A stretch of DNA of 64,000 bases, taken from positions 124,001-188,000 of the forward strand of contig CBFFRQ010000068.1 in the NCBI GenBank assembly GCA_965644315.1, written 5' to 3'. Positions within the stretch are counted from its first letter, which is position 1, and each line of letters opens with the position of its first letter. Both the position numbers and the translations under genes were made by a program. Positions 1-64,000 of this stretch are shown one piece after another. The notes beneath the pieces are model-generated. The model worked only from the letters and a program-made list of their open reading frames with translations. It was not told where the DNA came from and did not search any database. The DNA is from Caecitellus pseudoparvulus (taxonomy: Eukaryota > Protista > Bigyra: Bicosoecida).

Positions 1-2750
1 GCCAGCCGTCACACTGCCACTGCTGCTGGGCGTCACGCCAGCCGTCACGCTCCCACTGCTGCTGGGCGTCACGGCCGCCGTCACGCTGCCACTGCTGCTG
101 GGCGTCACGCCAGCCGTCACACTGCCACTGCTGCTGGGCGTCACGGCCGCGGTCACACTGCCACTGCTGCTGGGCGTCACGCCAGCCGTCACACTGCCAC
201 TGCTGCTGGGCGTCACGCCAGCCGTCACACTGCCACTGCTGCTGGGCGTCACGGCAGCCGTCACACTGCCACTGCTGCTGGGCGTCACGCCAGCCGTCAC
301 GCTGCCACTGCTGCTGGGCGTCACGCCAGCCGTCACACTGCCACTGCTGCTGGGCGTCACGCCAGCCGTCACACTGCCACTGCTGCTGGGCGTCACGCCA
401 GCCGTCACACTGCCACTGCTGCTGGGCGTCACGCCAGCCGTCGCGCTCCCACTGCTGCTGGGCGTCACGCCAGCCGTCACGCTGCCACTGCTGCTGGGCG
501 TCACGCCAGCCGTCACACTGCCACTGCTGCTGGGCGTCACGCCAGCCGTCACACTGCCACTGCTGCTGGGCGTCACGCCAGCCGTCACACTGCCACTGCT
601 GCTGGGCGTCACGCCAGCCGTCACGCTGCCACTGCTGCTGGGCGTCACGGCCGCCGTCACACTGCCACTGCTGCTGGGCGTCACGCCAGCCGTCACACTG
701 CCACTGCTGCTGGGCGTCACGCCAGCCGTCACACTGCCACTGCTGCTGGGCGTCACGCCAGCCGTCACGCTGCCACTGCTGCTGGGCGTCACGCCAGCCG
801 TCACGCTGCCACTGCTGCTGGGCGTCACGCCAGCCGTCACACTGCCACTGCTGCTGGGCGTCACGCCAGCCGTCACACTGCCACTGCTGCTGGGCGTCAC
901 GCCAGCCGTCACACTGCCACTGCTGCTGGGCGTCACGCCAGCCGTCACACTGCCACTGCTGCTGGGCGTCACGGCCGCCGTCACACTGCCACTGCTGCTG
1001 GGCGTCACGCCAGCCGTCACACTGCCACTGCTGCTGGGCGTCACGCCAGCCGTCACACTGCCACTGCTGCTGGGCGTCACGCCAGCCGTCACACTGCCAC
1101 TGCTGCTGGGCGTCACGCCAGCCGTCACACTGCCACTGCTGCTGGGCGTCACGGCCGCGGTCACACTGCCACTGCTGCTGGGCGTCACGCCAGCCGTCAC
1201 GCTGCCACTGCTGCTGGGCGTCACGCCAGCCGTCACACTGCCACTGCTGCTGGGCGTCACGCCAGCCGTCACGCTGCCACTGCTGCTGGGCGTCACGCCA
1301 GCCGTCACACTGCCACTGCTGCTGGGCGTCACGCCAGCCGTCACACTGCCACTGCTGCTGGGCGTCACGGCCGCGGTCACACTGCCACTGCTGCTGGGCG
1401 TCACGCCAGCCGTCACGCTGCCACTGCTGCTGGGCGTCACGGCCGCCGTCACACTGCCACTGCTGCTGGGCGTCACGGCAGCCGTCACACTGCCACTGCT
1501 GCTGGGCGTCACGGCAGCCGTCACACTGCCACTGCTGCTGGGCGTCACGGCCGCGGTCACACTGCCACTGCTGCTGGGCGTCACGGCCGCCGTCACGCTG
1601 CCACTGCTGCTGGGCGTCACGCCAGCCGTCGCGCTCCCACTGCTGCTGGGCGTCACGGCCGCGGTCACACTGCCACTGCTGCTGGGCGTCACGCCAGCCG
1701 TCACGCTGCCACTGCTGCTGGGCGTCACGCCAGCCGTCACACTGCCACTGCTGCTGGGCGTCACGGCAGCCGTCACACTGCCACTGCTGCTGGGCGTCAC
1801 GCCAGCCGTCACACTGCCACTGCTGCTGGGCGTCACGCCAGCCGTCACGCTGCCACTGCTGCTGGGCGTCACGCCAGCCGTCACACTGCCACTGCTACTG
1901 GGCGTCACGCCAGCCGTCACACTGCCACTGCTGCTGGGCGTCACGCCAGCCGTCACACTGCCACTGCTGCTGGGCGTCACGCCAGCCGTCACGCTGCCAC
2001 TGCTGCTGGGCGTCACGCCAGCCGTCACACTGCCACTGCTGCTGGGCGTCACGCCAGCCGTCACGCTGCCACTGCTGCTGGGCGTCACGCCAGCCGTCAC
2101 ACTGCCACTGCTGCTGGGCGTCACGCCAGCCGTCACACTGCCACTGCTGCTGGGCGTCACGGCCGCGGTCACACTGCCACTGCTGCTGGGCGTCACGGCC
2201 GCCGTCACACTGCCACTGCTGCTGGGCGTCACGCCAGCCGTCACACTGCCACTGCTGCTGGGCGTCACGGCCGCGGTCACACTGCCACTGCTGCTGGGCG
2301 TCACGCCAGCCGTCACGCTGCCACTGCTGCTGGGCGTCACGCCAGCCGTCACACTGCCACTGCTGCTGGGCGTCACGGCAGCCGTCACGCTGCCACTGCT
2401 GCTGGGCGTCACGCCAGCCGTCACACTGCCACTGCTGCTGGGCGTCACGCCAGCCGTCACGCTGCCACTGCTGCTGGGCGTCACGCCAGCCGTCACGCTG
2501 CCACTGCTGCTGGGCGTCACGCCAGCCGTCACACTGCCACTGCTGCTGGGCGTCACGCCAGCCGTCACGCTGCCACTGCTGCTGGGCGTCACGGCAGCCG
2601 TCACACTGCCACTGCTGCTGGGCGTCACGCCAGCCGTCACGCTGCCACTGCTGCTGGGCGTCACGGCAGCCGTCACACTGCCACTGCTGCTGGGCGTCAC
2701 GCCAGCCGTCACGCTGCCACTGCTGCTGGGCGTCACGGCCGCCGTCACAC
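1..2750 (-). repeat. Coding 36-bp tandem repeat (about 76 copies, truncated by the window edge) encoding VTPSSSGSVTA(G/A), a mucin-like stalk
   Basis: The unit gccagccgtcacactgccactgctgctgggcgtcac repeats head-to-tail with no spacers. Its reverse complement reads GTG ACG CCC AGC AGC AGT GGC AGT GTG ACG GCT GGC, in frame with the upstream CAP-domain exon (...LCELPRPSATSSPAAASPSGSVTAAVTPSSSGS...). Confidence 0.95.
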
Positions 2751-5598
2751 TTCCGCTGGGAGACGCTGCAGCGGGGCTGGAGGTTGCACTGGGTCGCGGT
2801 AGCTCACACAGTTTACCACTTGCATCACAGACTGTGCCAGACGGGCAGCTGGAGCAGGGAGTTCCGGATGTGTATGGGTGCTGGCCAATGTAATTTCCAC
2901 CCGGTCCGTAGTTGCAAACAAGGAGCAACATGTTCGTGTGGCCAGTGTTCTGCATGGTCGCGCATACCTTTGTACCGCACCCAACACGGAAGCTGTCATC
3001 CCACACGACTTGTGTGTAGTGCCCGCACACCTGGCCCGAGGCACACGTGTTGCTTGAGTATGTGTAGTCTACCTTCTCATTGTCCCAATTGGTGATGAGG
3101 TCAGACACAGAAAAGAAGCCGTTTGTGCCCATCGCAAGGTTTTCTCCCACCCAGCTTTCGGTGTAGGTGCTGCTCAAGGTATTGTACTGGTTGATCCTAG
3201 CAGTTTGGTCGGAATGTCCCCAGTAGCACTGGTCGGCATAGTCTTGAGCAACGGTAGCGAGGTCAGCGTCCCAAATCATGCGGCGCATGTTGGCTGCTGC
3301 AGGGCTCACGATCCTCCGCTTGGTGTTGTGGTCATCCAGGGCGATCTGCTTGTCCGCGCATTGCATCCCAGCACCGTTTACACAGCCACACAGACCCTCA
3401 TGGCAGTCCATCCCCCCGCTGCTTGGTAGCGCTGTGCTGGAGGCCGACGGAGCAGGGGCTGACGGGCTGGCGCTGGGTGCGGCAGGTGCACTTGGCGAAG
3501 GGCCAGGGGAAGCGCCACTAGGCACATACACCAGCGCGGGAGCACAGATGCTGACGGGGTCGGGGCAAGTGATGGCTCCTGAAAACCCTGAAGGTGACAG
3601 GGTTTGGCCCTCAGAGGTGCAGGTCACAGTTGGAGGGGAGGCAGTTCCATCGTGCACAGACACGGTCAAGGAATACGCCCCGCCACCGAGGTCATTGCAG
3701 CTCGTTAGGTAGCAACCGCCTTGCAGCGTACCAGAACCAATGGTGCTGTCAAGACAGAACCCGCCGGGACCGTAGGCCGTGCCCGAGTACGTCGATGGAG
3801 ACTGAGAAGTGTCAGTGCAGACTCTGTTGCTGTACCCTCTTCGAATTGGGCAATAGTCGTAGTATTGGGAACCTCCTCTCGTTGGCTGTCCTGGAAAATA
3901 CTGGAAGGCGGTGGGAAGGCTGGACTGGTAGGTGCTCACGGTGCAATAACCAACCGCAGAGCGGTCTGGAGTGCAAACGTTGGACTCTGACGCTGCACAA
4001 AAGCGAGGAATGGGCGAGCCAAGCACGGTGCTTCCTTGAACACATTTGTTGTCTTTGGCAAAACCACAGCCTTGTTGGAAGCCCCAGTCAAGTTGTGGAC
4101 GCCAAGATGCCTGCCCTGACCAAATGATTCGGTACCAGCCCGAGTCGGCAAAGATGCCCAGCATGGGCGCGTCCAAGTCGGAGCGGTACCCAATCTGTGG
4201 CGTCATGACACCACCATGGTACAGGCGCTGTTCAACATGCGAACCCAGCACACGGCATGCGCTGCCCACGTAGTTTTCGAGCTCCACGCCCTGCAGAGTT
4301 GGGCAACCTGTAAACCAGCGGGAGGCGTCGACAGCGGTAGGCGTGACGATCTTGCTCACACAGTCCTCCGGGTTTTGACGGCTGGCCAGCGTTGGGCAAG
4401 AGCCAAGACCTCTCTCAGCGAAGGTGGCCACGGTGTTGCTGGCTGGGAAGTAGCGATCAACACCGTTGCAGTTCAGGATGTGTGCGGCAGTGGGCCGGCC
4501 GTTTGAGTCTCGGGGCGTCAAAGGGTCCAACGTGTCAACGTCCCGGAAGCGCCACCAGGAGTCTGATGAGAAGCCCATGGCATGCAGAATTTCGTGCACG
4601 GCTGTGCCCACTGCATCGTTCAAACTGCCAGCCGGGTCGATGCGCAGCGGACAGAAGTTTGCCCGCCCCACCATGGGGCGCTCGTAAGCATCGCGCTGGC
4701 AAGCCAGGGCGTACGCGAGGGTGCTGGACCCAGCACTGCACCTGCTGCTGACGCTGGATGCCGACACGAAGAGGTAGAAGTCAGTGTTTGTGGTGCCTGC
4801 GCCAGCCGCCAGCGTGCTGCAGTCATTGAACCCAGGGTTGCAAAGGGTGGCCTCGCCTAGAAGCCAGCTGGGGATCTGGATATTGTAGTCATTGCTGATG
4901 AATCCACACTGCGCAGGTCAATGACGGCGGCGGCGTGCACGGCAACGCTGAACAACGGCGTGGTGGGGACAGTGTCGCGGCGGCTGCACTCACGTAGCCG
5001 TCTGACATGGTGTAACAGTTGCCGTTGGACCACGTGGAGCTGCACTCTCGCTTCGCATGAAACGTCCCAGGGACTCGTCGCACCTGTGATGCACAAAGGG
5101 ACCATGCGGGTGTGCGGGTGTCCATTGGAAGCTCCTTGCACCACGGACTGCCCCACACACCTCGAGGGCAGCTGCCAGACGAGCCACAGCAGCGGGGAGC
5201 ACGGTGTACTCCAGGTAGTCAGCCTTGGCAGTGGTCATGTCAGGGTCCGACCGAATGTCCACAAACTCCACGTTGATGCGCACAGGGCCCCAGGTGCGCG
5301 CGAGGTACTGCGCCTTGGTCTCCAGACGGCGCCTCGCAGCGCCTGTCTCGGGCACTGTCCCATCCTTCGACTCGGAAGCCAGGATGTCGTGCAGCTGGCG
5401 ACGCGTCATCACTCTTGCTGGTGCATCTGGCTGCGAGGCGTTCTTGTACGCGACGTTGTCCGTGTGCCAGTACTCCTTGATGTGCTCGTGTAGCACTTCA
5501 TCGTGCACGCAGTCATGGCCCGCAGCAACGCGAAGCGCCACCAGCGCGGCGAAAGCTGCGCAAAAAGAGCCCCTGCCAGGCGCCATCTTAGCCGACAT
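1..5598 (-). CDS. Leishmanolysin-like (peptidase M8/GP63) zinc metalloprotease fused to a CAP domain and Ser/Thr-rich stalk; 3' end lies outside the window. Predicted exons 5598-5161, 5083-4994, 4908-<1 (>1,800 aa)
   Basis: Signal peptide (SFCAAFAALVALRVAAG) followed by a pro-domain Cys-switch-like HDCVHD. M8 motifs LAYALACQRDAYERPMVGRANFCP, HEILHAMGF (HExxH at 4596-4582) and GVELENYVGSACRVLGSHVEQRLYHGGVMT (third Zn ligand and Met-turn). GT..AG introns at 5160-5084 and 4993-4909 restore the frame. The last exon is absent from the ORF track because it has no stop in the window. Alternative ATG at 5586. Confidence 0.9.
2815..3345 (-). other. CAP (CRISP/Antigen5/PR-1, SCP) domain with Cys-rich hinge, inside the M8 gene
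   Basis: Hand translation gives LDDHNTKRRIVSPAAANMRRMIWDADLATVAQDYADQCYWGHS...WVGENLAMG...WDNEKVDY...CGHYTQVVWDDSFRVGCG...LLVCNYGPGGNYIGQHPYTSGTPCSSCPSG. This contains the CAP signatures HNxxR, GENL, GHYTQVVW and CNYxPxGN. Confidence 0.93.
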
Positions 5599-5706
5599 GG
5601 CTCCTTTGTGGTCGATAAGGTAAACGTCGACCACAGGGTAAGCAGGCATTAGATTACCACGATTTTGAACTGCAAGCTGCACTGTGACAACTTGGGGAGG
5701 CGTTGG

Positions 5707-5712
5707 AAAAAA
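5707..5712 (-). terminator. RNA polymerase III T6 terminator of the tRNA
   Basis: TTTTTT on the minus strand, 2 nt after the discriminator base. Confidence 0.8.
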
Positions 5713-5714
5713 GT

Positions 5715-5786
5715 TGCACTTACGCGGAATTGAACCGCGGACCTCAGACTTACTAAATCTGCGTTCTACCACTGAACTACAAGTGC
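5715..5786 (-). tRNA. tRNA-Thr (anticodon AGT), intronless
   Basis: The reverse complement folds as GCACTTG TA GTTC AGTGGTA GAAC G CAGAT TTAGTAA GTCTG AGGTC CGCGG TTCAATT CCGCG TAAGTGC A, a full cloverleaf with A and B boxes and no encoded CCA. Confidence 0.93.
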
Positions 5787-5810
5787 TTAGATGAGCCCAC
5801 AAATCATGGT

Positions 5811-5818
5811 TATTTATA
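5811..5818 (-). promoter_or_regulatory. Putative TATA box upstream of tRNA-Thr
   Basis: TATAAATA on the minus strand at about -32 to -25 from the mature tRNA 5' end, in an otherwise GC-rich window. Confidence 0.5.
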
Positions 5819-6011
5819 CTTGCATCTCTAGACTAACATCAGCTCTTCAGCTGCCCCGCACTGCTCAAGACAGAACGTACCCACAACGTCCCCACACGTG
5901 GAACAATATCAAACTCTCTGCCGCAGCAACCATTCATTGAACGATTTCTTTACTTCTTGGGCGTGGAACCTCACTGCGGCCTGGCTTGTGTGTGCTCGGG
6001 TTCACGCTGCC

Positions 6012-8147
6012 ATGGGAACCTCTCCAAGCAAGCCACCAGGCACAACGTTTGCCGTGCCGGTGGTGCAGGGGAAGGCTGAAGGGGAGACTCCAATTTATCG
6101 CAGTGCTTCCTCTCCTCAGGCTCTCGTGGACAACTTCGAGGGGGTGAAGACGCTGTACGAAAATTTCATGTGAGGTGTGCAAGTTCCGCTAGACGCCCGC
6201 ACGGAGCCAGCACACACTGTACCACCGGGAGCTTGCAGGTGTGGCTTTCAGTCGTGTGCTGATCTACCCATGCTAGGGACGCGGAAGTGGACTGCCCAGG
6301 GCCGTGGCGAGTATGCTTGGCAGTCTTACGCTCAGGTGGAGCGGCGGCTGAGCAACCTGGGGTCTGGTCTGCTGGCGCTGGGTCTGAAAAAGGGCGACAT
6401 GCTTGGGCTTTACGCCGCCAACTGTGCCGACTGGGTTGTTGGGGAACAAACCTGCAACGCATACTCTTTGGTAGCAGTGCCGCTGTATGACACTTTGGGC
6501 CCGGAGGCCGTGGACTTCATCCTGGGACAGACCGAGATGCCGGCAGTCCTGGCTGCCCCTGCCATGATCAAGCCCCTAGCCAAGGTGGCAGCAGGGCGCC
6601 CTTCACTGCGGTACATCATCGAAATGGATGGGGATGCTTCATTGGGCGCTCCGGCGTCGGGCCACCCAGCTGCTTCCCTAGCCGACCTTCAGGCGTTGGC
6701 CAGTGGGAGTGCGCCCGGACTTGGGGGCGCTGGCGGCGCACTCGTCCTGCGCATGAGCGACTTGGAGGCTTTGGGTGCTGCCAAGCCCATGCCCCACGTT
6801 CCCCCTGCTGCCTCTGATGTGTGCACCATCTGCTACACCAGTGGCACGACAGGTATGCCCAAAGGGGCCATTCTGAAGCACGGCAACTTCGCAGCTGGTG
6901 CAGCCGGCGCTGCCAGTGCGGGCGTGGACCTCGTCCCTTCTGACGTGCACTTGAGCTACTTGCCATTGGCTCACGTGTTTGAGAGGCTGGTGCAGGTGGC
7001 GCTGATTCGCAGGGGTGGCAGCATCGGCTTCTACCAGGGAGATGTGGTGAAGCTTGTGGAGGACCTGGGCACACTCAAGCCGACTCTGTTCCCGTCTGTG
7101 CCCCGACTATGGAACCGCATTTATGACAAAGTCATGGCGGGCGTCCGAGAGGCAGGGGGCGTCAAGGCGGCTCTCTTTGCATACGCATATGAGGCAAAGA
7201 AGGGCTTCCTCCCGGAAGGCTACACCACGCACTCCCTGTGGGATGCGCTCGTCTTCAACAAGGTCCGGGCGCTCTTCGGTGGCCGAGTGCGCCTTATGGT
7301 GACTGGCTCTGCGCCTATCTCATCAGAGGTCAAGTCCTTCTTGCAAGTAGCCTTCTGTGCGCCTGTGTTGGAAGGCTATGGACTCACCGAAACAGTAGGG
7401 GCTGCTACCATCACCCCAGCAGGTGACTTCACGAACGGGCACGTTGGTGCGCCGATCGCCTGCACCGAGCTCAAGCTGGTGGACATCCCAGAGATGAACT
7501 ACTGTGCGCGTGATGAGCCGCAGCCTCGGGGTGAAATCTGCCTGCGCGGTCCCAACATCTTCGGCGGCTACTTCAAGAACGAAGCTAAAACAGCAGAAGT
7601 CATTGACGAAGACGGCTGGTTCCACACCGGGGATGTCGGACGCATCAATAGCAATGGGACTGTGTGCATTATTGACCGCAAGAAGAACATCTTCAAGCTG
7701 TCTCAGGGGGAGTACGTGGCTCCAGAGAAGGTGGAGGGTGTCCTTGGTAGGGCCCCGCTCGTGGCGCAGTCGTGGGTTTACGGCGACTCACTTCAGAGCT
7801 CCCTGCTTGCTTTCATTGTGGTAGATCCTGATGTTGCCGCGTCATGGGCGGCTGGAAAAGGTGCCGCCGTTGGGTCCACTCTGGAGGCTTGGGTGCAGTC
7901 GGATGCGCTGCTGGGTGAAGTGCGGCGTCAGCTTCAGGAGGTGCAGGACGCTGCCAAACTGAAGGGCTTTGAGCGACCCAAGGGAATCAAGCTGCTAGCG
8001 GAGCCCTTCTCTGTGGAAAATGGCTTGCTCACTCCCACCTTCAAGCTGAAGCGTCCTCAACTCAAGGCGCGCTACGGTGGAGACATCGACATGTTGTACG
8101 CTGGCACTGGCGCCAGCTCCGCGGGCTCGGGGGCTGCTGCACAGTGA
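6012..8147 (+). CDS. Long-chain acyl-CoA synthetase (ACSL/LACS family), about 688 aa; exons 6012-6169 and 6239-8147
   Basis: AMP-binding motifs ICYTSGTTGMPKG, SYLPLAHVFER and EGYGLTE, plus the FACS signature DGWFHTGDVG...IIDRKKNIFKLSQGEYVAPEKVE and ENGLLTPTFKLKR. A phase-2 GT..AG intron at 6170-6238 joins ORF 5898-6173 to ORF 6177-8147. Confidence 0.95.
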
Positions 8148-8279
8148 TGCGGGCGTTGGTAAATTCATCGCCACAACAAAAAACCTCGCCTGTGATGCCG
8201 TGGTTGCTCTGTGTCGCGATTCCCCAGCACCCACGCCTAGCTCAAGCTCTGCTTCCTGCCTGCTCAGCCGAGCCACATC

Positions 8280-8893
8280 ATGGCTGCCTCTGCTTCTGCA
8301 GGTGCAGGTGGAAAGTACGTGGACCTTTCTGGCGTGTATGAGTTGGATAGGGATGCGTCAGACAAGATTTCTATTTTTCTGAAGGAGGCAGGCTTCTCCT
8401 GGGCCACCCGCAGCGTGAGTGCTGCTCCTGCACTGAGCCAGCCTGGGCAGCACAGCATGGAGGCACGTGCCCTGCCCACACAGATGGCGGACATGATGGG
8501 TCTCACACTGACAGTGCAGCATACAGAGGATGGTTTCACTGGTACAGGCAAGACGTCTGTTGGCACTGGGACGTATGTCCTGGAGGTGGGCAAGGTACGG
8601 CACAGCGGAGCCGTCGCAGCGACAGCAGGCACCTAGCCCACATGCACCACACGCAGGCTTGCCCGTACGACATGGGCGGAAGCATCATGATGCTGACTTC
8701 CAAGCACACTGAAGATGGGCGATTCGAATCCGTTGGAGCGCTGCCTAACGACAAGGACCGCAAGGTGATCATGTATCACGGCAAGGGAGGGGAGGACAAC
8801 CCGGATGGGCTGCTGGTCATGACACACGTCCACGACAGAGAGGGCAAGGAAACCCACGTCATCAAGCGAGTCTTGAGGGCCAAGGCTAAGTGA
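8280..8893 (+). CDS. FABP/iLBP-like (calycin beta-barrel) protein, paralog A, about 160 aa; exons 8280-8414, 8484-8594, 8657-8893
   Basis: DLSGVYELDRDASDKISIFLKEAGFSWATRS|MADMMGLTLTVQHTEDGFTGTGK...LEVGK|...HVIKRVLR follows the FABP pattern GxW/YxLxxSexFdxyLKaLGvxxxxRk...l.I...gd.f....lG...R.y. Both introns are phase-0 GT..CAG. Confidence 0.7.
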
Positions 8894-9073
8894 CAGTAAC
8901 TTGGCTTGCAAGCATTGCCCCAACCCGAGCCGGTTTTCTCACATTTTTAGCTGGCAAAGGTGCTTTCCCCTGGGGGTGACAAAAATGCACCAAACGACTT
9001 GCAACTCTCAGCACGCTTTGCACGTCCGGTGGCCCACTCTCTACCGCTTCGTTCTGCTGCTTTGAAGCGGGCC

Positions 9074-9747
9074 ATGGCTGCTGAAGCCTCAGACTCGGCA
9101 GCTGCTGCTGCGCCAGTCGAGGCTGCACCAGGCACTAGCTCTGATCCGAGCAGCCCCCCGTTTGTGGACATGACTGGTGTCTATGAACTTGACAAGGCTG
9201 CCTCTGACCCGATTTCTTTGTTCTTGAAGGAGGTGGGGGTCCCTTGGGTGGGCCGAAAGGTGAGTCGTGGCGAGTGCGTCACACTGCCGGTCACCGGCAG
9301 CCTGCTCACAAGCTGCCGCGCTTTCGGAAGCCACAGGCAGCAGACAGCATGACTTCAACCCTCACCATACGCAATTCTCCAACTGAATTCTTTGTTGAGA
9401 ACAAGAACTTCTTCAGTACCAACACCAATACGATGCCGATTGGCAAGGTGTGTGCTGGCTCAAAATCCGCACCCCGCCGGTGACCTCGCAGCTCGCCCCC
9501 CAACCCTCCACAGGAAGCTGACTGGACAGCTGGCGATGGCAGCAAGGTGCCCATGACAGCCTCGATCATGCCAGATGGGGCAGTTATCATTCAAGGGCCG
9601 ATGCCAAAGCAGGAGGGAAAGCAGCTGCACAACGTACATGCCAAGTCAGGTGACGGTGTGGTCGTGACCATTGCAATCGTGAACGCGGACGGCTCAGACG
9701 TCGTCAGAGTCCGACGTGTATTCAAACGCAAGGCGGCCTCCAAGTAG
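9074..9747 (+). CDS. FABP/iLBP-like protein, paralog B, about 176 aa; exons 9074-9259, 9337-9447, 9514-9747
   Basis: PFVDMTGVYELDKAASDPISLFLKEVGVPWVGRK|AADSMTSTLTIRNSPTEFFVENK...MPIGK|EADWTAGDGSKVPMT...VRVRRVFKR. GDGSKV resembles the FABP xDxRKv turn and VRRVFKR the terminal strand. Intron positions are the same as in paralog A. Confidence 0.75.
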
Positions 9748-9755
9748 ACCTGCGT

Positions 9756-10831
9756 TCACAGCTTTGCAAAGGCGGGCAGGTCGCCGTACACTGGCATGTT
9801 GCTCTTGTCAGGCAGCGTCATGAGGGGCTTGTGCGTCAACTGACCACCGCCACTGACGTTGATAGTGACTCCCGAAACATAAGCAGCCCCGGGCGACAGC
9901 AGCCATACAACGGCCGATGCTGTCTCTTGCACCGTTCCCAGGCGCCTGGAGGGCAGGCTCTTGAGCAGCACGGGCACCAAGTCGTCTGTGGCAGCGCCGT
10001 AGTTGGCGAAGGCAGTCGGGTTGTACACGATGCCTGGCTCCACCGCATTCACCCGCACGCCGCTGGGGGCCCATTCCCAGGCCAGCGTCTTGGTTAGGTT
10101 TGTCACCCCCGCTCTCGCTGCTGCGGAGTGCGCCATCATGGGGAAGCCATTGCCGCCCTCCAGCGTGATGTTCACAATGCAGCCCCCGTGGTCAGCCATC
10201 CATGCTGCAAAAGCCTCCCGACACATGCGGAAGGTGCCGTTCAGGTTAAGGTCCACCACTGCCGCCCAGCCACGGTCTGAGAGGGCCTCGGCTGGGCACA
10301 GGAACTGCCCTCCTCCGTTGTTTACCTGCAGCGGAACGTGCAGCTACCGCGTGGATGGTGCGTGCGTTGAAGTACGGGCAGGCAGCAGGGTGACAGGGGC
10401 ACGCAGCACGCACGAGTGCATCACACCGCCCATGCTGCCTGATGGTGCTCTGGAACAACGCCTGGACCTGTTCCAGATCCCGGATGTTGCAAGCCACGGC
10501 ATGTGCGCGTCCGGAGTACCTGCGAGCGGCCACGATGGCAGCACGAGCACGGGAGTGCATGCAAGCTAAGGCTGCAGTACTTTTGCGGGGGGGGTACATA
10601 CCCCTTGCTGTTCAGGTCTGCTGCCGCCTCTTGGAGCCTGTCTTCGTTTCGGGCTGCGATGACAACAGTGCCCCCGCAGGCTACGAGCTCCTCGGCAATG
10701 GCTTTGCCGATCCCAGTGCCTCCCCCCGTGACAATGCTAACATGGCCCTTGAACAAATCCCTTCGGAAAACGGGTTTCCACTCTGGAGCAGGGACGTTTC
10801 CTGCAGCGGGAGCCGAACCTTGCGCTGCCAT
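9756..10831 (-). CDS. PECR: Peroxisomal trans-2-enoyl-CoA reductase (SDR family), about 301 aa; exons 10831-10602, 10519-10414, 10325-9756
   Basis: Rossmann motif IVTGGGTGIG, then ACNIR, LVNNGGGQFLCPAE..S..GWAAV..NLNGTF, GFPMMAHSAAARAGVTNLTKTLA.EW (the HSxAAR variant typical of PECR in place of YxxxK) and GIVYNPTAFANYG. The C-terminus ends in PTS1 -AKL. Confidence 0.9.
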
Positions 10832-11305
10832 GGCAGACGAACTGTGCACCGTGCTGCGGAAATCGCTCTGAGCCTTTGCAGACCGCACTGCAGGCTACTG
10901 CAGCAAGTCAACCAGGGCCGATGTGTGTCCCTCGCTGAGCGTGGATAGTGTACCTGCCGTTCTTCTTTAGGGGACTGGTCATAAACTTACATTTTGTCAA
11001 GTACTAGCTGAACATTTCTAACACTCATAGTCTTGGCTCCTTCACTAAAGCCATGTCTGAGTTTGCACTGTAACTGAAGCTTTCTTTATTGAACGCGAAA
11101 GATCCCACCCCGACGATGTTGCCATTCGGGAAGAGTCAGCTTGCATCAAGGCTGGGTAGACTGCGACTCCGAAGGGTGACTGGAGGGCAGTATTATCTTG
11201 AACTTGTGGTTCCTTCGTAGGCTCTCTTTCCGCCAACATGTCACAGGAAGGCAGTCGCAGCGCTATCGGAGCACCCGGTTGCCGCGGAACCTCCGGAAGA
11301 GTTCT

Positions 11306-12008
11306 TCATTTTGTAACAACGCGAGAAAACTGAATGCAGACTCGGGCAAGTTCCTTCCCACTCGCGTCGCTCAACACAAGGGTGCGATGGAGGATGTGTG
11401 GGTCAGCGGGGTCGAGTGTGGACGTCATGATCATTGTTTTCGTCTTATCTTTGGCAAACGGCCCGCGCAATTCGATAGCACCACCTGTCAAGACGGACGT
11501 CATCATGGGTGCCTTGGAGCCATCCCCGCCAGTGAACTCTGACTCCTGTGAGACACAGGGAGATGCGCGAGCTTGTGAGGATAAGGTGCGGAATATGTGT
11601 GCCACTCGCTCCTGGTGCACCTTGCCAATGACCATGCGGTTCTTCATGGTGAACAACGCGGTGGCTTGATCAAAATCGAAAATTGTCGCACTGTGACGGA
11701 TGGTCAGCTTCATTTGCAGGCTGCCTGCCATCTGCGCGAGGGGAAGGTGGCGTGGCGGAGTGGAGCGGAAGCTGAGGATAGCTCTGGCTCCGCTCGCATC
11801 CGCTCACCTTTCGAACGATCCAAGGAGCCCCCGCAGCCCGCAAGAAGGGCTCCATGCTGTCACTCTTATCCTTGTCTATTTTCCAGGTCCCGCTCTGGTC
11901 CACAAATGGTGGCACATGCTCTCCTGCAGTCGCGGTGGGTCCAGGATCTGCCCGCGCAACTGGCTCACTGCCCTGCCCGGGAGTACCGGAGCTCGCTTCT
12001 GCCGCCAT
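11306..12008 (-). CDS. FABP/iLBP-like protein, paralog C, about 183 aa; exons 12008-11808, 11731-11621, 11545-11306
   Basis: PFVDQSGTWKIDKDKSDSMEPFLRAAGAPWIVRK|MAGSLQMKLTIRHS...MVIGK|ESEFTGGDGSKAPM...VCIQFSR, containing the canonical calycin GxW motif. The middle exon is 111 nt, as in paralogs A and B. Confidence 0.75.
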
Positions 12009-12084
12009 GCTGAGCAAGCCAGTGTGGTCGCATCACAAAGGAGAAATTCAGTATCCTTGAGCCACAGGAAACGGGTGGAGTTAA

Positions 12085-13806
12085 TTAAATGTGGTGTGTT
12101 CCTTCAGTTGCCCACGGGTGCGAGTGCAGGAATGCGTAGCGGGCGTCCTGGAGCAGCTCCTGCACCTCAGCGCGGTGGTCCCCCCACACCCTACCCGCAG
12201 CAGGGGGCACCACAGGCTGGCTCTCTGCGATGGGCCACCGTGCAGCAAAGTCCAGCGATTCGGAGCTCGCCACTGCGCTGCCGCCCAGGGCCGCTGCCCA
12301 AGCCACCATGACTGCGTTGTCCCCGCAGTAGCGAAGGGGGGGCGCAACAAACCGCAACCCTGCTGCATGGGCGACACCTTCAAGCTTCTCCCTGAGAGCG
12401 GCGTTTGCGGCAGCTCCCCCAGACACCACCAGGTGCCTCACGCCAGCAGCGCTGGGCAGGGCTGCCGCCGCCGCCACCTGTCTAGCTATGTGCTCCCCAG
12501 CCACATGCTGAAAAGAGGCAGCCACGTCAGCCGCAGCCTGTCGCTGCAGCATGTCCTGGGAGTCAGCTACGCGCCGCACAGCCGTCTTCAGGCCTGAGAA
12601 GGAAAATGCAATGTGCGGGGCGGGCCGTTTGCGGCCGTGGAAGGCTTGCGTCTTGCCTCGGTTGCCGCTGAGGGGAACGGTGAAGCGATGCGACTGTGGG
12701 TCGCCCTCTCGAGCAAGCGCTTCGAGTGCTGCGCCTAGGTGACCCAGCACTGGTGGATCCTGGGGCAAGGAGGCACTGCGAGTGGGTGAAAAGCCTGCCC
12801 AAGGAGGGGGGACTGCCTCTGGGTGGGGTGCGGGCGGATGCGGAGCTGGCTCAGGCAGCGTGCCAGCGGCCGTGTGCCGCCCAACGCGCACCATGCGCGC
12901 CACCTTGTCGAATGCCTCCCCCAGACTGTCGTCCATGGACGTGCCTGCAGGTGGGGTTGCGGGGCACGGCGGTGGGCTGGGGAGTGGGCTTGACGGCGGT
13001 CGGCGCCCCTACTCACCCACGACAGCGCAAGTGCAGGGGCTCTTCACGAGGACGAGCATCGTGTGCCCTCCAGACACCAAAAGGCACAAGTATGGGAAGG
13101 CGATGTCGGGCTCATGCAGCAGCGGCATGAGAGCGTGCGCCTTCATGTGGTGCGTTGGCATCAGTGGCACGCCAGTGATTGCCGCGAGAGCCTTGGCGGT
13201 GACGATGCCCACCTGGAGGGGCGAGGCACAGGGAGGATGCACAAGGGATTGCGAGCACTCCGCCTGGGACGCACCCGCAGGCAGAGGGCCAGGCCGGGCC
13301 CGGCGGTGACAGCTATGGCATCCGGCTTGGGAAGGTGTGCCCTGCGCAACACGCCAGGCAGCTTGCAAACAATGCAAGAGGGTGCTAGCATGTCCAACAC
13401 GAACGTTTCTTTTAAAACCTCATGCAGTACTGCTGGCATGTTGAGGGCGTGCTCCCTAGCCGCCATGGCAGGAACTACCCCTGCGAGTGCGGAATGCGGA
13501 AGTTGAACGGCAGCGACGAGCTTTCCACGCTCCCCGGAACATACCAGCATAGTTGGCGTGAATTTCAAACTGGGAAGAAAGGCTTTCAGCAACTATTTTA
13601 CCCCTGCCACCATTTCGTCTCACAAACGCGACAGCTGTGTCGTCGCAGCTGCGGTGTACGCTCAAAGTGTGGCGGCCTGGCTCAGCCAAGGCTTGCTCGT
13701 GCGGCGGCCTCACTCACCTGGTCTCTATGCCTAAGACAGCGGAGCAACACCAGCGCCTGAGGCGGCGCTGGACTAACCCCTGCTGAAGGCGCGCTGCTGC
13801 CAACAT
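12085..13806 (-). CDS. OSGEPL1: Mitochondrial tRNA N6-threonylcarbamoyladenosine (t6A) transferase, Qri7/OSGEPL1 (TsaD/Kae1 family), multi-exon
   Basis: Spliced motifs VLGIETS|CDDTAVA, G|VVPAMAAREH, DAIAVTAGPGLALCL, HHMKAH, LLVSGGHT, DDSLGEAFDKVARM, FSFSGLKTAV, VVSGGAAAN and CGDNAVMVAW. The Arg-rich N-terminus (MLAAARLQQGLVQRRLRRW) resembles a mitochondrial presequence. The start codon is inferred. Confidence 0.88.
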
Positions 13807-13907
13807 GGCGGGGGTGTTCAAGCCATGGGTTGCACGAGGCGCAGAACTCCGCCTGGCCGGGCGATGCTGTGTTTTGGGCAGCCGGCAGCACTGCGGGGCA
13901 CGTACCT

Positions 13908-16900
13908 TCATTTGCCGCCCTGCTCCAGCGACATAGCCAATAGGTCTAACACGACCCGCTGCAATGACACTGCGCTACACACCGCTCCTCCTTGCTCGAG
14001 GGTGGCCCGCAACTCTTCCTGCCACACAGACACTCGAGAGGCGGGCACGGGCCCTGCGCGGACCACTGGAGTGAGCTGAACTGCGTAGCCCTCACGCACC
14101 TGCTCTGCTCCTGCACAAATGAACACTCCATACAGGGCGTCTTGCACAGCACAATGCAAGATGATTCGGGTCGCTCCTGGGACGAGGCGCTGCACCAGTT
14201 CCGCACTCCCGCTGTCTACCGTAGCTTGCCCTGTCGACAGTGCTTCGCGAATTGCCGGCAGCTGGAGCACAGCACCTGGGATGCCCGGCGTCTCTGGGAT
14301 CGGGCCCGCCCCACGTAGCTGTGCCAGACCCGAAGGCACGTTGGTTGGCTCGGGCAAAGAGCCCCACACAGCCCGAGGCAGCCGGCCGAGCAGGCGAGAA
14401 GTTACCGCATCCGCCACCGGATTCACGGTTGCTGGGGCTGCAGCTTGCGGCACCCCCATGCCTTGGATGCGAGCAAGGGCCACCAAATCTGCGTCTGCAC
14501 ACTCCTCATCCTCTGGGCTGAGTCTTGCGCTGCAAGGGCTGATCCTCTCCTGCCTGAACAAGTGCACGGGCTCGCCACCAGGCCCGTGCTGGAGGCCTAT
14601 CACCGCAGCAGCACGTGCCAGTGCCTCCACGGAGCTGCGCCACTTGTCGCCCCCCTCCCCCACAAGCTCAATGCAATGATGCAGAGCGCACCAGGCAACG
14701 TCCATGGCGTCAGCTGACACACGGAGCCATCTGTGGCAGCAGATGGCCAGGCGAAGCAGGTCAGCAGGAGCTGCTGAGTGAGTCGAACTCGCGATAAGAT
14801 GCAAAATTCTGGACCAGAGTACTTTGCTCATGGGACGCGCAGCAAGAGAGCGTCTGGCGGCTGCCAAGTGGCACGCTGCTTCAATGGGTGTCGCGACTGT
14901 CCTCAGCACTGCCCAAGCTTCATCGCAAGGTACCCTTTGTGTGAGCATCGGCAAGCTGGCGACGTGATCCCAGCCCAGGGCCGACTCCCAAGGCGGGCAG
15001 CCTGCAAAGTTCTTGACGCAGGTGGCGCTGGTGCCTGGCAAGGGTGTCAAGCATGGCAAGGAGGTGGCGAGAGCATGCCGCAATGCCGACAGGGTGGGCT
15101 TGTGCGCTACAGCCCTTAGCGACCGCCAAACCTGCGGGCCAGCCAAGGCTGCTTGACAATGCCAGGGCCACCGTGGAAGCAAGCACTGCCTGACTGACTT
15201 TGGAAGCGTGTAGTGGGGAGCCGGCTCGCCATGGATCAACTGCAGAGCTTCCGCGTGGCTGAAGAGGCCCGAGCACAAGCATTGTGGCCCAAGGATAAAG
15301 TCTCCAAGGACATCCCACCAAGCTCCACGGAGCGCTGTGAAGCTCGCGACAGGCAGCCTCGGGAGCACGCTGGGGTGACTTGTGGCTGGAATGCTGAGCC
15401 AGTTCACAAGCCGCACCGCCGCTTTGTCCTCACAGGGTGCTGCCTCACTGCTGACGGGAACCATGACTTCCAGTGACGCAAGGGCCTGCTGCACGAGTGC
15501 AACTGAGCTCCTTACTTCATGCTGGGCTTCTGCCGCGGACACGTGCTGCGCCTTCTCACCCCCCCAAGGAAGCAGGGCAAAGCCAAAGCTGCCTGCCTCA
15601 TCAGTACCCCGACACAATGATACTGCTGCTCGCTGCAGGGCTGTCTTGTTTTCTTGTGTTGCATGGCAGGCCACGACAGCTTGGATGCGCAGAACGTGCG
15701 CTTGCATGACTCCCCACAGACTGCGAAGAGCGACTTGAAAAGAAGCTTTGGTCTGCAAAAACCACATGGTGGCCTTGTACCAACGTTCGTGGCAAGCAGC
15801 TGCAAAGGTGTCAAGCGCATCCAGGAGCAAGCTCGGCGGAGAAAAGCGCGCCGCAGCACACAGACCCACTACGCAATCAGTCACTGATACACAGCCTTTT
15901 TCAGACATCGCGACACCCGGCTGCTCAGTGCTCTGCGAAAACACTTCCAGCAAGGCGGACGTGCACTGCCATGTTGTGGAGTCGTCTGGCCCACCTAGAG
16001 CATCAACTTCAAGCACACTGCTTGGCGGCACGGAGGTGGCTCGCACGGCGCTGTGCATGGCGCCCCACCTCAGCAACATGCTGGCACCTTCCCAGTGCCC
16101 AGAAGCCGCGTCTGTCAAGCTACACACGAGGACATGCAGCGAGCTGATGCAGCTCCTGTCTTTTCCCAGCAGTTCCTCTGCGTGTGACTTTGAGGCAGAG
16201 ATGAGGGCTAAGGCGAGCCTTGCCCGCAGAGACAGAGTTCGAGGTGTTTGGGGGCCTTGCAGCTTGCGTTGGGCCCTGGTCACACCCTGCACACAATGCA
16301 ACAGTGGGCGAATGGACGCCGTGCTCAGTCCATGGGCGCTGAAGAAGCACAGAACGGTCAGGGCAGCGTTGGGCTCCCGAAGCCACCCAGCTTCGAAGCA
16401 CAGGGACGCGAGCTTCTCTGGGCACAGCAGGGACAAGCCTCCAAGAATGCTCAGAATCAAAGCCTGCAGGGAACTGGACGCACGTTGCACACCAAAAACG
16501 CGACCGTGCTGCTGCTTGCACCAGATATTGAAGGTAGAAAAGCATGACTGCCAGACTTGCCTGCTGCAGGGGTCTACTGCTGCGCCGGCGCCGGGGCCTG
16601 CCACAGCCGTGCTGGCCTGCAAACGTTGGATTGGATGGCCCCAACCCACTGATGAGCAAAATGAGACGGGTCCCAGTGTACTGGCCGAGGCGTGAAGGAG
16701 CACGGCTGACTCGTCTCCTTTAACCGCAGCGTGGGCCAAGTGAAGACGAGCCAGCGACAGTGGTGCCACAGCTTGAAACTCTGCTGCCGTTTCAGCCAGG
16801 CACAGCATGTCTAGTTCCTGCAGGGCTCGGTGTGTGTGCCCAGCAGTGATAAGAATCGACAGCCTGGAGAACAACACTCCGTGCCATTCGGGGCAAGTGC

Positions 16901-19718
16901 GCCGAGCAATCATCTGCCCGAGTGGGGCGACATCAAGCACCAAGTGGTGCACAAGCGGCACTTTGGGTGTTTCTAGTAAGCACGCAGCTTGTAAACGTGC
17001 ATGTGCGAGGCACGGTGAACTCGGAAATGCAGCACATGCACGGTCAAGGAGCCGCATCAGCTCTTGCCGACCCTTGTCGGGAATCGCGTTGTCAAGCATT
17101 CTGAAAGGCCCCCCTCCCCGAGCAAGAAGCCGCAGTCCCATCAAACACAGCGCCAAGGCCTGCTCAGGAGTCCCTCCTCCAAGGCAGGCAGAGTGTCGCA
17201 CGGTGTACTCCCAAGCCAGCTCGCACCTCCACCCACCACAGTCCAGTTCCTTCCCGGCTTCAACACGCGAGGGAGTGTGTTGCAGGGCTCGCTGAAGCGA
17301 AGCGAATGCCTCCAGGTTCTGGACAAGGCCAGAAGCCATGCCACTGTGCTCCAAATCTCGATTCCGCGTTCCCATCACAGGCATAGCCTCGCTGCACGAA
17401 TCGCAACTGGAGACTGTGCTGGCATCCTCCTGCACATCTGGGGCACTCGTGCTGACATCTTCGTCGAGATGCAACAGGGCTTCATGACAAGACTTCGTGA
17501 AGTGAAACTGCAGCAGGGGGGAAGGTGGGGCCCCTTGCAACGCCCACAACACCACGAGCAAGACTGCTGCAGGACCGCTGGGAGTGTGCAGTTGGGCCAG
17601 GGCGACCTGCACGTCCTCGCGGGTGGTCCAGCGCTGCTCATGGCAGAGCCTCCTCCAATCCAAGGAGTCGGTGCTCAAAGCAGGGCGGGAGTAGGACGCA
17701 CTGCGCTGGCAGAGGGTCTGCAATACACGGATACTGTCAGATCCTGTGGGGCGCTGTGGAGCCGGCTTCTGAGGAACAGGAGGTAAGCGCAGTACCAGAT
17801 CATCTGATGAGCGGTCAGCGACAGTGCAGCCACTCGCTGTTTCTCCAATGTCTTTCAAAGGGGAGGAAGGTACGGCCTCGCCGTGCCTCCTCTTCACAAG
17901 CAATTGCGCGGTACCGTGCATGCCGGCCCAAGGCAGGAGCAGCTTCACCACAGCCAACTCCAACGCAGGTGGTAAGTGAGCACTTGACTTGAGCATGCGA
18001 GGAGCTGCCCACTTGACACCAACTTGAGAAGCAGTGCTTGCATGGGCTGGGCGAAATAGTTCCCGGAGCACGTGCTGCACTGCTGCATCCGGGCTGCCCT
18101 GTGCCACATTCCCAAGGAGAAGCAAATGCCGAACTGCCCAGCGTCCAGCCTCGTACGAGCAAAAGGTTGAAGCCATCATCGGTAATTCCAAGCTTACTCT
18201 GCCGTCAACGCCACGGCTCGTTAGACTGCTGATCGCTTTCAGCACCTGTCGCAAAGCCAGCCCTGACTTGGCGGCAGTTTGCAAGACCGCGGCATGCGGC
18301 ACGCAGAAACCCAAGCCAGAGCTATCAGCCATAGCTGCCAGGGGTTCTTCTAGGCCACATGGCACAGTATCTGGAACAGGCGAAAGCTCAAATTCTTCTG
18401 CTGCACTCACAGCAGAAGCTGCTATGCGCTGTGTGGCTAGGATGGGACGCAGCAAAGACTTGAGTTGTCTGGGCTTGAGCATCACTTCTGACGAGTCACC
18501 CTCATCAGCACAGATGAATCCTGAGGCCTCGGCGACGGCAGCGCGGACAGCTGCCACACAAGCAAGAGCTTGTGCCCCAAGACCTGCTTGTTCTCTAGCT
18601 GACAGGAAGAGTCGGGCGTCACCCTCCGCGATACTGCCACCCTCAGCAGTCCTTACCAGTTGAAGCCGCCGCGCAGCCCGAGCTGGTTCGAGCAGAAGCT
18701 CACCTGATTCAAGCTTGGCCCTCAGCAGCACCAGGCACATGTGACGCCCTGCGGCAACCGCTCCCGCTTTGCCGCAACGAAGAGCGTCGCACACATCGTG
18801 GGTGGGATCCTGCACCGAGTGAGGTGTCCATGTAAGTGCACCTGGGGGTACCGCAAAAGTTTGAAAAGCACTTCCAGAGGGAAGCCTCTGCTCAAAGCGA
18901 GAGCGTTTTGGGGGATCCCAGTGGCTGGCACAAGTCAAGGGTGCAGGCACCTCTGCGTGGGCAGCAGGCATTTCCCCCGCGCTCACCTCAAAGGGACGTC
19001 CTGCGCTTGGTGGTTCTGGTGTGCAACGGAAGTTGGTGTGTACTGGCTGATGGCCCGCAAACGTTGCCAGCGACCGCCACAGTCTGGCTGACCAGAGCAG
19101 CGCCGACTCTTGGCTGGTGGCAAGGTCAGCAGCAGATGAGCGCGATAAGAAACGCAAAGCAGACCCCAGGTGGTGCAGCGGGGGGCGAAGCACACCCCTG
19201 GGCTGCAGGAGGAACAGAGTCTGCCCGGCTTGCCGGACGGTTCCGCTACTATGTGCGACGAAGCCATCAATGGCCGCCCGCACCTGGGCAGGCTGCAAGG
19301 AAGGCCTCCACGTTTTGAGAGTCTGCAGCACACCGGCTTCCAATTCAGGCCGAATGACTCGCCCCGCTCGTTGCAGCAAGTGGAGGGCAAGCGCACAGAT
19401 TGCCGTGTGTGCGTCGTGTTGGGCGCTGCGAGCGGGTGAGCTGCTGGGCATCAGAGACAGGAGTCTCTCAAGCTGAGAACCCCCATGGAGCACAATCAGG
19501 TGCGAAAGCGTCGCTTGTAGCCTTCTCAACGCCGCATACCTGGACCGCTGGCTCCGCACATCTGCACGGGTGGCCTCCAGCTCAGCCTGCAAGGCCACCT
19601 GATCAGCATGCAGAGTAGGCCGGCCTGCCTTGGACGAAGGCAGCTCCTGCAGACCAGTTGTAAAGGAAGAAGAGCTCCTTGTCTTGGGTCTTGCGCGCTT
19701 CTTGCCCCGGTCAGGCAT
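13908..19718 (-). CDS. Large single-exon hypothetical nuclear protein (about 1,936 aa from the first ATG), possibly a divergent ZFC3H1/Red1-like HAT-repeat protein
   Basis: 5.8-kb uninterrupted ORF; the ORF-track start at 19850 is TTG and the first ATG is at 19718. It has an NLS-like KKRARPK, an N-terminal coiled coil, a degenerate zf-C3H1-like segment DPTHDVCDALRCGK...H, and HAT-like segments (ACAAFPSSPCLAHARL, RSLAARPMSKVLWSRIL). Coding status is confident; the family call is weak. Confidence 0.6.
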   Translation of the reverse strand: MPDRGKKRARPKTRSSSSFTTGLQELPSSKAGRPTLHADQVALQAELEATRADVRSQRSRYAALRRLQATLSHLIVLHGGSQLERLLSLMPSSSPARSAQHDAHTAICALALHLLQRAGRVIRPELEAGVLQTLKTWRPSLQPAQVRAAIDGFVAHSSGTVRQAGQTLFLLQPRGVLRPPLHHLGSALRFLSRSSAADLATSQESALLWSARLWRSLATFAGHQPVHTNFRCTPEPPSAGRPFEVSAGEMPAAHAEVPAPLTCASHWDPPKRSRFEQRLPSGSAFQTFAVPPGALTWTPHSVQDPTHDVCDALRCGKAGAVAAGRHMCLVLLRAKLESGELLLEPARAARRLQLVRTAEGGSIAEGDARLFLSAREQAGLGAQALACVAAVRAAVAEASGFICADEGDSSEVMLKPRQLKSLLRPILATQRIAASAVSAAEEFELSPVPDTVPCGLEEPLAAMADSSGLGFCVPHAAVLQTAAKSGLALRQVLKAISSLTSRGVDGRVSLELPMMASTFCSYEAGRWAVRHLLLLGNVAQGSPDAAVQHVLRELFRPAHASTASQVGVKWAAPRMLKSSAHLPPALELAVVKLLLPWAGMHGTAQLLVKRRHGEAVPSSPLKDIGETASGCTVADRSSDDLVLRLPPVPQKPAPQRPTGSDSIRVLQTLCQRSASYSRPALSTDSLDWRRLCHEQRWTTREDVQVALAQLHTPSGPAAVLLVVLWALQGAPPSPLLQFHFTKSCHEALLHLDEDVSTSAPDVQEDASTVSSCDSCSEAMPVMGTRNRDLEHSGMASGLVQNLEAFASLQRALQHTPSRVEAGKELDCGGWRCELAWEYTVRHSACLGGGTPEQALALCLMGLRLLARGGGPFRMLDNAIPDKGRQELMRLLDRACAAFPSSPCLAHARLQAACLLETPKVPLVHHLVLDVAPLGQMIARRTCPEWHGVLFSRLSILITAGHTHRALQELDMLCLAETAAEFQAVAPLSLARLHLAHAAVKGDESAVLLHASASTLGPVSFCSSVGWGHPIQRLQASTAVAGPGAGAAVDPCSRQVWQSCFSTFNIWCKQQHGRVFGVQRASSSLQALILSILGGLSLLCPEKLASLCFEAGWLREPNAALTVLCFFSAHGLSTASIRPLLHCVQGVTRAQRKLQGPQTPRTLSLRARLALALISASKSHAEELLGKDRSCISSLHVLVCSLTDAASGHWEGASMLLRWGAMHSAVRATSVPPSSVLEVDALGGPDDSTTWQCTSALLEVFSQSTEQPGVAMSEKGCVSVTDCVVGLCAAARFSPPSLLLDALDTFAAACHERWYKATMWFLQTKASFQVALRSLWGVMQAHVLRIQAVVACHATQENKTALQRAAVSLCRGTDEAGSFGFALLPWGGEKAQHVSAAEAQHEVRSSVALVQQALASLEVMVPVSSEAAPCEDKAAVRLVNWLSIPATSHPSVLPRLPVASFTALRGAWWDVLGDFILGPQCLCSGLFSHAEALQLIHGEPAPHYTLPKSVRQCLLPRWPWHCQAALAGPQVWRSLRAVAHKPTLSALRHALATSLPCLTPLPGTSATCVKNFAGCPPWESALGWDHVASLPMLTQRVPCDEAWAVLRTVATPIEAACHLAAARRSLAARPMSKVLWSRILHLIASSTHSAAPADLLRLAICCHRWLRVSADAMDVAWCALHHCIELVGEGGDKWRSSVEALARAAAVIGLQHGPGGEPVHLFRQERISPCSARLSPEDEECADADLVALARIQGMGVPQAAAPATVNPVADAVTSRLLGRLPRAVWGSLPEPTNVPSGLAQLRGAGPIPETPGIPGAVLQLPAIREALSTGQATVDSGSAELVQRLVPGATRIILHCAVQDALYGVFICAGAEQVREGYAVQLTPVVRAGPVPASRVSVWQEELRATLEQGGAVCSAVSLQRVVLDLLAMSLEQGGK

Positions 19719-19834
19719 TGCGGCGCTGCGCCCTGTTCGATCGACAACTGGCAACGCGGAAATTGAGAAGCATGGACAATGTAAATGCACTGTGCCCCGC
19801 TGCGCGAGAGGTCCTGAGACAAGAGTGTTTGCAT

Positions 19835-22800
19835 TCACGATGACTGCCAATCAAGTCCTTCTTGAACCATCTTCATATTTGCCAGCACATGTAAGTGCCC
19901 TCCTGCTGGGTGACCTGTTGCGTCGTAGCCGCTGCTGGCGCAGTCAACATACGCCTGGTACGCGCTTTGGCAAGAGGGCGAAGACTTCATGGCCGTGAGT
20001 GTGTTGCTGGCCAGCTGCCCGATGCGATCCATGGCATCAATAACACCAAGGCAGAGCAGCCGCAGCTCTGGGTCCAAGCCGAACCCAGGGCCGTTGTTTG
20101 TAGCACTGCCAACAAAGCGGCCAACATGTCTGAGCACCGCAGCAGCCGGCCCTGCGTAAGCAGCATCAGCCAGTGCAGGATGGAAGTTCACGACCAGCAC
20201 TGTCGTCCCAGACATGGCGTCATCAGAGAGAAGGTGCGTGAACGACATCAGCATGCGCTGTGCCACCTGCTGCGCACATGCCATGCCTCGAACCGACTGC
20301 ACTCCACGCTGCACCGCCCACAACGCTGATTCTGCACTGTGCGCGTCTGCCGGCGGAGCAGGGACATACTCAGCAGCTTCAACATGGTCAATGCCACGAG
20401 GAGGTGCTGCAAAACCGGCCACTCGCTTGACGGTGTGCTCCCCGGCTTCTGCCCAACCCACCCCCGCTGCCCAAGGGTAAGCGGGTGATGCATCCTCACT
20501 GGGAGAGGGGCCTTCTGTGCATCGCCAGCTGTCTACAATACCCCGGTGTTCCTGTATCAAGCTAGGGAAAAGAGTGTGCTTCAAGGGGATGGGGCAGTGC
20601 ACCTCCCGCAGCCCAAAGACGTCAGAACAGCCGACAGCCCAGTCAAAAGCCGCGATGGCCGTGTCAGGCAGCGCCTGGAGATCCGCTGCCGAGCACGGCA
20701 CCCCCGCAAGCCGCCCAGCCAAAGCCACGGCATTTGTGTTGGGGTACAGGGCCCCAAGGGCTGTGGCAGCAATGAAGACTGTGTCTGCTGCTGCGCTGGT
20801 TGCGAGAGTTGCTGCAGCCACATCCCGAACAACATGCTGCAGCAGCGCCATTGCCGTGGCACGCGGCACAAGAATGCCGGAACTGAAGGTGTCCTCACTT
20901 CCATGGCAGAGGAAGTCTGCTGGCAGCGCACCCTTTGCAAACAAGGGCACAGAGCCATCCTCGTTGCTGGGAGTGTACGCAGCGATGCGCACGAGCTCGT
21001 CTGCTGCAGCTGCAGCTGGCCCCGGAGCAGTGCCAAGGAAGGGAGCCAAGTGTGCCAGCATGCCAAGGCTAGGTCCGACGCAGAGATGAGACAGGGCAAG
21101 GTGAACCAGCAGGGGACCCAGGGCTCCGCCGTCTAGCAGCTGGGCTGCAACTTGCGAGCGGACTGGCGCCGTGCAGCCTGTCAGCATGCGCAGGAGCAGG
21201 GCGTACGCGCCACCATCTGAGAAGCCTGAAGCGACCACGCTCACCCGTACACTCATGTGGAGGCTTGTGAGGCACCGATCTACAAGGCTGCGGCGTTGGC
21301 TTTCCACCAGCTCAGCTGAAATCCACTCGTTGATCCACGAGAATCGAAGGCCTGGCATGGGGACCTGTGTCGGCGGCGTCAGCGCCGTTTCCATCATGAA
21401 TGCAGCCTGCGTCGTGACGTCGCCCAGCGCGGCGTCAGAGGAAAAGCCGTGCAGGACTGCGCCTGCGTATCTTGCCATGATGTTTCCCATGTGAGCTGCC
21501 TGGTCGCAGTTTCCTATGTCCCACACCGACAAGCACCGCTCAAAATAGTGCTCATCGCGCCATGTGTCCCGCAAGCGTGGCGACCAAGGGAGGAGTGCAA
21601 CGGCAACATGCAACGCCCTGAGGAGATGCTGAATCTTGGCCCCCAGGGCAAACGATAGCCTTGTCGCAGGGTCCGAAGCGGCCGCCGCTCTGATCATCGA
21701 CAGGCCGTCGGAAGGGCTCTCAGCCTGAAGACCGAGTGTTGCTGCCAAGGCTTGCAGCTGAGGGGAGTAGGTAGGTTGCGAACTTGCACTGCATGCCTCG
21801 CTGACCGGGTCAAGTCCGACATTGGCCAAGCCAGCGGAGGGGAGCGAGTCTGCCTCGGCTTGCGCGCCTGCCATGTGCAAGTACTGGCGGAGGAGCCGAA
21901 CAGATTGCTGTTTGGACTCTTCTGTGCCTGGCTGTTCATCAGGAAAGTCAATGAGAGCAAGGCAAACTTCCTGCCAGCTAGCGCCCAGCTGCTCTTCCAA
22001 TTGGTGCCCCGCTGCATGCCCAACTGCACAGGCAAGCTCCGCAGACCCAAGAAGCGCTGTCAGCAGAAAAGCCATGGCTGTCATGGACGGGTTAAAACCG
22101 CTTCCCCCCAAGGGAGCATCTCGCACGAACGGGCAGAGAGGCTGGCCACTCATGTATAGGGAGATGGCCTTGGACAGCACAGGGCTAGAGGAGGAGAGGG
22201 CTAAGCCGGTGGCCTCAGAGCCTCCATGTGAAAACAAACGGAGCATCCCAAGGGTGGGGGTCGGGCCTCCCACAGTGTGTTCATGCTCAGGACCACCTAG
22301 AAGCACCGACACGGCATCAGGGTGTCCCAAGTGTGCCGCAAGCACAAGCAGCGCCGCCTGCGTGTTGTGGTCGGTGCCGAAGCCGTGCAAGGCAGACGAG
22401 AAGGTGTCCACAGGCATCCCGAAGCACTGAAGCGGGCTTGGGGTCCCGCTTCCGACCCGAAGAATGAGCGCTGTCTTCACCATTGATGCTGCGATGGCTT
22501 CAGCGGTGAGACGTTTCAGAGCCGCGTGCAAGGCCACGGAGGCGGCTTGCCCAGCCGGGCCTGGTTGACATACAAGTGCAGCCAGCAAGACAGAAAAGAC
22601 CCCAAGCCGGCTGCCGTCCTTTCGGGCAATCATTGCAGCGAGGGCAGCAGACACGCGCGCTTGCATAAAGGCATGGTTTGAAACCTCCATGGCTTGCCTT
22701 GTCGCAGGCCCAAGAGCCTGCAGTGTCTGTCGCACGTCGTCCCTGACTGGGCCAGCGCACCCGCTAATGCCATCGAGCCCTAGTGACACGCCGCGGGGGC

Positions 22801-25800
22801 CTTGGTGGGCACCAGATGCGGAGGGCGTCCACCACACAGGGTTGAGGAGATGCGGTTGAGATAGGATTGGGGCCGGGAGCACGTGGGCTGCTTCAGCAGG
22901 ACCACAAATCAGGGCAGTCGCCAGCTCACCTAGCTTCGTGACCATCAGCAAGCTCAGTGTCCCGAAGGAGAAGTTCGAAGAGAACATGCCTTGCAGCAAT
23001 GAGCCAAGGCGCTCAAGTTCAGGCCCCATTTCAGCCGATTCGGGCATCCCGGCAGCAGCTGCCATTTCCGGCCCCTGCAGGGCCTCCTCTCCAACCGCTC
23101 TAAAGGCATTCATGTGACACTCCAGGGCCACAAACTGGAGTGAGAAGCTCAATACAGATGTCAGCGACACGTGACGGAGGAAAATATGCACCCCGTAGCC
23201 ATCTGACAAGCAAGTGGTCAGGGCCGCCAGCGCACTCAATTGCAGCAAAGGCATGTCCCCGTACGGATACGAGTCGAGGGCGTAACGCTCAGCCAAGGCA
23301 GCGTCACTGGAGCCATGCGGACCAGAGTCCCGCAGCTGCTCTGCGACGCCTGTGAGCACCTCGTACAGCTTCCCCCGGGCAACTTCCCACAAGACATGCT
23401 CGCGGTATGCTGCTTGCTGCTGCTTGCTCACCAACAAAGGCTCAAGTTCGTGCCAGCCCGTCAGCTGGTCCGAAAAGGCCGGAGGACTTGAGCCCACCTG
23501 CGGTTCGGCACTGCGCAATGGCACTCCCTCAACTCCAGCACGCTCATAGGCTTGAGTGCGAGTCAAGTACGGGACGCGCAACCTCAACGCGCGAGCGCCA
23601 ATCGGGAGACCAGCTGCAATCGCCAGCATCGCTGCAGCACCGCCTCCGAGCCCAAGATACTGAAGCTGCATGTCACCAGACTCAGCCCTACCAAGCAGAG
23701 AGCAGACACTTTGCATCACTTCAGGGACCAGGAGGGATGCCAGAGGCGCAACTGGTGATGGCGGAGCTTGCTCTGCCACCACTGCTTGGGCAATGGCATC
23801 GGCTTCTTGGGGCGTCGGAGACCCAGCGGTGGCCAACGCGCTTTCAACAGCCCAAGATGCTGCCAGCACTTCATTCACTGCCGCTTGCCACCACTCCGCC
23901 ACACTCAAGCCAAGGCAGGACTTCATGGCCAGTTCCAGTGTCTTTGTCCACTCTGTAAAAACTGCTGAAGCGTCGAAGGGTGCCTCCTCATGCACAGCAG
24001 TGACAATTCTGGCCGCCACGCCAAGGCTCTCAGCACCAGGCAACAGTCCGAGATGGAGCGCAGTTGCATCGCCGGCCCTCCCTGTTGCGAGAAGCCGCCC
24101 AGCAGCTGATTGAGCTTGCTGGCAGCTCCACGCACGTTGCAGTTGCTCCGGCAAGTCGCTCGGAGGGTCTGGTACGCCGTAGGAGCGACTGCCAGCATCC
24201 GCCTCCGCACCCAGCAGCTCTTGGGCGCTCTGGAGGAGCTCAGCACGCGAAGCCAGCCTTGACCGATCACAAAACAGCGCCGACATGCCGCAGCTCAATG
24301 CCAAGCCTGTGACCTCGGGCAGTCCAAGGACTTCACCCAGCACAAACATGCGACACACAAAGTCTCCAGTCACGGCCCAGTGATGAGGCCCAAATTCATC
24401 TTGCACGAGCAGTCGGAGCAGGGGGAGCAGCAGCTTTAGCGGAGTTTGGAAGGCTTGCAAGTTAGGTGGGAGGTGGGCTAGTGAGCTGCTGGCTGCACCT
24501 CGCAGAGACTGGCGGCTGGGGGCGGACACGTCCAGAATGGGCAAGTTCTTCACAAGAACCCACACTTTCTTACAAAGCCTCGTCCAAGTTCCAAGGGTAT
24601 GTTCACTTTCTGCATCCTGCAGCTCCAGCCACGTGCTGCCCGCCTGAAACTCGCCCTCAGCTCTCTCGTCCTGAGGCACACGGGCATGCTTCTCTGGGAG
24701 TGTAGCGGGCGGGCTCAAAGGAGGAAGCGTGCTGGCACCATCAGCAGCCTCAGGCTGAGCAGCTGCAACTGCTGCGGCCAGCAGCTGCTGAGAGCCGTTC
24801 AGCACGTCGCAAACTGTGGCCAGAGCTTGTGAAAGCGAATTTGGAGTCCACAAGTCACCCATCTCCAGCTCCACAGCAATGTGCGTACTCCCCGCAGACT
24901 TGAGCACAAAGAACTTGGCACCGCATCGTTGCAGAACGCAAGAGAATGGATGCCCGAACAAAGTTGACATCATCCTCCTGTACTGGTGCACGCTACTTGA
25001 GGGCATCGGTAGGGGCGACGTGGGGATGAACACCATTTGCAGCTTCAGCGCAGGCCCTGGCATTCCTCGGCGGCTTTCTCCGTCCCACTGCAGGTGAATC
25101 CGAAGCTCACCATCAACCAGAGGGTGCTGACAGCCGATGCCGTACCGAAAGCTCTTCCCTGTCGCGTTGAGCAGCGTGGTTGGGCTGGCGATTCCTGTGC
25201 GTTTCACCACATGAGCGAAGAGGACTTCGGCAATCCACCGTTGACCAGCAAGCCCCGAAGCCATCGTCCCTAGCCCCATCGTCACTGCCTCAGCGTGGTG
25301 CCACAGGAGCTTGTTACCGAGGAAGGGCAGCCAGCCACTGTGTACAGAGACATCGGGAGACCCAAGGCGGCCAAGGTTCTGCCTCAAAATTCGTGCAACA
25401 GCTGCAACCGTACCTCCATCACCACTGACCACGTTTCCGCTGTCAGGATCCACCAAGATGTGCGCCGCGGCCATGATAGTCGAGATGCCGAGTCTAAGCA
25501 AACGCGTGAAGGCGACTGCGAGGAAGCACTTTTCCTGCACGTTTGCATGGTGGCACGCCGGTAGACTGTAGGTTTGGCCGATCCAGGCTGCCCTGCCAGG
25601 CTCTGCGGATGACGTGGGACCTTCTGCCCCGACAATGGCGACAGTAACGCCAGCCTCAGCCAACAAATGCATGAGAAGTGCCTCTTCCCGAGGATCGTCC
25701 GGGACGGGGCAGACCTTGCAGCCAAGTGCAACTGTCAGCGCAGTCAAGCTGACATGGACATCTACTCCAGACCCGAACATGTCTGAGCAAACAAAATGCG

Positions 25801-28800
25801 TCGTCCCTGGCCCACTTTGCACATCGAACGGGTGTGGTGCCTGTGCCAGACCTGGGTCTGAAGCACAGAAGGACCGAATGGCGTCCATGAACATGCTGCC
25901 GGTCAGCATGCCAGCTTCGGAGGAAGCAGACGGCACCGTCAGCGCACTTGTGCAACGGTTCAGAGCTTCCTGCAGCGGCTTCAGCATATTGCCAGAATCT
26001 TCAGAGGGTCCGGCTCGCAGGCATTGCAGGGCAGGAAGGGTGATGGAGGCCACGGTGAGTGTCATGGCTTGATTCTGAGCCGCAGCGCTCAGGGCGGATA
26101 CGGAAAGGGACTTGGCCGATCCCAGCAGCGGCGAGGCTGCGCCTGCAGCCAGTGACCAAGCCAACGCTCGATCAAACAGGAAAGATGCCCCTTGAGAACC
26201 CGCCACCGACAGCTGCTCACTCACCCCCCTGGCACTCTCTCCAAACGCTCCCAGTCCTGCGTGCGCGCTGGCGTATGCCAAGCTCGCAGTCCCAACCAAA
26301 GCACCATGCAAGATGCTGCGACGTATGGGATGCAGTGCTGAGTCCCGTTGATCAGCCAGACCGCCGGAACTGAGCGAAGATGGAGCATCGTCCGTCTCTG
26401 CATCGCCCACAGTCAGGCCGGAGGGGCCCAGGACAGCCCAAAGCATGAGCATGTCTGACGGGCGAGTTGTCATACTACCGAAAGCCGCTTCGTTGGTGTA
26501 CTTTGTGAACCAAGCAGCCCTTGCCTCAGCGTTCGATGATGTGGCATCGACACACGAGCCGAGAACTGATGACAAGTACTCCCCGGTGGCAATGTTTAGA
26601 GGCAGGATGCTGGAGACAGCTTGCCAATGTGCCGTGAACACCACACTGCATGCAGCGAAGCACCCCCTGCCAGGGTCAGCAGTTCGGGGCATGACGGGTG
26701 GAGATTCGGCAGAAAGCAGCTCCTTGCTAAATGCCGTGGGCAAGTGCAGCTTGGTGCTGGGCACGTCGCCTCCGCTGCTCCCCTCCAGCGACGCAAGGAA
26801 GGCCTGCTCAGCCTGCCACTGTGGAAAACAGCTCTGAGAGGCATCGTCAGGTTCAAGGCCTATGGCTCCGACGCCACTCTCGAAATCGCCGAGCTCCCTG
26901 GAGTTGAAAAGAGGTACGCGCTCTAGGGAGTGCTCCGCTGGTACCATTGCCTGCACCGCAAACATTCCCTCCAAGAGAGGCATGCAGGCACTTACCCCTG
27001 TTCCCGGAGACACCTCTGCAATGCTTTGTAGTGCGGGGGGCTTCAAAGAGGCCAAAGCCCTATTCTGAAGCATAGCGTTGCCATCTGGACCACACACACG
27101 GTCCATCATCAAGGCCATGGCAAGCATGAAGGAGCTGGTGAACCGCACAGAGGGCGGGCCCAAGGCAAACTGGCCAACCGCCTCAGGAGTCGTCGGGTTC
27201 TGCTTGGCGTACACTTCCGGTCCGCACACGGGAGGCGTATGGCAGAGGGCCTGCCGTGACGCAGCAATTCTTCGGTGGATGAGAGACTGCAGTGCATGCG
27301 CAGATACAACACTGTCGATCACGCCCAATGCAGCAGTCGGCTGGCCAGGCACCTTGCTCCAGCTACCCCAGCACCCACCGATGACAGCTGCCCACGCAGC
27401 TCCCCTACAAGGCTGTGAGAGTTCAGCACGTGCCAGTTGCTCCATCGCAGGGGACAAGGGGGCGCCAAAGAGCGTGTCACAAGCTGCAGCGGCAATGCAA
27501 GCGCTCTGCGCAACGACACTTTCCGTCGACCAACGAGTGGCACTGCCCCCGCTGGCATTCTGCTGACTCCCACTTGTGGCCAGGGCTGCTCCGGCCATCA
27601 GTGAACTCAAACTGCGAAGCGTGTTGGATGCCTGAATCGCGGCCGTGCACTGCCAAGCAGTATCATCCCCGAGTTGAGACCTCAGATACCGTGCTGCCCA
27701 CGTTGGGCAGCGCTCCGGATGCAGAGCACCGCTCGCTGCTGCCTCAGAAGTCACCCGAGCACCCTCGCTGACAACTCGCAGCCAGTTTGGGTTGCAAAGG
27801 GACCCAGCTGTTGCCATGCGCCCCAGAGCGCGGGAAAGCGCCATGCAAGCGGCAGACGGGAGGTGCCCACAGAGTTGACTGTGAGCGTCAGCCCAAGGGA
27901 CCACGCTAGTCGGGCTCTGCCGGGTGAACATAAGCGCACGCACGACGTCAGATGCCCCTTTGCACATAGCGTCAACATCTGCGAAAGCCAGGCCCGGGAG
28001 AGCAGCAGGCACACCCTCTTGGAGCAGGTTGAGGCCTGCCGGGTCAGAGACGAACTCTTGAGGTGCGTTTGGAGGCAAGCCAGGCAATGGGGTGGAGCCA
28101 TCGCCTCTGTTCATCAAGACACTTGCTGTGTGTCTGAACCACCTGAGCTTCATATGGCCTCCCACGCAGCGGGATCTCAAGCGCTCCAGGGCCTCTGTCA
28201 ATGGTTCAGACTCCCCTGGAGGAGACTGCAGGTCCTCTGGCAAGTGCTTTTGCGACAGCTCTGGAACAGCGGCAAGTGCCTGGGCAGTCAACTCTTGTGT
28301 CCAGTGAAATCTCCCAACTGCAGTCAGTGCCGCGAGAGCATCGCTGGCATGTTGCACTGCAAGGTCTGGGTCAGCCACGCTCATCGTGGATGCTGCAGTG
28401 AGAATCTGCGAGCGCAGGCAGCTGATCGCACCCAATTCTGCCTCTGGATCAAACAGCGCAACCTTTACCATTCGCTGCAACTTCACGGCGCCTATGGCGG
28501 ACAGGAGCGCGGTGTGCACGGCACGCGTGATTTTCTCCTCAGCAAACGGCAGCCGTTGCAACACATCCAGGGAAAGCGATGCTCGAAGCTCTGCACATTG
28601 CATGGGCTGCAGTCTGACTTTGAAGGAGGGATCAGGCTTGCCCCATACTGCTGCCGGAGTGGCAGAGGCCTGCTTCCGGAGCAGCACAGCTGCATCAAAC
28701 AAAGGTGTGCGCCAGTGACCTGGAACACCAGCCAAGGCCAAGCGTGCTTGCTCTTCCTCGGTACGCTCGCCAGCGTCGCTGGTCGCTGGCACTGCTTCAG

Positions 28801-31800
28801 CTGGAACATCTTCGCCGTCGTCGTCTTCTTCCTGTGAAGCATCATCATCTGAGTCTGCGGCACTTGGAACTGCAAAATGTCCTCCTTCAGAGACCTGCGC
28901 GCCTGAAGCGGCGCTCTGCACCACATGCGCTGCCCTGTTCAATGCTTGCAAGGGATCCAGCTGGTGTAAGTGCGTTGCTGCTTCTTCAACAACCGCACAA
29001 ACTGCGCTGTTCTTCTGCTGCAATGCGCCAGCCAACTCCTCAGAGAGCCCAGCAGCGAGCACAGTGCGTTCGCCTTCCGTTGCAACATCCGAATCAGCAA
29101 GGTTGGGCTTGAGAGCGACGCCGACATCAGCGAGCTCCAGCAAACCCTGGCTCCAGGACAACAGTGTCTCAGTGGCCTCACGAAGCGCACAGAGCATGGA
29201 AACCTGCTCTGTTGGTGTGCTCCCGAAGCACAGCTCAGGCAAACACGCTGCGGTGTCGGGGGCAACGACGTCTGCCAAGACGCTTGCTGCATGGGCCAAG
29301 GCAGGCAGAAGCTGCAGGCTGTGAGATCCAAAAGCACTCTGGGCACACACAAGCGCATCCAAAGCCGTTGCCAGCCGAGCGAAGCAAGCAGCTTCAGATT
29401 CATGGCCAGGAAGGCATTGGGAAATCTTCAGCAAGGCTGTGGCAACAATGGGAGAGCCCCAATCCTCACCTGCACACAGCAGTGCTTCATAGGCAGCCGC
29501 GTATGCACGCAGTGCTGACTGGTCGTGCCCGTCCGTGTCCAACTCGCCTGGGAACTCTTGGAGGTCTGATTGTGCCATGCGTTGCATGGCGCGCCGGGAG
29601 AAGCCAAGAGTGTGAGCCTCAAGTGCCCCATCGATGGAACTCTCGGTGTCTTTACTCTGCATGGCGTCATCGTACTTTGCCATTGTGATGCCAACATGCA
29701 CGGCATGAACTTGGCCAGACGTGGGGGCAAGCAAGCCGGCAAGGTGAGACTGAGCATCCCAGACAGCAGTGGGCGCAGGATCCGGTGCCTTGACAGGGTC
29801 GTGAGATTCCGTGCTTGGGAACGAGTGCAGTCCCAGGGAGCGCCACTTCTTCTCCCAAGTTGCGCGGCTCCGTTTGGCGATGGGGGCAGTGCCCTCCAGC
29901 AAGTCTTTCAGCGGTGTCCCACATGTTGGGGCGTGCGTGCCACAGAAACGGCTGAGCGGCGCAGCGCGCCATGCTGAAGATGCCAAGGTCCACTTTGCAG
30001 CGGGGGGCAAAGCCGCAGTCTCATCTACTCGCTGCCCCGCGTCAACCCACAGCTCAATTAGCCCTCCACCAGGCAGCGTGGCCAAGAAGCTCTCAAGGTC
30101 TCGCTCTGGGCGCACATCCATCTTGCCCGCTGCAGTGCTTTCCAGCTGGACTTGGATCTGGAGCTGCTCAGGCAGCGGAAACAACGAGCCAAGGGCAGGA
30201 GATGAGAAGCCTGCATCGAAGGTCGCATGAATGGACTCCAGCAACTCCTCGCGTTGCACCGAGTACGAAGACATGGCCTCCACAGCAGCCAGCAGCCCCT
30301 CACTCAGGCCTGCACCATCAAACTGCCCCCCTTCCGCCTCAGCGTTCGGGAGAACAGCACAGCCCCACGCAGAGCCGGCCCTCTTGAGAGCGGCTAGGGC
30401 ACGGGCAGCGCACTCTTCAACTTGCGCGTCGTGACGGGAGCTTCCTGGAAGCATGTCTCGAAGCGCTGCAGACAGCCCTAAATGCTCACTCGGTGTCGTG
30501 CGCTGAGAATCAGCGGCTTGCGAGGCGTCGGGGGTGCAGCACACTGCTCCCCACCGCCTGTTCTTGGCAAGAAAGCTGGTCAAATCAGACTCAGTGCAGG
30601 TGCGGCGCTGCACACGAAGCGCATCTCCAAGGCTTAGCAAGGTGGACGCATACTGTGACGCATAGCCCCAAGATGCGGAAACCTGCCCGAGTGCCACAAC
30701 GCAGAGCTTTGCTGCTTCCTGGTGCTCCATGCCACGAATGAGCAAGTTGCTTTGGGACGCAATGATGGGCACTAGAGGGGACTGGGAGCCAAAGACAAGC
30801 GAGGCGGCTGGCATGGAGCCAGCACACACTGCACTCTCAACCAGTGAGTCATACTTTGGAGATGATTGGTGTGATATAGGGGCACCATGGAAGGTGACGT
30901 TCCTTCCCTCAGTCATGCTGGGCCAAGCAAGGAGCCCACCAAACAGCAAGCCACGTCCTTCGTCAGGAACCAAGTGTGAGGCGGATCTGAGATCGGCGGC
31001 TGTCCAGCCTTCCTTGGCAGCCGCGCAATCGGCCGGGAGCTCGTCCTGCTCAAGGGTTGGCATGGGCAGCACAGCGGAGGGGCGGGCTGGCGTCTCCGCC
31101 GAGCGTAAGGCGCTGACTTGTGCGGCGCCTCTGTCAACGACAGAATCATGGGGCCATGCTGGCGGCAGGGTTTTCGCCGCATGCCCAACGCGTTGAATCA
31201 AATCTGATTGGGTTTGTCGCAGAGCCGAGGAAAGCAGGTGCTGCTGCTGCAAACAAAAGGGCACAGTCGCGGCAGCCGTGGGCAGCTCGAAAGCCACTCC
31301 CAAGGCTGCACTTACACTGGTCCCCCACAGGTCGAACCCCAGCAACTGCGGAACCCGCGACAAGATTGACATTCGCTGAAGAATACCGGTGGTGTGATTT
31401 GCAGCTGAAACTGCAGGCAAGTGAACTGAGCTAAATGGCGCAGGCAAGCCATAGGTAGCCGCAAGGGGCACGTGGTGACGGGCGCCGAATGGAGAGTGGT
31501 GAATGCTTTGCAGCCAAGACGCAGAGTTCAGGTGCCAAGCTTGCCCTTCGACGTGCTCCCAGACCTTCCCAGCACTCTCCATCCCATGCGTGCCCAAGTA
31601 AGGCAGGTCCGCCGCGAACAAAGACAGGTCCGCGACGGCTTGCTCAACCAAGCGCGAGCCCGTGTCACTGAAGGCTTCCCGGGACACCGGCGAAAAGAGG
31701 TAGGGGACAGGGGCGACAGGGATGGCAGGTCGTCGTGCAAGGCCCGCCTCGACAGGCAGCTGAGTGTCCAAAGATGGATGCATGGCGCTTGCGCACGCAA

Positions 31801-34800
31801 CGGCCATCGCCATATGCTCTGAAGCCGACTGGGCACCTGCAATAAGTGCTTCTTTTCCAGATACAAGCATCGCAACGTTCTGGCAGCCCGCTCGAGACAA
31901 GGCTGGCACGTTCAGCGGGGTCGCGGTCAAGGAGGCTCGCCAAACTGAGTTTGATACGGCCAATGAGCCACACCTGGCGACCCAGCCAAGACGAAAGATC
32001 CACTCCATGTGCTTCAGCCACCGTGCGCGCTTCTTTACATGCTCAAACTGACTCGACACTTCTGGCGGAAAGTGACTCGCCTTCAGTCCATGCCACAAAT
32101 GGCGCCTGTTGGACACATTGTCCTGCACACGAGCGTGGATCTCAGCTGGCTCCAAGCGGCCACCTTGCTCAGGGCCTGCATCTTCGTCCTCTGCATCGGC
32201 CATGGTAACGTCAACGCAGACGAATACCTTGTGCGAGCTGAAGAGGGGCAGTGGGTGGGTGGATGCCCACTGAAATGCTTCGATCGCGGCCTTGGCTTGG
32301 GAGTCCCTTGCAGCTCCCAGTCCGCCCCCCAGCTCTTGGCCGGGTCCGCTTTCAGCTGCAAAACCTGACATGCCGGGGCTGGGCAGGACTTGCTTCGCAG
32401 AATCACTGATCCATCTTAACGCACCAGTGATTCCATTGTGCAGTGGCCCCTTCACAGTTGCTGCGACTGGCCCCCGAACACCCTCCACAGCCTGCAGCCA
32501 GTCAATGGACGGGTGAAAGTCCCACTGCAAGTGAACTTGAAGGGCTTGCATGAAGACAGTCAAGCCATCCAAGGACACACGCGGGTCAGACCCAGGCAAG
32601 CCAAGGGTGACTTCCGGGCCATAAAGCTGCCGAATAAGCGCCGGGAGTGCAGCAAGCCACCACCCTGACCCTGTAACGCGGCACCAATCTGGCCCATGAC
32701 CACTCTCACAAGCTGAGCCAGTTCCAAGTAGGCTGCCTTCTGACGGAATGTGCGCTTCAAGGTCTTGGAGGACGCTAGCAGTCAAGGCGGCCTTCCGAAG
32801 ATCCACAAAGTGATCGTCAGAGCCAAACAGCATGTTGAAGAAGAGGATACACCGAGTGGAGAAGGCAGCTGTCAAAGCTGAAGCAGCCAGCTCGGCAGAG
32901 TTGGCCGAGACGGCTTCGAAGTTGCCATCACTGGTCATTGAAATAACGGCATTGCACCAGTCCTCGCGGGACTGCTTGGTCAGCTCAGCCACCGACCCAT
33001 TTTCTCCCTCTTCAAACCACTCCTCAAATGCAGCCTCCACCGTCACGCGGACAGCCGCGCGGAAAAGCTCAAGAGTCGGAAACAGACCGTACTCTTCAGG
33101 GATCCCCACTTTCTGCGGGAAGTTCGGTTCTTGAATGCTCAGGGAGGCGTCCACCTTCAAGCCATGGGATACGAGGGCGGTGTGGTACTCTGACACGGCC
33201 GAATGTTCCATGAACTTTGACCACAGGCGCGAAAATATGGAGTCGCTCAGTGGGCCCAGGTCGCGGGCTGGTCGGTGGAGGTCACCCCTTCCCTTCTCCT
33301 TCAAAAAGACGTTTGAATACACCGCCTCGTCAGTCGCAAGCACGCCAGGAGGGGCAGCGCAAGCATGGGGCCCAATCTTGGCGTCGATGGCCGCCCACTG
33401 GCTTCGAATGCACTGCTTAAGGTCTTCTTGCAACCGCCCAGCTTGAGGGCGATTTAGGCAGAGGTGTCTGGCAAAGGCTCGCTGCGATGCATGCGTCGCA
33501 CGGTGAGCCATGCTAGGGGACGGGAAAACGGCGGCATTCGCATGACCTGGAACCGGCACAGCACCCTCTTGCAGTGCCTCCTCAAGGGATGACGACCCAG
33601 TTCGTGTGCGAGCAACTGCTTGCGCATCTGAAAGCACAGCCAACCCCAAGGACTGCACCTGGCTGCGGATTACCTGGCAAACCATGTCCAAGGCCAATCG
33701 TCGTTGGGCGCTCCCTGACGAGCAAGCAGCCTTGACAAGGGGAAGGTGAAGCTCGTCGAGTCCGAAACGCTTCAGGCTTTGCATGAGAGCAGCTGGAGTG
33801 ACGGGGGCGATGGCACCAGCGTCCATGAGTGCGGCGAAGTCAGACACCGCCGTGTTCAGGGCTCCCTGCAGGCCAGCTTGCGAGGAGAGCACAGTTGAGA
33901 CAGCAGCTTCCGCTCTCCGAACTGCCCGACGAAGGGCCATGTTCGCATCGCTGACGAATTCAACTTGGGATTTCTCATGCTGCCCCCCCCCGCTGCCTTG
34001 CTCGCCTTCCAGCTGTTGAAGCCGTTCCGCTACGTGCATGAGCTCTTGCTGGAGGGCTTGCAGCTCTTCCATACTCTGCTGGGGGGGCTGCCCAGCCATC
34101 ATTGCTTGCTGGGCTTCCATCAAGACCCCTTGAATCTGCATGCCTCGTTGATGCAGCTGCGCCACCTGAGGCTCATCCGCGCCACCAGTGGGTTGGGCAC
34201 GCTCCTTATGCTTTTGCTGCAATTCCTGCATCTCCGCCTCTGCGAACGCGGGGACCAGCTGGCTGATCATGCGCATGGAAAGGTGGCCTGTCATGATACG
34301 GTGATGCCGATCTGGGCGTGGTGAGAGAGGGTCCAGCGGCCAGGCGAAGGCGGGCGCCCACCCCCACAGCAGCCCATCCGCTCCTCTGACTGCGGCACAG
34401 TGTTCAAGCCCACAGGCCTGCATGCCGCCCCTGTGCTGGAGCCAAGAGCGCCACTTGGACGTGGAAGCCTTCCCAGCTGGTGTGAGCGTCTGTGGCCAAG
34501 CGTCGATCTGGGCTCGCGCAAGCTCTCGGTGTTCAGGGTCGTCGAGAAAGGCAGCGCGAAAGTTGCGCAGCCCCAGCTGCGGGTACGCGAGGACAGGCAT
34601 ACCATTCCACTCAAAGACGCGGAACGGAATCAGGGATATTCCCGACTCAAGGGGCACTGCCCACCACAGCTTGGAAGCTTCTTCAAGGCAACCTGCGAAA
34701 TCAGGCACCAGCAAAAAGTGTGTCGATGCACCCGGCACCGTTCGAATGTCGGGAAACGTACGAAAAGCCCGCAGCACGGAAGGCGCATCGGACATGGCCG

Positions 34801-35276
34801 CCTGCGGCAGAACTTCAAACACGAATCCCTGTGCAGAGGGGGGGCATGGTAGGGGATGAAAATGGGCACGCCTGCTCTGGAGCGTATTTCAGTGTTTGGC
34901 GTGGTGGCCGACGCACCATGTGGGCAAACTGCAGCCACTCCGCGTCTGGATTCGCCAAGAGGGCGGGGCCCAACAGCTCACTGATGTGGCTCAACATGAG
35001 CTTTCCAGCTAAGCCTTGAAGGATGAGCAGCTTTGCTACCGTGGGGGCTTTCTTCTCGCTCTGGGGGACGCCAAGCAGCATCGGCTGGTGCAGGCAGAAG
35101 AGGCCTTGCTTCGCCACGATCTTGCTCTGCAGATCAGCTGTGCGCACTGCCCATGGCAGCTGGGCCTCAGCAACGCGGCTGTGCATCTTTGAAGAGCGAA
35201 CTTTCTGCACTGCGTCTTGGAACGGCGAAGGCACGGTGGAGCTCCCCGCTCTGCCGGCTCCAGTGGAGGATGCCAT
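19835..35276 (-). CDS. Giant protein (about 5,117 aa) with a degenerate N-terminal CLU (Clueless/CLUH-like) region and TPR-like helical repeats; exons 35276-34917 and 34828-19835
   Basis: A phase-0 GT..AG intron at 34916-34829 joins the 153-aa and 4,995-aa ORFs. CLU-like motifs occur in the expected order: IPFRVFEWNGMPVLAYPQL, GADGLLWGWAPAFAWPLDP, LMQSLKRFGLDELHLPLV...LDMVCQVIR, FFNMLFG, WWLAALPALIRQLYG. A TPR-like segment follows (EDWGSPIVATALLKISQ...SAFGSHSLQLLPALAHAA). Confidence 0.7.
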
Positions 35277-35773
35277 GGCGTGCGGAAAACGGAGGGTTCA
35301 ATTGCCAGGGCGCAGACTAAACGTGTGAAGGCTACCTGAGGTGGAACCTACACTGAAGAGGGCTTGCGTGTGCGAAGTCTCTTTCCTCAATGTGCACCGA
35401 GGGGAATGTTTTGGTTTCAGAAGTCAGGTGTGCGCAGGGGACGCAGGGCAACTTGCTCTCACACTGCTGACACAAGTACCTAAAACTGAAATCGCTGGGC
35501 AATGCCCCACAGCTTGACGCCAGGTTCCACAGCGGCCCTTGAAGCCGCACGCTTGTTGCTCAGCACAAGCCGATCTTTCGGTGCGCCAAGGCTGAAACGT
35601 CGGTGCACGGGCACGAAGGCGTCGGCAAGGCCAACACGCTTGCATTGCACCAGCTGCTGCAGGGTCACGCTTTTCCACGATTTGCACGCAAGCAGTAGCT
35701 GCTCAGCGCTCAGGCCTAAGTCGGTCTCTCTGGAGGTGCGGAGAGTTCGTGGTGTAGAAGGCTGCGTTTCAAC

Positions 35774-38700
35774 ATGTTTGGAGGACCTGAGATGCGAGGC
35801 ACAGCGCGCAGCGAGTGCCCAGGAAAACTGATAGGCAGAAAGCCACCCCTTTCGGTTTCAGCGTATTTCGTCCTGTACTGGCTTGTGCTTATACTCTCAC
35901 AAGCTCAAGGATTACTGCTCGAAGTGCCTGTACATGTTTCTGCACCATGTCACGGCGAAACGCTGCACCTGCAAGGTATGACCTGCGCTGGAGGTTCTCC
36001 TGCGCCACATTGATGCTTAAACTGTCGTGCCCACAGGAATTGAACTGCATTGGCGTTTCTCCGAGTCAAGTGTGCGCCTCAACATTTCCTTAACTGCAGT
36101 CCATGGGCTGGTGTCTGTTCGTGGGGGTGGCGCACTCGTACTGCCGCAGCCATGGCAGCCAAGCCGCCAGGTCAGCATTGTCGCTGATGCACAAGAAGTA
36201 GCGCAGGCGCTTGACTACGTCTGGTGGACCAGTCTTCCAGAGTTCTGTAGAGCTGGCGGGCGGCTCCAGATTCTCATGCAGGGTCTGCATTCTCAGGAGG
36301 TGCAGGCTCGGCGGCTTGTGTCACTTGAACCAGCACCTATCCCAGCACAGCTGCGAGGACCAGCGACGCTGCGGACAAAGGAGGACATGGCACTGCCCTT
36401 GTCAATGCTGGAGCTTGCCAGTACTTCACCAGGGCGCCAGTATCATTTGGTCATGCGGGCTCGTTTCGGCTTGCTTCGCTCGCACACCGAGGAGGCAGCA
36501 TCACTTGAATTGAAAGGGACAGGCGATGAGCTCCGGCTGCACCTCGACTCGTTAGAGTACGTGCCCCTTCGAAATTGGAACTCGGAGCGACATGGGCTTG
36601 ATGAAATAAATGGGTCGGTTTGGGAGGGCAGTTGGGACTTCAGTGTCAGTTATAGCTTCCACGTTTTCGTTGAGCCTGTGCAAGACGCGGCTGAGATCCT
36701 CGGCTCCTTCCCTGACACCTTCCCCGCGAACCAAGCCTTGCAACTAAGCTTACTCCACATTGCGTCTGCTGATAGCACTCACCTCCAGCTGAAGCTGATG
36801 CTGGAGGCGCGCAATTCGACACTCATGTGTGCACCTTCTGTTCCATCTGGGCTGCAGGTGTCGTCGGCACCAAGCGAACTGGACCCATCGCGAAGCACTT
36901 TGCGAGCTGAAGCGGCGGGGCGGTTTCAAACTGTACACGTCGCTGGACCTTTCCTTGCCCTCAATGCTTTCCTGGACTCATGCACGCTCTCTGCGGATTC
37001 GGAGTCGCCGCAGATGGCAGCGTTGGAGATGTGGGTTCTCCCTGCGAATGGCACGGGCGAGGGGCCAAACGGTTCGAGCACTCAAGCAGACTCAAGGCGG
37101 ACATTCACGGTGCTTTTCACTCCTGTTCGACACCCCCCAACAGTTCAACTGATGCGATTGGTGCCCATGTCTGATAGTCCCGAAGAGAAGCAGGTGGTGC
37201 TTACCTTCTCAGCGAGAGTGGATGACGAGGACTGTGCGATGGGTGCGGGGGACTTATCCAAGGGCGAACCACTTGAGTGGGTAACCCTCTTTCTGGAGGC
37301 ACGCTACGGTACGTTCTCAAGCAAGACTAGGGGTCACTGGGTCTCCCAGCAGCAAGTGCCAGGGAAGCTACAGCTCCATGGTCCACTGCCATCGCTCAAC
37401 TTAGTGGCCAGCGAAATTGTGTACATTGCAGAAAAGAAGACTGGTGCATTCGACACAATTACGGCAACAGCGTTCCAAAGTAGCGAGTACCAAGTATTGG
37501 GGCATAGTGGCAAGGCCACTGCGTCACTTTCAGTGAGCCTGGGCTTGCTTCCGGCAGGCATTAATCTGAGCATGGCCTCCTCGACTGCCCTGGAAGTGAA
37601 TGAGGACGATATGTTGCGGCTTCCTTTAAGCGTAGAAACCACAGTCAGTGGCACAGTTCAAGTGGGCGTTGTCTTGAATAATTGCTCAGTCCTGGTGGCG
37701 GCGGTGCCGTCTGCACAGCTTCGCACACCTGCGAGTCAAGCCAGTCCACAGGCACTGGCTGGAGTTGGAAACTACACTATGCTAGGGGACGGCATACCCA
37801 TACACATGGAGGTCTCGGACCTACACATGGCTTTTGCTGAAACTTGGCTTGTGTGCCCTCCCAACTGGTACGGTGTGGTGAACATGAAGTTTCACATTGA
37901 TCATGTTGAGCACGGGTCCACAGAGCTGGTCTCGAGCGTGACGGTTCACCCTGTCAGGGATGACCCCCAAGTATTTCTGTCTGTGACTCCCCGTAGCCAA
38001 GAGGAGCTGTCAGAAGCGGATGCTTCTCTGAAAATTCTGTTCGACAGCTCATTTGACCCTGCAAGTGAGGGCAGGGTGCTCGTGTCACTGCATGCTGTGC
38101 ACTTCAAGCTGTGCATCCGCCTTCCCCATGATGCTCAAGTGCACACTGTGCTCACTACCATGCAGTCTGATGATGGGACCCGTTGGTGTGCAAGCCCTGA
38201 GCCTGGTCTTTCTCTGACAGTGCCGCGAGCCTGGTTCGCAACGAATGAGCTTCAGGTCAGAGCAGTGCCCGTAGGAGCCCAGGCTGGCACACAGAGGCTC
38301 CTCGTAAGTGTCGTTGAATTGGGACAGTACGGAAGTGGGGAGCAGAAGACAGTGTATGCATCTGCTCAGCTTCCGGCGAGCTCTAAACAGCTCCAGCTCA
38401 AAGTCGCATGGATGCCGACCCCACAAGGCGGCCCTCTTTGGCTCCCGGTTGACCAGCCTTCTCCGCTCCCCAAGCTGTCATGGTCTTTGCCCCCAGGAGC
38501 CGATCCATGGACACTTGTCATGAACGGAACCGTGTTGTTAGATGTACTGAATGCTTCCACGTCCGCACGTTTTGGGGACGGGGTGTCTGCGGCCATGGTG
38601 ACACACAGCAGCCCCACAAGCGTTTCCTTCGAAGGCCACCTCCCAACCGTTGACGAATGGCTGAGGTCTTTGTCAATTCTGGCATCCGGTCTTGCTCCAA

Positions 38701-41700
38701 CAATATGCGGCGCAGGGAAAGCACCCCCCACCATGGGTTCGCTCCGTGTTGTTGCCGATGCCCGCAGGCCACCAAGTTCAGGGCACTTTGGCCGCGTCAA
38801 TGCCTCCATTGCATTGGTGCTTTGCAGGCACCTCGATCCGCCCAACTTTGTCCTTTCTCAACCGCACATTGCCCTGCAGGCGCGAGAGGGAAGGTCTTTG
38901 CCCCTTCCAAGCCTTGAAGTTGTCGGCGACGTGGACCAGCAGGCCAGTGCCAGCGTCTCCACCGTGTCTACATGTGATACCGTTAGACTCCCAGCCCTGG
39001 CCAGCGACCTAGCAAGGATTTCCAGTCAAAGCAGCATGAGAACGTCCTTTGAGTGTGCTTGGGGGACGCTGCCTTCAGTCTTCACCGGGTGGCACTTCTT
39101 GCCGACACAACATGGCCGCGCATCAGCCGCTCGCAACTGCACCATATCAGTGAGAGCTGTCGTTCCAAGCACCAGCACAATGCCACAGACAGCGAGCCTG
39201 CTCATCAATGTTATTGTGAGTCCAAGCCCTCGCATCCTGCAGGTGCATCTTGCTCATGCCCCGGGCCAAGGCGAGCGCGCCGTTCCCAGCGCGACCGGAA
39301 CCACTCGAGTGTTGCCTCAAGTTGAAGGGGCCTTTGGAGATGTTATTTCGCTTTCTTTTAATGCCTCCGAGCCTTGTTCAATTGCCGTTCGGAGCTCAGG
39401 GGAGTTCCAAAGGCACATCACTTTTTCCGGCATGCAAGACGAGGTTCTGAACGTCCTCGCAGAGGGACTAGCGATAAGATCTCCCCAGGCATGCATCTTG
39501 CAGATGCATGTTCAGGATGGCAGCAGGAATGCCTCCACTTCCCTCATGCTTGAGCCTTTTCAGGAGCGCAAGCCAACGTTTGGCTTTGAATGCCAGCACT
39601 GCATGCACAGGCGCGAGTTTGTCCCGTCCGGCACCCCCGAGTTTCGGTTGGCCGATGCCCTGCCTGAAATCAGTGGAGGCACCGGTATTGCAGCCACTTT
39701 ACTTGTGCTCGCAGAGGATGAGCATTCAGTGGATGTAGTGGCTGCAGATGCCACCGTCAGAGTGAGGCAGGAGACTTGGTCAGGGAAGCGCTACATCTGC
39801 GTGGGCGGGTATCCCAGTGACATTCAATTGCTTCTTTCAAGCATTGTGCTCAAGTCACCGGTCGTTGCAAGCGGCGTTGCCGGGCTCGTGGCTTCACGAT
39901 CACGTGTGGAAGGTAGGGTCAGGCCGACTACAGCGTCAAAGTGGACGGAGACATGCGATGCGCTCCAGAAGGACAGCAGCCAAGAGAAAACCCGTACAAG
40001 GTTTTCCACAGCACTGTATTGGCCCCCCAGGTTGGTGCTGCCAAAAGTTTACACGCACTGCACGCAGTCGCAGCCCATCCCAGTCAGGTACTCAGAGCGT
40101 GTTCCACTCTCCAGCTGTTTTTCGTTTGAAACATTTACAGTTGCACCGTCAGCCTCCCAAGTTCGCATTCAGCTGATAGTTGACTCCGCGGTGGGTCTTC
40201 AAGTCGATGCATCCGCTTCGGCGAAAGTAGCTGGCATCTTGGGGGTTGTTGGCTTAGCCCCCATAGATCAGATCCGCACACTGGGATCGAACAGCTGGAT
40301 GATGCTGGCCAACAACACCTCCTCCGGACATGTGCGCTTTCGAGTTTGCCTGTCAGCTGCTGTTGATGGCTTGCCGCTCGCACACTGCAGCCGCCAGCTG
40401 GAGATGCACGCTGCGGCTGAGCAGATTGCTCCAAACAGCTCCATTGCGCTTGTCCCACCGATTCTTGTCATGGATGAGGATGGTAGCGGACTGGTGTGTG
40501 CAACTAGCGATCAAAATACTGTGCGTTTGGTGCAAGGGCCTACCCAAGTGGACGCAGTTGTTGTTCGACCCGCAAGCGACTGCCGCGGAAGTGATGCGCT
40601 ACCGCTGGAACATGGTTGTGCTTGCATTGTCCCGGAACCCAATGCCTTCGGAGCAGCACCGATCAATATTAGCTATACTTCGAAGGGGAAAAGGAGTTCT
40701 GCTGTTGTTCGTGTAATCGTTAGGCCACTCGCCGACCGACCGAGAATGGAGTGGGGCTGCGAGAGCCTATCTGCCACGGCGGGTCAGCATTCGCGGCTGT
40801 GTGATCTGCAAGTAAACGATCCAGATTCGATTGCCCACTTTGGTGACGCCCCGTTCGCTCCTTCGTTGTTCTCGCTATCTTTGATGAGTTCAGGAAAAGA
40901 GGGGCGCTTTCATGTGCGCGCACGTGTGGCTGCACTGTTGGACCTAGGTGAAGCGGCTGGCTCTGTCACACTGCACGGAACTGCGCAGGAAATCTCAGCG
41001 AGCGTAGGTTTCCTTGAATTCGAGGCCTACGGATGGGCCTGTGGCCAGAAACCCACCCAGCCTGAGCTCTCTGCCATGCTCTCTGGAGACGGTGGGCAGG
41101 TGGAGCTTTCGTCCACTCTGCCGATCGTGCTGCACGGCACATGCACGCTGCAAGAATTCGCAGTCATATTGCACCCCGATGTAAATCAATCTGAAGAAGA
41201 ACCATGGCCTCTATCAGAGATGGTCGGCCTTGTTGGGCCGCCGGGCACGAACTCTCGTCAACGGGTGCATGTGCATGTTTCCTGCGCATCCTGCCTGCGT
41301 TGGACACTTGGGCGTGTTCAATCCGGGCCATGCGTGTGGTACCAGCTGGGTCAATCTGAAGTGAGCTTTTCTTGCGACTGGCATGCCGTCTACGGAGCCC
41401 TGGCGCAGTTTCGGGTGTCGCGAAGCCCGGCGTCCAGCAGCCTGGCCACAGCAGAGGACCTCCTTGTGCACTTTTCCGCTGAGAACTATGCAAACAAGAG
41501 CATTGCTTTGAGAATCCCCCATAGCGAAGCGGCTATCCCTTCCATCAGTTTGCATCCATCTGAGGCACCTGGAGTTGTCGAAATTGCCCTGCACTGGCCA
41601 GCGACGCTGCGATCTTCTCCTTGGCAGTTGGAAGTTGTAGCAGGACTTGGCCCTCCCTGTGAATCAGGCACAGCGCACATACACACGAACGTAAGCAGGC

Positions 41701-44700
41701 GGTATGCAGGCATTTATCGACCTGCTCAACATCCTCGTGGTAATGTCTCACTCGCACTGAAAGGTACAGATGCAGTGTCAGACTGGTCGAAGAATCACAG
41801 CTTTTACATCTCCTCACACAGCCCTTGTGGATGTGAAGCATGGCTCTCGGCAACCTTGGTCGCAAGCCATGGCGAAGGTCACGGGCAAGTTGTCTTTCGT
41901 CCTGATTGCACCCTGTCCCAAGGCGCTTGGGAAGTCAGTGTCAGGAATACTACCTGCGACAAATTGGGCAGCGGTTGTCAGGAAGTGCAGGGGGCACCTC
42001 ACTTGCTCTGCGTCGGAGATGCTATACAACCTGGATGCATACTTCGTCACTCAACATGGGAATTTGCAGATCAAGACATCTTCTCTCTGTCTGCATCAGC
42101 AGGTTGCTGGGCTCAGACGGAACAAGGCGCCTTCTCTGAACCGAACGCCCCTCGTGGACATACCTGCACACGTATCATTCATCTACCGTTTGGCGGAAAC
42201 GACGTCCAATCAAGCCTCAAGTCACTTACCCTGATACCTTCACTTGACGTCGGTTTGAAGCAGCACACCCCAATCGTTATGGAACTTGCAAGCTCGAAAG
42301 GTGTGGTAGCCTCTGCTACCTTGCAGTTGTCCAAGCAGCAAGCTCTTCCAACTCTGGCGTGGCTCGCTGCAGACGGTGCCGCATTTGAGCGAATGCCACA
42401 TATGCAGAAAGTCAAGCAAGAAGTTAATGCGCCAGCTGCAGTGCAGACGAGCCCACCTGCCCACCTTGTGAACTTGGGGCAAGCCACTTGGGAGGCACCT
42501 GGAGAGACTATCCTCAGCGACTTTGTAGACATACAGAGAGGCCCGGACGTGAGTTTGGAGGAGATGTACAAGCTCTCCATTTCATCGTCTGCCGTGGTAT
42601 CTTCCCACCCATCTCAAGCAGTTCCTCAGCACCACATGGAAATCTCAGGCACAGTGGCCCAACTCACCCAAAGCATGTCCACCATCAGGCTGGCTGTCGG
42701 GTCACAGCCGGGCAGCGGACAGCCGCAGGGCGGCACTGTGCACCTGAACATTTCAAGCATGGGCAAGCAGGGAAACTTGGCGACCAAACGCTATGCCTTT
42801 TCTGTCGTGTTCCGCCATTCCCAAAGTGCAGCAGCTGATGTGCAGTTTCTGCACAGCAGTCAGACTTCGCATGCGAGAGGCAAGGCTCTGAGCGAAGTGC
42901 TCAGGATCAACCCTGCATCAGAGAGAGAAAAAGCTAGAGTTATTTCCGTTTTGGTCGCCTCCACAGGCGGTCACCTCCGTATACGGGGCGACGTCTCAGG
43001 TGTTGCTCGAACTGAGTACATAGGCGACACGAGCAGGGTGCTGTTGCAGGGCTCACAGCCATTAGTTCTATCTTCACTGGAACGCATAGTTATCGAAGCC
43101 AATGATCCAAGGGCTTCACTGGTGCCTGTTCAGCTGCTTGCGGCCCTTTGCTCGGACTGCCGTGCATCGGACGCAGACGTCCAGCTTCCGCTCTCCAAAC
43201 TCGAGAGCAAGCTCCAAAGAGCAAAGTTAAGCAACTGGATCGTGCGAGAGACCGTGGTTATTGTGCATTCATCCTCAATCGCTGTAACCCAGGTCGCAAC
43301 TGCTGCGCCTAATGCCTCCACTGCCGCAGCACAGGTGTGCAGGGGCGTCTGGTCTCGATTGCCTCCCAATCTTTTTTCCCTTCGCAAACAACCACAAGGG
43401 CCCCCAGAAACATGGGTATTTCAAGTCAATGTCAGTGACGGCTTCATTGAACGAGACCCCTCCGTACTCTCCAATTCCTTCGACGAGCAGTCCAGCCCAT
43501 CGAGCCTCCTGTTGGTGTTGAGTGGAGCTCAAGTTGAGCATGCGCTGGCAAGCCTCCGCCTCCTCGTGCAAAGTGAAGAAGTTACGGTATATTTGCAAGT
43601 GGGGAAGGTCGAACATCCGCAGAGTATCGCGCAAGGCAAGCCAGCAGGTGTGCATGCTTTCTCTGGACTGCCTGCGGCAGCAAGCATTGCCACGACGGCT
43701 TGCAACCACCTGTCACCAACTCTATTGTGGCGTGATCCGCCTTCGACGCCCGAGGGAACAGTAGTCCATGCCCCGTTGCAGCTGATTCATGAGCCACATG
43801 CCACTGAAGGTTTCGTGAACGTTACCGTGCATACTGCAGGTGGTGCGCTGTCCGTGCGCGATGCGGGTCAACGCGTTGGCAGCAGTGGCAATGGCACTGG
43901 AGCTCTGCAACTATCCGGGTCGACGGGGGACGTCGCATCGGCGCTCAAATCGCTGCATTTTATGCCTCTCCCAAGTTTGAGCGGCCCCATTCTTGTTCTC
44001 GCGAAGGCACAAGGGGTGGATTCGCCAGTTGCGAGCACGCTCGTTCACGTTCGACCACTAAACAGCGCTCCTCGCTGGTGGATTCCGGAAAAAGTTATCC
44101 AGAGTGCTGAAAGTTGGATGGGAGTTCTTCATGCTGACGAAGAATTCGCAGTACCTCGAGAGGAACTTGGTATTCCAAGTGGGTTGAGCAAATCCGGGCT
44201 GTCGGACGCGCATCCACCTTCACCAAGCTTTGTGTCTTTGCAAGTCCCTCCATCACAAGGTTTTGTGGCGATTCGAGGCCTGCGCTTGTCGGATGTTGAT
44301 TGCATTGAATCTGATGATTGCATGATTCAGATCGCAATGCGTACGTCACATGGCAGGCTGTGCATTGCAGGACAATGGGAAAAAGGTCTGGCAAAGAATG
44401 TGCGCGGAGAGGCCGAATTGGTTCACAACTTGAACGTCACCCAAACGGTGAGTGGCCATGGAAACGTCCACGAAGAGCGTGATCTATGCGGTGAAGGCAT
44501 CAGCTTCTCCGCTGGTTTGCGCACAATTTCCACATTGCTGTCGAGCAGCTCAGATGAGCTCTGTGTCGATTGTGGGTTGACCCTGCATCCGACGCTCTCT
44601 GCACCAGCTGAAGTACGAGTGACAATCAAAGCGACAGACGCAACTTTTCCCCCCATCTCTGCAGCTGTCACTTCTATCCTTGTGCAAGTTCAGCCTGTGC

Positions 44701-47700
44701 AGCCTTCCGTAAAGGTAGTCACTCACCCTCTCGGCATGCACGACCTGCGAGACGCGGCCTTTTCTAGTCAGAGCAACTATATTCTTCTAGACGACGCTTC
44801 AGCTGGTGGCGGAATACCCCTGCCTAGCCTTCAGCTCCTCCACGAAAAACTTGCCGTGCCTAGAGTACTTGTCTTTGTGGCGTGTGGAGGGTGTTCTGCT
44901 CTGAACCTGGCTGGGGACCTTCCCAGCCATTGGATCAGGTCAACGAAAGCAGTCGCTGCATTGACGACTCTGGGAGACGCACAGCGCACCCTCAGCCAGA
45001 GAGTACCCTTGCACTACTCAGGCATAGTGTCAAGACCGATGTCAGTGTTCGTGGTGGGCGCTCTGCGCTGCCAACTCCCGGGAGAATCTGGCCTGTGCAG
45101 TGGCAGCGAGCAGGTCCTGCAGGATGCAGCAGACTCAGCGGAAGCCTTCGCAGCGAACAAACTGGAGATGCTTGAGCGGGTGGGGGACCAAGAAAACACG
45201 GAAAAGTATGTCTTCCTCGCAGATGCAGAGTGGTCGCTTGCATCCACTTGGGTGCACCGTTCGGCTTCTCGGAACGAACCCGTTGGCCTGCGCTGCAGAG
45301 GCCACGAACGAGTGCTTTCAAATGAGAGCGTCAGCATCAACTGCGAGCTGATAAACGCTGCTTATCAGCATGGAAAACAGCTGAACAGGCTGAAATTGGT
45401 TGTCAGAGCAGCTCAGGCAGGCATTGCGCTGAATCCTGAGGTTCCGACGCATCGGTGCTTTGGGACAGGTTTGTTTGGACAGGGGCTGGCTGCGATACCC
45501 CACATGGGCACCATTCAAATAAACCAGGGGGATTGGTTTAGAGGTCGAAGTTCCCAGCTCTTCAGCTCTGTTTCTTGCACTGGCTCAGCTGCGGAGCTTT
45601 CCAGGTTGCTTGACATTGGGGATGCTCTCTTGATTGTGCCGGTGGAAGCAGACACCAAACTGGACCTTGTCCTATCGTTGAAGGACTACACGGAAGGTGT
45701 TTTGGATGTTGTGAAACTAGCATCAAGAGTTGAACTCGTTCCGAGGCTGTTTGCATCGAAAGTCGTCCACGACGTCATGGCCATCAACGACTCCTGTGTT
45801 GCCTTCCCCATCAAACTTGACGGTGTAGGACTCGGTGAGCTCGAAGTTCACACCTCACTGGTAGCTGACGGTGGAATGTTTCAGTTTGTGTCATCTGATC
45901 ATGAAGTCGGACTTGATCGTTGCAAAATCGAGGGAGCATTTGACAGGTTGGAGCTCTCTGCTCCGGCTCCGCAGGTCCGAGCATGCCTCGCCGCGGTTCA
46001 GCTCTTGAACAGTTGCCCCCACACCGTCAGCCTTCAGCTTTCATTACGATCTGCAAGCTCGGCATGGAACGGCACGTTCAGGCATACGTTCACGCCAACT
46101 CTTGAGAGACTGGTTTTCGGCGTGGCCGGCAAGGCAGCAGAGGCAGTCGAAGTCTTCCTCAAGCCATCGCTCCTAGCTGGGCCGAGCTTAAGACCTTTCG
46201 AAAACACGACCATAGACCTTCGTCCTCTTTGCTCAGCCACCCACCCAGACGCACTAGCGGAGCTCTCAGTGGCTGTGTCTGCTGGGACCCTAGTGGTAAG
46301 CAGTCAGACTGGCGCTGGGCTTGTCCAACACTCGCCAAAGCCAAGCCAACTCCCATTTGCCGTGGGTCCAACAAGCCCTCCTCTGCATCTTATCGGCAAC
46401 CTCCACCAGCTTGTGTTGGCTCTTTCTACGGCAGAGCTGCACCTTGAAGCGCAGCCAGGTGTGGTGGAGTTGCAGCTTGTGGCGTGGTTGCAAGGCAGCC
46501 CAGCCAACGCAACACTGACAGCGCGATTGCCCGTGGAAGTGGCGTCGAGACCTCCGACACTCCGGATTTCATCTTGTCGAACTCAGCCTACCGAAGCTCT
46601 TGCAGTTATTGCTGAAAATGGCAGGAAAGTGAGATTCGGAACATGTGCGCGCTTCCACCGCACAGCGACTGGCCACTTCAGCACTGACATCGGCTTGATA
46701 TTGCCTGAGACTTTGAGCGAAGCGGTGGGAGAGCTTGATATTTACACGACTAGTTGCTTCCTTGTCGGTGGAGACTGCAGTCTTGCACAGTTTCGCATGG
46801 CCCAGCCTGTACATGCGCTGGTGGACGTCGAAGGCGGACCTGAACTGCGCTTACGAGGCTCGTCCAAGCAAGTGAAGGACGCACTGGAGAGCGCAGTATG
46901 GACACCTCCCCCATGGAGTACTGGAAAGGTGACTATGCAAGCGCAGTGGTCTCTGGCACCTGGTTCAGTCGTGGACATCGAGGTACGCGTGCTGCCGCAG
47001 TGCCGCAAGTTGAGCGCAGCTTGGGGCCCGTCCTCGGCTCATGCCGAGTCTTCAAACGTAGGCGGCGAGTTGGTGAACCTGCCCAAACTTTTCCTTTCTT
47101 TCGAAGGCAGCTCCTCGATGCAGAACTTTCTCGTGGTGGTGGAGGTTGCAGCAGGTGCTTTGCAGTTTCGACATCAGCCTGGCGCTGTGTTGCTTCCCAG
47201 CCAGAGCAAACGCTTCAGCGGACACAGCATCAGTACCACTGGATCTGACGAGCTGTATTCCCTGATGTCCATCAGGGTCCAATCCGAGAGCCCAAACGCT
47301 ACGGTCCAAGGCATCCACTTCCTGCCCCTCAGTGCGATAGGCCCGCAGCGGGTCAACGTGTCTGCCCGCCTGGACCCAGAATTGGAGACATGCAGCGACA
47401 GGGGCCAAGAAATCGTGAAACTCTCAAGACTGGTTGAAATTCCAAAAGCGGATCGGCACTTCGCAGCCTTGCGCGTCATATCTGGCGCAAGCGCAGGTCA
47501 AGGTCAATCTGTGAGCCTCGGATCAGCAGTCCAGCTCACTTGCGCTGGGCCTTGCGACATGCATAAGGAGCTAGAGATCCTGCTGCTAGTTTCGCACTTA
47601 GAGCTGCGGCTCGATACATCATCTTCGCTTGGGATCCTACTAGAGCTGCTACCCATTGGCACAGCACCCCAGTCGCTTTCAGAATACCTTAGCGACGACC

Positions 47701-50700
47701 TACACTCTCATGTGACTCATGCCACGGCCCAGCTCATTTCAATGCGTGGAACCTTCCGAAACCTTAGCCTTGCAGTGGAGGCGGGCCTTTTGCATCCTCA
47801 GCCAGCATGGAGCGGCGAATCGCACCACGTGGTTGGTGTTCTACGCCGGCCAGGTGCAAGAACGTCGTTCACGGAAGTTTTCCCGTTCTCTATCATGCAC
47901 AGACGTGCCCCTGTGACTGCCTGGTTGGACTCACCTATCGGACAAGACACGGCGCAAATCGGCGAGCATGTGAGGGCAGGCCATGAAGAGTGGCTGGCGG
48001 GCTGGAACGACGCCCCCTGCACGGCAGCACGTGTGGAGAACGACACCATCAAAGCAGCGGCAGGAAGCTCCATCCCACTCGGCCAGCTTGCCAACATTAC
48101 ATTGTCTGCCTCATCGCCGAGCGCTGGGGTTCGCCAGCAAGCTATTGCTCAGGTGCAGATCATGCATCAAGCTCGCGCTGAGATTCAACTCGTACGCATG
48201 GAGCTTGCAGCCCAGCCTTTGGCGTTTCGGCTAGGTGTTCGCAGCACTGTTGACGCGAACTTAGGAGAAACGCCAGTCGACTGCCACGGACAGGCGATGC
48301 TCAGGTTTCAATCGTCTGTTGACGCGCAGGACATCATAAACACAAGTATCTCTATCAACAGTTCTTTGGGCTATCCTGGGGGTGCCCATAGTCGGCCACA
48401 AAGTTGTGGAGGAAAGGTGTCAGTGTCCGGCAGCATACAGAGCGCTTTGCGGACCAAAGAGGACCATGTGGAGGTTCAGGTTACCCCAGAGCCGAGCATG
48501 AATAGAGTTTCAGGCAACGGATGGAGTCGAGTGATGGAAATCCGTATCTTTCACCTTCGGCAAGTGTGGGTACCTTTCGTGCATAGCAGCTCTGTCATAT
48601 GTAGAGCGGGTGTCGTGGACAATGTTGGATCTGTGGAACTCTCAGAACTATCTCTCCCTAAACCCCTGGCTGGGCACTTCGCCTTACAGTTCGCAGGGAT
48701 GACATCTCCACTCATCCCCGCGTTGGCACCGCCTGAGACGGTGCAGTGGGCGCTCGAAGCGATTTCCCCTAAGGTTGCTGTCAAGGTGAGCATCGAACGT
48801 GGCTCACGCGGCGGACTTCTAGGGACGATGCCCACTTACGCAGTGACATTCTTGTCTCCACTTGGTCCTCTCCCACTTCTCACTGTCGATACAAGAGAAC
48901 TTGACGGTCCTGAAGCTGGCGTTGCTGTTCGGCGTCTGCAAGCGGGTTTTGGCAAAGCATCCGTTCGCAAGCTCACCAGCGAGGGCAAGGCGAGAGACAT
49001 GATCATGGAGATCTTAATCTACGGGCTGGCTCCAACTTTTGTGCTTCCAAGCGAAGCCCCCTTGGGCGGGCACTTCAAGTTGTGCGCTGACTTTGCGGCG
49101 TCGGGAGGTGGATTTGTCCCCTCGCTGCCAATCGACGTGACTGCCCCAGCCAGGGTCATCGATGAGAGCAACGAACAGGACGGAGGCTATAGTGTCGAAG
49201 CAAAACTCCAGCATTGGCTTGAACAGGTGGTTCATGCAACACCAGCAGGGCCGTACCAGGAGCAGTTGAAGCAGGCAAGAGTTCATGTTGCTTCGTCTGC
49301 CATTGAGCCTAACTCCAGCATTGCTGCAATTTGCGAGCTGCGTAACTTGACGCTGAGGACACCAATGCCTTGCACTGGTGGGAGGAAGCTAGTGGTCACC
49401 TTCCCCACAGCTCCGGTCTGGTTTACTCCGCCAGCTGTTTGTGGGGTACAGATACATGGAGCTGGCGCTGGATTGGAAGCCCGAGTGCTGGATACGCCTC
49501 CAGCCATGCGGGGCACGTTCGGCTTGAGTCTTGGCCCAGCAAGGGTTGATGGAATTCCCATCAACGCAACTGCAAAGGAGCTGGCAAACGCACTAACGGG
49601 TCTGTGGAGTGCAGCGAACCATGGGCCCGCTTCAGGCAGTGTCATGGTGTCCCGCACTCCTCTGCCCACCTTGCAAGGTGGATTCACCTGGACAGTGGCG
49701 GTGATGCGCCAGTTACTAGCTCCCGACGGCATCGTTTTGCAGCTTCATTCTTCTGGACTGGATGCACGGGGGCATGCTGGCAGTATTGCTTGGCAGTCAG
49801 AGCCATCCACTGCGTATGGGGCCACAATCGTGTCCGCTCCTGGAACTCCCCGGGTGGAGCAGATATCAACTGCTTCCAAACTGGGAATAATTTCAAGTCC
49901 TTCCCTTCAATTAAGAGGAGAAGTCAGTGCCGTAGAAGCGGCCCTACGAGAGCTCAAGGTTCGCACTGCAGAGCACTGGTCTGGCGAGCTAAGTGTTCGT
50001 GTGGCAGCCAGATCAGCGCCCCAAGGATTGCAAGGGGCACATGTGTTCGAGAGCATCCCATGCGATGAAGATGGCAGGAGCACTATGAAGCCCAGTTGCT
50101 TGTGGTTTCACGCTGTCGTTGGGCCGCGTGGTGCCCCTGTCCGCGTTCACACCACAAGCGGGTTTGCCCTGCAGGCTGTGGAAGACACGCCAGTGCAATT
50201 TGAGGGCCTCAGAGTGGCTGAAGAAGAATCAGATCTGTCCATCACCACAATAGAAGTAGCAGTGGAGCACGGGTTACTCAGTTTCAGGCCAACCTTGCAG
50301 TGGAGTAACCCTTCAACTGCCTCTACAAGGACTTCGCTGCATGAGTCAATGCCCGCCCTGCAAGCCAGAATCAGTGGAACCTTGTCCTACATCAACGAGG
50401 TCCTTTCAACTTTGGAGTACTTTCCAGAACAAGACTTCTTTGGGATGGACGTTCTCACCTTGACTGCCGCAAGGTTTGGGGGCGCTGGGTGTAACTCGCC
50501 ACTGTCTCGAGCCTCAACAGCTCCCACAGGAGTGAGACTCCCCAGCATGGAAGGGGAGACAGACTTCCGGAACGCTTCAAGCTTGACCACTGCTGAATTG
50601 AGCATTTATGTCGTTCCTGTTCCTGATCCTCTAAGTTTAGAAGTTCCTTCACAGTTAGCCGTGGTGGAGGGTGAGGAGACTCGCGTGCCCGGAGTTACCA

Positions 50701-53700
50701 TCCGAGACCCTGACGCCACCCACGCTGACAGCCTGCAGAGCAAACTTCACGTTTATCTCATGGCATATCAGGGTGGTATTCGCGTGATAAACGAGGGTGG
50801 TGTGGGCGTGCATCAAGAAGGGCCGTTCGGTGACTCACAGGATTCTATGGAGTTGGGATCGGCAGAGATTGGTGCATCCACTGACGTAGTTGGGCCCGGA
50901 GAGTCCCGCTTCTTCCGCATGATTGAGTTGATAGGATCCATTGAGCGTGTGAATGCGGCATTGCACTCCCTTCTCTTTGTTGGGCGCAGGCAGGCGCGGG
51001 GTGTCGCCACCATATACGTAGCCGCCCGACGAGCTGGACAGTCTCAGGAAGAAAGCAGGCAGATGCCTATTGCGCCGGCTCGACTCATCAGAATCACAGT
51101 GAAAGCTGGTAAAACTCCTATTGTTCTATCAGTTCCGTCAGCCCAGCTTGCAATGCTGGAAGACACCACGGCGCGGGTTCCTGGGATTCAGGCCTCAGTA
51201 CCGGGAGTATCGGAAGCCCACCTGCAAGCCGACCAGGCCACGCTAGCACGCATGCAAGCAGGGGTGGGCGACTTTCCGGGCATTACTCCCGAGACATTGC
51301 ACATGATCTCGCAAGAAAGTGTTGCAGGTGGTTCGTCCGTTCTGAACATTACTGTTCTTGCCGCAGGCGGAAGCCTGTCTTTACCGGCAAGCTCTGCCGC
51401 GCGCCTGTTGCTTGGGACATGGGAAAACTCCTCGATCATTTGCTTTGAAGCCCCTGCTGAACATGCTTCTGAGGTTCTTCAGAGGCTGACTTACTCTCCA
51501 ATGCCAAATTTCAATGAGCTCAACCAAGGTTCGTCTGGTGCGGGCGTGGTTGTCGGCGCGGAACAGGGCCGCATCCCACACTGGATACTGTTGTGCGGAG
51601 AAGGCTCTCCTTGGCTAGATACCAGCGCTTCAGTGGATGACTGCATTTCAAGGGTGCTGGAACACAGCGGAGGACTTGTGCTTCAGCAAATCATCCTCAG
51701 CGGACAGCCTCCAGCCCTTTCGGCTTGCCCAGACGACCTTAAATTGTGCTCACGTCTCATGGGCACAGCAACCTTACATCCCGAACCGAACCCGGGCACA
51801 GGAGTGTTCCGTCTAATGCGCCTTCGGGTGATACCAGTGAATGACCCGCCTGTCCTTCTGTGGAAGCAACACAGCAGGCCTGCTCTGCGGCCTGGAGTTC
51901 GCCAGGCCGTGCTTGTGCGTGAAGGGCAGGAAGTGGGCATTGGCGGTGCAAGGATTCTCGATGTCGACGCGCATGAGGCACTTCATTTGTCTACACCTGC
52001 TTGGAAGGCCCACACTGCAGGGCTGGGGTCTCTCCGCTTGCGGGTCTCGTGTGCACATGGGCTCCTTCAGCTGGTACCTGCGGCAGGCTCCAACGTGCGT
52101 GACGGTGACCGTCGTGATGCAGCTCAACATTCGAGCGATGGGGGCCGATCTTTAGAGTTTTGGGGGTCCCCGTCAGAGCTATCTGAGTTGTGGGCGCGAG
52201 TATCGTACACAAGCGACGGGCACTTCAATGGAGTTGACATCGTCGAGGTCAGTGTGTCGGATTTGGGTGGCACAGGCTTGCCGGCACCTTGGGCCAGCTT
52301 CAATGATACCGGCCTGCCTGAGGAACTGGCCCATCCATCGATCGCCCGTCTTTTGAACATGAATGTGGTGTGGCCACGACAGTCAAGAACCGCAACCATA
52401 CATGCGGTCAGTGAAGCTGCCCTACGTGCATGTGCCGAGGCCCTGGAACAGGCAGCAGCGCAGCTCACGCCACCAAAGAGCCTTCCTGACTTCGACAGGC
52501 TTCCCCGGGAGGTTGTTCAGCAAGCGTACGCGCTGATTCCACCGTCGCGTTCACTGGAAGCTGGACAGAGGAGCGAACTCGTTTGGCTGCTGGCATGGAC
52601 TCTGCACACCATTCCAGCCAACCACGCAGAAGAGCTCAGCAAAGCGTTTAGAGATACCAACCTCACCCATCAAGTGGCCCTTGTGGGATACTTGGCGGCA
52701 GCATACTCTCAGGCACCTTCAATTCCACTTGAGACGACTGAGCATGTGGAGTTGCAAGTTCTACCGGTGAATGACCCCCCTTCTCTCTCACTTGTGCAAA
52801 CGCAGGCGACGATGCTTGAAGACACGGTGTTTGTGTTGCAAGGGGGTCTCACCATCGCCGATCCAGATATTGCCGAGTCAGGCATGTACTGTAAGTCTGA
52901 CATCCCCGAAGTGGCGCAGCTTGGCTGCCGCACCCCAACTCTTTCAGTCAATGTGTCAGCTGTGAACGGAGGCATATACCTTCACGGCTTTGACGTGGAA
53001 CGGCCTCATGTTGCTTTCAACGCTAGTCGTGTGCGAGTGCCAGGCAACATGTTTGGTGTGGCAGACCGAAAGAGCGGCCCCTGGTTGTCTTCCATTCACA
53101 TCTCAGGAGATGCGGGTAGCATTCGAAGCGCGCTCCAGCAGAGCATAGAGTTTGCTCCATACGCCCACTTTAATAGCGCGGGTGGCGAAGAGGGCTCTGT
53201 TGCCTTCGAAGTCTCCGACGTGGGCCCAAGTGGCATCTTAGCCGAATGGGCAACGAACGTGGCTCAAGCAGAGCTCCAGGTGCGAGTCATGCCTGAAAAC
53301 GACCCTCCAATCATTGAATTGGATGGTTTAGCGCGAGAAAGTGTCAATGGCCGAGCCAAACCGCCAGACGGGCAATGGAGCGGAGTGCGTGGGCTTGAAG
53401 ACCAGCCACTGCACATTCGTCTGCAGGTGAAGGACATGGATGCTGTGCATCATGAGGACACCTACATTCGGGTAACCCTCTCGGGTTCAGGCCTGTCATT
53501 CGTCCTGCCACATGTGGAAGGATTGTTGTGCAGGGATCTAGCCAGGGGCTTTTCCTCGCTTCACGAGGAGATGACCAAGGCTCACACTTGGGCAATGACC
53601 CTACAGCACGATCCCACCCTTGCGGCCGGGGTACTGTGGTTGAATACGTCGCTCAGCGAAAAGATCGGCATCGCATACACACAAGGGCACATCACAGGGC

Positions 53701-56700
53701 AAAGGGAAGCTCGTTCATTCGCTGTGAACGACGTTGGCAGCTTTTCTGTGGTGCGCAGTCTGGGCACGTCAGTGCAAGACTCTGCTGGGTCACCTGTGCG
53801 CTCCCCAAGCCTCGAGCTTAGTGGGAGTCTAAAGCACGTAAATGCGGCTCTGGACACCCTGGTTGTGCTGCCTGAACCAGACTTTGCGGGCGAAACGGCA
53901 ATTCTTGTGGGTGCAACGGACGATGGCACGGCAGACGCAAGCAGATTGCTGTGGCAGCACCCAGACCTCTCAAGGGTGGATGAACATGGAAGGTCTTGGC
54001 CACTCGGCCCTGAATCAGACTTCTTACTCATTCCAGTTGGGTTCGAAGAAGTCAACGATGCCCCCACTTGGCACATTGCGCAAGGGAGTGTGGTAGCAAC
54101 GGAAGGTGAGCCGCTCAGCATCGCCGGTGTGGAGGTGAGAGATACTGACGGCGATGCAGCAGACACGATCACAGTCAAGATTACAGTGAGGTACGGAAGT
54201 ATAGCTGTGAAGCCGTCGGCCGTGGGGCTTCTGGGCTCCCATTTTCACGGCAGCGTCGTGAGCTTTCGTGGGCCGCTCTCGTATGTAAACGAGGCCCTGA
54301 GTGGTCTACAGTATGTCCCACCGGATCATCTCAACTCATGGAGTCTTCGAGACACAGACTTGATCGAGTTCCTTGCCAGCGATGTAGCAGCCGATTTGGT
54401 TCAGTCTGTTCCCGCTTTGACAGGTGCAAGCAGTGCCAGCATCCAAGTTGCATACATCAAAGCTCGCAACAACGCACCAACATGGTCTATGGATGGCGTG
54501 ATGGAGGCATCAAGAGAATGCGATCATCTTCAAGCGCCGTACATGACTGCTCACTGCAAAGGCAGAGCGCAGAGACAGCAACTCACTGTGCGGGAAGACA
54601 CGTTGGCGCAGTTCCCGAGGCTCCGCTTGGACGACCAGCATGACAGTGGTTCATCGCCTCGTGTCTTCACAGTGACAATTTCGGCCAAGTCTGGAGAACT
54701 GTCCGCGCGGGTTTTGGAAGGCCTGACTCTGACAAGGGGGAAGGCAGCCGGGGCACGCATACTCACTGTACAAGGCCCCTTGCCTGCCATTAATTCTATG
54801 CTTGCGACCCTTTCGTACGTGGGCTGCGAGCACTGCACAGGGGAGGACGAAGTACTCTTTACTGTGGATGATGCCGAACTGCATGATCCTACTGACATCA
54901 CAAGTGCTGAGATGCTTGTGTCAGTTTTCATTGTCCCCGACAACGACCCTCCCACTTGGTCAGGCATTGAACGAGCGATAGCACGTGCAGCGGAGGAAGA
55001 CATGTCCGCATTACTGCTTCCCCCAATTTTATTAGATGCAGATTCCCGGGAAGGTGTGCCAGTGTCTGCTTCGGTCACCTGCGATGCTTCGGTTGGCAAG
55101 CTGGCAGTACCCGCAGCCACTTCTTCTTCCGTGCTGGTGGAGTGTAGAAGCGCTTGTGTTTCAAAGCCGGCCGGTGGCAGCCTCCTTGGCGAAAACCTTC
55201 ACCTCGTCGGTCGTTTGCCAGAGCTCAATGAGGCCCTACGAGACCTCGCGTTCGTTCCAGACGACAACTTCAACTCTGCTATTCTGGGCATCGCGCAGGT
55301 GTCTTGCACAGCCAAAGACCCTGCTTCATCCGGCGAGGCAACACAGCAAGGGGACACCATTGCATTCTTCATTGACATTGCAGAAGTACAAGATCCTCTT
55401 GAGATCAGGTTTCCTCCTCACCTTTCCGCAGCTGTCGTACCAGCTCAAGCTGCTTTGACGATAAAGGAGGACACCGTGTACAATCTCCGCGGAGCAACTT
55501 TGGTTGATGCAGACCGCCCCTCAACGGATTCAACAGATGTGTATGAGCTACGGGTGTCGGCTGAGCACGGTTTCGTCTCGGTCATTGGCCACTCTGCACT
55601 GGCACCTCATGATTCTGACTCCGACGATGACGGCCATGTGCGTACCACAACTGTTTCAAGTCCACCTGCAGGCCAAGCAAGTGCAAGCGGTTCTATCGAA
55701 GGACTTAAAGAGGTCTCGCAACTTGCAGGGTTGGATGGAAGGGACCGAGTTATCACTCTTCAAGGTCACTTGAGCATGCTTAACCTTGCGGTGGGTGGGG
55801 TCCAATACTCGCCCGCTCCTGATATGACCGGCAGTGATACCTTGAGAATCTCATGCTTCAGAATCGACCCCTTACCTGAAGCTCACTTGTCCAATGCCTC
55901 AGCATCAGTGGAAATACTTGTGCTTGCTGTGAATGACGCACCTGTGGTCCACCTGGCAGAGGGTGCGCTCGGCAGTTCAGCACTGACTCTCCTTGAGGGT
56001 TCAAGCGCTACCTTCCCTACAATGCCAGTGAACGCATCCAGGCTAGGCGCAACCGATGACTGGAGTATGCGTCCTACGCCTATTGAGCGGGCCGGCCTTT
56101 GGTCAAGCACAGGCTTGGCGCCTCCTCACCTTGCAGGCTCAACTGCAAACTCAGAATCATGGAGGCTTGCGCCAGTTACGTCCACAGCAAAGGGTCAAAA
56201 GTTTTCAGAACCCACCTCCTTGACTGCAATGGAGCGCGTGCTGTTTTTCGGTGCTGAAGGGGTTCTTGATAGCAGTCCCATCGGGCGTGAGCTATGGCGG
56301 TACTCGGTCGCAGGAGAAGAAGCTTCGCTTGTGGCTGACCTTCTGCCTGGTCCGCGTGGTTCAAACCCTAGCTCTCTGGTAAGCTTCAACAACATGCTTC
56401 TGTTTTCAGCTGCCGGAATCGACACCAGCTGGATGATGACTCGGGATTCCTGCTCCGGGTTCAGGCAGAGCACTACTGTAACCTCTCGGGTCTGGCAAGC
56501 GGAGCAGGCATCACAAACCAGCACACGCAGACTGGACAGGGGCAGGGCGACTAGACATGCACAGGCCTGGGGATCAGGTGTACGGGATGTTCGGTTTGCT
56601 GTGAGCAAGGCCACCGTGTGGTTACCTGAGCGGGTGTACGATTGCCCATCTGGGTATGAATGGGCCAGCACGGTACAGGGCCAGGCGCTGTTTCCGGGGC

Positions 56701-58844
56701 CCGTATACGGTGCCACGAGGCCCCTGACCGCAGAGTCAGGAGTCTTCTCAGCAAGCAGGTACAACGATCCCCTGTTCCCAGGTCGAGCACTGACCTATGC
56801 CTCGCAATGTGGCTGGCAAGGCTCAGTCTTTGCTGGGGAGAATCGAACAATGTTTCGGTTCTCAGACTCACACCGGACAGGGGCGTTCAAGTCCTCAACA
56901 AGCACAGATGAGGGCTCTGTTCAACTGGGAGACTATTCTCTAGAAGGTTTTGCCGGAGTTGTGTGCGTGGAGCTTTCAGCCGCCAGAGAGGAGGGACACT
57001 GCAGCGAGTCACCATTGGGCTGCCCATCGCAGACAGGGCAGGAGCTCTGGCGCAGCGATGGCACAAGGCAGGGCACGCACAGAGTCCGCGATGTGCAGCG
57101 CGGCACATCAGGCTCGCTTCCACAGGGCCTGACTGTACTTTCCTCTCCGTCAGGCCAACCTCTGCTGAACGGCACCGTGCTGTTCTCAGCAGAAGTGCAC
57201 CCCATTGGGAGAGAGCTGTGGCGTTCGGACGGAAGCCTAGAAGGGACCGCTCTTGTGAAAGATATCAACCCAGGGCATGCGTCGTCAGATCCCCACCACT
57301 TCGCAAGTATTGAAGGAGCAGGTATGGCTCTCTTTGCAGCGACACAGACAGACTTTGGGTGTGAGGTGTGGATCACAGATGCGTCGGCGCCTGGTACCCA
57401 CCTCTTGCTTGACATAGTCCCAGGGCCTGACAGTAGCGACCCAGCGGGGTTCTTCTATTCAGAGTTCCTTAGCTTGGTGCTGTTCAGTGCATCTACCCCT
57501 GAACATGGAAGGGAGCTGTGGGCTTCAGACGGGACGGAAGCTGGGACAAGGCGTGTAGCCGACATCGCTCCAGGAACGGCATCCTCCAATCCGGAATCCT
57601 TTGTGAGCTATGCTGGAGAAGTATTCTTCGCTGCCTTCTCTGCCAGCACTGGTCGCGAGCTTTGGGTGTCTGACGGAACCTCAGATGGCACCCGGCTGCT
57701 GCGTGACATCACGGCTGGCGTCGCAAGTTCAATGCCGACGGCAGTGCGCGTTGTTTCAGGGCTTCGAGGAAGCCAAGCACACAGTGAAAGCAGAATAGTC
57801 TTCTTTGCATACGTTGATGGCTCAACCTTGTCGTCGTCAACCGCCCCTCGCCTGTGGATGTCTGACGGAACAGCCGAGGGCACAGGGCCGGCCTATGAGG
57901 ATACGGCTGGAGGAGTTCAGCTTTCACAAGCCAGATGGGACGCCCTCTCAAGCGAGCACACACTGGTAGACATTGATGGGAAAGTGTTCTTTGCAGCCAT
58001 GTCCGCGAACCCGGACGTTCCGAGGAATGAAGGTCTGCGTAGCCAAGCAGCGCACAAGCTGCTTAGTCCGGTCGGAAGTGCGCCCCAGGTGTCCGTCCTG
58101 GTAGAGGACATTGACGCGGGGCCAGGTGAGATGATGGCCATTGCAATAACCTGCAACCAGGGTGTGGTCAGCCTACCGCAAGCTGTTACTGCCGGTCTGA
58201 CGTTTGAGCCTGGTCATGGCGGTGGGACAGAGAGTGTTCGCTTCATGTGCACAGTCTGGCAGTGTAACAGAGGCCTGCAAGGGATACTGTACACGGGAAA
58301 CGCAGGATTTAACGGGGAAGACACAATAGTGATCCATGTAATTGACAATCCGCTGGGAGAGCCTCCCAAACAGGCTAGGGCCCACCTGCGAGTTCATGTG
58401 CTGCCTGTCAACGACCCTCCCCGGGTAATTTTGCCGTCCAGAGAGCTCCGAGTGCTTGTTGGCGATACTTTGTCACTTCATGGGATCCGGGTTATGGATA
58501 TCGATGCAGATGAAGTTCATGGGAGGACTGTCGCGCAGCCCCTCCTTGCTGGCGCCTATCTGGCAAACGTGTCAACTGCAGCAGGATTCCTTACGCTGTC
58601 AACGACTCAAGGTGTAGCAGTACTGGATGGAACTGGGCTTCAGGATTCCCATCTGAGCCTTCTTGCTCCTCTTGCTCAGCTGAATGCCGTGCTCTCCGGG
58701 CTGCGCCTGTCTTGCACAGTAGACAGCTCATGCCCGCCTGGGCGCCACCTGTTGTCAGTCTGGGTGTCTGACAACGGAAACTCTGGAGATGGTGGGGCAC
58801 TGGACGCGTCTGCAACATCTGAATTTGAAGTGCGCTCCTCCTAA
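35774..58844 (+). CDS. Giant (about 7,670 aa) secreted or N-anchored adhesin-like protein with cadherin/Ig-like repeats, GxFxL repeats and an ELWxxDGT beta-propeller; exons 35774-35975 and 36037-58844
   Basis: A 22.8-kb open exon. An upstream exon carrying the hydrophobic stretch AYFVLYWLVLILSQAQG splices in frame via a phase-1 intron at 35976-36036. Repeated (V/D)NDPP/NDAP junction motifs are followed by xED...DxD...G...L..L.Y.P...F.G.D.l, and there are about 7 ELWxxDGT-type motifs. Alternative ATG at 35792. Confidence 0.88.
56200..58010 (+). repeat. ELWxxDGT protein repeats (beta-propeller blades) within the giant adhesin
   Basis: GRELWRYS, GQELWRSDGT, GRELWRSDGS, CEVWITDAS, GRELWASDGT, GRELWVSDGT and RLWMSDGT, most followed by a DI.PG..SS.P-type segment and a (V/L)FF/FSA strand. 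Confidence 0.9.
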
Positions 58845-58908
58845 AGCCCCGCAGATCGAGGATACTTCAGCGGCAAAGAACTCTCAAAGGTACCTGCGTG
58901 AAATGCAA

Positions 58909-60198
58909 TCATTCGCCTCGACCAGCGGCTTCATTGCTCACTGCGTGCTCATGCTGCTGCTTCCACTGTGACAGTACCAGCCTGTAGCTTTCCAGATCCG
59001 GGAATTGGTGGGCAGGTGGTGGTGGCATGCCAGGTTGCGTTATCGGGTGAGGCATGGGCTGTAAAGTGTCGCTGATTCCGAGCATTCGAAGCACGCGCTT
59101 TGCAGGCATTGCATGTGCAAGATGTCTGAGAGCATGGTCACTCTCGGCATCTGCGCGGGCCATCTCTATTTTCTCGACGGCGTTGGCATTTTTCTCAAGG
59201 AAAGGCTGTAGCCGAGTCACCTCATCGGCGCGCACTGCAAGAAACGCAGCTTCTGCGTCCGAGAGTTCAACATCCTCATGAGACATCATCTTCTCGCGCA
59301 GGGTCTCCCTGCTGCTCCTCATACTCTGAAGCGCGTGAAGCAAGTGCCCGAGCCCCTTCAACGTTCGCGTGCAGGTCGCAAGTGAAACAAGGAATTGGCT
59401 TTCTGGATCCAGGAGGCCATTGGAGCTAGCAAATAGTAGGATATGGCGGTTGGCAACCAGTATTTCGTCAGGATACAAACCTGCTCCCGGAGGATCAAGC
59501 ACTCCTTGAATCCACTGACCCAACTCACTGGAGGGAAGGTGGCGCATGCTTGTGCCGTTTTCCCGTGCAATGTACTTTCCCAGCAGCACGTCGTAGCTTG
59601 ACCTGGCCACATCAAGCACATCCTCAGGGAAGGAATGAAGGACTTCCAGTGTGCCCCTTTGGATGGGCGCACCATCTTCCTCGGGAACCGAGTTCACTTC
59701 ATCGGTAGCTGCGAACTCAGAAGCCTCTTCCTCTGATTCCCGCAACTGAGAAAAGGCCGGGTGTTGCAGCACCCACTCATCAAGGCTCAACGCTCTCCGC
59801 TTGCCAAACTGTCTGAAGCGTGCCTCTTCCATTTTTGCCTCCCTGAGCTTTCCCAGCACCTCTTGATGGAGCCGCCGAGCCATGCGGCGCTGTCTTGAAG
59901 GCAAGAAGGAGTGCACATTGGCAGCTCGCTGAGGCACGCTGCCCTGCTCTTCCACTGCCATGTCATGATCGCCCTCCCCCACTTGCCTCGTGTCAAAGGC
60001 GTGTTCCAGGCTGTCTTGAATGAAAGACGCTTGGACCTCTTGGAAGTGAGGAGAGTTGTCAGCCGCGGGGGCAGAGGGTGCAGTGACTGCCCCCGAAGTC
60101 CCCGCTGACAGCATGGGCATCATATCAGCAACCTCATCTTGGAAGTCTTGCGCCTCGGCTGTAAGGAGGCACGCCAGTGCTGTCAAAGTCGCTGCCAT
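58909..60198 (-). CDS. Hypothetical protein with a predicted signal peptide (about 429 aa)
   Basis: ORF 58909-60276. The ATG at 60198 begins MAATLTALACLLTAEA|QDF, a typical cleavable signal followed by an acidic, helical mature region. No family recognised. Confidence 0.65.
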   Translation of the reverse strand: MAATLTALACLLTAEAQDFQDEVADMMPMLSAGTSGAVTAPSAPAADNSPHFQEVQASFIQDSLEHAFDTRQVGEGDHDMAVEEQGSVPQRAANVHSFLPSRQRRMARRLHQEVLGKLREAKMEEARFRQFGKRRALSLDEWVLQHPAFSQLRESEEEASEFAATDEVNSVPEEDGAPIQRGTLEVLHSFPEDVLDVARSSYDVLLGKYIARENGTSMRHLPSSELGQWIQGVLDPPGAGLYPDEILVANRHILLFASSNGLLDPESQFLVSLATCTRTLKGLGHLLHALQSMRSSRETLREKMMSHEDVELSDAEAAFLAVRADEVTRLQPFLEKNANAVEKIEMARADAESDHALRHLAHAMPAKRVLRMLGISDTLQPMPHPITQPGMPPPPAHQFPDLESYRLVLSQWKQQHEHAVSNEAAGRGE

Positions 60199-60827
60199 GC
60201 AGTGCAGCTTGGCGCGTGCTTGCTGCGGAAGTTGGTAGCGTTTCATGGCAACGCAGGACCTGGCGGGGCAGCGCACTCCTCCTGCCTCCAGGAAGCTGCC
60301 CAGCGTTTTGGCGTCGTACGTTGCCCGAACAGATTACTGTCTCAGTGCCTTTAGCACTGCTGCGCGTTGCTGTGCCTGGCTGGAGTGTGATGAGCGGAGC
60401 GGTGGTGACTGGCTCGCTCGACACTGCTCTCAAGGATGCGCTTTACCCGGCAGCGAGACTGCCAAGTTGCCTGGTGGTGCGCGGTCACATCGGCGTGGAC
60501 ACCAAGCTGCTGCGAATTTTGGAGTTTTGGCTCTCCTTCAGCTGCGGGGCGTTCTGAGGGACAGGACTCATCAGCCAGGCATGCCGGGCAACCGGTGCCA
60601 ATGACCACGAGGGGGGGGGGGGGGCATCAAAGTCGGACAGAACCATCTCGACAAGCAAGGCATTTAGCTTGATGTGATCCAACAGGAAGCAGGGTGGACG
60701 GCAGGACTCTCCGGGGTGATGTGGGGTCCTCCTGAACCCGGCTTGCTCCAGACCTGACTTGCGCCAGTGGTAGCGGCTGGACAAGACGTACGGCGAGGGT
60801 ATCGCTCATCCGCACAGAGACTGCACC

Positions 60828-63800
60828 ATGGATAGGTACAAGATCATAAAAACGATTGGGAAGGGCTCCTTTGGCAAAGCCCTTCTGGTGCAGCGCAAGA
60901 GCGACGGGGTAGGTGTGCATGCAGAGTTGGAAACGCTCGGTGCAAACAGCCGTTCAAGTGCCGCTCGGCCGCGCCTGATTCGCAGGAGAAGTTCGTGGTC
61001 AAAGAGATCCGCATGAACGCAATGAGCAGTAAGGAGCGAAAGGAGGCCGAGAATGAAGTCAAGGTCCTGCGTTCACTTCGGGTGGGTAGTGCTGCTGCAG
61101 GCTTGCCTGGTTTCACGTGCAGTGCACTTGGTCCCCCCGCTCCATGCAGCATCCAAACGTTGTGTCATACGTGGAGTCCTGGACAACACGCGGTGCCTTG
61201 TATATTTCCATGGAATTCTGCGACAAAGGGGACCTTGAGGGAATCGTGAAGGCACGGCGGGGGCGTCTGTTTTCAGAAGAGCGCATCCTGGACTGGTTCG
61301 TGCAGATGTGCCTGGGCCTGAAGCACATTCACGACCGCAAGATCCTGCACCGTGATCTGAAGACGGCCAACATTTTCGTGCTCTCCTCTGGCATGCTCAA
61401 AATCGGGGACTTTGGAATCGCCAAAGTTCTGGCCAACACTGGGGAGCTGGCCAAGACCGCCATTGGCACTCCGTACTACATGTCCCCAGAGTTGTGTCGA
61501 GAGCAACGGTACAACAACAAAAGTGACATTTGGAGTTTGGGGTGCATCTTGTACGAGTTGGCGTCCCTGCGGCACCCCTTCGAAGCTCGCAACATGCGAG
61601 GCCTTGTCCAGAAGATTCTCAGGGGGCAGTATGCGCCCCTCTCGCGCACGTACACACGGGGCCTGCGAGGCTTGGTTGCGGACATGTTGCAGCTCATTCC
61701 TCGGCGTCGACCAGGTGTCACCACTCTCCTGAAGCGTCCGATTCTGCAGGGCCGCATCCAGAATTTGATATCCGCGGCCCAGTTTCGCGAGGAGTTTTCA
61801 CACACCATCTTCCACGGCAAGCACGCTGTCAGGGACGCAGAGGCAATTCGCCAGGCTGCTCGTGCAGCTGCTGAGAAGATGGCTGGAGAAGGCGGCGCTG
61901 CGCCTGCTGCAGCGCCTGTCCCTGCGCCCGCTCCTGCACCTGCACCTGCACCTGCACCTGCACCTGCGGCTGGAGGGGTGTATTGGCGAGGGGCTCCCCA
62001 ACAGCAACCCGGAGCGTACCGACTGGGGTATCAACCCATGCCATTGGCAAAAGACAAGGGCCGACCTGCCGAGCCGCGCAGTTCCAGGCAGCCTTATGCC
62101 CGGCACGACTGGAGGTCTGGCGCAGGTGCCGCTGAAGCCCTGCAAGGCGGACACGCCAAGGCAGGGGGGGTGGACCCGCAGGCTGCGGCGCGGGCAGCTG
62201 CTGCAGACGCCCGCGCGAAGGCTGAGGCGCAAATCCGGGCCTTGGAGGCCGCACGCCGTGAAGCTGCCCAGCGACTGAAGGACGCCGCCCAAGCCAGGGA
62301 GCGAGCCCGTAGGCAAGCCATGGCGGAGGCCAAGGCCGCCGAGGCCAGGCGCGCCAAGGCAGCATCAAGGGAAGCACGTCGGCGAGCCGAAGCGCTGTCA
62401 GCACGCCGTGCGGCTGAGAAAGCTGCTCAGGCTCAAGCTGCAGAAGCGCTGCGACGTGCCAAGGCTGCAGCTGAAGCCCAGGCAGCTGCGCGCGCCCGCG
62501 TCGCTGAGCAGGAAGCGGCACACGCCAAGGCACGAGCTCGTGCAGCCGCAAAGCAGAGGGAACAGGAGCGGGCCGAAAAGGCAGCCGCGCGGGAGCGGGC
62601 AGCGGCGCGGGAGCGGGCAGCTGCCGAAGCTCGCAGGGCAGAAGCCGAGGCACGGCAGCGGGCGAAGGCGAAGGCCAGGGCGGCGGCTGGGGCCCGGCCG
62701 CGGAGTGGCGCTTCAGACCGTTCACGGCACAGCGCAGGGTCCAGGCCCAGCACCGGGGCCAGGTCCAGCCACTCGGACCCAACTGCACCGGCGCACAGCA
62801 AGCGCAGCGTGCAGTCCGCGGATCCCCAGGCGCGCCGTCGGGGATCCGGCGGGCGCCGAGTGGTGCACCTGCACGCCCAGGCGAAAGATGGTGCCCATGG
62901 CGTGCGTCGGGAAGACGGCCGGCTAATGCTGAACACCGCCGCTGCGCATGCTGCGAGGGACAAGCTGGCCTCTGACACAAGTGTGCTGAAGCGACAGGAG
63001 GTGTTGCAGCATGCAGGGACAGTGCAGCGCAACGTGCAAGGCGCGGTCGCCGCTGCCCTTCAGTCAGTAGCCGCTGCTCGGGGAGCAGCGCCTGCTCCAG
63101 CACCTGAACCCAGCACCGGGCGAAGCAGGGCTTCTCTCAGCCAGGCACATGTTGATGCCCGAGCGGCGCTGCGTGCGCGGGTCAGGGGAGCCATGGGAGG
63201 AGGCCAGCCACCTCCAGGCATGTCTGAGCACAAGCACAAGCGCGCGGCGAAATCGAAGGCCCCAGCTCCAGCTCCAGCCCCAGCCCCAGCTGTAGCTTCC
63301 CCCAGTGAACAAGCACGTGCTGAGCGTGCGAAGGCCCGCGAAGCTGCTCGAGCGGAGATGCGTCGGAAGATTGCAGCTGACCGCAAAGCCGCCAAAGGGT
63401 CCAAGTCACTGGCCGTCGTTTTCGAGCCTCGGGTAGTTGGAGCGGGGCGGGGTGATGATGCGGAGCGACCGCCCACTGTGGACTCTGATGTCCAAGGCGT
63501 GCATGCTGAAGGCTTCGGTGCTCCGCCAGTGTCAGCCCCCACAACTCCCGGTGGGCACAAGGTCCCGCAGTATGCCGCGCCTGAGTCCCCCGCTGTTCGC
63601 GCTGCGGCGGCTGTTGGCGAACTCCTGGCCTTTGGGGGTGAGGGCTTCGCGCCTGACAAGGCAGCGCAGGGGCATGGCGGACGGCGAGGCACTGCCTTCA
63701 CTGCACAGGCAACCAGTGCTGATTCTCCCCCAATCGAGGGCCGGCGCGTGCCAAAGGCAGGAGAGCTGGGCTCCGCCCCGACCACCGCAGAGCGTAGAGC

Positions 63801-64000
63801 AGCACGGGCTTCACAGCGCACCTCGCTAACTTCCCAGCGCCAAGAAGATGCCAAGCGGATCGCGGCACTGAAGGATGCCGGGCGCTCAGAGCTGGCGCCA
63901 TCCAGGCACGCCCTGCGCCGGGGGGCGTCGCCCCCCACCCTGTCAGTGCCACACGAAGGAGCGGGGGGCGGAAAAGAGCCTGGCAGTGACGGGGAAGGTG
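60828..64000 (+). CDS. NIMA-related Ser/Thr kinase (NEK1-like) with a long Ala/Arg/Pro-rich coiled-coil tail, 3' end outside the window; exons 60828-60908, 60986-61081, 61150->64000
   Basis: MDRYKIIKTIGKGSFGKALLV, VVKEI, ERKEAENEVKVL, HPNVVSYVES, ILDWFVQMCLGLKHIHDRKILHRDLKTANIF, DFGIAKVL, IGTPYYMSPE, YNNKSDIWSLGCILYEL and the NEK1-type tail motif EEFSHT. Two phase-0 GT..CAG introns. Confidence 0.93.
61921..61968 (+). repeat. (CCTGCA)n coding microsatellite giving a Pro-Ala linker in the NEK tail
   Basis: cctgcgcccgctcctgcacctgcacctgcacctgcacctgcacctgcg translates to PAPAPAPAPAPAPAPA. Confidence 0.85.

Follow-up and report, generated by a model that had tools for sequence, protein, structure and literature searches.

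Why should five genes predicted to act on fatty acyl chains lie next to one another in the genome of the bicosoecid protist Caecitellus pseudoparvulus, and does their proximity mean that they work together? The window that we analyzed is a 64,000-nucleotide stretch of contig CBFFRQ010000068.1, and its positions 6012-12008 hold five spliced genes in the order long-chain acyl-CoA synthetase (LACS), gene A, gene B, a convergent peroxisomal trans-2-enoyl-CoA reductase (PECR), and gene C upstream of PECR, with A, B, and C resembling the fatty acid-binding proteins (FABPs). The features are as follows:

5715..5786, minus strand: tRNA-Thr (AGT), found with ARAGORN; the left border of the cluster, outside it
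6012-6169 and 6239-8147, plus strand: predicted LACS, 2 exons, about 688 aa; from Pfam, named relatives, and splice-site reading
8280-8414, 8484-8594 (111 nt), and 8657-8893, plus strand: gene A, FABP-like, A-type, LACS-linked; from the exon model and its row in profile A2
9074-9259, 9337-9447 (111 nt), and 9514-9747, plus strand: gene B, FABP-like, B/C-type, PECR-linked; from the exon model and the exon-3 tree
10831-10602, 10519-10414, and 10325-9756, minus strand: predicted PECR orthologue, about 301 aa, ending in -AKL; from PDB and Pfam matches
12008-11808, 11731-11621 (111 nt), and 11545-11306, minus strand: gene C, FABP-like, B/C-type, on the same strand as PECR and upstream of it

The introns of all five genes have canonical GT..AG boundaries, and the identical gene order recurs in L001, an independent assembly of this species from a metagenome, so misassembly is unlikely. 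Identity to the sister species is 64-79% in exons and 58-62% in introns, with substitutions concentrated at third codon positions (16 of 22, 22 of 31, and 87 of 133); this third-position excess, together with exons that are better kept than introns, indicates that the genes are real and under purifying selection. The intergenic gaps measure 132 bp between LACS and A, 180 bp between A and B, 8 bp between the convergent stop codons of B and PECR, and 474 bp between PECR and C. No credible ORF was found in any of these four gaps, in agreement with the first-pass annotation of five consecutive genes with nothing unrelated between them. Short spacers are usual in the compact genome of this organism. 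The same annotation called the arrangement operon-like, and the close grouping that it had in mind is there, but a polycistronic unit on one strand is not: three genes lie on the plus strand and two on the minus, B and PECR converge, and separate starts and introns are seen for every gene. For separately spliced genes on both strands, “operon-like” is a description of proximity only. Upstream of the cluster genes, a search for repeats or motifs in common found none of at least 14 nt, only short chance-like matches.

The gene at 6012..8147 is predicted from its sequence to be a long-chain acyl-CoA synthetase of eukaryotic type. It matches the Pfam AMP-binding family (PF00501, E 7.7e-82) and, across 96-100% of its length, shares 45-53% identity with proteins annotated as long-chain acyl-CoA synthetases; among the named relatives, the LACS of Cafeteria roenbergensis is closest (53%), and many plant, oomycete, and chytrid LACS fall at 45-50%. 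It has the AMP-binding architecture common to the ACSL/LACS proteins, such as Cafeteria FNF29_05478 and plant LACS6/7, to which full-length identity is likewise 45-53%. Plant LACS6/7 are peroxisomal and carry a targeting signal, whereas the cluster protein, which begins Met-Gly, has neither PTS1 nor PTS2. There are at least four LACS paralogues in the genome, and the cluster copy alone adjoins carrier genes.

The gene at 9756..10831 is closer to PECR than to DECR or FabG-type SDRs, and we predict that it is PECR. Human PECR is its best PDB match (1yxm, E 2.6e-55), ahead of the next match at 8e-37 and peroxisomal DECR at 8e-30; its named best matches are the PECR of a diatom, a haptophyte, and animals, and Pfam assigns it to adh_short and adh_short_C2. 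All 28 of the 28 invariant columns of a PECR alignment are present, as is a glycine-rich dinucleotide motif in exon 1. The human and protist proteins are about 50% identical over exon 3, are of similar length (303 and about 301 aa), and both end in -AKL; unlike human PECR, the cluster gene is flanked by FABP-like genes. This C-terminus is a PTS1 tripeptide that recurs in the orthologues of the sister species and of contig L009, and other protist orthologues end in -AKL or -ARL. The loss of the SDR tyrosine was considered as a possible defect and rejected, since this position varies among PECR orthologues. The 30.6 Mb genome has one copy of PECR and also encodes acyl-CoA oxidases and Pex14, so this organism does have a peroxisomal fatty-acid metabolism.

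The small genes are harder to place. No Pfam family was found at E up to 1 for the exons of A, B, and C, the L012 open frame, or eight small homologues; NCBIfam returned no match to single exons of A, B, and C, and the three genes fall below the Pfam gathering scores of PF00061 (Lipocalin) and PF14651. Searches and models used single exons or uninterrupted frames, namely L012:2905-3534, which contains two in-frame introns, and window:11309-11731 on the minus strand. When the L012 and gene C open frames were each used as a single query, the PDB yielded noise only, as it did for a profile of exon 3 only, so that the exon-3 half of the carriers has by itself no sequence-level FABP signal. Profile A2, of which gene A is one row, had 185 matches in the PDB, and the best 60 are all FABP, CRBP, or CRABP chains (best E 4.7e-6), with some alignments covering residues 4-133 of the solved FABP-type chains. 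Alignments A1 (mixed) and A3 were left out because in them exon 3 began beneath exon 2. In the AF2 model of gene A's L012 relative, strand A, nine strands besides it, and helices make up a ten-strand barrel with a helical lid (barrel pLDDT 80-97), and the best 50 Foldseek matches of this model are all FABP-type, with target TM 0.75-0.83. A partial model of gene C, spanning exon 2, an in-frame intron, and exon 3, has nine strands, and its best 50 Foldseek matches are again all FABP-type folds. By profile and predicted structure, A, B, and C are putative FABP-fold proteins. Pfam, PDB, and profile matches and structure prediction together uphold all five of the identities first proposed, including the reading of the small proteins as lipid-binding barrels, for which the fold predicted for the L012 relative and for part of gene C and the profile homology both speak.

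Like the metazoan iLBPs (FABP, CRBP, and CRABP; PF00061), the A/B/C proteins are small, multi-copy, and presumably cytosolic, with about 130 core residues and a ten-strand barrel whose helix-turn-helix lid lies between strands A and B; homology at the profile level is found mostly in strand A, the helices, and strands B-D. The last-strand Arg is kept in eight of nine exon-3 sequences and is absent from gene C, and the Tyr position of the animal Arg-x-Tyr clamp reads Leu or Phe, residue equivalence here being by inspection only. Animal FABPs score about 30 bits against the family profile, compared with 45-135 bits for environmental, bacterial, and algal relatives. Animal FABP genes have four exons, whereas A, B, and C have three, with a fixed middle exon of 111 nt. 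The product of gene B is also extended at its N-terminus by about 30 aa rich in Ala, Pro, and Ser, C is likewise N-terminally extended, and no peroxisomal targeting signal was found in any of the three carriers. The Lipocalin_7 (PF14651) domains of Cymbomonas KAK3258386 are among the best matches of the family profile (E 2.8e-34, six domains), but there they are repeats inside proteins of 1,000-2,200 aa with ankyrin or FYVE modules, in contrast to the stand-alone A/B/C proteins encoded beside lipid enzymes. Public data contain at least 338 cluster representatives of this family, and its bacterial members, proteins of 160-185 aa, are numerous; one example comes from a Myxococcota MAG.

Apart from A, B, and C, the 30.6 Mb genome has no stand-alone member of this family, and because PECR is also present once, the grouping is not a chance pile-up. 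At the DNA level, B and C are paralogues in inverted orientation. An exon-3 tree separates A-type, LACS-linked genes from B/C-type, PECR-linked genes (support 100/99) and groups C with the PECR-adjacent gene of L009 (92/93).

The orthologues are linked in close relatives as well, as the first reading of this locus would predict. In the sister species, the order is LACS, A, B, and then convergent PECR, seen as LACS, A, and the start of B on L005 and as B convergent on PECR on L017. In a second clade, at 68% LACS identity, LACS is followed by A on three contigs (L009, L012, and L013), and on L009 PECR and then a C-type gene lie about 2 kb upstream of LACS. Between PECR and LACS on L009 there is about 2 kb with no assigned gene, so the cluster may be interrupted there. 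At the loci of both clades, every A-type gene comes after LACS and every B/C-type gene adjoins PECR, and the two enzyme-carrier pairings have been kept within 6-8 kb of each other despite flanking genes that differ. The giant gene beside LACS-A on L009, for instance, has a 62% orthologue on contig C18, while the cluster is on C68. The locus is a gene cluster in the sense of non-homologous genes of one process whose adjacency exceeds background synteny in the two clades sampled, and the linkage of LACS, PECR, and carriers is older than C. pseudoparvulus. That the pairings were kept while the surrounding genes moved suggests that these genes work together.

Our somewhat favored explanation is a lipid-handling neighborhood older than the species and composed of two enzyme-carrier pairs, kept through co-regulation and substrate hand-off. 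The most serious competitor is neutral linkage, in which a tandem and inverted FABP-like array came by chance to lie between LACS and PECR, with too little time since for it to break and with no functional coupling. Because A, B, and C are paralogous, plain duplication accounts for part of the cluster, and no linkage was found in the more distant relatives at 53-57% identity, namely Cafeteria (53%), L016 (LACS 56%), and L018 (PECR 57%), or on the P0275 contig. The comparison spans two diverged clades only, and the conserved linkage rests on few independent events. However, between these clades both flanks differ, with one flank's orthologue on another contig, and internal order and orientation have been rearranged with both pairings surviving. 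The split between A and B/C types predates the clade split, each type staying with its own enzyme, PECR is single-copy, and the carrier family has almost no other members in the genome; by a rough estimate, the probability of chance adjacency to both enzymes would be below about 1e-5. On balance, we consider neutral linkage possible but doubtful.

Assimilation of prey-derived lipids such as phytol had been offered as the role of the cluster. LACS would activate phytenic acid, PECR would reduce phytenoyl-CoA to phytanoyl-CoA, and the carriers would shuttle prey-derived isoprenoid acids. LACS-type activation and PECR reduction are indeed consecutive steps of phytol breakdown in mammals, and since no light-harvesting-complex genes were found in the genome, the organism is probably a heterotroph that could eat phototrophs. 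The next step, however, needs a phytanoyl-CoA 2-hydroxylase, and no convincing one was found: the sole PhyH-family match in the genome scores 37 bits and has no counterpart among solved structures, including human PHYH, at E 0.001 or better. No sequence feature points to branched substrates either, so the phytol proposal is left unsupported, and we judge it improbable; a prey-lipid substrate of any kind is likewise speculative. Least credible of all is a bacterial operon gained by horizontal transfer with introns added later, since, for all that the FABP-like family has many bacterial members and bacterial SDRs are up to 52-55% identical to PECR exon 3, neither of the two bacterial contexts inspected has a LACS or PECR neighbor, LACS is of eukaryotic type, PECR groups with eukaryotic orthologues having the PTS1 ending that bacterial homologues lack, and all five genes are spliced.

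In the favored reading, one pair consists of a LACS, presumably cytosolic or membrane-associated, followed by an A-type FABP-fold carrier, and the other of the single-copy, predicted peroxisomal PECR flanked by B/C-type FABP-fold carriers. Co-regulation from a common chromatin and promoter neighborhood may keep the genes together. The carriers could solubilize free fatty acids or acyl chains and pass them to the adjoining enzyme, with the A-type carrier feeding LACS for CoA activation; the acyl-CoA would then enter the peroxisome, where PECR would saturate 2-enoyl-CoA intermediates with NADPH, and the B/C-type carriers might handle substrates or products of this branch. Neither the carriers nor LACS have a peroxisomal signal, so carrier and PECR may occupy different compartments. 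By default, we would guess that the substrates are long-chain fatty acids in general, of dietary or membrane origin.

In mammals, Fabp1, Acsl1, and Pecr all belong to the PPAR-alpha regulon, in which the same three protein families are co-regulated through a transcription factor; here, they are physically linked. Eukaryotic clusters of non-homologous pathway genes include fungal GAL and DAL and the nitrate-assimilation clusters of algae and oomycetes. The cluster described here resembles these in keeping functionally related non-homologous genes adjacent and differs from them in mixing enzymes with non-enzymatic carriers. Few conserved clusters of non-homologous genes are known in protists, and a literature search found no published description of a LACS/FABP/PECR-type cluster in one.

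The origin of FABP-type carriers has been placed after animals split from fungi and plants (PMC3796463), and a profile-detectable FABP-fold family in a protist, bacteria, and algae bears on this view. We tentatively raise the idea that FABP-fold carriers are no animal invention and belong to an older family, without a Pfam annotation, of bacteria, green algae, and stramenopile-like protists; in the lineage studied here, the A-type would have become the dedicated partner of an acyl-CoA synthetase and the B/C-type that of a peroxisomal enoyl-CoA reductase, with genomic linkage marking a substrate hand-off unit. In any case, a protein family absent from curated libraries gains a specific hint at its function from the conserved pairings, and a cluster in which carriers lie beside the enzymes that they might serve would offer a simple system for fatty-acid channelling from uptake to the peroxisome.

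Frames and splice sites, checked against a reading of the DNA, confirm the five-gene cluster where the first-pass annotation had placed it, and the gene order is identical in L001, an independent assembly of that species from metagenome data. The gene models are as follows.

6012-6169 and 6239-8147, plus strand: LACS, long-chain acyl-CoA synthetase, 2 exons
8280-8414, 8484-8594 and 8657-8893, plus strand: A, small FABP-like gene, 3 exons
9074-9259, 9337-9447 and 9514-9747, plus strand: B, small FABP-like gene, 3 exons
10831-10602, 10519-10414 and 10325-9756, minus strand: PECR, peroxisomal trans-2-enoyl-CoA reductase, 3 exons
12008-11808, 11731-11621 and 11545-11306, minus strand: C, small FABP-like gene, 3 exons
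Left border: tRNA-Thr gene
Right border: TsaD/Qri7-type gene (Pfam)

The spacers measure 132 bp (LACS/A), 180 bp (A/B), 8 bp (B/PECR) and 474 bp (PECR/C). Compared with the sister species, exons are conserved above introns and changes fall mostly at third codon positions, so the models represent real genes under purifying selection. The window is C68:124001-188000 of a eukaryotic assembly of 215 contigs and 30.6 Mb, with a G+C content of about 60%, short GT..AG introns (about 60-80 nt) and very short intergenic spacers. Since acyl-CoA oxidases and Pex14 are present and no light-harvesting-complex gene was found in this genome, its gene content points to an organism that is probably a heterotroph possessing peroxisomes. 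At C81:462535-506238 at least 5 complete 18S genes of about 1,697 nt stand in tandem, with a spacing of about 8.45 kb, and contig C213 carries a more divergent SSU-like match, possibly organellar or contaminant.

LACS matches Pfam AMP-binding (E 7.7e-82) and shares 45-53% identity, from end to end, with proteins that bear the name long-chain acyl-CoA synthetase; among the matches listed, the nearest named relative comes from the bicosoecid Cafeteria roenbergensis and reaches only 53%. No PTS1 or PTS2 was seen in LACS, and at least 3 paralogues lie elsewhere in the genome. PECR is present in one copy, and the best solved match to its exon 3 is human PECR (1yxm; E 2.6e-55), with the next SDRs well behind. 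The protein ends in the peroxisomal signal -AKL and retains all columns that are invariant when it is aligned to homologues from protists, animals and bacteria; a tyrosine of the mammalian enzyme is absent from it, at a position that varies among PECR orthologues.

No curated model recognises A, B or C, and single-sequence searches of solved structures with the L012 and gene C open frames gave only noise. We rely instead on a profile of exon-wise references from the window and its relatives, aligned under L012:2905-3534, a naturally uninterrupted frame from the second clade with its two introns in frame; profile and fold results thus describe this alignment, the L012 frame and a partial gene C. 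The profile matched 185 solved chains in the PDB, the best 60 of the 185 all being FABP, CRBP or CRABP (best E 4.7e-6), and some alignments span almost the entire chain. Exon 3 alone matched nothing in the PDB profile search, so the signal is located in the N-terminal half. AlphaFold2, given the L012 frame and the same alignment, predicted the helices, strand A and another nine strands, with barrel pLDDT of 80-97 and values below 50 only across the two translated introns, and Foldseek matched this model solely to FABP-type structures (target-normalised TM 0.75-0.83). A partial model of gene C (exon 2, in-frame intron and exon 3) has nine strands and only FABP-type matches, at an E of about 2e-3 that is weaker than for L012, as expected of a partial chain. 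The proposal that the small proteins are lipid-binding barrels is thus borne out by the predicted structures of the L012 frame and of partial gene C.

The start of exon 3 resembles that of exon 2 (window 8657-8720 and 8484-8594, with equivalents in B and C), and MAFFT repeatedly stacked the two; the barrel may contain an internal hairpin repeat here. The N-termini of B and C are extended by 30-35 aa, acidic and rich in Ala, Pro and Ser, without obvious targeting character. A lacks such an extension, and the C-type gene of L009 from the second clade has a shorter one.

9074-9160, plus strand: N-terminal extension of B
11910-12008, minus strand: N-terminal extension of C

Scored on 1.84 billion representatives at E 0.001, the profile found at least 338 proteins, which include fragments from close relatives, many proteins of 160-185 aa (at least 1 from a Myxococcota MAG) and large eukaryotic proteins of several domains, one of them from Cymbomonas with ankyrin repeats and a Pfam Lipocalin_7 match. 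Animal FABPs score only about 30 bits, below inclusion in this list, which places A, B and C in a branch of the FABP-fold superfamily that is distinct and for the most part unannotated. Within the genome the profile matched only A, B, C and domains in one 1,301-aa open frame (C19:353571-357476, plus strand; 2572-6477 in L025, the fetched stretch) with at least 2 N-terminal halves of the domain (E 1.4e-9 and 9.3e-8) and no Pfam match, a frame that resembles the large multi-domain public relatives, some of which have ankyrin or FYVE modules.

In exon-wise tblastn searches of contigs that carry relatives of LACS and PECR, the expected synteny held in the sister species and in a second clade. Both sister-species contigs keep the window's layout, L005 with LACS, A (75%) and the start of B, and L017 with B convergent on PECR (exon 3, 89%). 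In the second clade (L009, L012 and L013; LACS 68%) an A-type gene follows LACS in all three, and in L009 PECR and then a C-type gene stand about 2 kb upstream of LACS in divergent orientation. Synteny failed in the distant relatives, where neither LACS (L016, 56%; Cafeteria, 53%) nor PECR (L018, 57%; the contig of the PECR relative P0275, 61%) showed linkage. On the P0275 contig, the gene after PECR converges on it and encodes a fatty-acid hydroxylase domain (PF04116), a different lipid-related neighbour.

The small genes of all relatives keep the three-exon structure with its 111-nt middle exon. An exon-3 tree splits A-type from B/C-type genes (support 100/99), the former always after LACS and the latter always touching PECR, and pairs window C with the PECR-adjacent gene of L009 (92/93). 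The flanks differ: none of the window's genes for the M8 protease, TsaD and the 1,980-aa protein recurs on the relatives' contigs, and the orthologue (62%) of the giant cadherin-like gene adjoining LACS-A in the second clade lies on C18, not C68. Linkage in both clades despite differing order, orientation and flanks indicates that both enzyme-carrier pairings and their closeness already existed before the clades diverged and outlasted these rearrangements.

Several open frames overlap in the interval between PECR and LACS in L009 (2850-4800, about 2 kb; gene or spacer), none with a family match. Kin of the cadherin/TIG-like neighbour of LACS-A in L009 form a very large family of 3,000-8,600-aa open frames on many contigs of the genome, with 41 matches to a single 800-aa query, for example:

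C18:1096245-1098443: giant-gene family
C68:861838-863451: giant-gene family
C68:96734-97792: giant-gene family, about 27 kb before the window start

Our reading is that two enzyme-carrier pairs make up a functional neighbourhood that has been conserved and whose genes probably share their regulation. Its demonstrated parts are the gene identities, the fold, the peroxisomal signal of PECR and the conserved linkage. In a putative hand-off, the carriers would bring presumed substrates, fatty acids or acyl chains, to LACS and likewise to the PECR branch of peroxisomal metabolism. Neutral linkage, in which the genes lie together without functional coupling, stays the main rival because only two clades could be compared. 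A phytol module is attractive, since activation (LACS) and reduction (PECR) are consecutive steps of the mammalian pathway, but phytol as the substrate is unsupported: the one clear open frame of the PhyH family in the genome (390 aa, 37 bits; C64:332691-333302, or 784-1956 in the fetched stretch L024) is a weak match unlike the solved phytanoyl-CoA hydroxylase, with no solved relative at E <=0.001, and three further weak matches lie in 435-aa frames on C122, C2 and C45. Nor is the cluster an operon, its genes lying on two strands and being spliced separately, and a horizontally transferred bacterial operon is unlikely: neither of the two bacterial contexts inspected has LACS or PECR as a neighbour, and the bacterial PECR homologues lack the PTS1 ending.

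Full-text literature searches, with most subscription journals outside their coverage, turned up no account of stramenopile FABP-like genes and none of a protist cluster that combines LACS, FABP and PECR. Of the first-pass annotation, the observation stands and the interpretation is partly supported: the phytol part lacks support and the operon label does not apply, while the fatty-acid module may be a functional gene cluster of the eukaryotic kind, centred on a new branch of FABP-fold proteins.
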